Origin: Phyllosticta citribraziliensis
Taxonomy: Eukaryota
Reading direction: 5' to 3'
Assembly: GCF_038025025.1 (NCBI RefSeq)
Contig: NW_027117338.1
Coordinates: forward strand, 2,356,001-2,420,000
DNA length: 64,000 nt
Shown here piece after piece: positions 1 to 64,000 of the stretch (position 1 is its first letter; the number at the start of each line of letters is the position of its first letter). The notes beneath the pieces were generated by a model. It did no database searches, had not been told where the DNA came from, and was given only the letters and a program-made list of their open reading frames with translations. The translations under genes were made by a program, and so were the position numbers.

Positions 1-810
1 CTGAAGACAAGTAGCGGCAGCAGTCTGGTCGATGGGAGTCGAGGCGTCGTTGATCAACCAGATACCAATGTCATCTTTCTCTACTCCGCAGTCAATAGTC
101 TTTCACCGAGCTGCTGGCAGCTATGACAAGTTACTTTCCAGAGTGCGTCCGCAATTCCTACGTGTTGTCGCTCGAATGCTCCTTGCGATCGTTCCCCATG
201 GTGAAGACGTGGCTGATACTTGTCCCAAGGCGCTGGATAAGGGTGTCATGCTGCGATGGCTTTTGGTGGCGCAAGACTTGCAGAGAAACGATTCGATTGT
301 GTTCGGACCGCCGCTTCCTGTGTCGTGGGTGAGTCTGGCGTTGTTCTTGTCGGCCCAACTGGTGGAATAGACAGAGTCAACATTTCAGTTTGCGGTTCCA
401 TTTCGCGAGCTCTTTACTGAGTAACATACCTCGAGCAAGGCAAACGCGTCATCGTCGCGTTTTTTGTTTTTGGGATGCGCGCGCAGTGCTGAAAAAAGCA
501 AAAGCTGCACAGAGTGACGTCGAAGGCTACAGCCAAGGAGATGTACGCTTTGCGTGCAGACACTTGAGCCAGTCCCTGCATGGAACCGCGGGATAAGAAG
601 GCTGGCGCATACACCTGAAATTATTGTCGCGAGCTTTTGCGTTGTTTGGAATAGTATGGCGGGACAGAGTCTCCAGTGATCCCCTGAGTGACTTTTGCAA
701 CGATGGAAATCGGAGAGAGGGAGGCAGGGACTGATCGGACCCTTTGGAGACCGAATCCGACACTGACTGTCAGGCTCGTCAGATTCTGTGGTCGACTCTC
801 TCGTGCGAAC

Positions 811-821
811 TCGCTCACCGA
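811..821. promoter_or_regulatory. Candidate AflR-type binding site TCGCTCACCGA
   Basis: Exact match to the AflR consensus TCGSWNNSCGR, about 850 bp upstream of the AflR-like gene; a single copy could be chance. Confidence 0.3.
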
Positions 822-1662
822 TGATTCGCAGACGATCTGACGGTAGGCGTCGTCAGGTAGGGGCGCGATCTCGCATTGCAACCTGTGAGCTTGAGCTGAC
901 TTCCCTGAACGGGCAAAGAGTGAAGAGAAGGGGGTTGGCTCTGTCTTCTGGTCTAGTGGGGTCCGCCACGAGCGGTCGACAGCTCTTGTATGTCTGTGTG
1001 ACAGGTGCGACCTCACGTCAGAGTAAAATGTCCGACGCTGTGGTCCAGGGCAGCCTGTCGCTGCACTGGCGTCTTCCCTGAGAAAACTCCAGCTCATGGT
1101 TGGTTGTGTCTTGGAGGTAGTCTTGAAGTACCCCCGCATCTTTGTTCTACTATCGCTACACGTGTGGAGAGGCGGATTCGGGGGCTCCGTGGAGAGGCGA
1201 TCAGTACAGGTAAACACAGTGAGCGTTGTCAAGCTGCTGCCTGAGAATATATTGCCTTCAACAAATCTTTCTTCCCTCTATTCGATCAGTCTTGAGCCCA
1301 GTCAGGATAAGCCTCGGCTCTAAAGAAAACGCGGGACAAGTAAACTCTTTTGTCGGTGAAAGGGATGGTTCTTGTTTTGTTTGCCGTTTTAGAAGGTGTT
1401 CGCGCTTCAAGGCAGCAATGACGTGTGAGGGATGTTAGTGGTACTAACACAACGTTGTTGCAACTGCATCGCAGCCCTAGCCAAGCATTTTGTTTTAGGT
1501 CCCCCACCGCACACTCCGCAAATTCCGCTGCGTTGTAGGACTAATCTCACTTCCTCGAGTGCTGTAAGAGAGCCGCGTGGTGGTGGAGGGATGCCTTTTG
1601 AACACTGGGTATGTATATATACTTGAGCGTCCCTATTGCAGTCAGCTTGAACCAACGAAATA

Positions 1663-2637
1663 ATGATCGAAAAAATGGCGCAACCAGACACCGGAGCCAT
1701 CGGCCCTCAATTACGCAGTTCTTGCGATTCGTGCAACTCAGCAAAGGTCAAATGTACCAAGAATCGACCCAAGTGTGAACGATGCGTGGCTCGCGGTACC
1801 GAATGCGTGTACAGCATATCGCTGCGTTCTATCAAGCGCAAGAGGGGCTTGGGACAACAGCACTTCCGCTCGCCATCGAAAGCCCTCAACACCCCGACAA
1901 GTACGATCTTGGATGATTTTGTCGATTTCGATCCCTCGGCGGCAGAGATGGGCGTACTACCGGTATCCTTGGATGAATGGAACGTCGACTTCGAAATGCC
2001 GCTATTCAACAGTCCTGACCTCACGCCTGTCTCGAAGATTTCCCCCTTTTCTTTTGCTTCTCCGGAATCTCCATCGACCGTGTCGACTGTGTCGACTTGC
2101 CGGTGCCAGCAGCTCGTCACTGCAAAGCTGGCCCAGCTTTCCACCAGAGACCGGAATGCGGCAAACCTCCCTTTCGACTCTTTTCTCACCGACAGCAAGG
2201 CGGTCATGGATGCCTGCATTTCTGTCATCAGCTGCGGTGCTGCGGACCACAAGGAGGACCTCCAAACTGTCCTTGTTCTCTCGGCTCTGTTGCTCCACCT
2301 GGTCGGGATGTACGAAAGCAAGCTTGCGGCTACTTCTCGTCCACATCCTCACGGTGCAACCGCACCAGTCAGGCTCTCTTTTGGATCCTACTATTTCGAC
2401 CATCAAGACGCTCAGATATTGGAGGTAAATTTGATCCACATGGAGCTGTCGAAGATCCGAACGATGGTGGAGAGTTTCGACCAGCGATTCAGCAAGCCAA
2501 CGAAATCATCGCCGGATTTCGAGAATGATTTTGCAGACCCAGTTGCTCCATTGATCGCTCATGTTCGGCGAAAGCTACAGCGCAACTTCGAAGAAGTCCG
2601 AAGCGGCATGGCATATCCAGATACCTTTGGTCAATGA
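1663..2637 (+). CDS. Zn(II)2Cys6 transcription factor, AflR-like
   Basis: LRSSCDSCNSAKVKCTKNRPKCERCVARGTECVYS binuclear cluster; C-terminal CRC...C...RLSFGSY pattern typical of AflR-like cluster regulators; single exon. Confidence 0.88.
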   Translation: MIEKMAQPDTGAIGPQLRSSCDSCNSAKVKCTKNRPKCERCVARGTECVYSISLRSIKRKRGLGQQHFRSPSKALNTPTSTILDDFVDFDPSAAEMGVLPVSLDEWNVDFEMPLFNSPDLTPVSKISPFSFASPESPSTVSTVSTCRCQQLVTAKLAQLSTRDRNAANLPFDSFLTDSKAVMDACISVISCGAADHKEDLQTVLVLSALLLHLVGMYESKLAATSRPHPHGATAPVRLSFGSYYFDHQDAQILEVNLIHMELSKIRTMVESFDQRFSKPTKSSPDFENDFADPVAPLIAHVRRKLQRNFEEVRSGMAYPDTFGQ

Positions 2638-3669
2638 GGATGGTGTAGCCAGGAATTCTTGTATTCTTTCAACCATTTTACCTTTGTTTGTTACTGGTGG
2701 GAACGAGTGGAGAATTCCGGTGCAGCAGAGAAGGTCGGCCTGAGATATCTCTTTAATTCCCTGCACAACCCACTTGGTCTTTGTAGAGTTGGCCACAAAA
2801 AGAAGTTTCTTCATGACACGAACGACAAAATCTGCGCAGCGGAGTGACTGGAGCGGCATCGAACATTTCGTGACCTACGACTAGGTGTCCGAATAGCACA
2901 GGTTTCGTCCTAGGTATCGACTGCAGGCCCAACGTGGGTGCCGAAAATTATGAGACCTCCAAGCAATGCGAGTGTATCCAGGGAGCATTCATTTGCTGCA
3001 ATTGCCCTGGAGGGTCGTCCACTGCTACCGCTGCTCTTGAGAGGCATTAATTTGCTGCTACATCTGCGCTTAGAAAGCAGTCGATTATTGTCGCAGCCGG
3101 ACCCAGGAAGTCGTCTCATTTCTTTGGACACCGAATGTGGGCCTGGCTTCAAAGTCGCTCGTCGCATAAATACACAGTCGCTTGATTCACGACATCATGA
3201 AGCTCCCCGGTAGTTTTGTGAGGCCAAGATGGCCTGATCTGCGGATTCCCGAGGGCCAGACTCCAGATCTGGTGCTCCGTGGGGGATAGAGTTGTTTTGC
3301 CGTCATCAAACTATTAGCAACGAGAGATATTGGAGCAGCCTTTCTTGACGCAGAATCGTTCTTTACCAACTGGTGGCTTTCGACACGCAGCTGGGTGGTC
3401 TGTGCACGCTTCACGCCCGACGCGCAAGTTACGAGTCAGCGGAATTGCGTCGCTGCTGTCACCATTCGATAGCCAGAGTTCCGGCTGCCTTCGGGAGTCA
3501 AATGAGAGTTGCAGGTTGATAGAAGATGGCGGAAGACATGACGGGCTTGCTTCCAGTGGAGATGGAGAGTTCAAGGTGAATCTTGTCTTGGTGGAAAGCA
3601 GTCCGGTTTGCCGAGGAGTACCCAGACGAGCCAATCACATTGCCTTGACTAACGACTCCAACTTCATCT

Positions 3670-3983
3670 CTTATCGCTCTCTTCTGAACACCCGACGCCA
3701 CGCTAGCCTAGGAAGCCCTTATCTCTGCCGCTCTGCATCAATTACTACCAACCGATTCGCGCAACAGAAGACGGCCGAGGAGAAGGGCGTGGGCGGCCTA
3801 CCCACCGGTTTTCCCAAAGCTTACCGCCGACAAGCATGGCGATCCCCAGCTATACTGCTCGTGGAAGCAGTCCGCCGTCAGCGGCCGTGACCGCTTGTCG
3901 GAGAAGGACTGCCCTGGACCCTCTTGGTTCCAATGAATAAGCTATACAACTTATCCCTACCATCCATGTCGCCATTCTTTATC
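3670..3983 (-). promoter_or_regulatory. Cluster of GATA (AreA/NIT2-type) sites upstream of DUR3
   Basis: CTTATC at 3670, 3718, 3950 and TTTATC at 3978, all within 460 bp of the urea transporter ATG; consistent with nitrogen metabolite repression. Confidence 0.55.
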
Positions 3984-4127
3984 AACGCCGTCGCGCGCGA
4001 TCGGAAGCGTGGGCGCTGGGCGGCACTACATAAGCAATTCCTGGCCTAGTCTTTGACATTTTCTTGGGTTAAGCTTGATTTCTTGCAGCTACCAGCTTCC
4101 TCCGTTTCCTGCCGCTGAGCCGCAAAA

Positions 4128-6692
4128 ATGGCACTGTCACTGGAGTCTGGCGAGGCCCCACTCAGCAAGGCAACGGGATATGGAGTCATTATCGGGCTGG
4201 GATTTTTGTTTGCGTAAGTTGAGAGTGAAGTTTGAAAATTTGCCATGCTGACGGCACTAGATTTGCCATGATGTTGACAACATTCGTGCTGAAGAGGTAG
4301 GTCTTGGCCCCTTTGAATCATTCGCTTGTACCTGTCGAGAAAAGAGAAGAATTGGCAAACAAACCAAAAACATGCGGCAGTCAACTTGAGTGTCGCGTTT
4401 GTGTCTTTGGTGCGCAAACAAGCGCACGCTTCCTGTTGGCGCCCTTTCTGCTTCTTTCTATCCTCCACACTGAAGTACCACGCGGAGAATATCGCAAAGC
4501 TTGGACCTCAAAGAGCCAAACTAACTGGCATAGGTACAACTATGAGCTGCAGACGAGTGAAATGTTCAGCACCGCCGGCCGCACTGTCAAGTCAGGTCTC
4601 GTGTCCTCCGCCGTCGTCTCTTCGTGGACGTGGGCTGCAACACTTCTCCAGTCCTCTGGAGTAGCATATGTAAGTTCTGATACCCCTTTCGATGAAATCT
4701 AGGTGGCTAACATTTGCAGAAATATGGAGTCTCAGGCCCATTTTGGTATGCCTCTGGAGCCACAGTGCAGATTATTCTCTTCGCAACTCTGGCGATTGAG
4801 CTAAAGCGCCGGGCCCCAAATGCGCACACGTTCCTCGAAGTCATTCGGGCCAGATATGGCGCAGTGACGCACATCGTTTTCATGGTCTTTGGGCTGATGA
4901 CAAACATTCTTGTTACTGCTATGCTTCTTACTGGAGGCTCGGCCGTGGTCACTGCCCTGACGGGCATGCACACAGTAGCGGCTTGTTTTTTGCTGCCAAT
5001 CGGTGTCGTTTTGTACACCATGTTCGGAGGAATCAAGGTAAGCAAGACTGCTGCTGAACAAGTGGACATCGCTAACCAGAGTTCAGGCGACTTTCCTCAC
5101 AGACTACGCCCACACTGTAGTCATTCTGGTCATCATCTTCTTGTTTGCATTCACGACGTATGCTAACAGCAGCCTATTGGGCAGTCCTGGCAGAGTCTAC
5201 GACCTGCTAGTAGAGGCTGCGGAACGCCATCCAGTCGAAGGCAATGCCGAGGGCAGTTATCTTACGATGAGGTCCAAAGAGGGAGCCATCTTCTTTGTGA
5301 TCAACATAGTGGGCAACTTTGGAACAGTGTTTTGTGACAATGGGGTAAGGCAATTTCCGCAGAACTCCTGACACAATCAGTAGCTGACAGATTTGACAGT
5401 ACTACAACAAAGCCATTGCTGCCAGCCCCATCCACGCACTTCCCGGATACATAATGGGAGGTCTCAGCTGGTTCGCCATCCCCTGGCTTGCAGCAACGAC
5501 AATGGGCCTCGCAGCACTCGCGCTTGAAAACAACCCCGTCTTCCCAACTTACCCGAACCGCATGTCGGCAGCCAACGTCTCCGCAGGACTCGTCCTTCCT
5601 GAAGCCGCCGTCGCGCTTTTGGGTAGCTCGGGCGCGGCTGCGGTCCTCCTCCTGATCTTCATGGCCGTCACCAGCGCCATGTCCGCAGAACTGATTGCCG
5701 TCTCGTCCATCTTCACCTATGACCTTTACCAGACGTACATCAACCCGCGCGCGAGCGGCAGGCAGCTTATCTACACATCGCACTGCATGGTGGTCTTCTT
5801 TGCGCTCGCCATGGCAGCACTATCCACCGGTCTCTACTACGCCGGAATCAGCATGGGATATCTATACCTGCTCATGGGCGTCATCATATCGTCGGCCGTG
5901 CTGCCCGCGTCTCTGACACTGTTGTGGTCCCATCAATCCCGCATCGCCGCAACGCTCTCGCCCATCCTCGGCCTCGCCGTGGCCCTCATCGCGTGGCTCG
6001 TCACAGCCAAAAAGGAATCCGGCGTTCTCACCGTCGACACGACAGGCGCCAACAACCCCATGCTCGCCGGCAACGTCGTTGCGCTGCTCTCGCCTCTTGT
6101 CTTCATCCCGATCCTCACCTACATGCCAGGCCTGGGTGGACCGCAGCGCTACGACTGGCTCAGCATGAAGGCGATTCGCAAGGCCGACGACGGCGACGTG
6201 GCGGCGTCCGCGCACGTCGACCTGGAGTTGGTGCCGGGCGGGACGCGCAACTCAGAGCTCGAGGCTCGCGCCGAGGCCGCGCAACTGCAGCGCGCCAGCC
6301 GCATTGCGCGGGCACTGACGGTCGTGCTTGCGGTGTCCTTCCTCGTTCTCTGGCCCATGCCCATGTACGGCTCGCATTACGTCTTCTCCAAACCCTTCTT
6401 CACCGGTTGGGTCGTCGTCGGCATCCTGTGGCTGTTCTGCAGCATGTTCTGCGTTGGCTTGTATCCGTTGTGGGAAGGCCGCAAAACCATGGCTCGTACG
6501 TTGCGCCTCATCTGGAAGGATGTTGTCGGCCATGGCGCAGGCGTGAGAGAGGTCAGAGAGATGGCGCGGGCCAAGGCTGGTGAGGTTGTTGTTGAGGGCG
6601 CGGTCGCAAACGGGAGCGGTGAAGTCACGCCGCCGGATGAGCACGAGAAAGAAAAAGAAATGCAGAAAGAGGCGGAGAAGGAGATCAGATAA
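4128..6692 (+). CDS. DUR3: Urea active transporter (sodium:solute symporter family), multi-exon
   Basis: ATG 4128 ([25 protein letters not shown]); motifs [64 protein letters not shown]; canonical GT-AG introns. Confidence 0.95.
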
Positions 6693-7105
6693 ACGCGCTT
6701 GTTGTTATAAGCATGACCATGCATGATACCATTTACCACCTTTAATTCACGAGTCTCGTCAAAACGCCATCTTTGACGAGACTCCGCTTGCGATTCGACT
6801 CTTTGCAACCCAGCCAGACTGTCAGATCGAATAATGCGTGAAGAAGCTGAGGCTCTTCGAGTAGCCTGCAGAGGGAACGTCTTGCAATGAGACCAGCAAA
6901 AATGCGAAAACAGAAACCCTGACTTTCTAAACCATGCATTTATTGTGAAAATGTCTACCGCGCGCGGGCCAAACTCCAAATTCCTACAAGCTAATGACGG
7001 CCGTAACCCCCTCGCTTCGCAATCGTCATGCAGCTACCCCTCTTTTCTCTGCTCTCTGCTTCCTCTTTGTTGATTCCAAATGATGTTCATTTCGTCATAA
7101 TGACT

Positions 7106-10100
7106 TTACGCAAAATCAATCTTCCAGCCCTTGGTGATGCTCACCTTGGGGTCTCTCACGACGGCATAGTTGGCCTTGCCCTTCGGCCCAGCGAACCATG
7201 CCATCTCGACCGCCCGCCTGCGCTGGCTCTCCTTAGCACCCTCCTCGCTGACAAACACCTCCGACTTGCCAGACCACTCATCTGGCGCGCCAACGATGAT
7301 GACCTTCTCCACGCGCACCTTGGCCTGATCCTTGAGGTAAGCGGGTGTCTTAGGGCCAGAGGTACCAATGTCGATGGAGGTGAGCGCGTTGGTTTCGGTG
7401 TCAAAGAGGAAGCGACGGTGAATCGAGGCGCCCTCGAGGTAGTCGTAGGTATCGCCATCATCGACATAGAGCTCGCCCGAGGCCTTGCCGTCCTTTCCGA
7501 GGACTACGACCAATGTGTAGGGGTCATACTTCATAAGGCTGGAGCTGCGGCGGGGACGGTCGCGGCGCGGGATGATGTGGCCACCCTGCATCAACAGGGG
7601 GATTTTCTCCAAAGGAACGTCAATCTTGTGGTGGCCCTTGCCTTGGTAAATGGTGTAGTCAAAATAGTCGAAGTAGGGCTCATCGTCGGCAATGTAAATG
7701 TCAGTGCTGGTGGCGCCCTCGGTTGTGACAGGCTTGGCCAGCAGACCAGTTTCGCCAATGTAGAGCTGGTCATCAATGGCGAATCCCTTTTCATCCCCGG
7801 GATGGACGTAGTAGTTGGGCCGGATAATGGGCGCTCCGGAGACGCTGGCTTCGTGGAAGGCAGTGTACCAAGCAGGGAGGAGAGAGTACCGGATGCGGAG
7901 GGCCTGGGTGATGATTTCCGTGTACGGCGATCCAGCAAGGTAAGGCTCGCGACGACGAGTGTCGATGTGGGCATGACCGCGCATGAAGGGGTAGAAGATG
8001 CCTGCCTGGTACCAACGCGTCAAGAGGTCCTTCTCCGGGTTGCCGAAAAAGCCACCAACGTCGGCACCGGCGAAGGGGAAGCCGGAAATGCCCTGGTTCA
8101 GAGTCATGGGAATGGAAGCGGCAAGGTGGTCCCAACGGGCCTGGTTGTCCCCAGTCCACATGGCTCCGAGTCTCTGGCTACCAGAGTAGAAGGAACGCGT
8201 CAGGATAAATGGACGTCTGACCTCACCCTTCTTGCGCTCGACCATCGCTTGGAACGTGGCGTTATGGAACGTCATTCCATTGATGTTGTGGACATCGCGG
8301 TGCTCCCAGTTGCCATAGTGCAAGTTGTCCTTGGGCATGGTGGTCTCGGGTCCGTTGAAGACGGATGGCTCGTTCATGTCGTTCCAGATGAAGGTGTTGT
8401 GAAAGGTGCCCTTGAACGTCTCGTACCTGAACAAGCTCTTCCACCACTCGATGGATGCTGGATTGAAAGTGTCGACCCAGTAGGAAGATCCCGGCCAGCA
8501 CCAGCCCTCGTAATCGCTGCCGTCCTTGGTCTTGGCGGCAAGACCCTTACTCCTCATCTCTTCGATGATGGGGTAGTCCGGGACGTTCTTAATATGAGGG
8601 TCGATAATGGCAACAAGCTTCCGGTCATGCTCATCAAGCTTCTTGTGCATCTCTTCTGTCTTGGGGAAGGTCAAGGGGTCCCAGGTGAAGTACTTCTTCT
8701 CGTGAGTGTATTCAATGTCGAGCCAAATGACGTCGTAAGGAATGTTGAACTTGTCCATCTTGCGGTCGACATCGATGACGTCGTCGTCGGTGACATAGTT
8801 CCACCTGCACTGGTGGTAGCCGACCGAGAACTCTTGGGGCAGCTGGGTGTAACCAGTAAGCTCAGAGTAGCTCTTGATCACGTCCTTGGGCTCAGGGCCT
8901 AGGAAGACAAAAACATCCAGAAGACCGCTCTCAGAGAACCAGTGGGTCTTGGTATCTGTGTGTCCGGCGACTCCCATGCTCAGAGCATTGGCCGTGCTCT
9001 TCGACTTGATAATATCGACCCAGGTCTCAGCACCGTTGAGCCAAAACACGCCCACCGTGGAGTCCTTCTTGTGGGCCTGCATAAAGGGAACGGCGCCGTA
9101 CAGGGTCATTGGGCTGTCCATCAGGTACTCGAATACATCGGCGTTGTACAAGCGATACGGCTCATCGTAGTTGCCCTCGCCCCCGCTGTTCACGTCAGCT
9201 GCGTGCGCACTTCAGCGGTCGTTTCGTACTTACCGCGTCTGCTTCAGCGACAGAGAGCTGGCATGCTCCGGAATACCATAGACATGCTCAAATCCAGGGA
9301 ATGTAATGTCAAGACCGACACTCTCAGGGCCCCTGGGCTTCGAGTCTGTGTTCCCACCGAACGACTCCTCCCACAGCGATGTGTCGTCTTCAAAGGGGAT
9401 CGCTGGGGGCTCCTCAGGCTTCTCTTCGCCCTCGGGCTTGTCAACCTTAGGTCTCCAGTGCTCCATATTCAACAGTCCCTCGCCGTTGAGCCTGACCTGA
9501 GTCTGCCCATCTCGCCTAAAGTCGATGCCCACCGGAGAGTGACGAATGACAGCTTGGAACTTGCCACCGGGGCCGTAAACGACCTTGGTGGTGCCCTCGT
9601 CCGCATCTGCACTGATCGCTGCACCAGTGCTGGGCTCAAGACCCCCAACAATCGCCCAGTCCTCGGCCTCGTTGTAACGTTCTTTGCGAGCTTTGCTCTC
9701 GTTGCGGAGCTCAATCTCGCCCTTTTGCCTCTTCTCTTCGTCAAGCGTAACGCGAGCGGTACCAGACTCGAGGAAGGAGATTGTAAGAGGAAGCTTGACC
9801 TCCTCCCCAGCAGCGTTGATCTTCTTCAAGACTGTACCGGACAGCTTGCCATTGTCAAAGGTGATGGAGGTTGGGTCGAGACGGTAAGGGGACTCCCAAG
9901 TGGAGGATAGCTCGGAAGCCTTGTCGGCAAAGGCCCTGTTGCGCTTGCAAAAGCCAGATTGAGCGCAGGTTTTGAAGTTTTCGTGTTTGACGGCGGCTGT
10001 GGTTGTCATTAGCTTTCGTCGGGTCCCTGGAGCTGTCAAAATGACGTACCTATGGGTGTAAACAAAGCACAAATGGCGGAGATGACGAGGAAAACAAACG

Positions 10101-10134
10101 CCCAGCTTCGGGACGTCAAAGACACGGACAGCAT
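7106..10134 (-). CDS. GLS2: Glucosidase II alpha subunit (GH31)
   Basis: Signal peptide MLSVSLTSRSWAFVFLV; VKHENFKTCAQSGFCKRNR; catalytic WNDMNEPSVF; WTGDN; GADVGGFFGNP; two introns. Confidence 0.95.
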
Positions 10135-10441
10135 GTTGAGAAAATCCAGCTGCCGTCCGAATGCAGCGTGGAGGAGATCAATGGCACTGCAGCTGTGGAA
10201 TTGGATGATGCCAGCTGGTGAGCTTTCCCCGGGCGGCGGGACGGGAGCGGAGAGGAACACGTGACCGGCTCCGATCCCCCAATGGCCATCCCGGCGCTAA
10301 GGCTGCCCCACCACCGAAAAGATGCAAAACGACACACCCGACTCGCCCTCCTTTCCACCCATCTTCAAGAAACTCCCGCCAAAAGACCGTGGTCATCTCC
10401 TCAAAAACATCCAGGCCCACGCCGAGAACAAATCAGCCAAC

Positions 10442-11252
10442 ATGTCCTCCTCCGAGCAGACGTACGTGCGAGCTGAATCGAGCTCTGGCTCCTAACGAGG
10501 GGTAGCGAACGGTGAAGCTAACATGAGGATTCAGCTTCATTGCCATCAAGCCTGACGGTGTCCAGGTCAGTATTGACTCAATTCCTTCATCAAGACAGTT
10601 TGCAGGCCATTCTTTACCCCAATGTCGTCTTGTTTCGACAATCCCCCGCATCCGCACCCCCATCCATGACTGGCCCCTTGTTAGACAGATCAGTCAGCTA
10701 ACCTGCCTCCAGCGTGGCCTCGTTGGTCCCATCGTCTCTCGCTTCGAGAACCGCGGCTTCAAGCTTGCTGCCATCAAGCTCGTCACTCCCACCAAGGAGC
10801 ACCTCGAGACCCACTATGCCGACCTGAAGGGCAAGCCCTTCTTCCCCGGTCTCATTGCCTGTACGCCTGTCCTTTCAATCATTCAATACCCATAACAAGG
10901 CTGATTGTCGTCTTTTAGACATGGGCTCTGGTCCCGTCTGCGCCATGGTCTGGGAGGGCCGTGACGCTGTCAAGACTGGCCGCGCCATTCTCGGCGCCAC
11001 CAACCCCCTTGCGTCTGCACCGGGTACGATCCGCGGCGACTTCGCTATCGATGTAGGCCGTAACGTTTGCCACGGTTCTGATTCCGTTGAGAATGCTCAG
11101 AAGGAGATTGCTCTGTGGTTCAAGGACGGCGAGGTTGTCTCCTGGAAGAAGAACGAGTAAGTGAACCACCAATTCCCAAGGAAACAACGAACAGGAGCAC
11201 ACAGAGGCTAATATGGTATAACAGCTTCGACTGGGTCTACGAAAAGGCCTAA
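10442..11252 (+). CDS. NDK1: Nucleoside diphosphate kinase
   Basis: Spliced [22 protein letters not shown]...[35 protein letters not shown]...FDWVYEKA; four introns. Confidence 0.97.
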
Positions 11253-12880
11253 ATTGTCATTCATGGTCGCTTGTGATGGACAATGAGCCAAACAAGACTA
11301 GGAAGCACGACAACATGGATGAATGAAACCAAAGATCATAGGTGAATGCCATGGAGATTACACGTGGCAACCAACTCTATCCATCTGAAAGTGTCTGACT
11401 GACAATATGGCTGGTTTGCAAATGCGAAACTGACAAAGATGTGAAAAAGTGATCGTCTTCAACCACTGAAAGGCCCAGGCAGCAACACACCCACTAGCTC
11501 TTCCAAACACAGCCCCTCTTCTTCGTCGAGTACAAATCTCCCTAGGACTACCTTTGCGAGGGACTTGAAGCCTTGCCAACCGTACTTCATCAACTTTTGT
11601 CCTCTCGTTACTGAGGCAGACCAACGCAAACCCGTGTACGAGACGATACAAGATACAACTGCCGTTCCCGCGATCAATTGACCGAATCAGTTCTACCGGA
11701 TCTCAAATCTGATAGGACCTTGGACCTTGGACCTCGAACGTCTCCTTCAACATCCCACGTGAACGCCTGAACGAGGTGCCTGAATTCTCCCCTCCGTCCA
11801 ACTCCCAGCCGGGACGCCTTACCACTTACCACTTCCACACCACTCACGAGTCCCGAGGCTACTGATGAATGCTCCCGGCGTACAGCCGTCACTGTGCTTC
11901 GCTGACGCATGAATGCTCCCACTCCCCATCACCCTCCATCAAAGGGACCACCTCACCTTCAACTCACCCATCCGTCCATCATCCATGATGGACCCGACAT
12001 CTCCCCAGCCTCACCCGCCAAGCCGACACGCCGCCCCTATGCACGCACGCCTACTTGCCAAGACGCCTCGCTCGTTCGTCGCTCTCCACCGTCATCCGCC
12101 ACCCCTTTACATCGTGTCATATCACGATGATCCATCCATGCGTCTATAAATAGCACAGCAAGCGACGGAAAGTAGTGTCTCAGCTATCTTGGCTAGCCCG
12201 GCTACCGTCCACTTCCGCATTTGGCTAGCGATACCAGTCGACGATGGCCTTGACGACGTAAGCAGGTAAGGTATGGATGTATGTGTGCCAATTGGGGGTG
12301 GGTGGTTGTGGCATCACGACTGCTTTGACTGCTCCCTAGACCGTCCTGTCCTTCACTGGCTACTGCTCAGAGACCAAATGCTCCTTGAGGAATCCCACCA
12401 CTGCCTGCCTCAGTGACAGCCGTGCCGTGACATGTCCAACATGGGACCACGAGAAAAGCAAAAACATCAGCCTCGCACATGCTCTCCCCACAAAACCACA
12501 AATACTCCCATGAAAAGAATAGGAGAAGTACGGGGAGAGAGAAAAAGCAGCGGCGTGCCCTAACTAAGCCGCCGCCGCCACGCCGCCGCCGCTGCTGCTG
12601 GCCAGCCTGCCTGCCAGCAAGTAGCCCTACGCCGCGGGCGTCCGTCCGAAACGTCCCACGCTACTTCCGCGCTAGCCTGCCTGACGACGCCGCTACCGCT
12701 ACCGCACATCGCAGCCGTCGGCCGCCGCGGTGGGCGGCTACATCATGCACATACGTACAAAGCAGCTGACCAAATCGCCAAACCCCCTTTCTGTATCCAT
12801 CGTAGTGAGTCTGGCGGAGCTCGGCTTTCTGCCGTCTAGGTTGGCTTTCCGTCACTCACGGGTGGACGAAGCCGTTCTAC

Positions 12881-12882
<2 letters not shown>

Positions 12883-12921
<39 letters not shown>
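12883..12921. repeat. (CGT)13 microsatellite
   Basis: Perfect trinucleotide run in a simple-repeat-rich intergenic region. Confidence 0.95.
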
Positions 12922-14340
12922 GGGAGCGCTCAAGCACCACTGAAGCGCCAAAACAACGCATGCGGCTGTCCATCCATCCATCCATCCTCGACGTCTCTCG
13001 CGTCTGTTGAAGACTGCTGCAGCGCAGACTTCGAATTGCGGCGTTCATCAACCTGCGACACGCCGCGCCGGCAGCGGGCCGAGACGGCATGCGTCTCCCT
13101 GTATGTACCTGTGGCGAACGTGTAAGCGGACGGCCCGGCGGGCGGGCGGACGGACGGGCCGGGCAGACGGGAAGGGATGGAGAGTCCAAGTTGAGATGGC
13201 GTGGAGGTGGAGGTCGGCAAACGAGACCAGGCGGCGGGGGGCAAAATGTAGGACGGCGTGGAAGGAGGCTGGGAAGAGAGACAGAGATAGAAAGGTGTGG
13301 CGACGGTACGGGCCGGACGGACGGACGGATGGCGGACAGATGGTGGTGGACGGGGATGTGGAAATGAAGGAAGGACGGGAGGAGCAGGGAGGTTGGGATG
13401 GATTGGAGCCAGTTTTGACGACATGTCTATGTAGACAGACAGACAGATACAACACAGGTGGGTAGGCAACAGATATCGCGGACAAGAAGAACCCCCGTTC
13501 TCTCTTTTCTGTCAAGCTCAAAGAGCATTCCGGCAGACGGACGGACTGGCCGCACCTTGCCCAGACAATGAAGACATGTACACAGAAGTAAACAGGAAAA
13601 GTCAGCCTGCAAGCCAGCCAGCTAGCCAACCTACAAGCAGATAAGTAGAGACAAGAACGAAAAGCACTATCAAAGTGCAAGAAAGAAGTAGTCGGGCGAA
13701 GGAGAAAAAACAAAAAGGAGACTGGGAAAAGAAGACACAAAGAGGCACAGCCCAAGGCTTTGTTGTATGTATTGCTTGCATAAACGACGAATCTCACCCT
13801 GCCTTCCTTCCCCGTGGCATATCATAGAGGATGTTCAAGAAGCAGAAGAAAAAAATTGCAACCGACCGACCAACTGACCGAGTAGCCCACCGACTGAACG
13901 ACCGACCTGACATAGCCATGAGCCGGTGATCCAGTGGCGGGGTGGGGGCAGTGGTGCTCAACTCAAGATCTGGGCAGTGCCAAAGCATTGAGAAGCGGCG
14001 CCAGTGGTTGCGGAGCGAAGCGAAGAAAAGTGGAAGCCAGCAAGAAGCAGATGCCCTCCGTCCGTACCGTCCCGTCCTGTCCGTCATGTTCGCGTCATGG
14101 GTCATCAAATGCTTGCCTCCTTCTTGCATCCATCGGACCGTTTGCCATGCCCCTTTCCACGTTGCCACTGTTAGGCCCTGTTTGATACGTACCTCTTTTT
14201 ACATGTGCATCTATCCGTTCTTCCGTTCTGCTTGCAGTGCTTGCAAAGTTTGCATCCACAGACGTTCAATGACAGGTCGTCAGCACGCTGTATTGTCATC
14301 GACAAGGCAGAAGAAAAAGAGAGAGACAAGGCAGGCTGGC

Positions 14341-15690
14341 TTACAAGCCGCCATGACCATGCGCGTGGCCGTGAACGCCTCTCCTGACACTGCCACCCCG
14401 AGCAAGGTGACCACGGAGGTGCTCAGACCGGCGTTCATGGCCACTGCCCGAGCCAGCGCCAGCACCAGAAGAGGTACTGTTCCAGCCCTGCCCCTGGAAC
14501 GCCTGACGACCAGGCGTGCCAGTGGATAGGGGCACTCCGGTAGGCGCCGTGGGGGCGGTGACTGACTGAACGGCGACAACGCGGGTCGTGAGCGTAGTGA
14601 AAACCTGGAGCGTCTGGGTGGCGCGCAGCGTGTTGGTGGTTGTGAGCTCGGGCGAGCTGGATTGCGGCTGTTGCTGTTGCTCTTGGCCAGGCTCCGTTCC
14701 TTGCTCTTCCTCTGGGGCGGGCGCGGATTCCGGCTCTTGGTTGCTCTGCGGTTCGACCTCTTCCTCGGGCTCCTCGGAGGGTGGGCTGGCGATGGGCGTC
14801 GGGGTGCCACTGACGGTGACGAAAAACGTAGTCGTAGGCGTGACGGTCTTGGTGACGCGGAACGGGCAGACATTGCCAGTGCCCTGAGCCGCGACGGTTG
14901 CCGAGAGGATAGATGGAGCGGGGGAGGTGGAGTTCTTGAAAGGGAAGGGTGGAACGATGGCTGGTGGCGTGTAGACTGGGGTTGAAGAGACGACAGCGGG
15001 CGTAGTCTCTACCGGAATAGGTGTGCTGCTGGTGGTCGGAGGAGTGAAGACGGGAGCCGGAGAAGACGACGACTCGACCGGTGCAGGTGAAGACGACAAG
15101 ACCACCGATGATGTGGTCGGCGGGACGACGCTGCTGGTGGGAAGCACGAACGAGGTGGGCGCCGGCGCAGACGTCTCAACAGAGGAAGAAGCGGGAGCAG
15201 AAGAGGCAGCAGCACCACCCTTGCCGTCGACGAGCTTCTTGAGCTCGCTGAAGCCACCGTACAGGGGAGTGTAGTCGTAGAACATGCGGCCATCCCAGAT
15301 GTGCGCGCAGTTTTGAGCACCGGCGGACTTGACACTGACCTGGCAGTGGCCAGTCGTCTCGCCGCAAACCTGCTGTCCGGCGCCGGTGGAAATGTCAAGC
15401 TCGCCGTCTGGGCGCGAGCATTGGTCAATGACGAGGAGGTGCTTGCAGCCGACGGAGCCGCAGACTTCGATGCAGGAGCCGCAGGTGTTCTTGGTGACGC
15501 CGCCATATGCCGTCACGGATGAGAGGTCCAGAGAGCTGTAGGGCACCTCGCACCACGGCGGGTTGCTGTCGGCGACGCCGGACTGGTAGACCATGTAGTC
15601 GTGCAGAGTGGCATCAGTCTGCAAGTTGTCGAGGGAGACGGCCGAGGCCGTGGCCAAGAGGGTGGCCAGAGAAATCTTGAGAGAAAGCAT
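14341..15690 (-). CDS. Secreted RlpA-like double-psi beta-barrel (expansin/loosenin/barwin-like) protein with Ser/Thr/Pro-rich stalk and His-rich tail
   Basis: Signal peptide MLSLKISLATLLATASA; CGSCIEV...VIDQC...LDIS motif of DPBB domains; long S/T/P region; single exon. Confidence 0.75.
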   Translation of the reverse strand: MLSLKISLATLLATASAVSLDNLQTDATLHDYMVYQSGVADSNPPWCEVPYSSLDLSSVTAYGGVTKNTCGSCIEVCGSVGCKHLLVIDQCSRPDGELDISTGAGQQVCGETTGHCQVSVKSAGAQNCAHIWDGRMFYDYTPLYGGFSELKKLVDGKGGAAASSAPASSSVETSAPAPTSFVLPTSSVVPPTTSSVVLSSSPAPVESSSSPAPVFTPPTTSSTPIPVETTPAVVSSTPVYTPPAIVPPFPFKNSTSPAPSILSATVAAQGTGNVCPFRVTKTVTPTTTFFVTVSGTPTPIASPPSEEPEEEVEPQSNQEPESAPAPEEEQGTEPGQEQQQQPQSSSPELTTTNTLRATQTLQVFTTLTTRVVAVQSVTAPTAPTGVPLSTGTPGRQAFQGQGWNSTSSGAGAGSGSGHERRSEHLRGHLARGGSVRRGVHGHAHGHGGL

Positions 15691-16278
15691 CTTGCGGGGC
15701 TGACTGTAGAGACTGGATAAATCGGAAAGGGGAGTTTGTTGTAGTTGACTCTTTTTTGTTTGGAAGGAACGGCAGCTCAACTGCAAGACAAGTGAAGCCT
15801 CAGGCCTCTGGATTGGAAGCAGGAGAAAAAGGAGTGTGGTTGACGAGGTCAAAGGAACGGATTGACTAGCTCAGCCTGTCAGTCAGTCGGTCGAGACGAG
15901 AGTCGCGAGGAGGGTGAAGCCAAGTCATGTCCGGCGGGGGTCGCTATTAGTTATAGGGCGGGCGTAAACGTTGAGGGCTCTCGGCAAGATCCTGTCAGGA
16001 CATGCAGGAACATGAACCGGGCGGGTGTGATGAAAACTGGATCGGGCGCCTGGCGTGGCGATGTCATGGCTGGGTGAGAAGGTAGCTGGACCGACTGCCT
16101 TAGGGTAGGGTCTTGGACGCTGGGTGGCTGCGCAGCAGGACGCCAGACTTTCAGGAACAACCAAATCACGGCGACGCTGCAGGGAATGGCCTTACGGGGA
16201 GCTCGACTGCGCGCCCGCTCCCGAAATTGCGACTGGGATTCTACAAGACTCGTCCACCTCCCATCACAGCTAATGTAC

Positions 16279-17660
<1,382 letters not shown>

Positions 17661-19982
17661 GGCTGCTGCTGTCTTTTCTCGAATTGTACAGTCCTTGAAT
17701 ATCATTCGTCGCTCGGTCTGGTGCTTTGTACAGCCGGTCGTCTAATCGCGCGTCTAATGCCGTGTCGTCCGTCGGGTTGTGGTGGTGGACAAGATCGTCG
17801 TGTCCAAAAAGGAAATGCCCAAACGCAGCCTCGTCGGTCGAAGGTCGATGCAAGTGTGGCAAAAAGACAGGCCGCACAGTAAGAGGGGGGATCTAGAATA
17901 AGAGGAAGAAGAGGAAGGATTGATTAGTCGCCCATGGCATCGTTTTCTCTCGTCCGCGCCGAGGTGAACGGAGGAAACAAAGCACCACACCACCGCTGCG
18001 CTCCGCTTCCAGTCGCCCCGCCAGGGACCTTTGCCGACGGCCAGCCGAGGCCGGTCCTGCATCCCCGCGACTGGGTGATCTGACAGGGCCCGGGGATCAC
18101 GTTGATCCCACCCTGGTCTGTGCGCTATCACATGTGCTCCAGCGAGTGCTTCAGCTATTGCCTTTGGAAGAAATCAATTGTCCACCTCGTTCTCGCGTCG
18201 ACGGAGAATTACGTCAATATGAACGCTGACCGAGTAGTGCAATAGCCATGAAGTCTTGACTCGGCTGTCCAACTGCTTGACGGCAATATACTTCCACTCT
18301 GGCCCCAAGCGAGCTACATCTTGCCAGTGCACGGAGAATAGTCCGTAAGCCTGGTCCATGGATTAGCAACGCAGGAAAAGTCAAGAGGTCACGATGGATT
18401 CTGCCTGGAGCTCTCTCTCTGACAACGTCCATGTGTACATGTTCGAAAAGCTGATTCAGAGAGCTTCATCTTGGTTTCGCTTTCAAGAGCTTCGGAGGCT
18501 GCATCTTCACTCCAAGGTCAACAAATGCGGAATCCACGGTGAATTCGAATCTTAGGGATATGGTTGCTCCATGACTCTACGTGCGAGATGCACAGCCTTT
18601 TTTCCCCCTGCGAAACTCCAACCAGATACACCTGTCTATGCCCATTCATTCTTGAAACGCCATCGCCCTAACAATTTTACGCCGCGGTGTGCCATGAAGG
18701 TAAATACTCTCTCTGTGTTCTAGAGCAAGCTTCCCAAAGCCCCGGTGGACTGTGGAGAGTAAGCCGGTTCCGTTTGTGGGAGTCGAGAAGCAAGTCAGCC
18801 CGCTTCTTTTTTTCGGGTCGAGTTCTCGCGGTCCTACAGCCCAGTCAGCGACTCACAACTCAGCCTCGTGGGTATTTCTTTTCTCCATCTGACGTGCAGT
18901 CTCAAAAGAAATCTACCCGCCGCACTCACCCAGCTTGGGTCACGGCCGTCGCCACAACGCTCAAAGCGCTTCCTGTGTTCGTTTCGTTCCGACCGGACTT
19001 GGCGGTGGTTGTGGTGGCGGCGATGGGGGATCTTCTCGCGAGAAAATGAAGCGAGACTGGGAATGAGACATGGCCCTCGAGCGAGACGGCGGTCCGCCAT
19101 CTCTTATTGAGGATCGTGCCAAGCGACGACCACTTGGGGGCTGAGTTGATGGCCTCTGCTCCGAAAATGGACATTGGGAGCGATGTTTGACGCCATGTTC
19201 GGACTTGTAGCCATATGGAAGGCTTGGGATAAAAAGCATGGTCGGGAAGGTCGAGGTCCAAAACAAAACGATAACAAGCTGACAGGCCTTCAAGATTGCG
19301 TCAAAGATGGCGCAGTCAGGGAATATTCGATATCCTCGAGTCGAGGGGAAGGGATGGCTATGAAAGAGCGTTCAATTTCCTGCTTTGGTTGAGGAAGCAA
19401 GGCTAAGCAAGCAGATATCCAGTTACTGGGGAGAAGTAGGTGAGATTTCAGTGTTGTCGAGGCCGCCACGGCCCGCACCGTAGATTTGGATTGCTGCATA
19501 ATGCCGCGAGCGTATTAGGTTATGGCTCAAGAGCGGAGACGGAGCTGCCTGCGCCCGTTGGATAGAGGGCAAACACGGCCGGCAGAGTCAACCGAAAAAG
19601 ATAGTGACGCGAGAGCAAAGCTTTGTCGCATCAACCTCCGTCACGTTTCATGCGCCGGAAGAAACATGAAGAAGCGCAGGGCTGACCCATTTTGAGTGGT
19701 AAGACAGGGAGGGAATCTTGCAGATTTCCCGAGTTTAGTAAAGCAACCGCATTAGCGTTACGCCGCCGTGGCCAATTGAATCAAAGGCTACGTCTGTGTC
19801 GAAGGTTGACTCTGCGTCACTGTTGCCGGACTAGCGATTCGATCGACGGAAATCTTCAAGTAGTGTAAGCAGGTCTGCGTTTCTGTGGTATTTGATACTG
19901 CGCGACTCACACACCCGGCCAAGTTGGTTGCACCTGCATGTACAGCGAACCGCCAAACCCAACGTGGCTAACCGCAGTAGAC

Positions 19983-21712
19983 TCAGCGGTTGTCGACGCA
20001 TAGATGTTGCTTCAGCCAGCAGGCCAAACCCCCCTGCCTCGACTCCAGAATTTCTATTTCCGCTTTTACATTCAGGACCAGCATCATCTGCAATTCGCGT
20101 TTCCACTCCGCTGCCGCATCATTGTCGAATACGGAGTTTTCGAGCATCTTTGTGGCCTTTCGACGGTCTCGGAGGCTCAGTCGCAAAAGACCGAGCTCGC
20201 CATGTATATCTGGATTTGGCTTGTTCCAAGTATCATTACCCTCAACCGGCAAAACGCTCGCCATCTTGACACCAAGCCATTGGATATTTGGGTTGCTGAG
20301 AGTGGCGGTTTCGTGGGCGAGTGAGTCGGAGCCGTATTTGTATGTTGATAATATGCCGATTCCATCCGGGTCAGAGTCAACCAAGCCGAGGATGCGAACG
20401 TCGGTGTGGGCTGTTGCTGTAGCTTGACTCAACGCACGGACGAGTTTCCGGGTTGCCAGATCTGGATACCCTTTTCCCTGTAGAACGTGAGCGCCAAACG
20501 CTTACAGAGGGCATCACTCGGTGTGGACGACGCGGTACAAAGACTGACTGTGATAATGACCCCTTGGTCTTTAACTTCATTCCAGAACTTGGACGAAACC
20601 AGCGAGCGAAAGGTTGCCTGAGGCTAATCAGCACAACCATCACACAAGGAACGTTGAGGTCGTAACCTCTTTCTCGACAATGAGGATCCATCGGACCGCC
20701 GTAGCATCGATGGAGTCAAGTTGATGCAAATTCGGAACGAGTGTCTCGTCGGAATCATTGAAGAGACGACGCTGCTGTTGGCCGTCTCTGAAAACCGAAA
20801 AAGCCCCAGCTACTAAACCTTTCGCGGCGGCAGTCTGGTCGAGAATTAGAAGGCGAATCGTTAAGGTCGAGCAGTAAGACCTACCACGTTCAGCGCAAAT
20901 CTGGACACCCCGAAAGTGAACGCAATGTCATCCACGTAGCGGTCGACAACAGCCTGGTTCAAGAACAAAGATGGAGTTCTGTAGTAAATCTCCCTGTTTT
21001 AGACTGAGATGAGCATCAAGTGTGCGATCACAATGCAAGATTTGATAGATGAGAAAAGAAAAAAGGACCAATGATCACCTCTTTGAAATGGGAGAATTGG
21101 AAAGCAGGCTTTCATAGATGTGCTCCAAGATACGAACCACCACAGCTGGAATGATTAGCATCAACAGAGACGTTTCTGTACATTGCACGGAACAGTACCA
21201 AATTTCCAAGCAACACGGGCAGACTTGGCTGGGTACTGAATCAGTTGAAAAGACAAGGTTTTTGATCCTTGGTTCCTTGGACGGCATTTCAGGCGCATTG
21301 TAAGCATCCCCCTTTTGGCATTGAGAACGTCCAGCATGGACTCGAAAATTGTTTCGATCTTGAGAATGACCCTCCGTTTGGCGGAACCTAATTCGGAGGC
21401 TGATTCGGCACAGGTGCCGGGCCCAGGACAACCATTGGCGACAGAAGGCGACATGGCTTCTGATTCGTCTATTATTCGAGAAATCGCTGAAGACTCTTCG
21501 ACTCGGAGAGTTTGTGCGATTGGCTTCTCCGGTGAGTCCTGCAGGTCCAAGCTGGCGGTTTTCAACAACCTTGGAGGTGAATTCTGCCAGTCACTTGAGC
21601 CGAAGAGCATATCTGAGCCGTCGAGGTCCATTGCTGAAGCGGAAGGGGCAAGCTCGCAGTCGTCGTGCGGCTCCGGGCTCTCAAAGAGCATCGAGTCGTC
21701 GTCGAAGTCCAT
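19983..21712 (-). CDS. SPO11: Meiotic double-strand-break transesterase Spo11 (topoisomerase VI A family)
   Basis: Spliced REIYY (catalytic Tyr region), AAAKGLV, IVEKEATF, GKGYPDLATR, DSDPDGIGILSTYKYGS, KAEIE. Confidence 0.93.
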
Positions 21713-22050
21713 GACCAAGGCACAGCAACAGGCGTGGGCGCTCGAAGACGGGGTGCGGTGCGGAAGTGAAGTGACCGCCCACCCTGCCTGCCCTGGTGGA
21801 CGGCCGGGGAGAGTCCCCAGGCGGAAGGCGCACGGACTGCCGGCCCTATTCCGCCAGACGGACGGGAACGCGCGACGACGCGTCTTCGCGACTCGGACCT
21901 GCCACTCCAGCCAATCCACTCTGGACTCCCCCCCAATCCCCACATCCCATCGTTGGCGGTGTCATCCAGCCTCGGCGCGCTGTGCTGTTCCAGCGTCGTC
22001 ATCCATACCGGTACCTCACTTTAGAGCCTCCTCCGCAACCTTCCTTCACC

Positions 22051-24047
22051 ATGGCCGACAACGCACCATTCACCAAGTCGACACCGCGCAAGCGGCCCGC
22101 TCCAGACGATGGGGACTCGCACGATAGCGCCAGCTCTCTGTCGACGCCAAAGACGATAGAATCACCAGAGTCTACCCGTACCTCAAACGCTGGTGATCCG
22201 AGACAACCCTCTCCATCTCTAAGCATTGCAGGCTCCGCGACTGATTCACAGCCTGCCACCAACGGCCCTCCGACATCTACCGCCAGCTCTCACAAGGCAA
22301 AGCGCCGGAAACTCACACCCTTCGAACAGCAGCAGAAGCGCCTGGAAGAAGAAGCGAAGAAACGGACCAAGGAGGAAAAGAAGGCCGAGAAGGAGGCTGA
22401 ACAGCAGGCCAAGGATAGAGCAAAGCAGGAAAAGAAGGCCCAGGCAGAGGAAAAGAAGGCCCAGACAGAGGCAAAGAAGGCCCAGGCCGAAGCGAAGAAG
22501 AGGGAGAAGGAAGCAGCGAAGCAGAAGAAAGAAGAAGAGCAGGCTAAGAAAGCTCGGGTATGGTACACCTCCAAAATAACGGGACTCTACTGACCACTCA
22601 ATCTCTCAGGCACAAATGAAAATCGATTTCCTATTCAGATCCAAACCAGCCACTACCCCGCCTGCGGCCTCCTCTTCTGCGGCTCAGGAAAAGCCGAGTC
22701 CATCAGCACAGCAACCTGTAACTCATCAACACACTTCACCGGTGTCTACGCAAGTTAAGCCGACTCGATCCGACTACGACAAGACCTTCTTGTCCTACAG
22801 CCTGCCATCCCACACGGTCCTTGCCCCCGAGAACCACTTCTTTGCAGATCTTCCAGATTCAGCATTACAAACCGCCAGGGCACGGCTTGACGCCATTGTG
22901 TCTGGAGAATCCGAGGAGGCGCGGCGGACAATCATCAAAGCAATTGAGAAGCACGACTTTTCAAGCCTGTTCCAAATCCCAGAGGCTTTTCGAGAACAGA
23001 GGGGATTTCTCTATCCTTCGGTGAAGGAGCTTGTGGCGCAACTCAGTGGCGCATCAAGCGAGGTGGTCGACTTGACGGGAGACGTTTCAGAAGATGCATC
23101 TCGCGATGCCATGGAGAAGCTCAAGGCGATTCCTATGAAATTCCTGCGTTTCTGGGAAGACATTCGGCCTCCTTATTGCGGAACGTTTAGCAGGGTGCAA
23201 TCCGAAGAGCAGACGCGCAAGTTGGCTCTGAATCCATCTTCCAAATCACTGCCTGAGGTCAACTACGAGTATGATTCAGAAGCAGAGTGGGAAGATCCTG
23301 GTGAAGGCGAGGACTTGGATGTCGAAGATGAAGATGACGTTGAGAGCGAGTCTGGAGATGACATGGAAGGTTTCCTCGTCGACGATGACGATCCGGCGGT
23401 GCAGAACAAACGACGTCTAATTACTGGCGATCTGGAACCTGTGTGCAGCGGCCTCTGCTGGGAAACTAACAAGGGCTCCCTGCGCAAGGCGGATGGGTCC
23501 GTTGAGACGTTCCAGGGCTGGTCTGATTTCAAGATGGGAGTCCTGCTTGGTGAGTAGAGCCTCCAAATCACTGCGACGACGCTTACGCTGCCTCAAGAAC
23601 CACAACCGGCAAGCATTGATCCCTTCTCTACTGCCTATTGGGAGTCCGATCCCGCTCCTCTTCCCACCGTGCAGATTTCTCGAGATGGCTTCGGCACCAT
23701 GAATCCTCCAAGACTGCCGCTTCATCCACGTCCCGATGGAAACATGAACGGATTTCCCGCTCAGCCTACTGCGACTGGCAATGCGCCAAAACCTCCAAAA
23801 CGCACAGTCCCTCCCGAAGTGATGGCCGAGTTCAAGGCAGCCATTGAGGGCAGTGATCTCACAAAGCTCGGCTTAATCGAAGCGCTCAAGAAACAGTATG
23901 TACTCTGACCTCATCAAAGATGTTTACTAATCGGTTAGATTTCCCAAAATCCCCAAGGATGCCATCTCAAACACTTTGCCAATTGTCGCGGTCCGTGTCG
24001 GTGCCAAAGCCAGCGAGAAACGCTGGGCACTGTTGGACTCGACCTGA
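22051..24047 (+). CDS. RLF2: Chromatin assembly factor 1 subunit A (Cac1/Rlf2)
   Basis: K/E/R-rich coiled coil; PIP-like QMKIDFLF; MKFLRFWEDIRPPYCGTF; YEYDSEAEWEDPGEGEDLD; C-terminal LTKLGLIEALKK..FPK..K...KRW. Confidence 0.92.
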
Positions 24048-24783
24048 ATTTGATCATCCGACCTGCCAAAAAATCCATTCCCATGGATCATTGCCTACAA
24101 CGAGTCTCGGCCTGTTTTCTGCTGGCACAGCACATGAGTTGTTTTAGTATCCTGCCATGAACAGGCTATCCAAGTGTAAACACTTCATACCCGACTGTAC
24201 CATTACCGCGATTTCAGAGGAAACATTCCTGCGTCAAGATTGGCAGGACATCAACAACTCCGTGGCTTCCGGGGGGCATAGTATTTACACATCGGAGAGA
24301 TGAACAAAGGCTGCATGGGAGAGCTGAGCGGATGATGTGCATATTTAGAGTTCGGCTGGGACAACGGGGTCTGCACCATGTGCGGAGGATTGCTTCTAGT
24401 AAGACAGACTATAAATGGACTGCTTTAGCTGCATGATAACAGGGACAGCGCAAAGAGGTTATGCAGGTTCGCAGAGAGCATTCCAGCCGCACGCCTGGTG
24501 CTTCATCCGAGGCTGTCATTTGCGTTAGGTGTCGCGTCTGCTCCACGGCTCGGCGCGTAAGTTGTCAGAGACCCCAGTCAATACTTTATTTGAAAACCGA
24601 CGGGCAATGAAGCTCCGATCGTGCTTGTTCAAATATTGGCTTTGGCCAACGACGCGACTTTGACAGATGCGGTCTCCTAAGCGCATCTCTTGGTGGTGGC
24701 TCTTGCTTGTGACATCATCCGAACACGTCTTCCGACTCCGTGCCGACTTTTTACCTCCATAACAACAACACACTCTGCGGCGC

Positions 24784-26528
24784 ATGGTGAGCATCTCAGC
24801 GTTGACAAAGGAAGCATCGGCTTCCGATGTCAATCCTCCAGCCCAACAGGGCTCGTCCTTCTCCATCCTCGAGGTCTTGGCTTCTATCGCCCTGATCTGG
24901 TACCTGGCAGTGGTCGTTGTGTGCACGGTGGGCTACACTCAGCTGTAAGCACCATGGCTCTCGCGCGCCTTATAGCTACTGATTCTGCTCGCAGGAGACG
25001 ATGGTACTCCTCAGTTCCTCCACCGGCCTTCTCCGTCGCGTCTTTGCCTGAAGCCGAAATTCCGCACGTCACCGTCATTCGACCCGTCAAAGGCCTAGAG
25101 CCCAGTCTTTCCGAATGCCTCGCCGCAACTTTCCACCAAACCTATCCCCGGGAGAAGTTGGCCATCTTCTTTTGCATATCGTCGCGCGACGACCCGGCGT
25201 ATCCGACTCTAGTCCGCTTGGTCGACGAGTTTCCTGCCTTTGACGCGCACGTCCTGGTCGAAACCGATGATCCTTACCTCCAAGATGACGGCACTGGCGG
25301 GGTCAAACTTGGCCCCAATCCGAAGATACGCAACATGAGCAGAGCATACCGCGAGGCCAAAGGAGACATAGTTTGGATCTTGGACTGTAACGTGTGGATC
25401 GCAAAAGGCGTATGCGGGCGGATGGTCGACACGCTTTGCGGCTTCGGCGGGAAGAAGAAGAACAAATTCGTCCACCAGCTGCCTCTGGTCGTCGACACTG
25501 ACGCATCTGCGTACTGCGAGGAAGCGCAGGGCCTGCTAGGCTCCGGGGCAGATGGGCAAGCCGGGCAAGCCCATGCAGCCTTTGGAGAGCTTGCGGCCTA
25601 CTCCCGCGATTCTGCTCCTTGGAGATCCCGGCTTTGGCGCGTTGGTGGTGGAAGGCTTGAGGAGCTCTTCATGTCTTCTTCTCACGCAAAGTTTTACACG
25701 GCCATCAACACGGTTCTGCTCGCGCCTTGCATTGTTGGCAAATCCAACATGTTTCGCCGTTCGCACCTCAACTCGCTGACTGGACCCTCTCCCGAGCAAC
25801 CAGAGGGCATAAACTTCTTCTCCGAAAACATCTGCGAGGACCATCTGATTGGCGACCGGCTTTGGAAGAAGAAGATTCCCGAAGAGCACCTCGGCGAGAA
25901 GTGGGGCAAGCATGCCATGGTTTTTGGTGATCTGGTCATCCAGCCCATGGCCGGCATGAGCGTGAGCGAGTACATTGCGCGTCGAGTGAGATGGCTGCGA
26001 GTGCGCAAGTTCACCGTGCTGTTGGCGACGTTGGTAGAGCCGGGCACTGAAGCTTTTCTGTGCTCCCTGTACGGCGCTTTCGTCGTCACGACCTTGCCAT
26101 TTTTCCACGACACGCTGGGCATCCCTCAGACCTGGACGGCTTTTTGGACGTTTTGGATCCTCAACGTTGCCGGCTGGTGTACTGTTGACTGGACACTGTA
26201 CCGCAAGCTGCACTCGGGGGCAACGCTTGACATCGATGAGAACACCCCATCTTTTGCACGACCCCACAAGACTGCGAACGGCACGCGGAGACCCTTCTAT
26301 CAGTGGTTCATGGCATGGCTGGGCAGGGAAAGCCTCGCGTGGCCCATCTGGGCTTGGGCGGTATTCGGCGGCATGACCGTCGCTTGGAGAGGCAAGAAGT
26401 TTTGGGTTGGCATGGACATGAAGGTTCATGAGATCAAGGGAAAAGAGAGGGCGGAGTCATCTAGTGGCAGAGCGACGCAGAACGGGAGCAGTAATGGCTC
26501 GCCTCGGAAGAAGGTCAGGAGTGACTAG
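24784..26528 (+). CDS. GCS1: Ceramide glucosyltransferase (glucosylceramide synthase, GT21)
   Basis: N-terminal TM helix then an intron; [46 protein letters not shown]. Confidence 0.93.
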
Positions 26529-27063
26529 ATCAGTGCAGACGAGTATATAGGTTTGTCAATGTTGAGCGCGAGATCATTCATCCCAAGTCTTGGAGTTTCA
26601 GTATGCTGATGGACCGGGAAGAAATTCGTCTAACTCAAGCTGCACGCAACAAAATTTATCTGAAGGACTGACCTTTTCCCCTTTTCGCGGCTGATAGGCT
26701 CCGGAAGTTGCACTCTCGATGATCCGACCGACTTGGTGGCGCACAAGCTGGCCCCGAAAACTTCCATATCAGTTTAGCGCTGACGCTCAGCAACATGACC
26801 AGCGAAGAGCATGGTGAGAACCACGCCTCTGGATCCCCTCAGGAGGTCTGGAACTTCGTCGCTGCCTCGCGCCTCCTTTTACAATAACGGCTCACTAACT
26901 TCCGGCAGGACATTTGTTCGGGTCGTGTGTGCTTGGAAAGAAATCTTCCTTTCCATTCTCTCACTATTTTGACAGCATCATGCTTGGCTTGCAAATCTGC
27001 CTGGGCCTTTTGAGACTCGATTCAATCCTTCAGAATCTTCAGTTTTTCAGACGAATGAATTGA

Positions 27064-27874
27064 ATGAAACACGACAAGTCGCCGCAAAGTTTGCACAGTA
27101 TGGCACTCTTCGCTCAAAGGGAAGCTGTGAGTTGATACGCCAAGACGTGGGCGCGCACCATGCTAACTAACCTTCTCGCAGCCAGCGATCACTAGTATCC
27201 CAGTGATTCTCTGCGGTGGTCTTCTTATTGAATTACGCGGTGCACTTCGACGAAGAGGCCGTCATGACGAGGCCGAACTCTTCCGTAAAAGAACTGTTTT
27301 AGAGGGCACCGCCTATGTATGCCCTCTCCACAAGCGCAAAGGCCTCTGTTACGAAATGTATACCGCCTCTGTCTGTTTTCAAAGGGTTCAAACACTTTGG
27401 GTTTCGTTGATCATGGAGGACAGCCGCTTACGCGCGGAGGGGCCTTTGATCAAAGCAGTCAATATTGACCATCTTCCCGGGACCTTCGAGCCCTCCACAT
27501 ACGGCATCGATCCAAGAGCCGTGGATAAACATCCCAAATACCGTCCATTCTTGATGAGACCCCCCATGATCCTTGCTGAGAACATGAGATTTCGGTCACT
27601 TCCAGACCCGACCCTTTTGGCCAAGCGCCCTGCCGACTCACCCGCGGAGTCAACAACTTCGAGGAAGATGATAACCACCAAGGTTACCTCGTGGCTCGAT
27701 GGAGACGGTACCAAGACACCAAGTGCGGTCATCAAACAGGAGGATACCCGCGATGAGGAGATCACAGAAACATCCGATTACGCCACTTGGCAAGATACTG
27801 AGCAGGGACGGGACTTCGACGTCAGCTTTGAGGCTTTCGAGAGCATCAAAAGTTTCCTTCAGGCACGGAATTGA
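27064..27874 (+). CDS. Orphan protein A (paralogue of 28323-29051)
   Basis: Short first exon MKHDKSPQ...QREA, intron GTGAGT...CTAAC...CAG ending 27181, then a long open exon; colinear similarity to the neighbouring ORF. Confidence 0.6.
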
Positions 27875-28322
27875 TGTCTGGAAGGCGCACATGGCAGAAG
27901 TGAGGGACACAAAGCGACATTCTCTCGTGTTCTTCTTTACATAATCTAACATTGCGCAAATATACTCAGAGTTACAATGGCAGTATTCCAGCCCCTCTCA
28001 AAAGGGGAGGATCGATTGAGCACAAACATAAAACGCACGGGACCATTGCGACGTGGCACTGTCATCGAAGCCGACATATCATGTCGACCTGTCCCGGCGC
28101 TACAATCACATGGGACGGGTGGACTCAAGTCACAACGAACAATGTGTGTGCATTCAACTCTTCTATTTTCGGCGTCAAGCATTGTTGATGATATAGAGCG
28201 AAAACAAGCGTTTCTTGTGGAAGAGTATACGAAATAAAAACAAGCCTGTGAAGGAACAATTTCAGTCGGAACTGAGTACAGAAGAGAGATATCCAAAACC
28301 CCCAGTAGACAAAGACGTGCAA

Positions 28323-29051
28323 TCAATTCAAGTCCACTCCCATATTCTTCGCCACGAAGTCTCTGACGAGGGCAAATGTGCTGTACTCGATGGTGTTGCC
28401 CTGTCTGCAACACTCGACATAGTCCTCGACAGTCTTCATCACGTCGTCCTTGGTCGCCGAGGTGAAGTGGACAACTTGTGTTCCGTCAGCAGTTTTGATG
28501 GTTGCTGAGTAGGAGACATCGACTGTGGGTGCTGCTGGGGTCTCCTCGCACTTGATGACGGGTTCGTCGGATTGCGGTTCAGGTGGCAACGTGGGATAAA
28601 GAGCATATGTTGGGCAGCCGGGGTGAAGGATTGGGTTATCCTGTATTTCGTCGAGGAACATCGGCCGGTCGAGAGGGCGGACCGGCGAAGGACTGGGAAT
28701 GGCCCTAGTCGCAGCTACGGCATGTGCCTCAGGGTTGTAGGCCTCCTCGTCGGTGATGTGGAAGGGCATCGACCGGTCGCCGTTCCTGAAGGCGCGGAGG
28801 ACCAGATTGCCGCAGTCTGGGATGCAGGGAAAGGCGATGATTGCTGTTTTCCAGTACTTCTGAATCCGGTGGAAAGTGGTTGACGCGTTGTTGACGATCA
28901 TTGGCAGTCCTAATTCGTGGATTTGGCTATCAAGCCAATCCGCTGCGATGTGATATCCCATATGCCTGAGGGTCCCCGAGACGCGCTTGACGACTTTGTC
29001 GTTTAGCTCGAAATCGGCATGGGTGAAGTCGCTGGGTTTCGAGTTCGTCAT
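28323..29051 (-). CDS. Orphan protein B (paralogue of 27064-27874)
   Basis: 242-aa ATG-initiated ORF; probable leader intron 29055-29103; similarity to protein A. Confidence 0.7.
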   Translation of the reverse strand: MTNSKPSDFTHADFELNDKVVKRVSGTLRHMGYHIAADWLDSQIHELGLPMIVNNASTTFHRIQKYWKTAIIAFPCIPDCGNLVLRAFRNGDRSMPFHITDEEAYNPEAHAVAATRAIPSPSPVRPLDRPMFLDEIQDNPILHPGCPTYALYPTLPPEPQSDEPVIKCEETPAAPTVDVSYSATIKTADGTQVVHFTSATKDDVMKTVEDYVECCRQGNTIEYSTFALVRDFVAKNMGVDLN

Positions 29052-29420
29052 TTTCTACGCAGCAGTGAGCACGTATCCTTTTCACTGTGAGTCCAGTTCA
29101 TACAAAGTCTTGATAGGGAAGATGTTCGCGCGTATGGTTGAAGAGAAAACGTCGGTTCGAAGTCTAGCTTAGCAAGACTTTGCAGATAGATGGGACGAGA
29201 TGGTTGTACTCGGAAAGCGAAAGGAATTGACCGGGGTGTGGGCAGTCGCCATTTTATGTCCACAGTTTGTGCACGAATTGTTGAGATTCCAAGTCGTAAG
29301 GTTGGAATCACCTTACCACAAACCAAACTTCAAGGCAACTCCTTTGTTCCGAGGCTTCGCCACAATTCGCAGTTCGACCAAAGTCTGAGCCTCGTTTCCA
29401 GGACCTCAACGTATAGATGT

Positions 29421-30282
29421 ATGGACTCCTTCCTGTCTTTTCTTCATCCGAGCCAGGTACGCATCTCTATCTCTGAACCCCTGCCCAAAAGTTCAGGGGT
29501 CACGATGACATTATTGGAGCGCACATATGCATCTAATCCGGAAGCCAGGGGGTGGCTCCAAATTTACGTGCCGAAAGCCATTAAACCTTGGCCAACGGGT
29601 CGAACGCGACTTCCATGGTTGCCTGACGCGTTCCAAGCAGAGGGCATTTGCTCAGGGTCCTGGACGTGCGTTCCAAACTCACAACCCCGCAGCGCAAAGA
29701 GAGCGAGGCTTGGGAGCACACACTTTGGCGCACCGGAGACGGGGAACCGGAAAGCGAGAGATACCTTTCACGGCCGAAGCACTGACAGAAAGCAATAGAG
29801 CTTCTTACCGGGATGAAGTAGGCCGCATTTCAGTTTGTGTGCCAATTTTTCCCATTGGACGACTCCTGAGGAAACGCCGGAGTGTGAGATGCTCTTCATC
29901 CGGACTACTCACTTTTCCGTCATCTCAGGTGGCGAACGCCTTCGGGAGATTCCCATGCATTCGAAAAGGATGGTCCTGGAGCAGGTCAACATGCCCAGCG
30001 AAGGCGTGCCACTCATTATGTGGCAAAGTTCCCGAAAGTCGAGTAACGTTTTTTGACGAAAAATGTCCTCACTGCTTTCTGTGTGAACAGTATCTTGATG
30101 ACCTCCATCTCGACCAGATTAAGCATCTTGATGGGCTGATACACCACCCACAAAACTCCGTGTTGAGCTCAGTTTTTGGTCTCTTTGGTAGCCTGGCATC
30201 TCCGGAACTGTCGTTGCTGAAATACCCGAGCGGTTCTGGAAGCTTACGGCGCCAGCGCTTCTGTCTTTCGACCAACTCGTAA
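29421..30282 (+). CDS. Possible multi-exon orphan gene
   Basis: ATG 29421 plus three phase-compatible GT..CTRAC/CTCAC..AG introns give a continuous frame (...GSWT|ASYRDE|VANAFG...PESR|YLDDLH...); no recognisable domain. Confidence 0.3.
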
Positions 30283-30608
30283 GGCGTTAACATATCGTTC
30301 CACGCCCAAAGCAAAGAATTCAGGGCCGTTTGAACTTCTTTGTCCTACGATCCGTCAAGCAGAAGAACTTTCAAGCCGGACGCGTCCTGTCATTGAAAAA
30401 TCAAGGGTTAGCAATCAGTACAACTACTTCGAGCAACAGCCAAGAAAACACCTCCCTTCACGCTTTCGATGCACTGAACCTACTGGCGACAGGTTGTTCT
30501 GGGCAATGCTGAAGCCGGGTTCACTTTCAGCGCGTGGTTCTGGCGCACTTACCTCCTCCATCTGTGTGGGCTGCGGCAGATTCCTTCACGTTCGGCGTGT
30601 GATCTGGG

Positions 30609-30616
30609 TATAAAAG
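30609..30616 (+). promoter_or_regulatory. TATA box (TATAAAAG) of orphan gene C
   Basis: Canonical TATA about 180 bp upstream of ATG 30791, followed by a probable 5'-UTR intron 30707-30767 (GTAAGA...GCTAAC...CAG). Confidence 0.5.
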
Positions 30617-30790
30617 CAGACTCAACTCCAGCTGCCTCATCCGAGAGTCAAGAGCTTTCCAGATCTCACCCGCACAAGCCTCTATAGGTGAAAGAGCTCA
30701 TCCCATGTAAGACGTCGAAATTGGTGGTCCCGTTTCGAGCGAAAGAATGCGCTAACCTCTGTTCCAGCACTCTCCAGCGAAACCAGCGTC

Positions 30791-31816
30791 ATGGAATATC
30801 CCAGATTTGGTCCGAGAGCCCGCATGGCAGCAGCACGAGGCTATCCAATTCCAACGCCCAATCTGCAATATGTGGACTACGCGTTCAACGTCTTTGGGTA
30901 CGCCATGAAGATTCCCGATGGCGTGGAAAAACGTGGCTCCAGCATAAACGCATACGAGTTCGACGGCTGCAACTGGAAGGAAAAGTTGGCTGAGGCGAGG
31001 GCGCAGGGCCAAGACGTATACCGCAAGACGTTTGACTTCACCCCGCGCGAGCTTTCGGACGAAGTCGATGCACGCGTCGAGAAGTATTTTGTTGTTGGCC
31101 TCACCTATTCCAAGATCCCTCGCCACGTCTTGAAGCTGCACCCAGCGCAAAAGCCACGGCACCCCGTTGGTAACGTACTCCACGATGAGGCTATAATCGG
31201 TGCATCCGATTCGCAGATCCCAACGTTGGTGGTGGCTCCGGAGGTCAGGAAGTCCGGCGGCCCTAGCACTCTCTTTGGCCTGCTTTGTCCGCGCGAAGGA
31301 CTTTGCCAACCGATCCCAATCCAGAGACGCAGCGTGTTCTACTTGATCCACTATCGCGATGACGCTACCACCTTCAAAAAGCGAGAGCTGGCTTGGAACA
31401 AGCTTATTCAGAGGTACCAGACTCTCCGCCGGCCCAAGAAGGCCAAGCTGCAGCCGGCCCCAGAAAAAGCGGCCGAGGAGCCGCAACCTGTGCCTCCGGT
31501 GCAGAAGGACGTCATGCATTCGTTCATTGACAACAATGAAGGCGGTTGGGAGGACGGTGACTCGGGGTCCTTTGCACGCGAGTTCCACCAGAAGTGGCCA
31601 GAAGCACCAACCTTCAGCAACGAGGACATCTCTCTGGTAAAGCGTCAACTCGTCGACCAAGAGATCATCATCGAGCCTCGTCTGCTCCGCCCGTTCGTCA
31701 TCCAAGTGATGACATGGCTTCGAGATTTGAGGTCATATGGTGTAGACGTCGGGCGGGTCGCGCAACAAGCCATCGATCAAATCCGCGTGCTCTTCGGCGC
31801 TGGCACCAATGAATGA
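30791..31816 (+). CDS. Orphan protein C, 341 aa
   Basis: Long ATG ORF with TATA box and leader intron; basic stretch RRPKKAK may be an NLS; no family recognised. Confidence 0.7.
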   Translation: MEYPRFGPRARMAAARGYPIPTPNLQYVDYAFNVFGYAMKIPDGVEKRGSSINAYEFDGCNWKEKLAEARAQGQDVYRKTFDFTPRELSDEVDARVEKYFVVGLTYSKIPRHVLKLHPAQKPRHPVGNVLHDEAIIGASDSQIPTLVVAPEVRKSGGPSTLFGLLCPREGLCQPIPIQRRSVFYLIHYRDDATTFKKRELAWNKLIQRYQTLRRPKKAKLQPAPEKAAEEPQPVPPVQKDVMHSFIDNNEGGWEDGDSGSFAREFHQKWPEAPTFSNEDISLVKRQLVDQEIIIEPRLLRPFVIQVMTWLRDLRSYGVDVGRVAQQAIDQIRVLFGAGTNE

Positions 31817-32359
31817 GTGGTACCGGTTTCAGGCGCTGAGAAATAGTTTGCGTGGACAGCAAGACTTGGAGGGCGCAATGAAGCCGCCAGGGGCCAGACA
31901 GACAAAATTGGGGCGTGAATCGGTTGAGCGGATTGCACCATGAGCCAGAGCAGGCGTGGAACGATGAGAGTTTGGTGACTTTTCGGTTTGGAACATTTGA
32001 GCAGATGGCAAACACGGCGTTGAGGCGTGAATCAGCCGAGCGGGTTGTCCCACCAGCGAAGTGGAGGATTGAGAGCTTGGTGGATCTGGACTTGAATCGA
32101 CTGAGCAGATTGCTCCACGGGCATGCGGAGGTGAAATGGGGGACGAAAACTTTGATTTTGGGCTCGAATCGGTTAAGCGGTTTGCTTTCGTGGGCCGCAA
32201 AAGCATTGATGTCGAGCGGGTTGCTTTCTGGTGGCGAAAACAGCGTTCGGGGACGAAAACCAGGTAGTTTGACTCAAATCAGCTCAGCTGATTCATATGG
32301 AGAGGGAGACTTTATGAGTGATACCGTAGCTAGTATGGCAGGAAAAGCGTAGGACTGAT

Positions 32360-32411
32360 AAGGAGCATTCAAACCCCGTGACAGGCGAGATGAAGGAGCA
32401 TTCAAGCCCCG
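32360..32411. repeat. Direct repeat AAGGAGCATTCAARCCCCG x2, 33-bp spacing
   Basis: Copies at 32360-32378 and 32393-32411, 18 of 19 nt identical. Confidence 0.85.
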
Positions 32412-32648
32412 ACTCGCAGAGATCGTTTGCGTGGTCCTTTCCGTGTGTCGATGGGCGGGCCTTTGTTTGGTCACCAGCAGTCTCGTGGATGTTTGAAAGG
32501 AACGAGATGGGAGTGCGTGTGAATCAATTCAGAGTGCTGCGTACGTTGAGATGCAATGGCTTTTTGCATCTGCGAAGGACCAACCTGTACGCCATGCAAT
32601 GCCATGCCATAGACCGGGCTCCTAGCTTCTCCTCTGCCTCGATGGCGT

Positions 32649-33644
32649 CTACAGCCCTGCCTCTATGTTTTCCAGGACCTTACCCACAATGTCCTCGAAC
32701 AGCGGAAACAGCGAGCACGCCGTATACTTTTCGACCAAGGTCCCAGGATCCCTTCTAACATCCTGCTCGTCCTGCGCCTCGGCGCTGACATCTCTTCCCT
32801 CCACCACCGTACCCTTTGGATAAACAGGACGCCTGCCCTCCTCAATGAGGCACACAAACGCCGGATCGATGGGGACGCTGCCCAGAAACGGGACGGCAAA
32901 CTCGGCCGCCATGACCTGGCCGCCGCCCTTGCTGAAGACGTGGGTGCACTCGCTGCAGTTGGGGCAGACGAAGCCAGCCATGTTCTCGACGACGCCGAGG
33001 ACGCGCACGCCCGTCTTTGCACAGAAGTTGAGCTCCTTCTTGACGTCGGACACGGCGACGGCCTGCGGCGTGGTGACGACGACGGCGCCGCGCAGCCGCG
33101 CGGCCGTCACGGCGTCCTTGAGCAGCGTCTCCAGCAGCGAGATGTGCTCGTCCGACGTGCCCGGCGGCGTGTCGATGAGCAGGTAGTCGAGACCTGGCGG
33201 CCACAGCACCGACGACAGGAATTGCCGCACCATGGCCGTCTTTTTGGGCCCGCGCCAGATGACGGCGTCGGTGCGCTGCGCGAGGATGAAGCCCAGCGAC
33301 ATGCAGCCCAGCGCGCCGACTGGTCGCTGCGGTTGCTGCTCTCCTTCTCCTTCTTCTTCTTCTTTGCCTTCGCCATTTGCCGTCGTTGTGTTCCCGGTCG
33401 CCGAAAGCGTGTGTGCTGGGTGGACAGATACCGGCACCATGCCGCCCGGCGCCTGCGTCACCTTTGCATTCTCGATGCCAAAGAAGCGCGGGATGGACGG
33501 GCCAGTGAGGTCGATGTCGAGGACGCCGACGCTGTGTCCGCGCAGCGAAAGCGTCAGCGCCAGCTGGGTCGTGATGCTGGATTTGCCGACGCCGCCTTTG
33601 CCCGACAGCACGAGCACGATGTTTTGGACGTTTTCGAGGCCCAT
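32649..33644 (-). CDS. CFD1: Cytosolic Fe-S cluster assembly P-loop NTPase Cfd1 (NUBP2)
   Basis: [54 protein letters not shown]; lacks the Nbp35 N-terminal Cys motif. Confidence 0.93.
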
Positions 33645-34049
33645 TCTGGGCGGTTGGTGCTTTCCAGGAGCAGGTGTAGGTGGGCGTTCAGTCGGGAGTC
33701 GGGGAGAGAGGGGTCGAGCTGCTGGAACGGCTGGCGCGGTGGTGGATTGGTGGATGTGGCTGCATAGCTCGTTGCGCGCGGTGGTGATGGCAATGACTGA
33801 TGGCGGGCGGGTGTTGATTTCAAATGCGCGCGGACGCCCGACGTCAAGCGGCGGGCAGGGAGCGCGCCAAGACTCCGCTCCGCCCTGTCGTTGCCCCTCC
33901 GCCGTCACATTCTTTCATCACTCACAAGAGTCAAGAGACATGGTTTACAAGTTATTTACATGTTTCTATCAGTCTATACAGTGCCCATCCGTCTCATCAA
34001 CTCCATACAAAGCCACTTAAACAAAGCAGATACATCAATCATTTCTCAA

Positions 34050-37000
34050 CTACCTCAACCCCCAAACGCTGTCGCTAACGGGGGCCAAGTATCCACGCAC
34101 CGACCGAACAGACATTTGCCTTTTCAAAAGGGTCGGCGAGAGTCTCAGCCACGACGGACGGTTCTCGAGCCTGCCGCCAGGAGGCACGAAGCCGGCGGCA
34201 AGGCCAGTCGCCGGGTCCCTCCTGATGCCTCCCGCACGCAGCTTGCCGCTCCTCTCCTTGGGCAGCTTGGCGAGGTCCTTGAAGACGGCCTGCCAGTTGC
34301 CCAAGTATGGGTGGCCGCGGACGCCCTGGGCGCCCTTTTGCATGAGGCCGTGGCCGAGCGTGACGCAGGTGACGCCGCCGACCTCGATGGCGTGGGCGTG
34401 CGGCGCGCCATGCTGGGCGAGCAGCACAGAATATATGTTGGTCGACTGCATCGCGACGGAGTCGGCCACGGTCATCGGGAACACCCAGCTGTGCTCGTGG
34501 TAGATGGGGTGGTACGGCGTGATCCAGAGGTCTCCGATCTGACACATTGTCACGTCGCGCGCGCGCGTCTTGACTACCGCGACGACCTTGCGCGGCCCCA
34601 CTGGTGTCCAGACGGCCATTCCTGGGCGCAGTTTGCGGACGGGAATGGTGGTGCCATTGGCAATTTGGACGCGGCAGGAGCCCGCGAAGCAGGGGTTGTC
34701 AACGCGGTTGAAGTCGGCCATGGGGGTTTGGGCGGTGGTTTTGTCCGCGGCCGACATGAGTGAGTCTGAGCGCGTGCGTCCGAGATTGGGACGAGAGGGC
34801 TTGGGCCCGGGAAGGCTGTTGAAGCAAGAGTTGAGTTCTTCCAGGTACTTGCGGAACATAGGGCTGTTTTTCCCGTATCTACCGTCCTTGAAAGAAGTGC
34901 TGATTTGGTTTCTGTGAGCGTGCAGCAGCGAAGGCACTGAAGATGGGATTAGCATGAGACATGACGGCGAGATGGAAAAGACCTACGGTAGTGCACACCC
35001 CAGGTCCTAAAGTTGAGGTCTCCAGCCAGTGCAGTTCGGATCTGCCCCTTGGGATCTTCGCCATCCAAGTCTTCGAGCAAGCCATCGTCAAGCTTGTCGT
35101 CAGGTTGGCCGTCTTTCAGGATCTTGACAAGCTGCTTCAGCTCGGCTTGGGCATTCTGGAGCGCTTCATGCTGCGCCGCAAATCCAGTGTCTTTAGGGGC
35201 AGACAACGAGGATAGGAACTCGCAGACCTTGGCACGAGAGACGTGGTAGTTGACAAGGTCAGACTCGAGAGATGAAACCTCGGACACCTGCGTCTTTGCG
35301 CTGGCAACGTGGCAGACATCGCCAGGAGCAGTGTAAACGAGCGTAGCAGATACCCCGGCATCATCAGTGACAGTGCCAGACTCGTATTCGAAAAAGACGT
35401 CACGAGATTGGCCAAACTGAACGTTGTTGAGAGAGAGAACAAGTTCGTTGTCGGACTTGTGAGAAACAATGGCGCCCTTGGGAATCTTCAGCTCGAGGCC
35501 GCCAGTGGTTCGCAGGGTCAGCTTGGCGCCAGTAGCAAAGGTGGAGTAGAAGTTTGCCACGGCGTGGACGAGCACCGTGCCTGCGGGAGTCAGCATCGTG
35601 TTTCTCAGCCCCAGGGGACTGGTGACTTACCCAGCATGCCTGCGTCGGAAATGAATGCATAGTTCCCACCGCCGACCTCTGCAATCGACTGCAGAACGTC
35701 GGACCTAATCTTGTACCCGAATCCAAAAGTGTGGATGGACCTGGGGGCCTTGAGCTGGGCATGGGTTCTCTTGAGCATTGGCTTGAGCTTGGAGATGTAG
35801 TCAGTCTCCGGCTGGCCACGCTGCTTGGGCTCGCCGTCACTCATGAGGTAGAGAGCGGCCGCATTTCCAGAAGCAGAGGCACGGTCGAAGAGCGTGTAAG
35901 CAGTGCGAAGGCCCGCCCAAAGGTTTGTCTGCCCAGAAGGCTCGAGCTCTTCGAGCTTGGAAAGAATAGATTCCTTGTTCGCCTCATCCATAGGCGCAAG
36001 GGGCTGCAGGACCTTTCCAAACATCAGCTATGGCTCGGGTTGTCGAAAAGGGGACTCACATGAGCTTCGTTGCCAAAAGCGACGAGACCCAGCCTGTCAT
36101 CCTCGTCCATGGTCTCGATAATTGAGCGGATGGCGTGCTTTACAAGATCCAAAATGCTAAGGCCAGTATCCTGAGATGAGTCAGGTAGACGGGCGGCGAC
36201 GGCCATGCTCTGGGAGACATCGATGGCGAGCACGAGGTCGACAGCGTGACGGTTCAAGTTCAAGGGCTTCTCTGGAGGCTGGACTGAGACGATCATGCCG
36301 GTCTGCGTCTGGAGAGGGTGGAGCTCGACCTTGGCCTTTGCGTCGCTCTCTGCAAGACATTCTGCGAGGGACTGCGACGCCCAAGTCTGGGCCCTGCTCA
36401 AGGTGGGCCTCTTGGAGCTGAAGGAGCTTCTGGGAGAGAAGGGGTTGGGCTTGAAGTCTTCATCTATCAGATCGTCCACTCCGCTTTCCGGCTCAAAAAG
36501 GCTCTTCTGGTCGAAGAAGCCAAAAGTAGGGCTTGAAGGACTCATTGGAAGAGGGCTCATTGCTCCAGGTGACATGATGCCGGGGCTCATCGTGCCGGGA
36601 CTCATGGGCGGCGAACAAGGAAGAGTAAAGGATCGCTGAATCCCTCTCGGTGATTTGGGTTCCCGTTGGAAAATGTTGGTCCTTTGGGAAGAAGCGTCAA
36701 TGGAGTTGACTTGCTTGTCGGCGGTGACTCCAGGGTTGTTTTTGCCAAAGCGCTCTTCAAAGTTTTTGACCTCCTGTCCTTCGTTGATCGTGGTCATGTT
36801 CCTCTGCGCCGATTCCATGACATCTCCCTCATCATACACAGTCGTAACGCGGGTGTTCTGAACCAATTCTCCTGGGCTGAGGCCTTCGTGCGCATTGGAG
36901 GTAGTGAGCGTCCTGGTCCACTTGAGTGGTCTGTCCTCGGTAAGATTCTCAATCGTTTCCTCGAGGTATTCGGCCTGTCTCGGCTCTTCGTAAACAGTCG

Positions 37001-37052
37001 TGATTGTCGTTGCTTGGTTCATGTTGCCGTTGATGTTCGTGTCGTTGATCAT
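34050..37052 (-). CDS. von Willebrand A + Vwaint + Vint (Hint) domain protein
   Basis: MIDAS DVSQSM; GQTNLWAGL; SDGEP; IHTFGFGY; WGVHYLPSLLHAH (Vwaint); CFAG...ITPYHP...VTLGHG...HPYLG (Vint Hint domain); three introns. Confidence 0.88.
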
Positions 37053-39574
37053 TTCAGTGAAGGAGTCTTGGCCAGAAACCTTGAAAGGTCAGTATGCTGG
37101 CGTGATCATGAAAGAGCTTGTTATACCATGTGTTTGTTGAAGGATAGGTCGTAAGTCGTAACACTAAGTCAAAGGGAACGCAGAGGGCTCATGAACAGCG
37201 ATAGAAGAGGCACAGAATTGATAAAGACAGACGCAACAGTGGGTGCCCGCTCAGTCGACAATATCTTGACCAGAGTATCGACGAACTGAACAAGAAGCCA
37301 GATAGCGATTTGTTGCAAGTTGGATGAGTGTCGTCGGCCTTGTGGAAGCAGCTACTCAATGAAGGGCGAGGGGCTTAAGTGCTATCGTGCGGTTCCCCAG
37401 GTCTCCTGCATCGCCCTGGTGGATTCTCCCGAGGCGCTGGCCACTCTTGTTCCTGCCAGCACACGTTCTTTGCGTAGAACCACTTGAGTAATGGCCACGC
37501 CAATGGAACCATTGGAAATGCGCAGGGCTGGCCTGACCGGTTGTAGTGGGGAACTACAGATCGTTCAGATTTTCAAGGGGGAAGAGCATCGTTTGCACCT
37601 TGTTTTTCGCCCATTTTCTTCATGGGGTTTGATAGAATGGGTCTCAGCGACTCGTCTATCCGAGAAGCCATCGTCTACACAGACTGTTAAGACTGTTTCC
37701 AGTCGCGCTCAACGATTTCCTTCTTTTCTCGCCAGAGAAAGCGGTGCAGGGCAGAAGTTGCGGTGGAGGTGGGGACGGGTGTCTGTGCGAACGCGTTCGG
37801 TCGTCACCGTCCCCCACAAAGGCACGGACGTTTCTGTGTTGTGCACTTGCACGGTTCTTTGGTGTCTTGATCACCAAGTGCTTCCACTTCCGCTGCGTAG
37901 ATCGCATTTGAAGAGGCTGTCTTTGTGGGAGGCTGGCATGTCTGCTGAGCATGCTGTTCAGGAAGTCTCTTAGAGGCCCCTTTTGCGGTGGAAAATGATG
38001 GGGGAAGCAGCGTTTCATGCAGGCCAGACCGCAACTTTGAAGATTACGCGCCGAGTCTCGGACTAGGGAATTCTACCCGCTCTCCCCATCCTCAGGCTTT
38101 CTGCTCTCCATGTCAGGCGCCACGGGTGGCTATCCTGAGACCCTGGATTGGTCTGCTGCAGCCGTCTCAGATAGGACCTGCTGGTCGATATTGGAGCATG
38201 TTCAGCTGAGGATGAGCGTGATGAGCTTGAGGTGCTGTAGGGTTGTTTCTGCTCGGGGCTCGTGCGGCGGGAGTCTCATGTTTGATGCCTACCCTCTGGG
38301 CTTAGCGCCAGTCTCACCCACCTCTTGGAATGCGTGCCGCAGAAAACTTTTCGGGTCTCGTATCCAAAAAGGGGCCCTCAGCTATCGTGGGCTGCAAAAG
38401 TAGTAATCGACTTTCCTCTTCCGATTATTTTGAGCCTCCGAATAAGCGAGTTGCGTCATCTGTCACTGGCGTGATGGCGAGCATAGCACGTCGAAATTCT
38501 AGAAGGCTGGTGGGTAGTTCGATGCAGGGTGAGTTCATGCCTGGTAATGGCGAATGCAAACGCCCGATCCAACAGCCAGCGATGCGGTCAGCGGCGGACG
38601 ACGAGACGAAGTGGAATTGCAAGCCGGGAATTGAAGACAAGTCCCGCATCGTTTGGGAGGGACCGTACGCAAGCCACACGAAGGCTGGAATGCTTCGGCA
38701 ATCGTCTGAGGAATGATGAGATGGAAAATGAGGTCGCGAATCTGGCCGGCGCACGAGGATTTTTACGATCTCAGGAACTCTCGCGTCTCTGAGAGCGGGT
38801 TCCCCTGACGTTTTTGCGGCCCCAGGGTCCGCGGGAGGTTGGAAGTTGGTGACCGTGATGAGGTGCAGAGCGGGCCGCTGGGACCGTGCCTGAGAATGCC
38901 TCAGTCTGGCCTGTGCGAAACCGGTCACACGCACATGCGTTTTGCGAAATCCGAACAGCAGAAACGAAGGCAGAGAAACCGAACACTTGTCTGAGAATAC
39001 GAGCAGGGGAAACATGTCGGGGATTGCGGGCTCCGTTCTTGCAACTTCAACACCTGGGACGCTGGTTCACGGCCCCGGCCGGTGACCCATTTATGGCATG
39101 GACGCCGTTGCAAGACAAGCCACTCAAGACGGCCAGTAAGCGCGCCAACTTGGGAACACGACTGGAGCTAGCGAAGGATGAAAGGGGTTGCCGCCGTTGC
39201 AAAGGTTGATGGTTGTAAATTGCGTGTCGTCGTCGTGGCGCAGGAGGGCCAGCAAACGACTGCCAGCGCAAGTCTACCGAGGATTGTCCGAAGTGGTCGT
39301 TTCGGGCATGACCTCCCTGGCGACACTTCCTTGCATCATGACAGCTCGACACGATGGACGAAACGCTCCATCGTAAAGCGCTTGAATAGACATACTTTGG
39401 GATGATCCCACCCGGAACACCAGGACTATGTACAGGATGTCGAAAGGATACGTATCTGGCTTGAACAGGTTCAGACAAATGTGATGGCTATGATCGAACA
39501 ATATGCCAGCAGCGTGGTATGATCAAAAGCAAAGAGGTCGACGCCGCAACACCAGGGTATCTCGTTCTAACTGA

Positions 39575-40814
39575 TCAGAAAGGCTTCTTGGCGTCTTCTT
39601 CCATGTGATCAACCAGACAGTGGCCTTTTTCGCCAATCTCCTGCTGCAGATACTTGAGAGTCGCCGGATCCTTGGTGAAGAACGAGTCGGACCTCGCGCT
39701 ACAGGCAATATTGGTGGTGGTGACAACCCCTGTCCGTTCGATTCGCCCCGCATCATCGGTGCCATCATTGGCGTTGGTGATCTCGGAAGGAGCTTGAATG
39801 TGATGAAACAATTCGGGATTAGCGCTGTAGCACTTGTAGTCCAAGTCCCGACAGCCCTCGAGGATGCGGACGTCGTATGCCTGGCAGCCGCCCTCAGTCT
39901 CCTTGGGGGCCAGTTCTTCGAGGATTCGGCGCGCAGAAGCGCGGTTCACGGCGTATCCAAAGGTACATAGGGGCCATTTTGACCGGTGAAGCATCCGGTG
40001 GCCCTCGTATACTTCTAGGCTCTCGAGAAGCTCCCTGGTCCTGGTGTGCATGCGGCCGCGAGGTAGCAGGGTGTCGTCGGGAAAGGTGGTGTGAGGCAGC
40101 TTTTCCCAATCTTCGACGGAAAGGAAGTCACCGCAGTGGCCGAGGTAGAGAATCTCCCATTTGGACAAGTCACTCCAGTACGTGTCCCTGGATGACATGA
40201 GCTTTTGGAAGTTTTCGGCCAGCAGCGGGACCTGGACAGTGCGCAGGTGGATGTCCCAATCAACGTCGTCTTCGAGAATGATGACAGTTTCGAGCTTGGA
40301 ATCGAGGAACCTGCAAAATGGATCAGCGTGATGGCAGCGGCGGCGGCGGCGGGGCTAGCGTGAATTACCAGCGCAGGGCGTTCAAGTGGCCCAGCCAAGC
40401 CATGGCGGATCCGCGGGTGATGCGGGAATCCTTTTCGGCCTTGAAATTGTTGATGTCGTCCTCGGACCATTTTGGCTGATGTGGAATGGTGATGTCGATG
40501 CCGGTGAGGTTGCCGGCGAAGAGGAGGTGCTCCTGACGGGGCGAATTGGCACGCGAGATGGCAACGACGGCGCCGAACTGACAGACGGGTTAGTGGACTA
40601 GACTGGAGCAAGAGGAACGGGATGCAATGCATACGCCTAGGGTGGAGTTGGCTGGCTGCAAGCGCGTGTAATTTAGGCCCTTGGAAAAGGATGGCTGCGA
40701 GCCATGGGCCAAGGGCGTCTTGTTCGGGAATGGCGGGGACGAGCGGAACCAGAGAAACAGGGCGACGAGCGAGATGATCAGCAGGGCCGCGGGGCGATGA
40801 AACCGGGCCTCCAT
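39575..40814 (-). CDS. Glycosyltransferase family 25-like, type II membrane protein
   Basis: N-terminal signal anchor; AWLGHLNAL, IILEDDVDWD, WEILYLGHCG, LCTFGYAV; two introns. Confidence 0.85.
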
Positions 40815-41405
40815 GGTGTTTTACGAGCAGTCGGTCGGTCGAAGCGAGCGTGCAAGCGGTGGAGACGGCGACGACGACGACGACAAAAACGCAGACATGG
40901 CCTCCCTATCGCGCGCGGGCTGCAATCGGCTGGCTGTGCCATTTATTCCAAGAGAGGCGGGTTCGGGACAGGGCGGGCAAGACAAGAAGACAAGAAGACA
41001 GATATTTTGACTTTGTCGAGGGCGAGTTGGGGCATGGAGGTCCTGGCAATCTCATTCTCAGCCCTCTCACGTTGTCGTACCTTGTACAGTAGTGTCGTAG
41101 TCAGCCGCCGGTTGCTTCTCCGCGTGCTGCTTGTCGATCCTGCGGTGGTGCACCTGGACCTGGACCTGGCTCTCCGCTTGCTTGGGCTGGGCTGCCTTCC
41201 CTGCTTTTCTCCCCCCCCATGATGATGCATTCACCTGCTGCTCCTTGTCCTCCTCCCGGTCGTCCCTTTGACGCCCCCAGCTGTGCCCTGCTTTTCCCTC
41301 GACCCTCAAAACCCCCAATCCCGGCCCGTTTGGGCTGCGCTGCGCTGCATTCCGCTCCCCATCCCGCCCTTGCATGCATTCTGGGAACTCCTCTTCTGTG
41401 TCACC

Positions 41406-44087
41406 ATGGCTGCTGCAGACCCCCAGCGCCCCCAAGCGCCCTTCAGACTCTCCAGGTACCGTTCTCTCCGCAAACCAATCCTCCCAAAGGACGACACGTC
41501 TGAAGATCCACCGCTGCCACCGATGCCTCCATTGCCCGACCAAACTTCAACAGCCACGGCTACCCTGAGTCGTACCATGTCGCGCTATCACCGCCAGCGT
41601 CCACCTGCTGCTCAGACTGCTCCCCCGCCGCCGCTCCCTACTGCTGTCGCGCGAGCTCCTACCCAACGCTCACAACCACTGCCATCCGCTCGTTCGCGCT
41701 CAGCAAACCTCCCCGCCGGTCCGCAAGCTGCTCCCTCGCGCGACAACGAAAACAACGACCGCCAGCACGCCGAAGCTGCTCGCGAGGAAGCCATGAGGAT
41801 GCTCGAGGGCGGCGGTCCTTCGCCAGCCACCCTCAAGGCCGAAAAGAGGGCCAAGCTCGAGGAGGCCGAACGCTTAAAGGCAAAACAAATCGCCGACGAG
41901 CACGAACGGCGCAAGGCAGAGAGGATCCGCAAATACAACGAAAAGCAAGCCGAGGACCTCCGCGCCCAGGAACTCAGGGCGCGCCAGGACGCCATCCGCG
42001 CCGAAGCTCTGCGGGCTCAGCAAGAAGAGGAGTCGAGGCGAGAGGAAATGGAGCGCGAGCCACGCCCAACACCACGGAACCCGCTTGCGCGTCACTCACA
42101 CTCTCCCCCGAGCCCGAGCCCTGACTCGAGTCAGAAGAGGGAGCGCCTTGGCCTTTTGCGCAAGCGCAGGGACGACTCGCCGCCGCAGCCTGTCGAACCC
42201 CCTTCGGCTCCCAGATCAAGGCAGGTCAGCAGTGAGCGAGCGGATCCAACAATCAAGCCTGGTGGCGGAGGCGTCGTTCCGGGCACAGATGCCCCCGTGT
42301 CTGCTGTTAATTCGGGAGACCGCCGTGTCATGGTCGAATGCAACAGCCAGCGAATCCTATTGCCCGTCACGCCCGAAACCACTTGCTTGGATCTCGTCCG
42401 ATCTGCAGCCAATGTTCTCTCCGAGCCTATTAACCCCCAGGCATCGGTAATGCTTGAATTCTTCACCAAATGCGGCGTCCAAAGGCCGCTCCGCAAATAC
42501 GAACGCGTGCGAGATGTCCTCAACTCTTGGGATGACGACCGGCAGAACAATTTGGTCCTCATTGAATCGCCTACCGGTGGCAGGGACCACGATTTAAGCG
42601 TCGCTTCTGTCCCTGAGTCCAAGCCCACGGGCTATTCCTGCTTCATGCACTACTCGCAAAAGCCGGGGAAATGGTCCAAGAGGTGGATTACCATGCAGAC
42701 CAACGGACAAATCACGTCGGCCAAGAACGATTCCGGAAAGGATACGACCGTCGTCTGCCACATGTCCGACTTTGACATTTATACTCCTACCCCAACTCAG
42801 CAGCGCAACATCAAGCCGCCTAAGAGGTACTGTTTTGCGGTCAAGAGCCAACAGAGGTCCAACATGTTCGAGTCGACTGCAAGCTACGTCCACTTCTTCA
42901 GCACCAGCCACAAGGATCCCGCTGCAGAATTCTTTAGCTCTGTTCAGGGCTGGCGCAGTTGGTACTTGGTTAGGGTCATGGGCGAAGGCCAGAAAAAGCC
43001 CAAAGCGGGGGATCAGCTAGCGCACAACCTGACGTCAACGCGAAAGGTTTCGGGCACCCACGGGCAGAATCAGGAGTCGTCAAAAGCCCTCGCTCGTCCC
43101 AACACTTCCGACTCCGCTCGCTACCAGATTGGCTCCTTCAAGCCCTTTTTCGATCCCAGTTCTTTCGAGCCGAGTTCAACTCCTGAGCTCAACCTTCAAC
43201 CCAAAGTTCCCAGCCCTCCAGATCGCATCATGTCGATGCGCAACCGTTCGCACCCTCCTGTTTCTTACCAGAACAACAGTCGCTTAAACTCGCTGTCTGC
43301 CAACAATACGTCGTCGGACGAGGAAGGGCCATTTTCGTCAGGTGGTCTTCTCGGCCGCACGTACTCGCAGCGGCAACGGGTTGCGGCGCAACGTGATGCA
43401 GCAGCCAGAAACGCCGGACCCTTTGCAGACGGCCCGTCTCTCCTCAACAACCTCTCCAGCTCCGTTCCTGGTCGCTCTTCGATCGATGAAGCAGCCCGGC
43501 CCCAACGCATGGGATCCGTCCGCTCGACGCGCGGGAGCGCCCAGATCGAGGCTCCTCGGCGCACCAACACGACTCGCATGCCCAAGCCCCTCGTGGACCT
43601 TACCCCTCAATACCAGGCGCCGCCCCAGTTCCAGAAAAAGGGCAAAGGCTATAATCCTGGAAGTGTGGGGAATGGCTGCCTCATCGATTCAGCAACGAGC
43701 CCCGAGGTTGCCATTCAGATTCCGCCCTCGAAAGACTGGCGTGCTCGCGCTGGAGGCAGCGGTGCCAGGCCCGCAACATCTGGTGTGGATCGCTCGAAGA
43801 GTATTCGAGCACCTGGTATGAAGCATGGGGGCGCCGTGGGCGCGGTGAACAACCATAACCTCGTGCCTCAGTCTGACGCCGATGCGTTCACTGGCAGTGG
43901 ACTCATTGCAAAGGCCAGCTGGGGACCGACCAACAAGGGTGTGCCACTCGGTCGCGGTGTCATTGACGGTTCCAAGGCCAAAGGACCCCTTCTCGACGTG
44001 AGCGAGTCGAGCCGTTTTGCTCCTGGCAGTCTGCTCGCGGGTGTTGCAGCACAGCATCCGTCGGCACCCGTCATTTCCCGCGAATAA
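41406..44087 (+). CDS. Coiled-coil, ubiquitin-like(RA-like) and PH-like domain protein
   Basis: Single long exon; GGGGVVPGTDAPVSAVNSGDRRV, RPLRKYERVRDVLNSWD, KPGKWSKRWIT...FAVKSQ...W PH-like core. Confidence 0.8.
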   Translation: MAAADPQRPQAPFRLSRYRSLRKPILPKDDTSEDPPLPPMPPLPDQTSTATATLSRTMSRYHRQRPPAAQTAPPPPLPTAVARAPTQRSQPLPSARSRSANLPAGPQAAPSRDNENNDRQHAEAAREEAMRMLEGGGPSPATLKAEKRAKLEEAERLKAKQIADEHERRKAERIRKYNEKQAEDLRAQELRARQDAIRAEALRAQQEEESRREEMEREPRPTPRNPLARHSHSPPSPSPDSSQKRERLGLLRKRRDDSPPQPVEPPSAPRSRQVSSERADPTIKPGGGGVVPGTDAPVSAVNSGDRRVMVECNSQRILLPVTPETTCLDLVRSAANVLSEPINPQASVMLEFFTKCGVQRPLRKYERVRDVLNSWDDDRQNNLVLIESPTGGRDHDLSVASVPESKPTGYSCFMHYSQKPGKWSKRWITMQTNGQITSAKNDSGKDTTVVCHMSDFDIYTPTPTQQRNIKPPKRYCFAVKSQQRSNMFESTASYVHFFSTSHKDPAAEFFSSVQGWRSWYLVRVMGEGQKKPKAGDQLAHNLTSTRKVSGTHGQNQESSKALARPNTSDSARYQIGSFKPFFDPSSFEPSSTPELNLQPKVPSPPDRIMSMRNRSHPPVSYQNNSRLNSLSANNTSSDEEGPFSSGGLLGRTYSQRQRVAAQRDAAARNAGPFADGPSLLNNLSSSVPGRSSIDEAARPQRMGSVRSTRGSAQIEAPRRTNTTRMPKPLVDLTPQYQAPPQFQKKGKGYNPGSVGNGCLIDSATSPEVAIQIPPSKDWRARAGGSGARPATSGVDRSKSIRAPGMKHGGAVGAVNNHNLVPQSDADAFTGSGLIAKASWGPTNKGVPLGRGVIDGSKAKGPLLDVSESSRFAPGSLLAGVAAQHPSAPVISRE

Positions 44088-44985
44088 CGAAGTGATGTGC
44101 AGGCAATTCGCGATTCTTTAACTTCTTTCACCTTGCGTGCCATCTTGTACAAATTCTCGCTCTCGTTCACTGCTCTTTCATCCGTTGGTTTGACACCACA
44201 CGCCGGATTCAGATTCAGACTCCACAGTGCGCGGTCCGCATAGCGTTGTTTGTCGGCATCCTTTCAGCATACTCTCTCCTTTTCAGTCCTTGTCAGATCA
44301 ACCAGCCAAGACGGGTCACAGACAGGTCTCTTACTTCTCTTCCAATACCCCCGAGATTATACATCTCATTCACTTATTCCTAATGTATTTCATGTCGTCT
44401 TTCGACTCTTTTCTTGCTTTTCTTGGCATTACCAATGGTTTACCTGACATGGGAGGCTTTTAAAAGCATGGGCTGTCGCTCAATCCAAAATCGAGCCACG
44501 TGGGTGGAATGGCAAAAATGGCAATTCAGTCCGCTGGGACCGGACATACGACGCTTTCCACGCTTTCGCATTCGGATAGGCAGAAATTCTCAATTATATG
44601 CTGTTCACTGACGACATCCATGGCTCAAAAGCATGATCAAACGGACAAGACGCCGAAAGCTCGCTCCGCTCGACTACGGTACGAGGTTGGGCGACGAGAG
44701 TCATTGTACAGAAAGCTTTGATATGCTTTTCTTGACGAGGCACATGCAGCATTCAATCTTTACTTGGTTAAAAGAAGTGTTCAGAATCATCGAGACCATC
44801 AAGACACTGACGAATGGAGTAGCAACGGGGAATACTCGAGCCGTGATTCGCGGAAACTCACAATTACATTTGTGCGCTGCGGCTCTTGTCGCCAATGCTC
44901 GACACGCTGAGCGACTTGCAAAGGCTTGTTCCTGACTGACACTCGATGCGGGGTTGAGTCATCTCATTGGACAGGCATATCAGCT

Positions 44986-45402
44986 CTTATCTCTGGCACC
45001 AGTTGCTGACAGAGACACAGGACGTCAGCTCGATTAGAGCTCATCCATGACGAGATGAGAATGATCGGGAAGGGGAGACATGTGGAGACACGCAATGGAG
45101 CAACTTGTGGCGTAGAAGATTGTGGGTGAAGAGTGGGACGGGATAAACACCTGAACAAGCCTTGACAAGCCTTGACAAGCAAACTACGAGCGGAAAGATT
45201 CCAGACTGGCCGCCAATCTGAAACACAAAATCAAGCCATGGAAAAAGAGCTCCTTTGCACGCGAGGAACTCTACTCCCGTCGAGCTGTTGGTCTAGTCCA
45301 CAGCGCAGCCCCCAGAATCGATGGCTCATGCGAAGCGAGGCTAGCTCTGTCGAACCACCGGCCAGCGCCCAACCGGTCTGATTGAAGCACCTTATCCTTA
45401 TC
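44986..45402. promoter_or_regulatory. GATA site cluster upstream of NCS1 permease
   Basis: CTTATC 44986, GATAAA 45142, tandem CTTATCCTTATC 45391-45402. Confidence 0.5.
45155..45180. repeat. Short tandem repeat (ACAAGCCTTG) x2.6
   Basis: ACAAGCCTTGACAAGCCTTGACAAGC seen directly. Confidence 0.85.
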
Positions 45403-45601
45403 GCAGCACCAGATTCGGTCGTGGGCTTGCTGCATGATACGACGTGCGGCTGCGGATGTAGACATCCTGATCGACCCTGCCTTTGTGCGCCCTGCACGGC
45501 ATGCACATACATACATAGCTCCGCCTGTCCGCCTCCGTCCGACTCCAAATGGCACGAATGTCCCGAACGACACGACTCCTGCTCAAGTGGACTGGCTCGT
45601 C

Positions 45602-47487
45602 ATGAGGTTGAAAATTAGATTTCAGAAGCCGACGCTGCATGTCGAGCAGTCCGAGTCGGAGTTTGCCAAGGGCAGCTCGAGGTGGTGAGTTTGATGCACC
45701 ATTCGATAGTGCCTTCTGCCCGCTGATATTGATCCATCTCAGGACCAACGTCGACTTGGACCCCGTTCCCCGCCGCGAACGCAAATGGGGCGTCTGGAGC
45801 TTCGTGGCATATTGGATTTCGGACGCGTTCAAGTAAGCTGCGACTTGGGCGGCCCTATTGCCACGGCCGCTAACGATTCTCCAGTGCAGCAAGTTGGGAG
45901 TTTGCATCATCGGTGATAGCAGTCGGACTAGGATGGTGACGCTTCCCCCGTTCATGCGGATCGAGACAAGATGCTGAGACGGCAAACAGGCGAGAAACGC
46001 TCGGCATCGTCGCCCTCGGCTTCTTCATGGTGTCGATAGTCATTGCGTTGAATGGCGCCATTGGATCCATCTACCACGCGCCGTTCCCGGTCCTCGCTCG
46101 CGCCGGCTGGGGCTTCTGGGGATCTTACGTTGCCATTCTCTCGCGCGTCGTGCTGGCCGTGTTTTGGTTTGCGGTGCAGACGATGAACGGCGCCAATTGC
46201 GTGCGTGTCATGTAAGGACATGTATACTCCTGTCCTTTTTGAGTTACCCCTGACCCCTTGTTCTCCAGGATCGGTGCCATATGGCCCTCATTCCTCACGC
46301 TCCACAACGGCATACCCGAATCCGAGGGCATCACAACCGCAACCATGATATCCTTCTTCCTCTTCTGGCTGCTCCAGCTGCCGCTCATGGCCATGCACCC
46401 CAACAAGCTGCGCTACCTCTTCGTGGCCAAATCCATCATCGTGCCGCCCACCTTCATCGCCATCCTGATCTGGTCCTTCGTCGCGACGCGAGGCAAGAAG
46501 GTCGAGCTATGGTCGCAGCCGACGACAGCCCACGGCTCCGCCTACTCGTGGGCCTTCCTGTCGAACCTGACCAGCATCATCGGCAACTACGCGACGCTCT
46601 CGGTCAACCAGGCCGACTTTAGCCGGTACTCGCGCGTCAGCGTGCGCTGGCAGGCCATGTACGTGCCCATGCTGCCGGTCGTCTTCACCTTCATCGCCTT
46701 CATCGGCATCGCGGCGTCGGCGGCGGGGGCGACGCTGTACCCAGACCAAACGGCCGGGTCGTTCCCGTGGGACCCGATGGTGCTGGTGTCGCTGTGGCCG
46801 TCGCGGGCGGCGCGCTTCTTCGCGGGGGCGTCGTTCGCGCTGGCGGCCATCGGCGTCAACGTCAGCGCCAACTCGCTGTCGGCGGCCAACGACCTGGCGG
46901 CGCTGTTCCCGCTGTACGTCGACATCCGGCGCGGGCAGCTCGTCACGGCGCTGCTGGCGTGGCCGCTCGTGCCGTGGAAGATCCTCGCCAGCGCCGCGGC
47001 GTTCCTCAACTTCATGAGCGCCTACGCCGTCTTCCTCGGCCCCGTCGCCGCCGTCATGTGCCTCGACTTCTGGCTCGTCAAGCGCCGCCGCTACGACGTG
47101 CGCGCCCTGTACGACCCCCAGGCCGCCTATCGCTACAACAGCTGGGGCGTCAACTGGCGCGCCGTCGTGGCCTTCGTCGTCGGCGTCGCGCCCAGCTTGC
47201 CCGGCTTCATCAACAGTATCAATAGCGACGTGCACGTCGGCGTTGGCGACCGGCCGTACACTTTTGGCTGGTTGCTCGGCTTCGTCGGCACGGCGACCGT
47301 GTACTGCGTGTTGGAGTGGTTGTGCGGAGACGAGAGGAGCCGCGTCGAGAAGGCGGTGCTGCCGGATGATGTGTACGATGGCGATGTGTTGGTTGAGGGA
47401 GTCAGCGTCAGGGGTAGCGGCAGCGGCAGTGGCAGCGGCAGCGTTGAGGAGCACGTTGTTCGTGGCGACGTCGAGAAGCTGGGTTGA
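45602..47487 (+). CDS. NCS1 (Fur family) nucleobase/allantoin/uracil permease
   Basis: WTNVDLDPVP...W, YWISDAFN, FPVLARAGWGFWG, WFAVQT, NQADFSRY, NVSANSLSAANDL, PWKIL; four introns. Confidence 0.93.
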
Positions 47488-47948
47488 GGTGCAATGTCTG
47501 AACATTTTTTGGCCGGATCAGCTTCAATCTAGACCTCTAGAGCGTTATACCCAGAAAGAAATGAGACGTTCTGGCATTGTGGCTCAAGTAGCGAGTAACT
47601 GTTCACTACTATATTTGCGCCGAGTGAGCAGCCATCTGTTTATACAGTGATGTCTAAGGAGCAGTCTTCCGCCATCACAGATACTCAAGGGCCATACGTT
47701 GCTGCTGGAATGCTTTATTTCGAAATGATAACTTGCTAGACATGACGTCGAAGGGTTGATACGCACCTACGTACACTCGCGACGCCTTCCTAGTCCTTGA
47801 TAATCCCAAGCGCCGTGTCCATGGTATAGAGCAAATAGACCAGCTCGCAGTGTCCTTCCGAGAAAAATCGTCTCCGTCCGTCCTCCCTCCTCGATCGAAC
47901 CGACAGCACAAGGGCCCGTCATGCCTCCATAAAAATATCTCCCCGTCC

Positions 47949-48874
47949 TCACGCATAGATGCTGCCCCTGGGACTCGAAAGGCCCTCGCTCCTCCTGCTC
48001 TTCTCGTACAGCCACCGATTCGTCAGCGACACGGACGGGCTCTTGCCGGTACCCAACGGTGTGGGAGTCCCTGGCACGCTGCTCGTGCTTTCCCTCTCCC
48101 GCCCCAGAGTCTCGTACAAATCGCGTCCGCTTGCCGCCAAAGTTGAAGAGGACGATTGTTGGCTCTCGGTCCACGTCTGCCGTCTGTCACCGGCCACGGC
48201 CTTCTGCCACAGCGGCGATCCGCCGGATGGGCTGTAGTTGTACGGAGACGAGTCACGGACTCCAGAGCCATAGCCCCCGCGCGGGCTGCCAGAGAGGGGC
48301 GAGCCGGATGCTGGGCGCGAGCGAGATCCTGACCGTTGGCGATCGCTACCGCGAGGAGTCGACGAGCGCTGGTAGCGGGGCGGCGTAATGTAGACGCCCG
48401 AATCGGGTGTGCCGGGCGCGGAAGCGACGTTCGGGTCCAGCCCAAGGAGCGCACGCTGTTGGGGCGTGAGCGGAATGTCGGCCAGGTCGTCGGGCTTGCG
48501 GAAGAGTGGTGCCAGCGTGAGGGCTGCGTTGACGAAGAAGGCGAGGCGGATGAGTAGGAGGACGTTTGCTGGACTGCCGGGGAGAGGGCTCAGGAGGCCG
48601 ACGCAGCTTGATTTGGGTCAGATCGATCGCTCGCAGGTTGCGCTTGGGCGGAAGCTTACGCATCGTGGATCACACGCGGAGTGAGTTTTGGGACGATGAA
48701 TGTCCCGAAGAGGACGGCGAGGTTGGCCAGGAGTGCCTTTGCTTCAGTCTCACCGAACTTGTTGGCATTCTTCCGGCGATTGATCTCTTCGAAACGGGGA
48801 TGGCGCCAGGTGCCAGTCGGCGTCGCGGTGCTGGCTTGGCCTGGGGTTGAGCTTGGAGTAATGGGCGTGCTCAT
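47949..48874 (-). CDS. POM34: Nuclear pore membrane component (NPCC / Pom34-like)
   Basis: TPTGTWRHPRFEEINRR; two TM segments; DDLADIPLTPQQRALLGLDP; C-terminal SVSLTNRWLYEK; one intron. Confidence 0.8.
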
Positions 48875-49410
48875 GGCGTTGATTTTTGCTGCGATGGGGT
48901 TGCTACGCGGCGGGCGGGCACAATGTGGGGTGACGAGCTGGAGAGGCTGTATTGTTAGTAGTCAGTGGGTGATGCAAGGTGGCTCTTCAGCACGGCATTG
49001 TCGGGGTGGATGTTGGGCGGGAGCAGAGGGCGGAGCGGAGGTGAGGCAGATGAAAGAAGACGGACGGACGTGTTGATTGTTTTGGCGCACGCAGATCCCT
49101 GTCGCCCATGGCACCGCCCGCGAGTCAAGCCACCCTCCCCTCCACCTCAGACTGGACCATGCCACTCTGATGGCCATCGTCCAGCGTAATCTGCCTACAT
49201 CGGCTCTGCTCTGTCGCCTCTCTTCGTTGTGATTCTTCAAGTCGCCAATTCGCTTTTCCTCTGCGCCTCCAAGCACAAGACCGCCATCTCCACCTAGCGT
49301 CGCTGACCTCACTCCGCATCGCGTCAAAGCTCCAACCTACTTTGCTACATACCTTACGCCTTCGACCTACCTCTCCGCTGAACCGCTGGACCGCTGACCC
49401 CGCTCTCGTC

Positions 49411-50244
49411 ATGCTCTTCCTCGGGCTTACGGGTTCCATTGCGACCGGCAAGTCGACCGTCTCCAATCTCCTCCGCAGTCCGCCCTACAATCTACCCATT
49501 ATCGACGCCGATGTCGTTGCGCGCAAGGTCGTCGAGCCTGGCACTCCCGGCTACCGTGCCATTGTAGATTATTTTGGTCCAACTACACCCGACCTGCTGC
49601 TGCCCGCCTCGGATCCAGCCTGCCGCGGTCGCGAGGATGGTCCTACAGGTAAAGGGCGCCCACTGAACCGACCAGCACTGGGAAGACGCGTCTTTGGCGG
49701 CGGAGAGGAGACGATGCGCGATCGCAAGAAGCTAAACAGCATTGTCCACCCTGCTGTGCGCCGCGAAATGTACAAAGAGATGGTATGGGCGTACCTGAAG
49801 GGCCAATGGGCTGTCGTCCTCGACATCCCACTCTTGTTTGAGAGCGGCTGGGAGAAGTTTTGCGGCACCATTATGGTCGTCGCCGTCAGCGAGCCAGAGA
49901 TTCAAATGCAGCGACTCAGGGCGCGTGACCCTCATCTGAGCGAGGAGGATGCCAGGAACCGAGTCTTAAGCCAGACCGACGTTCGGGAAAAGGCAGAAAG
50001 AGTCATGCGAAGAGGCAAAGGCGCCGGCGTTGTGATATGGAACGACAGCGACCGCGAGCAGCTTGAAAAGCAGGTTGCCCAAGTCATGGCCGACATCAAG
50101 AAAGGGAGCCCGCAGTGGTGGGCGTGGCTTCAACTCATCTGCCCTCCGCTGGCCGCGGTCACGGCATTGTGGAGCTTCTGGAGAATGCGAAACGCACAGC
50201 TGCAGTGGGAAAGGGAGAAGATCCAGGAGAAGGCCAAGCTATAA
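49411..50244 (+). CDS. CAB5: Dephospho-CoA kinase
   Basis: LGLTGSIATGKSTVS P-loop; IIDADVVAR; LNSIVHPAVR; DIPLLFE; C-terminal hydrophobic segment. Confidence 0.95.
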   Translation: MLFLGLTGSIATGKSTVSNLLRSPPYNLPIIDADVVARKVVEPGTPGYRAIVDYFGPTTPDLLLPASDPACRGREDGPTGKGRPLNRPALGRRVFGGGEETMRDRKKLNSIVHPAVRREMYKEMVWAYLKGQWAVVLDIPLLFESGWEKFCGTIMVVAVSEPEIQMQRLRARDPHLSEEDARNRVLSQTDVREKAERVMRRGKGAGVVIWNDSDREQLEKQVAQVMADIKKGSPQWWAWLQLICPPLAAVTALWSFWRMRNAQLQWEREKIQEKAKL

Positions 50245-50902
50245 ACGCAATACTTGGACCTTGGGCTGCAATCAAGACTGACTGCTGCTGCTGCTAGCTA
50301 CCTACTCATCATGAGGCGTGTGTATACCTCGATATCCAATTTTCACTAAGTAGCGGAACAAAAGCATCATGTGTGAGTATTCACCGCCATCTTCTTCCTC
50401 GTCATGGTACAGTGGGTTTCGAAACAAACAGAGACTGCATGTAGGAAACGTTGGTTTACTACAATGGTCACCGCTTGGGAGCAGTCGTCCGCCATTCCAG
50501 ATGGGCTTAGGGGGCATTGTATCGTGACGGTGGCGAGGGGCGGAGACACCAATTGGTGCCGTGGTTAAGATCCAACGGGCCGCCGACCAAGCTTGGTTGC
50601 AAAAGTCCTAGCCACAACAATGGGTGGGGTCAGTCAAGGAGTATTGAGGCCCCCAAAAGACTACGGTAGGACTAGGGAGCATTCGAGCTCCGACTCACCT
50701 CTACTCAGAACCGTGGGGCTGTGTCACGACTTTTGCGATCGAGCTTTGCACTGCACACACCTTTTCCGTCAAAACCCCACCAACTCGACCTCGACCTCGA
50801 CCTCAACTTAATCACTCGCATTTCTACCTGCCTCTCCCTTTTTCCTTCTCTCTCGCCGCGGCCACTCCGCCTTACATCATCAATTCTCAGAGCCTGTCTG
50901 CC

Positions 50903-52000
50903 ATGATGCCTTCGCCTGGCCACATCAACTCGAGAGGTTGGCAGATCGAGTTGGAAGACCGCGACAACGACCGCCCAGGACCAAGAAGCGCTCTCGTCGG
51001 TGGCGGCTCAGCTTACCGCCAGCCATTGAGTGGTTTCCGTTGGGAACCTGAGTTGGTGCTTGACAACGAACATGCTCGCAGACACAACGTTCCCATCCGC
51101 GAAGGGCCCCCCAGTTACATTGACGCCGAGTCTTGCGTGTCCGTCTATCCCGAAGAGCCTGCTCCAGCGAATCCTAGGCTAGGAGACCAACGCGAGCGCC
51201 GTCGCCTTCACGAGCCGGCCTGGGTCGTCGATTTGAGCAGACGGCCTCAGTATGGCAATGTCGCCAATGAGCCTACCCGCCTCTCACATGCAGTTCCTAT
51301 CGAAACCCGCGGCGAACCTCAAGTCCCAGTGTCTGTTCCTCATAGACAGAGCCAGTACATCACCCCGACGTGCCCTTGCGGGATTCCCAACTGCCGGGCC
51401 AACGAGATCCGGAAGAAGGTTTGTGCCACTTCGCTCTTGTATTTACGAAAGCTAATCAATGACCAGTATTTCGATCACCACCCCGAGAGACGCGATCAGG
51501 CGGTGCGGGCTACCTTGGATTTCGGCTTCGACAGAATCGGCTTCACGGTCATGGACGGCACATCCGCCACCTGGATCGGACAGCCCGGCGACGACACTCC
51601 ACCTCCTCTATCGGACAAGCCTATGCCTCGCAGGACTGCTGAAAGCAAAAAGCAGTTGCCAACACCCACCCAACCCAAGCCTCATGCCACGAGCAAGACG
51701 ACTTCCGCTGTCCCGGGCCCCAGCGAGCGCCCAAAGTCGCACATGCATGCCACCCTGTTTCGCATCCGTTCTGATGAGCTCTCCCGCAGGAAAGCCGCTG
51801 CAGCCGAAGCCAATTCCAAGGTAGCCAACGGAAGCAAGAAATCCTCGAGCAGCTCCAAGGCATCCGGCAGCTCCACCAAGTCCTCCAGCAGCTTCAATGG
51901 ATCCTACAGTTCTAAGAGATCCCACACTCTTGTCGCCGGCGCCGAGACCGATGTTGACGAAGGCTCCACCCTCGGCATCAACCTGCTCATGGAAGACTAG
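50903..52000 (+). CDS. Hypothetical protein, 365 aa
   Basis: Long ATG ORF after a CT-rich leader; CPCGIPNC followed by a predicted helical core; low-complexity S/K tail. Confidence 0.65.
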   Translation: MMPSPGHINSRGWQIELEDRDNDRPGPRSALVGGGSAYRQPLSGFRWEPELVLDNEHARRHNVPIREGPPSYIDAESCVSVYPEEPAPANPRLGDQRERRRLHEPAWVVDLSRRPQYGNVANEPTRLSHAVPIETRGEPQVPVSVPHRQSQYITPTCPCGIPNCRANEIRKKVCATSLLYLRKLINDQYFDHHPERRDQAVRATLDFGFDRIGFTVMDGTSATWIGQPGDDTPPPLSDKPMPRRTAESKKQLPTPTQPKPHATSKTTSAVPGPSERPKSHMHATLFRIRSDELSRRKAAAAEANSKVANGSKKSSSSSKASGSSTKSSSSFNGSYSSKRSHTLVAGAETDVDEGSTLGINLLMED

Positions 52001-52609
52001 ATTGTCACTGTTTCCGACTACCTTGTCAACTTCCTGGCGAGGCTCCATGTATTGATTGTTGCAACACCCCGAGACTGACAGATTGCTGGTTCTATAATTC
52101 ACATCACTGCGAGGAAGGGTTGACATTTGCTTTCGGAAATGGTGTCACATGGACGATGGATCACACGGTTCTTTTCTATTTGCTTTCAGGGACGGACCTG
52201 CAGGGACATGAACAAGGATTGCTACTACAAGGTCTTATTGCTCGCTAAACCTGTGTACTTGTAGTATCCGATGACCGTAATAAATGAGATATACAATGGC
52301 CTTCCTAGTTCTTTCCAGAGTGAATCGCGACTACACAGACGCGCTGTCCAAAGCTTGCTAGAGATGCTGGCATTCCCCAGAGGCATCGGCACAACCGTTT
52401 TGACGAAAGCCGCTTTTGGCCCCTAAACTGGTACCCCAAAAAACCGTTCTTCCGCGACGTCGTCGCGTTCGAGCTAAGAATGGCGCTTGTGAGCCAGCAC
52501 CACTCCTGGGAGGACAAGTTTCCTACCTCCTTGCTTCGACTTGGGGAGTCTGGCTCGTGACGTCACAGTGGATGTCAAAAGAGATGAGACTGACTCCCAG
52601 GATCTGGCT

Positions 52610-52708
52610 GTGGTGATGAACGACTGCTCATTAAGCGCGACTGTAGTAATGCATGAATGCTACTTGAGCGCTGGCGTAGCAATAAGTGAATGCTCCCTAG
52701 ACGCACTC
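52610..52708. repeat. Degenerate 33-bp tandem repeat x3 built around GAMTGCT
   Basis: Units gtggtgatgaacgactgctcattaagcgcgact / gtagtaatgcatgaatgctacttgagcgctggc / gtagcaataagtgaatgctccctagacgcactc. Confidence 0.7.
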
Positions 52709-53029
52709 ATATTACCTTTTTCGACACCCACTGTCTTGTCGAAAAAGAAGATGGAGGGGCGTTGGTTGGTGGATAGGAAGAGGTGAGAAAAAGCAAATGT
52801 GTCTTGAAGGAGAGCGACTGTCGATGATTTCGGGGTACTAGTGGAGATTGGATATCATTCAACAGCAAGGACTGGAAATTTCACGCGTCAGTTGGCGATC
52901 GGAGAAGCATTCAAGCATCAAAAAGGGACAACGATAAGGAGCATCCATACGCTCTAACGCTGCTTTGCATGTCACGACTTTCACCATCCAGCTCAGATCA
53001 CCACCAAATCCAATCCAACATCTCTCTGC

Positions 53030-56000
53030 TTACGCCTTTCCAGGCTTAACCTCATCACCCAACCACGCATCCAAACCAACCAACGTCTGCTTATCAAGCG
53101 TCCGCCACCCCTTTGGCCCCTCCTCCAACCCATTCCTGTTCCCTCTCTCGCCTCCAGCGTCCTCCCTCCACCGCCACGCGCGCGTGTACTCCGTGTCCCG
53201 CCGCTCCACCACGTCCAGGACCTTGGCGCCCAAGACGGGCAGGAACTTGAAGCCGTGGCCGCTGCCGCCGCTGGCGACGACGAGCCCGGGCACGCGCGGC
53301 ACGTGGTCGATGACGAAGTCGTTGTCGACGCTGTCCGTGTACCAGCAGAGGCGCAGCGAGTCGACGGGGAGAGAGCGCAGGTCGGGCATGTTAGTTGCGA
53401 CAAAGGATTGGATGACGGACAGGGCGCGTTGTGGGATTTTGGATGTGTGCGAGTGGTCCGGGTATGATATCAATCTGTTTGCTTCTTGTGCTGATGTTTC
53501 TGGGTCGGTCTCTGCTGCTGTTTGTTCTGGTTGCTTCTCGTCGACAGCGGCACCATGACCTGTCGCCGTCTTGGGCACACGGAAAGCGAAATTCGTCCAC
53601 TTGGCTCCACGGAACCCGAATTTGATGATGCCGTCCGGCGTGCGCGGAAATCCATACAATCCGCCTACACTGGTCGATGCGGTGCCCATCCCCACGGACG
53701 GATCATACGACGACATTTTCCAACTCCATACCGGAAAGGCATCCGGACTGTACTTTTGCCAAAGATCCTGCCGCTCACGCGGCAAGCGCACCGTCAGGAT
53801 GGAGCCAGCGGTAGTCTCGAGGATAGGCGAGGCGGACGGGACAAGGGAAGGGGTGTAGCCGCCACCAGCGACGACGAGCAGCGAGGCGCGGTGGTGCGTC
53901 CCGTCGGCGGTTGTGAGGCCAGTGACGGCGCCAGTCGTTGGGCAGATGGTGTAGGACGTGAACTTGTGGGAGGCGCCCAGACGCAGCTTGACCCCGGCCT
54001 GTTTGCAGAGATGCAGAGCCCAGCTGCAGGCTTTGCTGGCAAGCACGTAGCCCCCTGTCCCGTCGAAAATGCCGTCGGTCGCAAGCTTGCGGTCGAAGCG
54101 GCCGAAAGGATCCAGCTTGGTGCGAGGGATACCGCGTTTGGCGGCATCTGACTGGCGCTGGGCGTCTGAGATGTGATACTGAGTGGACTTGATCTCCTCG
54201 GGGAAGTTCTGCTGCGTCATGTGCTCATCCTCATCCATTCCATTGTCACTGAGCCTCAAGAATCCCGCCTGGACCCAGATTTTGTCCTCGTTTCTCACGT
54301 TTGAAGGCAGTTCCTTCGCAGTTTTGATCTGTTCGTTCCAGTCTTCCCAGTGCTTCATGGCCGCAAAGGCTAGATCCTGGTATATCTTCCGGCCACCGTA
54401 CGAGGCGCGCAGTATCTTGTTCTCGTCGGCGCTGGCAGCGTTGCAGCCCTGGGAGCATTCATACCCGTTCTTGTCATATGCTTGGTAGTCGAATATGGTA
54501 ACGTCCTTGTAGCCTGCCCTGGCCAAATGGAGTGCAGTGCTGAGACCAAAAACACCAGCCCCGACAATGGCCACTGGCTGGCAGTACTTCAGCTCTTGCT
54601 TGGCACCCAGGGCCCTTGGTGCACCCTCCATGTTGTGAGTATCTTCGGGCCCTTTCCACTTCCATCTCTTCTGCAGCTTAGGCTCAAGTTTGCCTTCAAG
54701 CATGTCCACTACTTTGTCTCCGAGGATGCAGAGAAATTTCCACCCATGTGCGGAACCGCCAGTGACAAGCGCCAAATTCCTTATCTCAGGATGTCTGTCT
54801 ATCAAGAAGTCGGATGTCGGAGTGTTAGTGAACCAGCAAAGTTTGGTCCGGTCAAACGTTACATCGGCCAGTTGGGGAAAAAGCTCTGCGAGGTTGTCTC
54901 TCAAGCCCTTTTCAGCATCTGCAGGTATCGAACTTGGAAGATCCGGTGGTGCAGATACTTCGGAATGCTCCCCGAACGAGTCGACCACTTGTCGTGTGTT
55001 TGTGTATCCTGGCGAGCGCCTTAGGCATTTGATCTCTCCATTGAGCGGAGGAAAGATGTTGAAGCCGGTCGTGAAGTTGGTTGTGATAGGCATATCCCTG
55101 TATCTTTCTTCCAAGTGGGGAGGGACCTTGATCCACGCGACCTCATGCCCGGTCGCCGTGATTTGGTCACTGATGTTTAGTAGTGTATTGGTCCAAGCTC
55201 CGGCAGCGACAACAACGAGGCCGGCATTTAAGTTTGAGCCATTGGCAAGCTGGACGCCGTAGGCAATGCCGTCGGCAACAAGGAGTCGGTGAACGGGATT
55301 GCCAAAAACGAACGAAATGTTTTCCTGGCTCTTACACTTTTGGTAGTAGATTCTCATGCATTCTTCCGCATTGACGAATGCAACGTCTTCGTTGAGATAT
55401 CCCTCGTTCCACTGCTTCTCTCCCGCCGCTGGCTCATTTTCGATGCCGTTGACGCGCCGAAAAATGTCGGGGTGGGAGCCAAGATATTTTAAATAGCCAT
55501 TTGGCTGCACTTCTCCACTGCCGACACGCTTGTTTTGGAACTCCTTGGCAGCATCATATTCTTTCTTCCAAACTTCTGAGCCGTGACGACCTGGGCCTGC
55601 ATGCGCGTAGATCATCCCAGAACGGTAATAATACCGACTCAGCTCTGGGTCGTCTTGAATGAGCTTTTGTGCAGTTAAGGCGAGTTCAGAATAAGCTTCA
55701 TCATGGTAGTCGGCGCGTATGACTCTGGTTGTGTCTGAATGGTTGTCAGTTCTTTTTCAGCTCCTGCGATGGATCACAAGCGCGCGGAAGAAGAATTCAT
55801 GGGTCGGCACCCAGCAATGCAGGTTTGAAGTTAATTCTGTAGATCCCGCGCAATGCAACTCCCGGTCTACTTGCACAGCGAGCGTCTGGTATCTTCAACA
55901 ACAGCGAAAAGCGGCACCTACCTACCGATGTACCGTCCAGGACTGGTGGCTCATGTCTATCAACGACGGTTATTTTGGAATCGGTATAGCGTTTCGACAG

Positions 56001-56057
56001 TGCCAGCGCTGTTGACAGACCAAACGCGCCGCCTCCGACGATTAGCACCGTTTCCAT
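53030..56057 (-). CDS. Tandem double FAD-dependent amine oxidase (two sarcosine/pipecolate/fructosyl-amine oxidase modules), about 946 aa
   Basis: Module 1: [13 protein letters not shown]...[10 protein letters not shown]...[18 protein letters not shown]...GGSAHGWKF. Module 2: [13 protein letters not shown]...[13 protein letters not shown]...[18 protein letters not shown]...GGSGHGFKF. One intron 55735-55921; no stop between the modules. Confidence 0.88.
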
Positions 56058-56761
56058 CCTGGAGAAATGCTTGCCGGTGTTCAGCTTGCTATCAGCTGAT
56101 TGGTGTAGGGCCGCGCTTGATGCGCTACTTTGGAGCCAAAGAGAGAAAAACTAGGCGCTCTCTAGTTGACAAGAAGCTTGGTGAGAGGAGAGAGTGTGGG
56201 ATGATGGCGGTGGTCTGTTGACAAAAGATAGGCACGAGCAAGGTGGGTCCTGGCAGGTACCCCGCCCACTTTCGCCATTCACCTCTATCAACTCGTCAAC
56301 AACCACAGGGTCCCTTTACATCTTGCAAGAGACCAAGCTTCCTATGCTCAAGATCTAGACTTTTTGAGCACAACGGAACGTCAACCCCAGGTTACTTCCT
56401 GGCCTCGGCTCCGGCTCCGGAATGCTCCCTGACGGCACCACAAGCGCACCGGTCTGCGGGCTACCTTGTTCTGGCAACCATGTCTTTGGGCCACGAAGGT
56501 TTTGATGATGCGAAGCGAAAATTGATTGACATTGCTCGAGAGGCTACTGCAACACTCCTTCTAGGCTCAGCTCTTGGGCGCTTTCATCACGCCGCGGAAA
56601 CAAGCAATCCCACTGCTTGGCCCGGCGATGTTTCATTTGACTTCAAATAGTCCCAATGGCCTCTACAAAACGCGGGTAGTTTTAATTGAGCCGTTGGCTT
56701 TATTCGGATCTCCAACGGTCGACCTTCATATTGAAAAAGTGTTGAATTTCTTCAAAACAAT

Positions 56762-58518
56762 ATGCATCCAAAACCCGAAAGCCCACCAAGCATAGGGGGA
56801 GCCCCTGAAAACAGGACACTTTCCGACGCCCATTGCGAGCTCGCCATCGACAAAGAACAAGTCGACACCGACAGCGATGGTCGAAGCCTCCCAGAGATCG
56901 ACAAATCTGCAGAGAGAAAGGTCGTGCGCAAGTTTGACTACACAGTCATGGTCGTCACCTTCCTCATCTTCTTCGCCAAGGGCCTAGGTCGACGTACTCT
57001 CGGCCACGCAAAGACAGACGGCATGGAGAAGGACCTGCACTTCCATGGGAACCAGTATTCGCTGTTGGTCATGGCCGTCAACATTCCGCTTTGTCTTCTT
57101 TGCCTTCCTGCCAACCTGATAACGAGAAGGTACGAGCCGAAGTGGTTTATTGTTGGTTTCACAATGGCTGCAGGACTCCTGGCCATGTGCTATGCTGCCG
57201 CCAAAAACTTCGACCAGGTATGTCGAAAGATCAATTCACAAGATCTTGGCTGATTCTCCAAATAGATGGTTGCTACCCGTGTCCTGCTTGGTGCCATCGA
57301 CGCTGGATTTAGACCTTGTTGCATGGTCGGCTTCCAAATTGTGGTCTCCCAATTTCTTTCTGGCTGACAGATTCAGTTCTACCTCAGCACTTTCTACACT
57401 AGAGGGGAGCTTGCCTCTCGTTACGCAATCGTTGGTCCCCATTTTCAAATACCGTTGAAAACACCGTCAGGGGCTGACACTTGAATTTTAGTGGTACAGC
57501 GGAGGAGCATTCGCGGGAGGATTCTCTGGCCTCATCTCATTCGGTCTCTTCAGGGCTGGGGGTGCACTAAAAGGCTGGCAGTATCTTTTCTTGGTGCAAG
57601 GCGGCTTGACATTTTGTATGGGCCTTATTGCAGCAGTTGTCCTTCCCAAGACACCTTGGGGATGGAAGCGCCTCTCTGAAGAAGAGAAGACCATTGCCGT
57701 CGTCAGGGGCAAACGAGACTCCACTTCCAGAGTCAACACGGCATGGAACATGAGCGAGGGACTGAAACCTTTCAAGACACTGCGGATGTAAGCCAAGTCT
57801 CCACCTACTTGTTCGGCAGTCCATACTTCTCACGACAAGTGTTAATTCGCAATCGAACAGATACATCTTGTCCGTCATCGCACTGTGCTATGGAGTCGGA
57901 AGCTCAGCCGTAGGAACGTTCCTCCCCCAGATCATCACAACCTTTGGTTACTCCAAGCTCAAGACCAACTTCCTCACAACATTTCCCAACATTTTCGGCG
58001 CCATTGTTCTGTACGCCTTTGCTCGTAGCAGCGATCGTCGACGCGAGCGGTCCCTCCATCTACTCCTCTCCATGGTCATCAATATGATTGGCTTGATCAT
58101 CTTGCTGTCCCTGAACGCGAAGGAGCATCCGGGTGTCGCTTACTTCGCCACATTCCTGATGTGCGGCGGCGGCATGACGCCGACGGCACTGTTTCACTCC
58201 TGGCACGTCGGCAACTTGCCCACCGAGAATGGGAGAATAAACGTGTTGAGTTACATGATTGGTGCCGCGAACGCCGGGGGGTTCATCACTAGCTTGACGT
58301 ACAGAAAACAGGATGAGCCGAGACATGTCCTGTTCTTGTTGGCGACAGCAGTGTCTACCGCGGTAGGCATGGTGTTGATTGTTGCGGTTCGATGGTGGAT
58401 GGTCCGAGACAACAATAGGAGAGACCGCGTTATGGGGAAGAAACTCAGGAGTAAGGACGTTCCTTTGAGTGACCTCGTTGATGGGTCAAGCGATTTGAGA
58501 TGGAGATGGTTTGTCTAG
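56762..58518 (+). CDS. MFS transporter, anion:cation symporter (Dal5/Tna1-like) family
   Basis: ERKVVRKFD, GMEKDL...GNQYS, LPANL, FYLSTFYTRGELASR, GWQYLFL, SDRRRER; four introns. Confidence 0.88.
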
Positions 58519-58662
58519 ACCAGATGGTGGTCACGGATTTTGATTGTTTTCGATATTGCTAGTCACATCTAATCCTTCCCGTGTAATGACAAAAGTTTTG
58601 CTGGCTTCCTTGAATTCTTGATGTTGCGTCAAAATTCGGGCTGACAAGTGTCGACAAGGAAG

Positions 58663-58681
58663 AAAAAAAAAAAAAAAAAAA
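58663..58681. repeat. Poly(A)19 homopolymer
   Basis: Run of 19 A between the convergent MFS genes. Confidence 0.9.
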
Positions 58682-58988
58682 GACCCAGAAGATCCTTATG
58701 GATTCCATTCTCTAATCATTTGCTGATCTCGCTTTTCTCGGACTCCAGGGGTAAGTGCGACTGCCTGAGCGCTTGAAAGGATTCTTCAACGATGCCACTG
58801 CAAAGCGCCACTCCATGTGCGTAACAAGACTCCGGGGAGTGCGACGAAAGACCTCAAAGTTTACCAGGCGAAGGCTCGATGTGGTCCTCATAATCCACCA
58901 GATGGGGGGTACCATGGGACGGAGTCGGACTTTCATTTATCTCTGATTCATCCCCATCATGAATTTTTCTAAAGGGAGGGGGGACAAA

Positions 58989-60949
58989 TCAGTCGGTTGC
59001 GTCTTCCCGGAGGATTGGCTCGTAGCCAGCGTACCTTTTGAGTTCCCGGCGCCTGAGATACAAGGTCAAGAGGGCCGAGCCGATGAGGAGGGGTCCGCCA
59101 ATGATGGCGGCTGTGATGTTGCCTTTGCGGTACATGGGCGAGTCTGTTTGTTTCCAGACGATCAGGGGTAGCCAAGCTTGCACGACGTACGCCATTTGGT
59201 TCATGGATCCGACGACGATTGCTCTTTCTTCGTTGTCGCCGGCGCAGATTTCGTGGGCCCATCTGTTGGCGAAGACTGATTAGACAACTTCCGAAAGAAG
59301 GGTTAGGCGGGTCGATACTCACGCGAAGCAGAGACCAGAAAGTCCGCTGTTCAGGCCGGCAAGAATGTAGCACGCCCAGTGCCATGTCCATGGAATGTCC
59401 CATACGGCTAGCGAGATGTACACTATCATGTTGAAGATGCCAGCAAATATCATGGGAGGCCAGCGAGCACCTCTCAAAAAGGTATCCGACGACCAGGCGT
59501 AGACGAGGGTGGAAAAGACTGCGAGACCGTACGTTGTTGTCGGAATGGCGTTGATCTGCGCGATGGTGTATTTGTGGATGCCCTCCGCATTGAGCCATTT
59601 GAGCCACTGCGCAAATGCTGGCTGCGCGAAGTTGTTGCCGTTGTTGAAAGCGCTTGGTCAAATCAGCGAATCGAACTGTAAGCCAGAGGCATGTCTTGGG
59701 ACTCACATGTACAACAAAGTCAGTGACCAAATGTGCCATGAAGAGAGGATATTCTTGATCTTTTCCTTCGTGTATGGAGCGCGGGGTTTGCGTCCTTCGA
59801 GTTTCATTCGGTGGCGCGCCAGGTCAAGTTCCTGTAAAAGGTCAAACATCATCTCTCGTCATTTTGCGTTCGCCTTACCTCCGGCTTGAGATAGAACGGC
59901 CTCGATATCTCAGGGACATCTGGAAGGACAATGAAGCCGAGCAATGCTACTGGAAGGGAAATGATGCCGTCCACAATGAAGAGCCTGAAATTCGTGAGCA
60001 CAAGGCATTGCACGTGGACATTTCGGAACGCACCATTGCCAACCGCGATAACCACCCTTTCCACCCAGGTTGTAGACGGCGGCCATCAAATATCCGCTGA
60101 ACATGGTAGCGATCGAACTGCTAGTATGGAATATACAACTGCGTTTTGCAAGTTCATCTTTCCGATACCACGACCCAATTATGTACTGCATGCCAGGGTA
60201 GAATGTTGACTCTGCAAGACCTGGAATAATCTCAGCTTTGTTGCTTTCTTGGGAACGATTCAAGGTAACGCACCGACTAAGAAGCGAATGGCATAGATTT
60301 GCTGTGGAGTCTTGGCTTGTGAAAGACAAAAGGTGAGAATTGTCCACAAGAGCTACTCTGACGTCAGTGTTGAACATAACACCAGGGCGGTCATAGCGTA
60401 TGAATGCTCCCTTCTTACCTCCATAGCTGGAATCCAAATTGACGGTCGGACTTTTGTCAAGACAATGTTACTTGGTAGCTGGCCAATAACATATCCGACC
60501 GTCCAACATGTTTGCATGATGTTCAATTCGTCACCATACATTCCGAGATCCTCCTTCCTATTGACAATTAGCAACAAGTCGATTGGAAATATAAACAATC
60601 GCACTTACATTCCCGACACGAATGCACTGTTGATGTTTGCTTGATCCAAGTACTTGGCATGCTGTCAGTCAGGATCTCGAAGACCCAAGAGAATGTATGT
60701 ACCTTGATGAAGTATCCTGCCTCAGAATCAGCTTTGTTTCATAATGAAGTTTCGAATTCCAGTCAACATACCAAGCGATGCAAACGTCAAAAGGGCAGCA
60801 TCAAGCTTGAAGAGAAACTTTCTCTCCTCGGGAGACTTGTTGAAAGTGTCCCAAATGGCGCTTCGCCAGTCGTACTTGACATTTTCTTTCACGACCGCAT
60901 TTGTCTTCGACACTGGAGCGCCCTGCTCCCTGTCCGCGGCGTCCGACAT
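58989..60949 (-). CDS. MFS transporter, Seo1/Fen2/Liz1-like (ACS family), many small exons
   Basis: IWDTFNKSPEERKFLFKLD, YLDQANINSAFVSGMKEDL, GQLPSN, ESTFYPG, IIGSWYRKDELAKR, FIVDG; 14-nt micro-exon at 60703-60716. Confidence 0.9.
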
Positions 60950-61892
60950 TCTCAGCGACTGGATTTCGAGGCCGTCAAACAAGAGCCCCGCGGTTTCCAA
61001 GTTGCTGATCGAAACGCCAGTGCAGTCTTGCAATATAATGAAGGACTGGTTGAGATAGAGCGACAACTTCAGCCTCTGGCGCCGCTTCTCGGATATCTCA
61101 AAAGAGGTGCGACGCGACCCCGGTTGCTTGGCCGGCAAGTCACCATGCCCCCGGCGCTTTGCGTGCTCCAGGGTTCGCCATCCTCTGCAAGCTCGCAAGT
61201 CCAACAGCTGATGACGTTGATGGTAGTACAACCGCAACGAGGCCAAACGCCGAAAACCCCGACGGTCGAGATTGAGGCAAAGTTCTTCATTGGGCGAGAC
61301 GGGCGGACTGCGTCAGGTCATTCGAAAGCGATGTCAATCATGGCGGACCCGCAGCGTGCTTGATGCTGGGCGGCGTAGTGTAATCCTCGGTCTCCAATAG
61401 GAGGTACGGCGTCGGCTCGCGGGAATTGTTTGTTTCGGCTGCCGGGCAGAGTGGGAGACGCGCTTCGTTGTGACGAGAAAAAGGTTGCATATGGCGTGCG
61501 AGACCCCGTGAGCCTGATGCCTGAAGCAGCCAACAAACGTCGAGGAGAAGATAAGCGGCACAGCGCCAGAAGAGATGCCCCGCACTGGTGCGTTTGGGCT
61601 GTTGATGCAATTGTGTTCGCCTGATTTGGCGCTTTTTGTTCAAGTGATGTCGAATGCTTCCTGTCGCGTCGCGGAGGGCGTATGGTCAGGCAGGCAGGGT
61701 GTGGAGAAACTATTCCCAATTCGATGGCTTTGAGCATAAGCGAGACTAGCGCACTAACGCCAAACCCGACGACCTCTCTACCCTCTTGCCCTCTCCAAAA
61801 TGTGCTGAACGTCGTCTTGTCTGTCTTTGTGGCCCACGTCAAGAGAGATCTCTCTATGGTCAAAACGCACTCCTTCTACAACCGGCACCAAA

Positions 61893-63499
61893 TCAACATT
61901 CGCCTAGTTGCGCTTGTGTAATAGTCGGCGGTTCAACTTGGGACCCTCTCCCAAAGAATTTAAACCTTTCCGTCATTGCTGCATAAACGGTTTTGAACTC
62001 GTCCGTATGTCCCCTGATTGGATCTTTGTTGCGTCGCGCCAAATCCGCATTGACCCAATCCAAAAGCTCATTCACGTATTCAATGTCCTTGCCTTTGAGG
62101 GAATGAAACTTTTTCCTGAAACCCTTCTCCTCGACTCTTTTGGCATATTCCTGTCTCATGGCATCGCGGTCTGGGAGTTCTGCATTTCCAGACAGCACTG
62201 TTGCCACCACCTTGGCCTGGAAGTCGAAGAGCACAAAAGTTGCGGTAAAGTAAGGAACTCCGACAAAGGCCAGAGTTGGATCGGGGATGTAGAAGATGTC
62301 CTTGTGGAGGTTGTGGTACTGCGTGCCGTCTGTGACGATTACTCTTTCATCGGCCTTTTCGGGCGGTGTGTCGTCCTCGTGGTAGGCTTTCAAGTATGGC
62401 AAGGAGACGTGGTACCCGGTGCAGACTATGACCTGGTCGACATCGCAAAGCTTGTGTCCAGACTTGAGGGTGATGGTGCCTGGAATGGCGCCAGTTTCCG
62501 AAGAATCCGATTCGGGTTGCGACGCGTTTTCGGAATCTGACGAGTCTCCCTCCTGCCCAAAGAAGTCGAAGGACTGGATTTCGCCAATTCTTGTTGCCTT
62601 TTCCGGCAGCAAAGTTGCAGGGAAATCGAAATCGCCGCCCCTTGCACTCTGCCAAATGTTCTTCGCCAGAGGTCCAATCTCTTTGGCAATGTCGGTGGAA
62701 GAGGTGCCCGCACCTATCAAAAGAACATTCTTGTCTTTGAATGCCTCAGGTGTCCTGTAGCTCTTCGAATGGATGACGCGAGAGGGCCATTTCGTCTTCC
62801 AGTCTCGAAGACCAGGGATGTCGGGCACTCTGGGAGCATGGTAATGTCCCGAAGCTACTACGATAGCGTCAAAGCGCTGGAAAGAGTCAGAACTGACAAC
62901 AAGCGTGGATGTAATTGCGGAAGAGCACCTCTGTGGTTTGAAAGTTGTCGGGCTGGTCGACGTTGTTGGCAATGGTAAGCTCCCACTTCCCATCAACCTT
63001 TTCTGCATTTTCAACCAAAGTCCGAAACCGGATCGAATGCTCCAAGTTGTGAGCTTTGACAATTCCTTGGACATAGCTGGCGACAACCGTATGGCTGGTG
63101 AATTCAGGAGTGTCTTGTGGAAAGCCCAACAATGCCGTGGTCATCAAAGGAATCGGCACGTTGTTCTTCAAGTCCCGATAGCACGGCCCTGCGGGAGCAC
63201 GCGCTGAGCCCTTCGAGGACTCATCTTTCCAGCCTGTTTTGGGTGGGTCAGAGGCGAGCGAGGCCTTCTCGGAAGGATAGTCGGGCTCTGGCGGCGGATT
63301 CTCGTCATAAACCCTGCTCCTAGTCAGTACTTCTGGCGCAATGTTGATATGGACTTGAGACTTACCATACGCCGCCCGCAGAGTCACGCCTTTCAAAGAC
63401 GGTCACCTCTACACCATCCTTCTTCAAATATGCGGCAGTCGCGGAACCACTCAAACCCGCCCCAATAACAGCGACATGCGATGCTTTGATCAAAGTCAT
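61893..63499 (-). CDS. Flavin-containing monooxygenase (Fmo1-like)
   Basis: VAVIGAGLSG, FERRDSAGGVW, PCYRDLKNNVP, FDAIVVASGHY, HSKSYR, IGAGTS, VCTGY; two introns. Confidence 0.92.
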
Positions 63500-64000
63500 T
63501 GTGCTCGACGCGCTAGCAAGTAGAGGTGACAGACGAGGCTGGAGAAGATGAGCTGAAGAGCTGACGGCTTCCCAATATTCTGTGCGACGGTGGCTGGTGA
63601 CTAAATTCGCAAAATGAAATAGAATGGCGTACGCCGCAAGGAAGGGAATGGTTTCGGCCCAGCACTTCCCATTTAAGACGTTTGGTTTGCATCACCAGAT
63701 TTCTTCACGACGCCAAAGCGATAGCGAATGGTGGCGCGGCAATGAGTGGGTTCCGACTTGCAAAAGAAATTGTGCAAGCCTTCGCAGTTTGCACCACTTG
63801 GCTTCCGTGGAACCAGCGGAATCGCTCAAACCTTACCAGTTAGTTGCGCCTCTCCGGGATGTAGTGAGCGCTCGAGCCGGGAGGTCCACAGCTGCCGCTG
63901 ACAGCCGCATTTGGTTTCAAACCGTGTAGTTTTATTGGGTGGTTTAGCCCCCGCAATACGTGCAACTCCCGCGGCCCGCGAAGCATGTTGTGAAAGCGAC

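Follow-up and report, generated by a model that had tools for sequence, protein, structure and literature searches.

Two convergent orphan genes of Phyllosticta citribraziliensis are probably remote paralogues in a small, uncharacterised protein family

Introduction

Phyllosticta is a fungal genus that includes citrus pathogens and endophytes. In a stretch of 64,000 nucleotides from Phyllosticta citribraziliensis (contig NW_027117338.1, positions 2,356,001 to 2,420,000; hereafter the window), two short genes without a recognised family, here called A and B, lie tail to tail. This arrangement raises the question of whether the two genes are related and, if so, whether both still work and whether their products act on each other. 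Lineage-restricted orphan families that grow by local duplication and diverge quickly are a general pattern of fungal genomes, and linked, fast-evolving gene pairs are also known from fungal allorecognition and spore-killer loci, for example het-c/pin-c, sec-9/plp-1, Spok and wtf. A first-pass annotation had read A and B as cryptic, highly diverged paralogues. The analysis presented here leads to a similar view: with a probability of about 80%, A and B are remote paralogues, for which an old local inverted duplication is the simplest origin, and belong to a very small uncharacterised family seen so far only in Phyllosticta-type fungi.

Results

Structure and expression of genes A and B

Each of the two genes has an intact reading frame and gives rise to a spliced transcript. 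The transcripts were identified from two contig sets, X1 and X2, which carry the label 'RNA?' as a guess and were treated as RNA because their contigs lack GT..AG introns. The transcript of gene A spans 26754..27982 on the forward strand and is represented by a spliced X1 contig, identical to the window, that joins 26754-27126 to 27182-27982, giving a 5' leader of at least 310 nt and a 3' UTR of at least 108 nt. Upstream ORFs are present in this leader. Coding exon 1 (27064..27126, 21 codons) starts with an ATG at 27064, directly preceded by an in-frame TGA; the context is more favourable at a second ATG in the same frame, 27100 (A at -3, G at +4). The intron (27127..27181, 55 nt, GT..AG, phase 0) contains a CTAAC branch-like motif and is defined by the X1 joint from 27126 to 27182, and an unspliced form was also seen (X2 record 3, 26849-27182). 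Coding exon 2 (27182..27874), which served as query region for BLASTP, adds 230 codons and the stop, and the product has 251 amino acids. With its 251-codon frame open across the spliced intron and with GC2 below both GC1 and GC3 (GC1/GC2/GC3 of 0.542/0.458/0.558), gene A is still coding; GC2 is likewise the lowest value in the neighbouring genes, unlike in three of four control ORFs. The protein sets searched lack gene A or contain it in truncated form, the sole record being a 172-aa ORF.

Gene B is encoded on the reverse strand by a single coding exon (28323..29051, 242 codons plus stop; product of 242 aa). Its start agrees with that annotated for a closely related Phyllosticta protein, P0002 (see below), and no other ATG separates this start from an in-frame stop 21 codons upstream. 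A 49-nt GT..AG intron in the 5' UTR (29055..29103, reverse strand) ends 3 nt before the ATG, as X1 record 2 and X2 record 4 both show by joining 29054 to 29104. The last exon, as delimited by the transcript contigs, is 28165..29054 on the reverse strand; X1 record 2 begins at 28170 and X2 record 4 at 28165, placing the 3' end near 28165-28170. The stop codons of the two convergent genes are separated by 448 nt. The homologous region described below begins, in either gene, within a few codons of a short intron (55 nt in A, 49 nt in B). The products differ in charge, A being basic with a pI of 8.3 compared with 5.2 for B. Residues 21-39 of A form a hydrophobic stretch, followed by an RRRGR cluster, a combination that could represent a membrane anchor or, alternatively, a nuclear signal.

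Relatives of B define a two-domain family

A phmmer search with B over 1,835,955,588 representatives (E <= 0.001) returned four proteins, namely B itself, P0004 (43% identical, E 9.6e-42), P0006 (E 1e-7; hypothetical protein HDK64DRAFT_338761 of P. capitalensis) and P0005. The last of these, with 1246 aa and 19 matched stretches, proved to be the translation of a tandem repeat and was discarded as a spurious match. The real members in this exhaustive HMMER search of 1.84 billion representatives thus number three, and word-indexed searches added only P0002, hypothetical protein IWX90DRAFT_412904 from Phyllosticta citrichinensis (243 aa), which is 85% identical to B over its full length. Identity between B and the other two relatives, P0004 and P0006, is 31-43%.

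P0002, P0004 and P0006 share with B a two-domain architecture and its signature motifs. The N-terminal helical domain has the signature ..LN..V......L....(A/G)A.WL....(V/I)V.N(A/T)S..F.RI.K.W..A and corresponds in B to approximately residues 8-116 (28704..29030, reverse strand); P0004 matches residues 8-142 and P0006 residues 10-95. It is followed by a linker of very variable length, proline-rich or acidic (acidic in P0006) and probably disordered. The C-terminal module of about 60 residues, predicted to form a beta-hairpin and two helices, has the signature DY...C..G....(Y/F)..F..(V/I)R.F. In B, the family alignment and a low-confidence AlphaFold2 model place it at approximately residues 176-237 (28341..28526, reverse strand), with predicted strands at 180-187 and 190-197 and predicted helices at 201-216 and 223-237. 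Family proteins range from 242 to 453 aa, the linker and the N-terminal extension varying greatly.

The description of A and B as an orphan pair without a recognised family was borne out by the database searches. No Pfam family matched any of the five family members at E <= 10. The best hit of a sequence-profile search of the PDB was a 42-residue stretch of eosinophil RNase 2 (E 0.02), which we judged to be a chance match, and the ESM Atlas gave no usable match to B or P0004. Scans of metagenome contigs with the family alignment and with A gave 42 and 135 pattern stretches, none of which was confirmed by tblastn. In listings and abstract openings of the Phyllosticta literature on orphan or lineage-specific genes and comparative genomics, no mention of the family was found. 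The family is small and uncharacterised and, as both relatives with a named source are from Phyllosticta, seems to be confined to this genus.

Gene A is a divergent member of the family

A routine pairwise comparison gives little indication that A and B are related. BLASTP of A exon 2 against B aligned the two collinearly over nearly their full length, with 52 of 235 positions identical (22%) and 44 gap positions, at an E value of 0.28 for a single comparison. Shuffled pairwise alignment, the check named in the first-pass annotation, gave a local score of 48 against a shuffled mean of 32.0 (sd 5.1, z 3.1), which was reached by 22 of 2000 shuffles of B. The semi-global score of 40 lay beyond all 2000 shuffles (mean 9.2, sd 5.1, z 6.0).

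Stronger evidence came from the relatives. An HMM built without A, from B, P0002, P0004 and P0006 only (two of these four being 85% identical), scored A at 16.9 bits with two collinear matches, one in each domain. Against 3000 shuffled sequences the same model reported 2141, with a maximum of 7.3 bits, 9.6 bits below A. When applied to the 976 ORFs of at least 40 aa in the window, it ranked A second after B, and the third ORF reached 6.2 bits, 10.7 below A. Comparison of the four-sequence profile with A by hhalign gave an E value of 2.6e-4 and a probability of 42% over 74 columns, in the N domain only. In addition, BLASTP matched A directly to the C domain of P0004 (E 3e-4, 27% identity over 101 aa) together with a collinear N-domain segment, and to the N-domain motif of P0006 (E 0.011). 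The proposal of highly diverged paralogues is therefore supported by the semi-global alignment, the HMM, the hhalign comparison and the match to P0004.

The same two conserved blocks that unite P0002, P0004 and P0006 with B are found in A, at much lower identity. The best-conserved block common to A and the B family is the N-domain core motif, in A TAS..F.R.Q..W...ED......G.LI (27362..27451, forward strand; HMM positions 90-119, A residues 82-111). A conforms to the family pattern (N/T)(A/T)S..F.R(I/V)...W followed by D/E..(I/L)....G.L(V/I), and S57, F60, R62, W67 and G81 are invariant in all five sequences. The second block, DY..G..F..F (27722..27865, forward strand; HMM positions 297-340, A residues 202-249), covers predicted hairpin strand 2 and the following helices. 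Here A conforms to the family pattern of a hairpin followed by (D/E)Y ... G ... (Y/F)..F..(V/I)(R/K).F at the extreme C-terminus, with Y211, G218, F226 and F232 invariant in all five sequences. Two other family features are absent. The (A/G)A(D/N)WL helix, which in the family follows the first helix and precedes the core motif, falls in a gap of A in the five-sequence alignment, and hhalign sets HDEAELF of A opposite this helix without conserved residues; furthermore, A has no cysteine in the column of the invariant family cysteine of the C module (C215 of B). Without these two features, A is a divergent rather than a typical member. MAFFT and hhalign also differ over the alignment of the first 40 residues of A.

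Single-sequence AlphaFold2 models of B and A exon 2 had mean pLDDT values of 41.6 and 34.1, too poor for a comparison of folds. Both models show a like order of elements (two N-terminal helices, a C-terminal hairpin and helices), which is unreliable at such pLDDT values, and because of these poor models the statements on secondary structure are of low confidence throughout. A complex prediction for B with A exon 2 gave a score of 0.00, in a run in which the alignment was not used and without controls, and counts as evidence neither way.

A shared lysine motif and short inverted matches

Of the five collinear blocks previously listed for A and B, four (GALRRRG../GTLRHMG.., TAS..F.R.Q..W, FEPSTYG../YNPEAHA..RP and DY..QG..F..F) were recovered by BLASTP, hhalign or MAFFT. 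The fifth, VIKQEDT/VIKCEET, was aligned by none of them. It contains the psi-K-x-E, SUMO-type motif said to be kept in both proteins. The motifs are indeed present, as IKQE at residue 205 of A and IKCE at residue 166 of B, but their positions are not homologous: VIKQEDT of A lies in strand 2 of the C-domain hairpin and VIKCEET of B in the linker, some 12 residues ahead of the hairpin. Nor is the motif conserved in the family, the B site reading AKQQE in P0004 and TIETE in P0006. At the DNA level the pair of heptapeptides corresponds to a 22-nt inverted match with 77% complementarity, one of five comparable short inverted matches in 2.7 kb.

A long inverted repeat between the two genes was not found in the DNA; only the five pairs of 15-22 nt occur in the 2.7 kb. 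An old inverted duplication is nevertheless the simplest origin of the pair, as had been suggested, and would fit the tree of the five proteins, in which A lies outside the B group on the longest branch (2.59 changes per column). Repeat-induced point mutation (RIP) was rejected as the cause of the divergence between A and B. RIP-affected sequences have TpA/ApT of at least 0.89 and (CpA+TpG)/(ApC+GpT) of at most 1.03, and the indices of the A coding sequence (0.59 and 1.16), the B coding sequence (0.41 and 1.16) and the whole window (0.53 and 1.26) are not RIP-like; an ancient RIP episode may later have been erased.

Unequal divergence of the two copies

More recent change could be followed in contigs from a related organism (X4). 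Likeness to the window was 93.5% in the B region, 91.8% in the 5' flank of A and 82% in the last 146 nt of A; the uncovered parts, 27000-27750 with the A coding region and 27898-28030 in the spacer between the genes, signify only a likeness below 80%. As coding region and spacer both fall below this level, the rate of divergence of A is close to that of the spacer. In addition, none of the protein searches yielded an A orthologue, the only A-type protein among 375 candidates being the window's own. Given this result and the contrast with the 93.5% of the B region, A may be under little constraint.

These observations are what would be expected if A were a transcribed relic, that is, a true paralogue of B that is non-functional or marginally functional and drifts at or near the neutral rate, leaving B as the sole working gene. 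The long tree branch, the GC3 of A (0.558, lower than the 0.686 of B) and the long leader with its upstream ORFs also fit this explanation. However, the frame of A has stayed intact and the intron keeps it in phase, though about 79% of the residues have been replaced since the duplication. The chance of such a frame staying open is roughly (61/64)^251 by our estimate, and since so long a frame would not be open by chance, A has persisted as a coding gene through most of its history. Moreover, it is the family's most conserved blocks that A retains, and the length between conserved flanks is maintained in relatives (798 nt here compared with 803 nt, and 755 compared with 736 nt). We therefore regard a relic as unlikely.

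Genomic neighbourhood

The neighbours of the pair encode a nitronate monooxygenase, SPO11, CAF-1 subunit A, a family-21 glycosyltransferase, a NUBPL-type NTPase and a VWA-Vint protein; the scanned neighbourhood consists of housekeeping genes. SPO11 had been placed about 5 kb away, with a possible functional connection in mind. Its Toprim ORF (19986-20501, reverse strand) lies about 6.6 kb from the ATG of gene A, and SPO11 is no more than one among several unrelated neighbours. A HET, NACHT/NB-ARC or toxin-like domain was found neither in the pair nor in any of the 101 ORFs of at least 110 aa scanned between 12.4 and 44.1 kb. We found no support for a link of the pair to allorecognition, to killer/antidote systems or to SPO11, and nothing ties it to meiosis, mating or incompatibility.

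Discussion

The neighbourhood bears on a second explanation, in which A and B are a co-evolving unit, either a heterodimer or an allorecognition or killer/antidote-type locus, and remain linked because their products act on each other. With the known allorecognition and spore-killer loci, A and B have in common tight linkage (here convergent, with both genes expressed), lineage restriction and fast protein evolution. The fall in identity from 85% for the P. citrichinensis protein to 31-43% for the other two relatives of B illustrates the latter, and in gene A divergence is faster in the coding region than in the 5' flank. Six of the nine best-supported X4 differences listed within the B coding sequence change a residue, in a small selected sample with 174 more differences unlisted. 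The known loci, however, show strong polymorphism and carry HET, NLR, patatin, SNARE, nuclease/kinase or multi-pass membrane modules, and such recognisable modules were not detected in A and B; neither HET, NACHT, toxin nor nuclease domains were found, in keeping with the empty Pfam result for all five members. The housekeeping neighbours, the non-homologous positions of the SUMO-type motifs and the annotation of P0002 and P0006 as single proteins also speak against such a unit, which we consider improbable. Its more specific form, with A under diversifying selection or existing as deeply diverged haplotypes and B as the conserved partner, and with an interplay of the two products like that at recognition or poison/antidote-type loci, appears very improbable; if true, the rapidly diversifying A/B module would represent a new genus-restricted family for such systems.

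That the similarity of A and B is due to chance, and that two unrelated lineage-specific genes came to lie tail to tail, would agree with the weak BLASTP, local shuffle and hhalign values and with one of five earlier blocks being coincidental, but is very doubtful considering the HMM margins over shuffles and other window ORFs, the placement of the matches, which keep the same order across two distinct domains and coincide with the columns best conserved in the family, the independent pairwise matches to P0004 and P0006, and the fact that a single candidate, the neighbouring gene, was tested.

Remote paralogy of A and B is thus the preferred explanation. An old local inverted duplication would have produced the tail-to-tail pair, of which B appears to be the canonical, better-conserved copy and A the fast-diverging one, in which similarity over the A.WL helix would no longer be recognisable. 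After the duplication A may have taken a different location or partner, or it may be drifting. The pair resembles other lineage-restricted orphan families of fungi in its genus restriction, its inverted local duplicate, its asymmetric divergence and its long, probably disordered regions, and is set apart only by the extreme divergence (21-22% identity) between two copies that are both expressed with open frames.

By eye, an N-terminal signal-peptide-like hydrophobic stretch is not evident in the family members, so the proteins look intracellular. The arrangement of two small folded modules joined by a flexible linker, acidic or rich in proline, points to a role in binding partners. From these sequence features it is possible, as a tentative assignment, that the family comprises intracellular adaptor or regulatory proteins, perhaps nuclear, that bind partners rather than carry out catalysis.

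As nothing connects the pair with meiosis, mating or incompatibility, its wider significance is limited for now. Its practical value lies in better annotation, gene A being missing or truncated in the protein sets. A and B present a clean case of paralogy that is hidden from routine pairwise search and recovered via intermediate relatives. The pair defines a small two-domain family without a match in Pfam or the PDB, and offers a candidate case for work on how duplicated genes come to diverge unequally.

Structure and transcription of the gene pair

The convergent genes A and B occupy positions 27064-29051. Gene A, on the plus strand, starts at an ATG at 27064 directly preceded by an in-frame TGA, and consists of a first coding exon (27064-27126), a 55-nt GT..AG intron (27127-27181) and a second exon running from 27182 to the stop codon at 27872-27874, giving a product of 251 aa. 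A second in-frame ATG, at 27100, has a better context than that at 27064. The intron was removed in a contig of the public sequencing run X1, where 26754-27126 is joined to 27182-27982, and retained in a low-depth contig of run X2 (26849-27182); the RNA label of both runs is a guess, adopted here because their contigs lack GT..AG introns. The transcribed leader of A, at least 310 nt long, contains upstream ORFs (26811-27063) of 53 codons (26811-26972) and 27 codons (26980-27063). The TGA of the latter abuts the main ATG (TGAATG), an arrangement that might permit termination-reinitiation or keep translation of A low.

Gene B (29051-28323, minus strand) has a single coding exon encoding 242 aa. 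Contigs of X1 and X2 run from ~28165-28170 to 29054, are joined there to 29104 and continue to 29400 and beyond, and B thus has a long leader with a 49-nt intron (29103-29055, minus strand) ending 3 nt before the ATG. Since an in-frame stop in the spliced leader lies 21 codons upstream of this ATG with no other ATG between, the 242-aa model stands. The contigs extend past 29400 by ~940 nt in X1 and ~1800 nt in X2, reaching an ORF at 30692-31816 (plus strand), and nine upstream ATGs were counted within the last 700 nt of the leader examined. Either the leader of B is very long and rich in upstream ATGs, or unstranded contigs merge overlapping divergent transcripts across 29104-31200. The stop codons of A and B are 448 nt apart, and the covered transcript ends at 27982 and 28165 leave a gap of at most ~180 nt between the genes.

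Homology of A and B

Compared directly, A and B appear only marginally similar. BLASTP aligned exon 2 of A with B collinearly over 235 positions, in a single alignment with 22% identity, 44 gap positions and an E-value of 0.28. In the shuffling check proposed in the first-pass annotation, none of 2000 shuffles reached the semi-global score (z 6.0), which rewards collinearity along the whole length, and 22 of 2000 reached the local score (z 3.1).

An exhaustive phmmer search of 1.84 billion representatives with B returned four proteins at E ≤ 0.001, namely B itself, P0004 (a 357-aa relative, 43% identical to B, E 9.6e-42, matched in the N and C parts), P0006 (a 453-aa hypothetical protein of Phyllosticta capitalensis, E 1e-7) and P0005. 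The last, a 1246-aa protein matched by the C-terminal region of B in 19 stretches, was discarded as a translated tandem repeat with a unit of ~53 residues. Its E-value of 3.7e-8 came only from repetition, illustrating that repeat translations in a representative library can pass E-value cut-offs. A word-indexed search added P0002, a hypothetical protein of P. citrichinensis 85% identical to B. With both named members coming from Phyllosticta, a Phyllosticta-type Dothideomycete is very probably the source of the window.

A profile was built from aligned B, P0002, P0004 and P0006, leaving A out. In hmmsearch, A scored 16.9 bits against it through two collinear matches (profile positions 90-119 to A residues 82-111, and 297-340 to 202-249), while among 3000 shuffled versions of A, 2141 of which were reported at all, the top score was 7.3 bits. 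Among the 976 stop-to-stop ORFs of at least 40 aa in the window, A ranked second after B (E 1.5e-4), the third scoring 6.2 bits. With hhalign, the same profile and A aligned across 74 columns of the N domain (E 2.6e-4, probability 42%). Pairwise, A matched the C-terminal module of P0004 (E 3e-4, 27% across 101 aa), with a further collinear match in the N domain, and the N-motif of P0006 (E 0.011). Fifteen columns are invariant in the five-sequence alignment, including S57, F60, R62, W67, G81, Y211, G218, F226 and F232 (B numbering). These intermediates are the decisive evidence for homology of A and B, to which we assign a probability of roughly 0.9. The initial observation of cryptic, diverged paralogues holds, with statistical support that comes through the intermediates.

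Four of the five look-alike blocks on which that observation was based were reproduced by the alignments. The fifth, VIKQEDT/VIKCEET, is real as an inverted match of 22 nt (77% complementary) but not positionally homologous: VIKQEDT of A aligns to the second hairpin strand of the C-terminal module, and VIKCEET of B sits in the linker, where P0004 reads AKQQE and P0006 TIETE. As regards descent, the presence of a SUMO-type motif in both proteins is thus a coincidence.

Family architecture and divergence of A

In family members, a helical N-terminal domain is followed by a linker of highly variable length (short in B and long in P0004, proline-rich in both; strongly acidic in P0006) and by a C-terminal module of ~60 residues. 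The module is predicted, with low confidence, to form a beta-hairpin followed by two helices; the folds are single-sequence predictions too poor to use for comparison. No member matched Pfam at E ≤ 10, PDB sequences gave nothing credible against the family profile (best E 0.02 over 42 residues), Atlas searches gave no match, and no signal-peptide-like N-terminus was seen by eye in any member. The pair are new, divergent members of an uncharacterised, lineage-restricted family.

Neither the A.WL helix signature nor the family cysteine is present in A in the five-sequence alignment. The product of A is basic (pI 8.3, vs 5.2 for B); its residues 21-39 are hydrophobic (Kyte-Doolittle mean over 19 residues 1.82) and precede an RRRGR...RKR cluster. 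GC3 of A is 0.558, lower than the 0.686 of B. In a five-protein maximum-likelihood tree, whose inner fork is not settled, whose root is arbitrary and which gives no date for the duplication, A falls outside the B group, with a branch length of 2.59 changes per column, and is therefore not a recent copy of the B gene in the window. Both genes carry a short intron a few codons from the start of the homologous region, which would fit a duplication that included the intron, on an N-terminal alignment too uncertain to insist on.

Two contigs of run X4, from a related organism, are collinear with the whole stretch. Over 26600-29400 their depths are 67.7 and 131.4, one being ~92-93% alike and the other ~80-89%; they may represent two related genomes or two haplotypes in one run. 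The closer contig is 91.8% alike in the A 5' flank (32 differences and one gap in 392 nt), 82% in the last 146 nt of A and 93.5% in the B region 28031-29371 (87 differences in 1341 nt). Neither the coding region of A (26997-27751) nor the spacer (27898-28030) aligned at 80% likeness, and A thus changes at about the rate of the spacer and more quickly than its own leader. Lengths are kept (755 vs 736 nt for the coding region and 133 vs 141 for the spacer; 798 vs 803 in the more distant contig). In small, selected samples of the best-supported differences, which leave 174 others aside, six of nine inside B and four of six inside the C-terminal part of A change a residue; five of the six in B give the residue of P0002. 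No RIP signature was found.

Interpretation and genomic context

A and B are paralogues from a two-domain family restricted to the genus, and both are expressed and spliced and keep an open frame. They would have arisen by an old inverted duplication followed by asymmetric divergence. As a tentative guess, their products may be intracellular adaptor or regulatory proteins binding partners via a pair of small folded modules joined by a flexible linker, and A may have moved to another location or partner. The leading alternative that keeps the paralogy, of low probability, takes A as a drifting relic. Relaxed constraint, diversifying selection and old haplotypes all fit the fast divergence of A, and the data do not separate them.

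A recognition or poison-antidote pair, as the first-pass annotation entertained, is improbable, and neither this locus type nor the shared-motif interpretation is supported. Fast divergence and linkage would suit it; the neighbours are all ordinary, with no sign among them of a mating, incompatibility or secondary-metabolite locus: a nitronate monooxygenase (16653-17489, minus), the SPO11 Toprim (19986-20501, minus), CAF-1 subunit A (22580-23905, plus), a family-21 glycosyltransferase (24681-26525, plus), a NUBPL-type NTPase (32652-33914, minus) and a VWA-Vint protein (34053-37088, minus). Nothing here argues for a link between the pair and SPO11, 6.6 kb from A. At the VWA-Vint locus, VWA and then Vwaint and Vint (Hint-type) domains lie on consecutive minus-strand ORFs, which probably make up a single gene with introns that encodes a VWA-Hint protein. 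The 374-codon stop-to-stop ORF at 30692-31816 matches no Pfam family at E ≤ 0.001 and not the A/B family HMM, making three consecutive genes without a known domain. Pure chance is likewise an improbable source of the A-B similarity.

The pair is useful for annotation and a tidy example of cryptic paralogy; wider interest would depend on a function or a population-genetic signal and is modest for now.

What the first reader, a model, noticed from the sequence alone, without database searches (positions are those of the whole stretch)
53030..56057. Two complete flavin amine oxidases fused head-to-tail in one polypeptide
Seen: after one intron, a single frame of about 946 aa contains two full MSOX/PIPOX/fructosyl-amine-oxidase modules. 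Each has its own GxGxxG fold, its own LCW[FY]T Cys and its own GGSxHGxKF motif. Module 1 ends (..RWKWKG...ALGAKQELK) directly into module 2 ([11 protein letters not shown], about 54590) with no stop and no room for a promoter. The modules are very dissimilar, so this is not a recent duplication. Known: this family is normally a single-module protein of about 400-450 aa with FAD covalently bound at that Cys. Inference: a bifunctional oxidase acting in two consecutive C-N oxidations (e.g. on an N-substituted amino acid, Amadori compound or opine-like metabolite) in an undescribed catabolic route.
Basis: partly seen in the sequence, partly recalled or inferred. Interest (0 to 1): 0.8.

Follow-up and report, generated by a model that had tools for sequence, protein, structure and literature searches.

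The report
Fungal twin flavin amine oxidase fusion
A fungal gene joins two distantly related amine-oxidising flavoenzymes into one protein; the join is real and shared by many tree-dwelling fungi, and in some moulds the first half has lost its catalytic parts, so the family shows an enzyme module turning into a non-enzyme.

Summary
Confirmed. One minus-strand gene (exons 56057-55922 and 55734-53030) encodes 946 aa with two complete MSOX/fructosyl-amine-oxidase-family modules, 24% identical, joined without a linker. A public run shows the 187-nt intron spliced out and a contig across the junction. The full-length fusion with both sites intact recurs in 9 named Botryosphaeriales species (6 genera) and unnamed metagenome fungi, so it is no misassembly. 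New here: six Penicillium/Aspergillus species carry the same architecture with module 1 stripped of its FAD motifs and covalent Cys, and three unnamed proteins carry a shrunken module 1. Both modules keep the carboxylate-binding Arg/Tyr/Lys triad but have Arg where Amadoriases have the sugar-binding Glu, so Amadori substrates are unlikely. An N-substituted amino acid with a second anionic group is my inference. No activity was tested. Ten literature searches found no description. New variant of a known family; interest 0.5.

The parts
56058..56176 (-). 5' untranslated region (at least this far)
   Evidence: the spliced contig of run X1 reaches 56176 (table 8)
55922..56057 (-). exon 1: ATG, module 1 GxGxxG (aa 8-13) and Asp33
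55735..55921 (-). 187-nt GT-AG intron, CTGAC branch site near 55749
   Evidence: skipped in an X1 contig (table 5)
53030..55734 (-). exon 2: rest of module 1, junction, all of module 2, TAA stop at 53030-53032
54581..56057 (-). module 1 (aa 1-430), flavin amine oxidase of a clade whose stand-alone members occur in yeasts, Chaetothyriales, Xylariales, Hypocreales and Eurotiales
55706..55726 (-). module 1 Arg49/Arg52/Tyr55: si-face Arg and carboxylate-binding pair, same spacing as MSOX Arg49/Arg52/Tyr55
55016..55030 (-). module 1 Lys281 and Arg284/Arg285 (Arg285 at the FPOX Glu278 position)
54836..54838 (-). module 1 Cys345, predicted covalent FAD site
54734..54760 (-). module 1 GGSAHGWKF with Lys378
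54629..54631 (-). Met414, conserved in the fusion clade; possible internal start for a module-2-only form
   Evidence: public split models begin here
53033..54580 (-). module 2 (aa 431-946), flavin amine oxidase of a clade whose stand-alone members occur in Dothideales/Capnodiales-type fungi; no PTS1 at this protein's end
54545..54562 (-). module 2 GxGxxG (aa 437-442)
54398..54418 (-). module 2 Lys485/Arg488/Tyr491
53609..53623 (-). module 2 Lys750 and Arg754 (at the FPOX Glu278 position)
53345..53347 (-). module 2 Cys842, predicted covalent FAD site
53243..53269 (-). module 2 GGSGHGFKF with Lys875
56735..58518 (+). divergently transcribed MFS permease (approximate bounds; 'Dal5/anion:cation symporter type' is a recalled label); possible importer of the substrate, link inferred only
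   Evidence: Pfam MFS_1 pieces below cut-off

Best explanation
The gene encodes one 946-aa polypeptide with two independently folding MSOX/FAOX-type oxidases. It arose when two distantly related paralogues fused, module 1's tail running straight into module 2's first Rossmann strand. Shown: the gene structure, splicing, conservation and motifs. Inferred from the family: each module binds FAD covalently (Cys345, Cys842), grips the alpha-carboxylate of an N-substituted amino acid with Arg/Tyr/Lys, oxidises a C-N bond to an imine that hydrolyses, and passes the electrons to O2 to give H2O2. Inferred from residues: an extra Arg in each pocket, where Amadoriases have the sugar-binding Glu and MSOX has His, points to substrates with a second anionic group (saccharopine- or opine-like, iminodicarboxylate, or sulfur-acid-bearing), not to Amadori products. 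The two sites most likely act on different substrates without obligate hand-over. The fusion gives co-expression from one promoter beside a permease and, in Botryosphaeriaceae, co-import into peroxisomes through module 2's PTS1. Module 2 is the retained core; module 1 is an accessory activity, strongly conserved in Botryosphaeriales and reduced to an FAD-less fold in Penicillium/Aspergillus.
For: Spliced intron and junction-bridging contigs. 16 of 55 hits of 499-1589 aa cover at least 82% of the 908-aa query. Full-length intact fusions in 9 named species of 6 Botryosphaeriales genera. Both modules are conserved: against P0001, module 1 is 63-73% and module 2 is 61-66% identical in 11 intact fusions. 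All scored catalytic positions are invariant in 10 of 10 intact module 1s and 21 of 21 fused module 2s. Arg at Lys+4 in 57 of 57 stand-alone module 1s and 75 of 77 stand-alone module 2s; His is usual there in bacterial relatives and in the genome's own L017 paralogue. Model folds: module 1 Z 41.2, rmsd 2.5, 410 aligned to 5t1f; module 2 of P0011 Z 38.1, rmsd 2.5, 389 aligned to 6iwe. Independence: only Elasticomyces appears among both the 19 named close module-2 genera and the module-1 clade, and module 1 motifs are lost in 8 of 8 degenerate fusions scored. PTS1: AKL in 8 of 8 Botryosphaeriaceae records, strict PTS1 in 35 of 77 stand-alone module 2s.
Against: No activity, substrate or FAD stoichiometry was measured. 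The window's protein and P. capitalensis lack a PTS1, so co-import cannot explain the fusion in Phyllosticta. The co-occurrence count rests on capped searches (8000 candidates, best 120 shown) and on named records only. Some public models are split (P0010, P0318, P0459 start at Met414; P0203, P0204 are module 1 only) and I could not see their DNA. Contigs across the junction do not prove a single transcript. The full-length model's pTM of 0.71 hints at a fixed inter-module packing, which would suit coupling.
Confidence: 0.5

Rival explanations
1. Sequential bifunctional oxidase: the modules catalyse two consecutive C-N oxidations of one metabolite, such as a doubly N-substituted amino acid, and the fusion couples the steps.
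For: The junction has no linker and is conserved in length and sequence in all intact fusions. pTM is 0.71 for the intact model against 0.54 for the degenerate one (single runs). Both pockets share the unusual Arg. The gene lies beside permeases, an FMO and a TauD.
Against: Stand-alone modules mostly occur in different lineages (1 of 19 genera shared). Module 2 is kept intact without a functional module 1 in 11 fusions. No conserved neighbourhood could be shown.
Confidence: 0.25
2. One locus, two products: besides or instead of the full-length protein, a module-2-only form is made from an internal promoter and Met414.
For: Met414 is present in 15 of 15 clade members checked and in 0 of 43 matched stand-alone module 1s. 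Its context is CACAAC-ATG-G, close to the recalled fungal start consensus. It would give a 23-residue lead-in before the GxGxxG, against 10-22 in most stand-alone module 2s. Public models in three species start there.
Against: There is no stop between the modules in any intact record. Macrophomina also has a 914-aa full-length model. Gene callers pick the nearest Met when they split a gene. X1's bridging contig runs 226 nt upstream of Met414.
Confidence: 0.12
3. Only module 2 is catalytic even here; module 1 already serves as a ligand-binding or structural partner, as in the Penicillium/Aspergillus forms.
For: Degenerate module 1s keep their length, a predicted fold with mostly 70-90 pLDDT, and a conserved stretch of the substrate domain.
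Against: In the window and all intact fusions module 1 keeps every FAD and catalytic motif and is at least as conserved as module 2.
Confidence: 0.08
4. Pipecolate oxidase plus saccharopine oxidase: two lysine-catabolic oxidases that converge on the same semialdehyde (reactions recalled).
For: Automatic names of relatives include 'L-pipecolate oxidase' and 'L-saccharopine oxidase'. Module 1's nearest paralogue in the genome is L017 (34%). An extra Arg would suit saccharopine.
Against: The genome has separate single-module genes with the canonical His (L017) or Glu (L018, L019) at Lys+4. Both modules form their own clades. The names are automatic.
Confidence: 0.1
5. Artefact: a misassembly or strain-specific deletion joined two neighbouring genes.
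For: Some public models are split.
Against: The same junction occurs in 9 named species, two unnamed metagenome clusters and contig L013, and is bridged by contigs of two runs.
Confidence: 0.01

Closest known systems
Fungal fructosyl amino acid/peptide oxidases (Amadoriase I/II of Aspergillus fumigatus, 4WCT/3DJD; FPOX of Phaeosphaeria nodorum 5T1E and Eupenicillium terrenum 4RSL)
   Same: Best PDB matches of both modules by sequence and fold (Z 38-41); covalent Cys and si-face Lys/Arg kept.
   Different: Single modules of 424-461 aa; only 23-29% identical in the structural alignments; fructosyl-binding Glu278 is Arg in both modules and Trp235 is His or Gly; the fusion has Arg/Tyr at MSOX positions 52/55.
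Bacterial monomeric sarcosine oxidase (MSOX/SoxB), N-methyltryptophan oxidase, NikD
   Same: Same fold (Z 35-37); Arg52/Tyr55/Lys348 carboxylate triad kept in both modules by motif spacing.
   Different: His269 position is Arg; far below the NCBIfam cut-offs; twice the length, two modules.
Fungal L-pipecolate oxidase and L-saccharopine oxidase
   Same: Same family; automatic names of relatives borrow these labels; many relatives carry a PTS1.
   Different: Single modules; the genome has other single-module genes that are better candidates; orthology was not tested.
FsqB/FmpA of A. fumigatus (6GG2)
   Same: Fungal family member with a non-standard substrate; same fold (Z 33.3, rmsd 2.6, 378 aligned).
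   Different: Single module of 497 aa, from a secondary-metabolite pathway (recalled); weak sequence match.

Membership tests
MSOX/FAOX covalent-flavin amine oxidase family (each module) | DAO two-domain fold | tested here: met
   Pfam PF01266 on each half; models align at Z 41.2 (module 1 of P0001) and Z 38.1 (module 2 of P0011)
MSOX/FAOX covalent-flavin amine oxidase family (each module) | GxGxxG plus acidic residue for FAD | tested here: met
   aa 8-13/Asp33 and 437-442/Asp461
MSOX/FAOX covalent-flavin amine oxidase family (each module) | Cys at the covalent-FAD position | tested here: met
   Cys345 and Cys842 align with the Amadoriase/FPOX Cys (PMC5459902 passage)
MSOX/FAOX covalent-flavin amine oxidase family (each module) | FAD actually attached; oxidase activity with O2 | not testable with these tools
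   needs purified protein
MSOX/FAOX covalent-flavin amine oxidase family (each module) | two basic residues on the flavin si face (FPOX Lys57, Lys274) | tested here: met
   Arg49/Lys281 and Lys485/Lys750
MSOX/FAOX family (whole protein) | single module of about 370-500 aa | tested here: not met
   946 aa with two modules; all 30 PDB sequence matches are 372-497 aa
Fructosyl amino acid oxidase (Amadoriase/FPOX) | Glu278 and Trp235 that bind the fructosyl group | tested here: not met
   Arg285 and His in module 1, Arg754 and Gly in module 2 (alignments; residues from PMC5459902; counts)
Bacterial monomeric sarcosine oxidase | Arg52, Tyr55, Lys348 carboxylate triad | tested here: met
   R52/Y55/K378 and R488/Y491/K875; matched by motif and spacing, not by a printed alignment to MSOX
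Bacterial monomeric sarcosine oxidase | His269 in the pocket | tested here: not met
   Arg four residues after the Lys265-equivalent in both modules; position matched by spacing
Bacterial monomeric sarcosine oxidase / MTOX | NCBIfam cut-offs TIGR01377 (479.65) and NF008425 (257) | tested here: not met
   halves score 57-72 and 88-103 bits; the 908-aa frame scores 123 and 184
Fungal pipecolate / saccharopine oxidase (Fap1/Fap2 type) | orthology to the characterised enzymes and activity on their substrates | not testable with these tools
   no reference sequence was available; paralogues L017 and L019 were labelled from recalled motifs only
Peroxisomal PTS1 oxidases | C-terminal [SAC][KRH][LM] | tested here: not met
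   the window protein ends in GKA; met in 8 of 8 Botryosphaeriaceae fusion records

The most novel reading that the evidence does not exclude
One ancient fusion created a two-site covalent-flavin oxidase for an undescribed class of dianionic N-substituted amino acids, with the two modules working in sequence in Botryosphaeriales. In Penicillium/Aspergillus module 1 was then re-selected as an FAD-less, substrate-binding pseudoenzyme that regulates or feeds module 2. Long stem branches followed by renewed conservation, an intact fold and a retained substrate-domain motif fit this. It would be a natural series from bifunctional enzyme to enzyme-pseudoenzyme pair in one family.
Probability: 0.2. 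Interest if true: 0.72.

Novelty: new variant of a known kind. Interest (0 to 1): 0.5.

Why it matters
The MSOX/Amadoriase family is used in diabetes and creatinine diagnostics (recalled), and all its solved members found here are single modules. A natural two-module member, present across an order of woody-plant endophytes and pathogens under generic names, is a new architecture. It also marks two uncharacterised subfamilies with an unusual Arg in the pocket, which makes a substrate screen well aimed. The matched set of intact, FAD-less and shrunken module 1s allows a direct test of whether a dead module is a relic or a working pseudoenzyme. It does not overturn a principle: tandem fusions and pseudoenzyme domains are known in other families.

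Tried and rejected
Complex prediction of the two halves of P0011 gave no verdict (score 0.11, mark 0.34, no alignments) and is not used either way. Parts of the gene without contig cover in X1-X3 are not used. Alignment A2 (85 sequences) misplaced stand-alone module 1s across both modules and was discarded. The careful module-2 tree did not finish, so quick trees are reported. Single origin of intact and degenerate fusions: module-1 support 92, unstarred, with long branches; 79, 38 and 53 with one degenerate row at a time; module-2 trees do not group them, and the AU test does not reject grouping (p 0.29); left open. The three shrunken module 1s were left out of the module-1 trees. Bacterial relatives of module 2 (80 loci kept of 222, 26-35% identical) mostly have His at Lys+4 and no neighbour shared by more than 17 of 80 loci, so they gave no substrate clue. 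The metagenome scan gave 4 loci, only one with the fusion and too short for context. ESM Atlas returned only single-module clusters of 423-495 aa. No GATAA site in 56058-56800. The scan's earlier notes held nothing. PMC5813194 and PMC12387551 (passages) gave nothing usable. A possible stop-removing intron at 53033-52872 gives no PTS1, and an X3 contig reads through it unspliced. Record P0460 is identical to my model and is not counted as independent.
Full report
OBSERVATION. The minus strand holds a stop-free frame of 908 aa at 53030-55756. An ATG at 56057 opens a short exon with a GxGxxG. A GT donor at 55921, a CTGAC branch site and an AG acceptor at 55735 restore the family's N-terminal motif across the intron. 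The spliced CDS is 2841 nt, 946 aa, with one stop, and carries two GxGxxG, two LCW[FY]T and two GGSxHGxKF motifs. Pfam DAO hits each half. The halves are 24% identical, so this is not a recent duplication. In run X1 a contig skips exactly 55735-55921, and another covers 54425-54857 with no differences; run X5, a close relative, also bridges the junction. The tool only guesses that X1 is RNA, but the GT-AG skip indicates spliced RNA. Contigs cannot prove a single transcript, and X1 may not be independent of the assembly.

RECURRENCE. Of 55 hits of 499-1589 aa, 16 cover at least 82% of the query. With cluster members, full-length fusions with both sites intact occur in Phyllosticta capitalensis, Botryosphaeria dothidea, Neofusicoccum parvum, N. 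ribis, Lasiodiplodia hormozganensis, L. theobromae, Diplodia seriata, D. intermedia and Macrophomina phaseolina, in two unnamed JGI clusters, and across the junction in contig L013. 26 stored records carry all six motifs; many are redundant, and one (P0460) is identical to my model and not independent. The junction is the same in all intact forms. A misassembly is excluded. Against P0001, module 1 is 63-73% and module 2 is 61-66% identical in 11 intact fusions, so both are under selection.

AGAINST A SIMPLE PICTURE. Some public models are split: P0010, P0318 and P0459 begin at the Met414-equivalent, and P0203 and P0204 are module 1 only. Macrophomina also has a 914-aa model, so at least some splits are annotation choices, but I could not see the DNA. 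Met414 is conserved in 15 of 15 clade members and absent from 43 matched stand-alone module 1s, so an internal start remains possible.

JUNCTION ANATOMY. Stand-alone module 1s end 16-31 residues after an APR motif; in the fusion, module 2's GxGxxG comes 20 residues after it. Module 1's tail thus runs into module 2's first strand with no linker. AlphaFold2 on P0001 gave mean pLDDT 76 and pTM 0.71. Module 1 aligns to FPOX at Z 41.2, rmsd 2.5, 410 residues. All 30 PDB sequence matches are single modules of 372-497 aa.

A DEGENERATE BRANCH. Penicillium digitatum, P. angulare, P. salamii, P. olsonii, Aspergillus melleus, A. wentii and unnamed P0009 and P0017 have the same two-module order in 852-897 aa. 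In the 8 scored, the covalent Cys, the GGSxHGxK motif and the Arg52/Tyr55 pair are lost. The third Gly of GxGxxG and Asp33 are lost in 7 of 8, P0009 keeping them. A stretch of the substrate domain (about aa 257-289) holds many of the 44 columns that stay invariant. Module 2 keeps every scored position in 21 of 21 fusions. Three unnamed proteins of 710-723 aa have a module 1 shrunk to about 255 aa. The P0011 model still folds module 1 (most blocks pLDDT 70-90) with pTM 0.54, and its module 2 aligns at Z 38.1. Within the Penicillium/Aspergillus core, module 1 is 60-73% and module 2 is 82-90% identical: relaxed but not free. Whether intact and degenerate fusions share one origin is open. The module-1 tree groups them (92, unstarred, long branches) and does so weakly with one degenerate row at a time (79, 38, 53). 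Module-2 trees do not, but the AU test does not reject grouping (p 0.29). All trees are the quick kind.

ACTIVE SITES. PMC5459902 (passages) names the covalent Cys, the si-face Lys57 and Lys274, and the fructosyl-binding Trp235 and Glu278 of FPOX. PMC12582975 (passages) names Arg52, Tyr55 and Lys348 as the carboxylate-binding residues of Sox enzymes, and His269 as a pocket residue. Both modules keep the Cys, the si-face basic residues and the Arg/Tyr/Lys triad; the MSOX positions were matched by motif spacing. Both have Arg at the Glu278/His269 position (Arg285, Arg754), as do 57 of 57 stand-alone module 1s and 75 of 77 stand-alone module 2s, and the Trp is His or Gly. Bacterial relatives mostly have His there. 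The genome's three single-module paralogues have His or Glu, so the housekeeping pipecolate-oxidase-like and Amadoriase-like roles (labels partly recalled) are probably filled elsewhere. Inference: the substrates are N-substituted alpha-amino acids with a second anionic group, not Amadori products.

SEQUENTIAL OR PARALLEL. The stand-alone module-1 clade is found in yeasts, Chaetothyriales, Xylariales, Hypocreales and Eurotiales. The close stand-alone module-2 clade is found in 19 named genera or taxa such as Aureobasidium, Hortaea, Cercospora and Zymoseptoria. Only Elasticomyces is in both; Scytalidium and Clonostachys pair module 1 with more distant module-2 relatives. Both searches were capped at 8000 candidates with 120 shown, and unnamed records were not counted. 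With the repeated decay of module 1, this argues that neither module needs the other. Module 2 usually ends in a PTS1 (strict in 35 of 77 stand-alones, W-type in 17 more; AKL in 8 of 8 Botryosphaeriaceae fusions), which would carry module 1 into peroxisomes, where H2O2 is removed (established knowledge). The window's protein, P. capitalensis and the degenerate forms lack it.

CONTEXT. The gene is divergent from an MFS permease, followed by a second permease, an FMO-like gene and a TauD gene; housekeeping genes lie on the other side. A stand-alone module-1 relative in L015 also faces a permease. Synteny in relatives could not be tested.

MECHANISM. Most likely (0.5): a bifunctional, two-FAD oxidase whose sites work independently on different N-substituted amino acids, fused for co-expression and, ancestrally, co-targeting. 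Rivals: sequential steps (0.25), an additional module-2-only product (0.12), pipecolate plus saccharopine oxidase (0.1), module 1 non-catalytic here (0.08), artefact (0.01). These are not all exclusive.

NOVELTY. Ten searches of the open-licence PMC and bioRxiv library listed no paper on a two-module member. Searches (Phyllosticta with sarcosine oxidase; three accessions and three phrases for tandem DAO domains) returned zero. Most results were seen as listings only. Subscription journals and supplements were not seen, and could mention it. Public records carry only generic names. Each module works like an MSOX/FAOX enzyme; the whole protein is not an Amadoriase or an MSOX by the tests above. 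Verdict: new variant of a known kind, real and conserved, function untested; interest 0.5.

Noticed in passing
window 56735-63691 and L020:223-1421 (G000:C1:2420223-2421421): Right of the fusion lie two MFS permeases, an FMO-like gene and, divergent from it, a TauD-family dioxygenase: a possible sulfur-scavenging block. Whether the fusion belongs to it is unknown.
   Followed up: partly
L015:5791-9425: A stand-alone module-1 relative sits divergent from an MFS permease that matches the window's second permease (59400-60655) at 32-42% in exon pieces, with a fungal transcription factor on the other side.
   Followed up: partly
P0317, P0462, P0463, P0464, P0282, P0465: All 6 protein models from P. 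citricarpa, P. paracitricarpa and P. citriasiana are broken: they end at the module-2 Cys, lack its HGFKF motif and lack large parts of one module. P. citricarpa and P. citriasiana cause citrus disease, while P. capitalensis, with intact copies, is an endophyte (PMC6965161, abstract start). DNA not seen.
   Followed up: partly
window 55457-55510: In run X5, a close relative, the main contig skips these 54 nt in frame, starting at a GT. It may be a cryptic in-frame intron or a deletion that removes 18 conserved residues of module 1.
   Followed up: no
P0011-P0017: Penicillium and Aspergillus fusions are interleaved in the trees, and P. digitatum is 80% identical to A. melleus and A. wentii: possible transfer or hidden paralogy. 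P. angulare has both a degenerate fusion and an intact stand-alone module 1 (P0238).
   Followed up: no
P0203, P0204: Module-1-only models nested inside the intact-fusion clade; P0203 ends in SKL. Possible secondary fission with a new PTS1, or split gene models.
   Followed up: partly
window 53033-52872 (-): A GT overlapping the stop codon, a CTGAC branch and a CAG acceptor could form an intron that changes the last residues; an X3 contig reads through unspliced.
   Followed up: partly
window 53030-56057: GC at third codon positions is 0.55 in module 1 and 0.72 in module 2. Module 2 carries a low-confidence, length-variable loop (aa 757-798 in P0001).
   Followed up: no
window 52676-52733: A short stretch that matches contigs from elsewhere at high depth in all four laid runs (tables 2 and 7): probably a small dispersed repeat.
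   Followed up: no
L017, L018, L019: Three single-module family paralogues in the genome: one with His at Lys+4 ending in AKL, one Amadoriase-like with Glu, one with Glu ending in SKL.
   Followed up: partly
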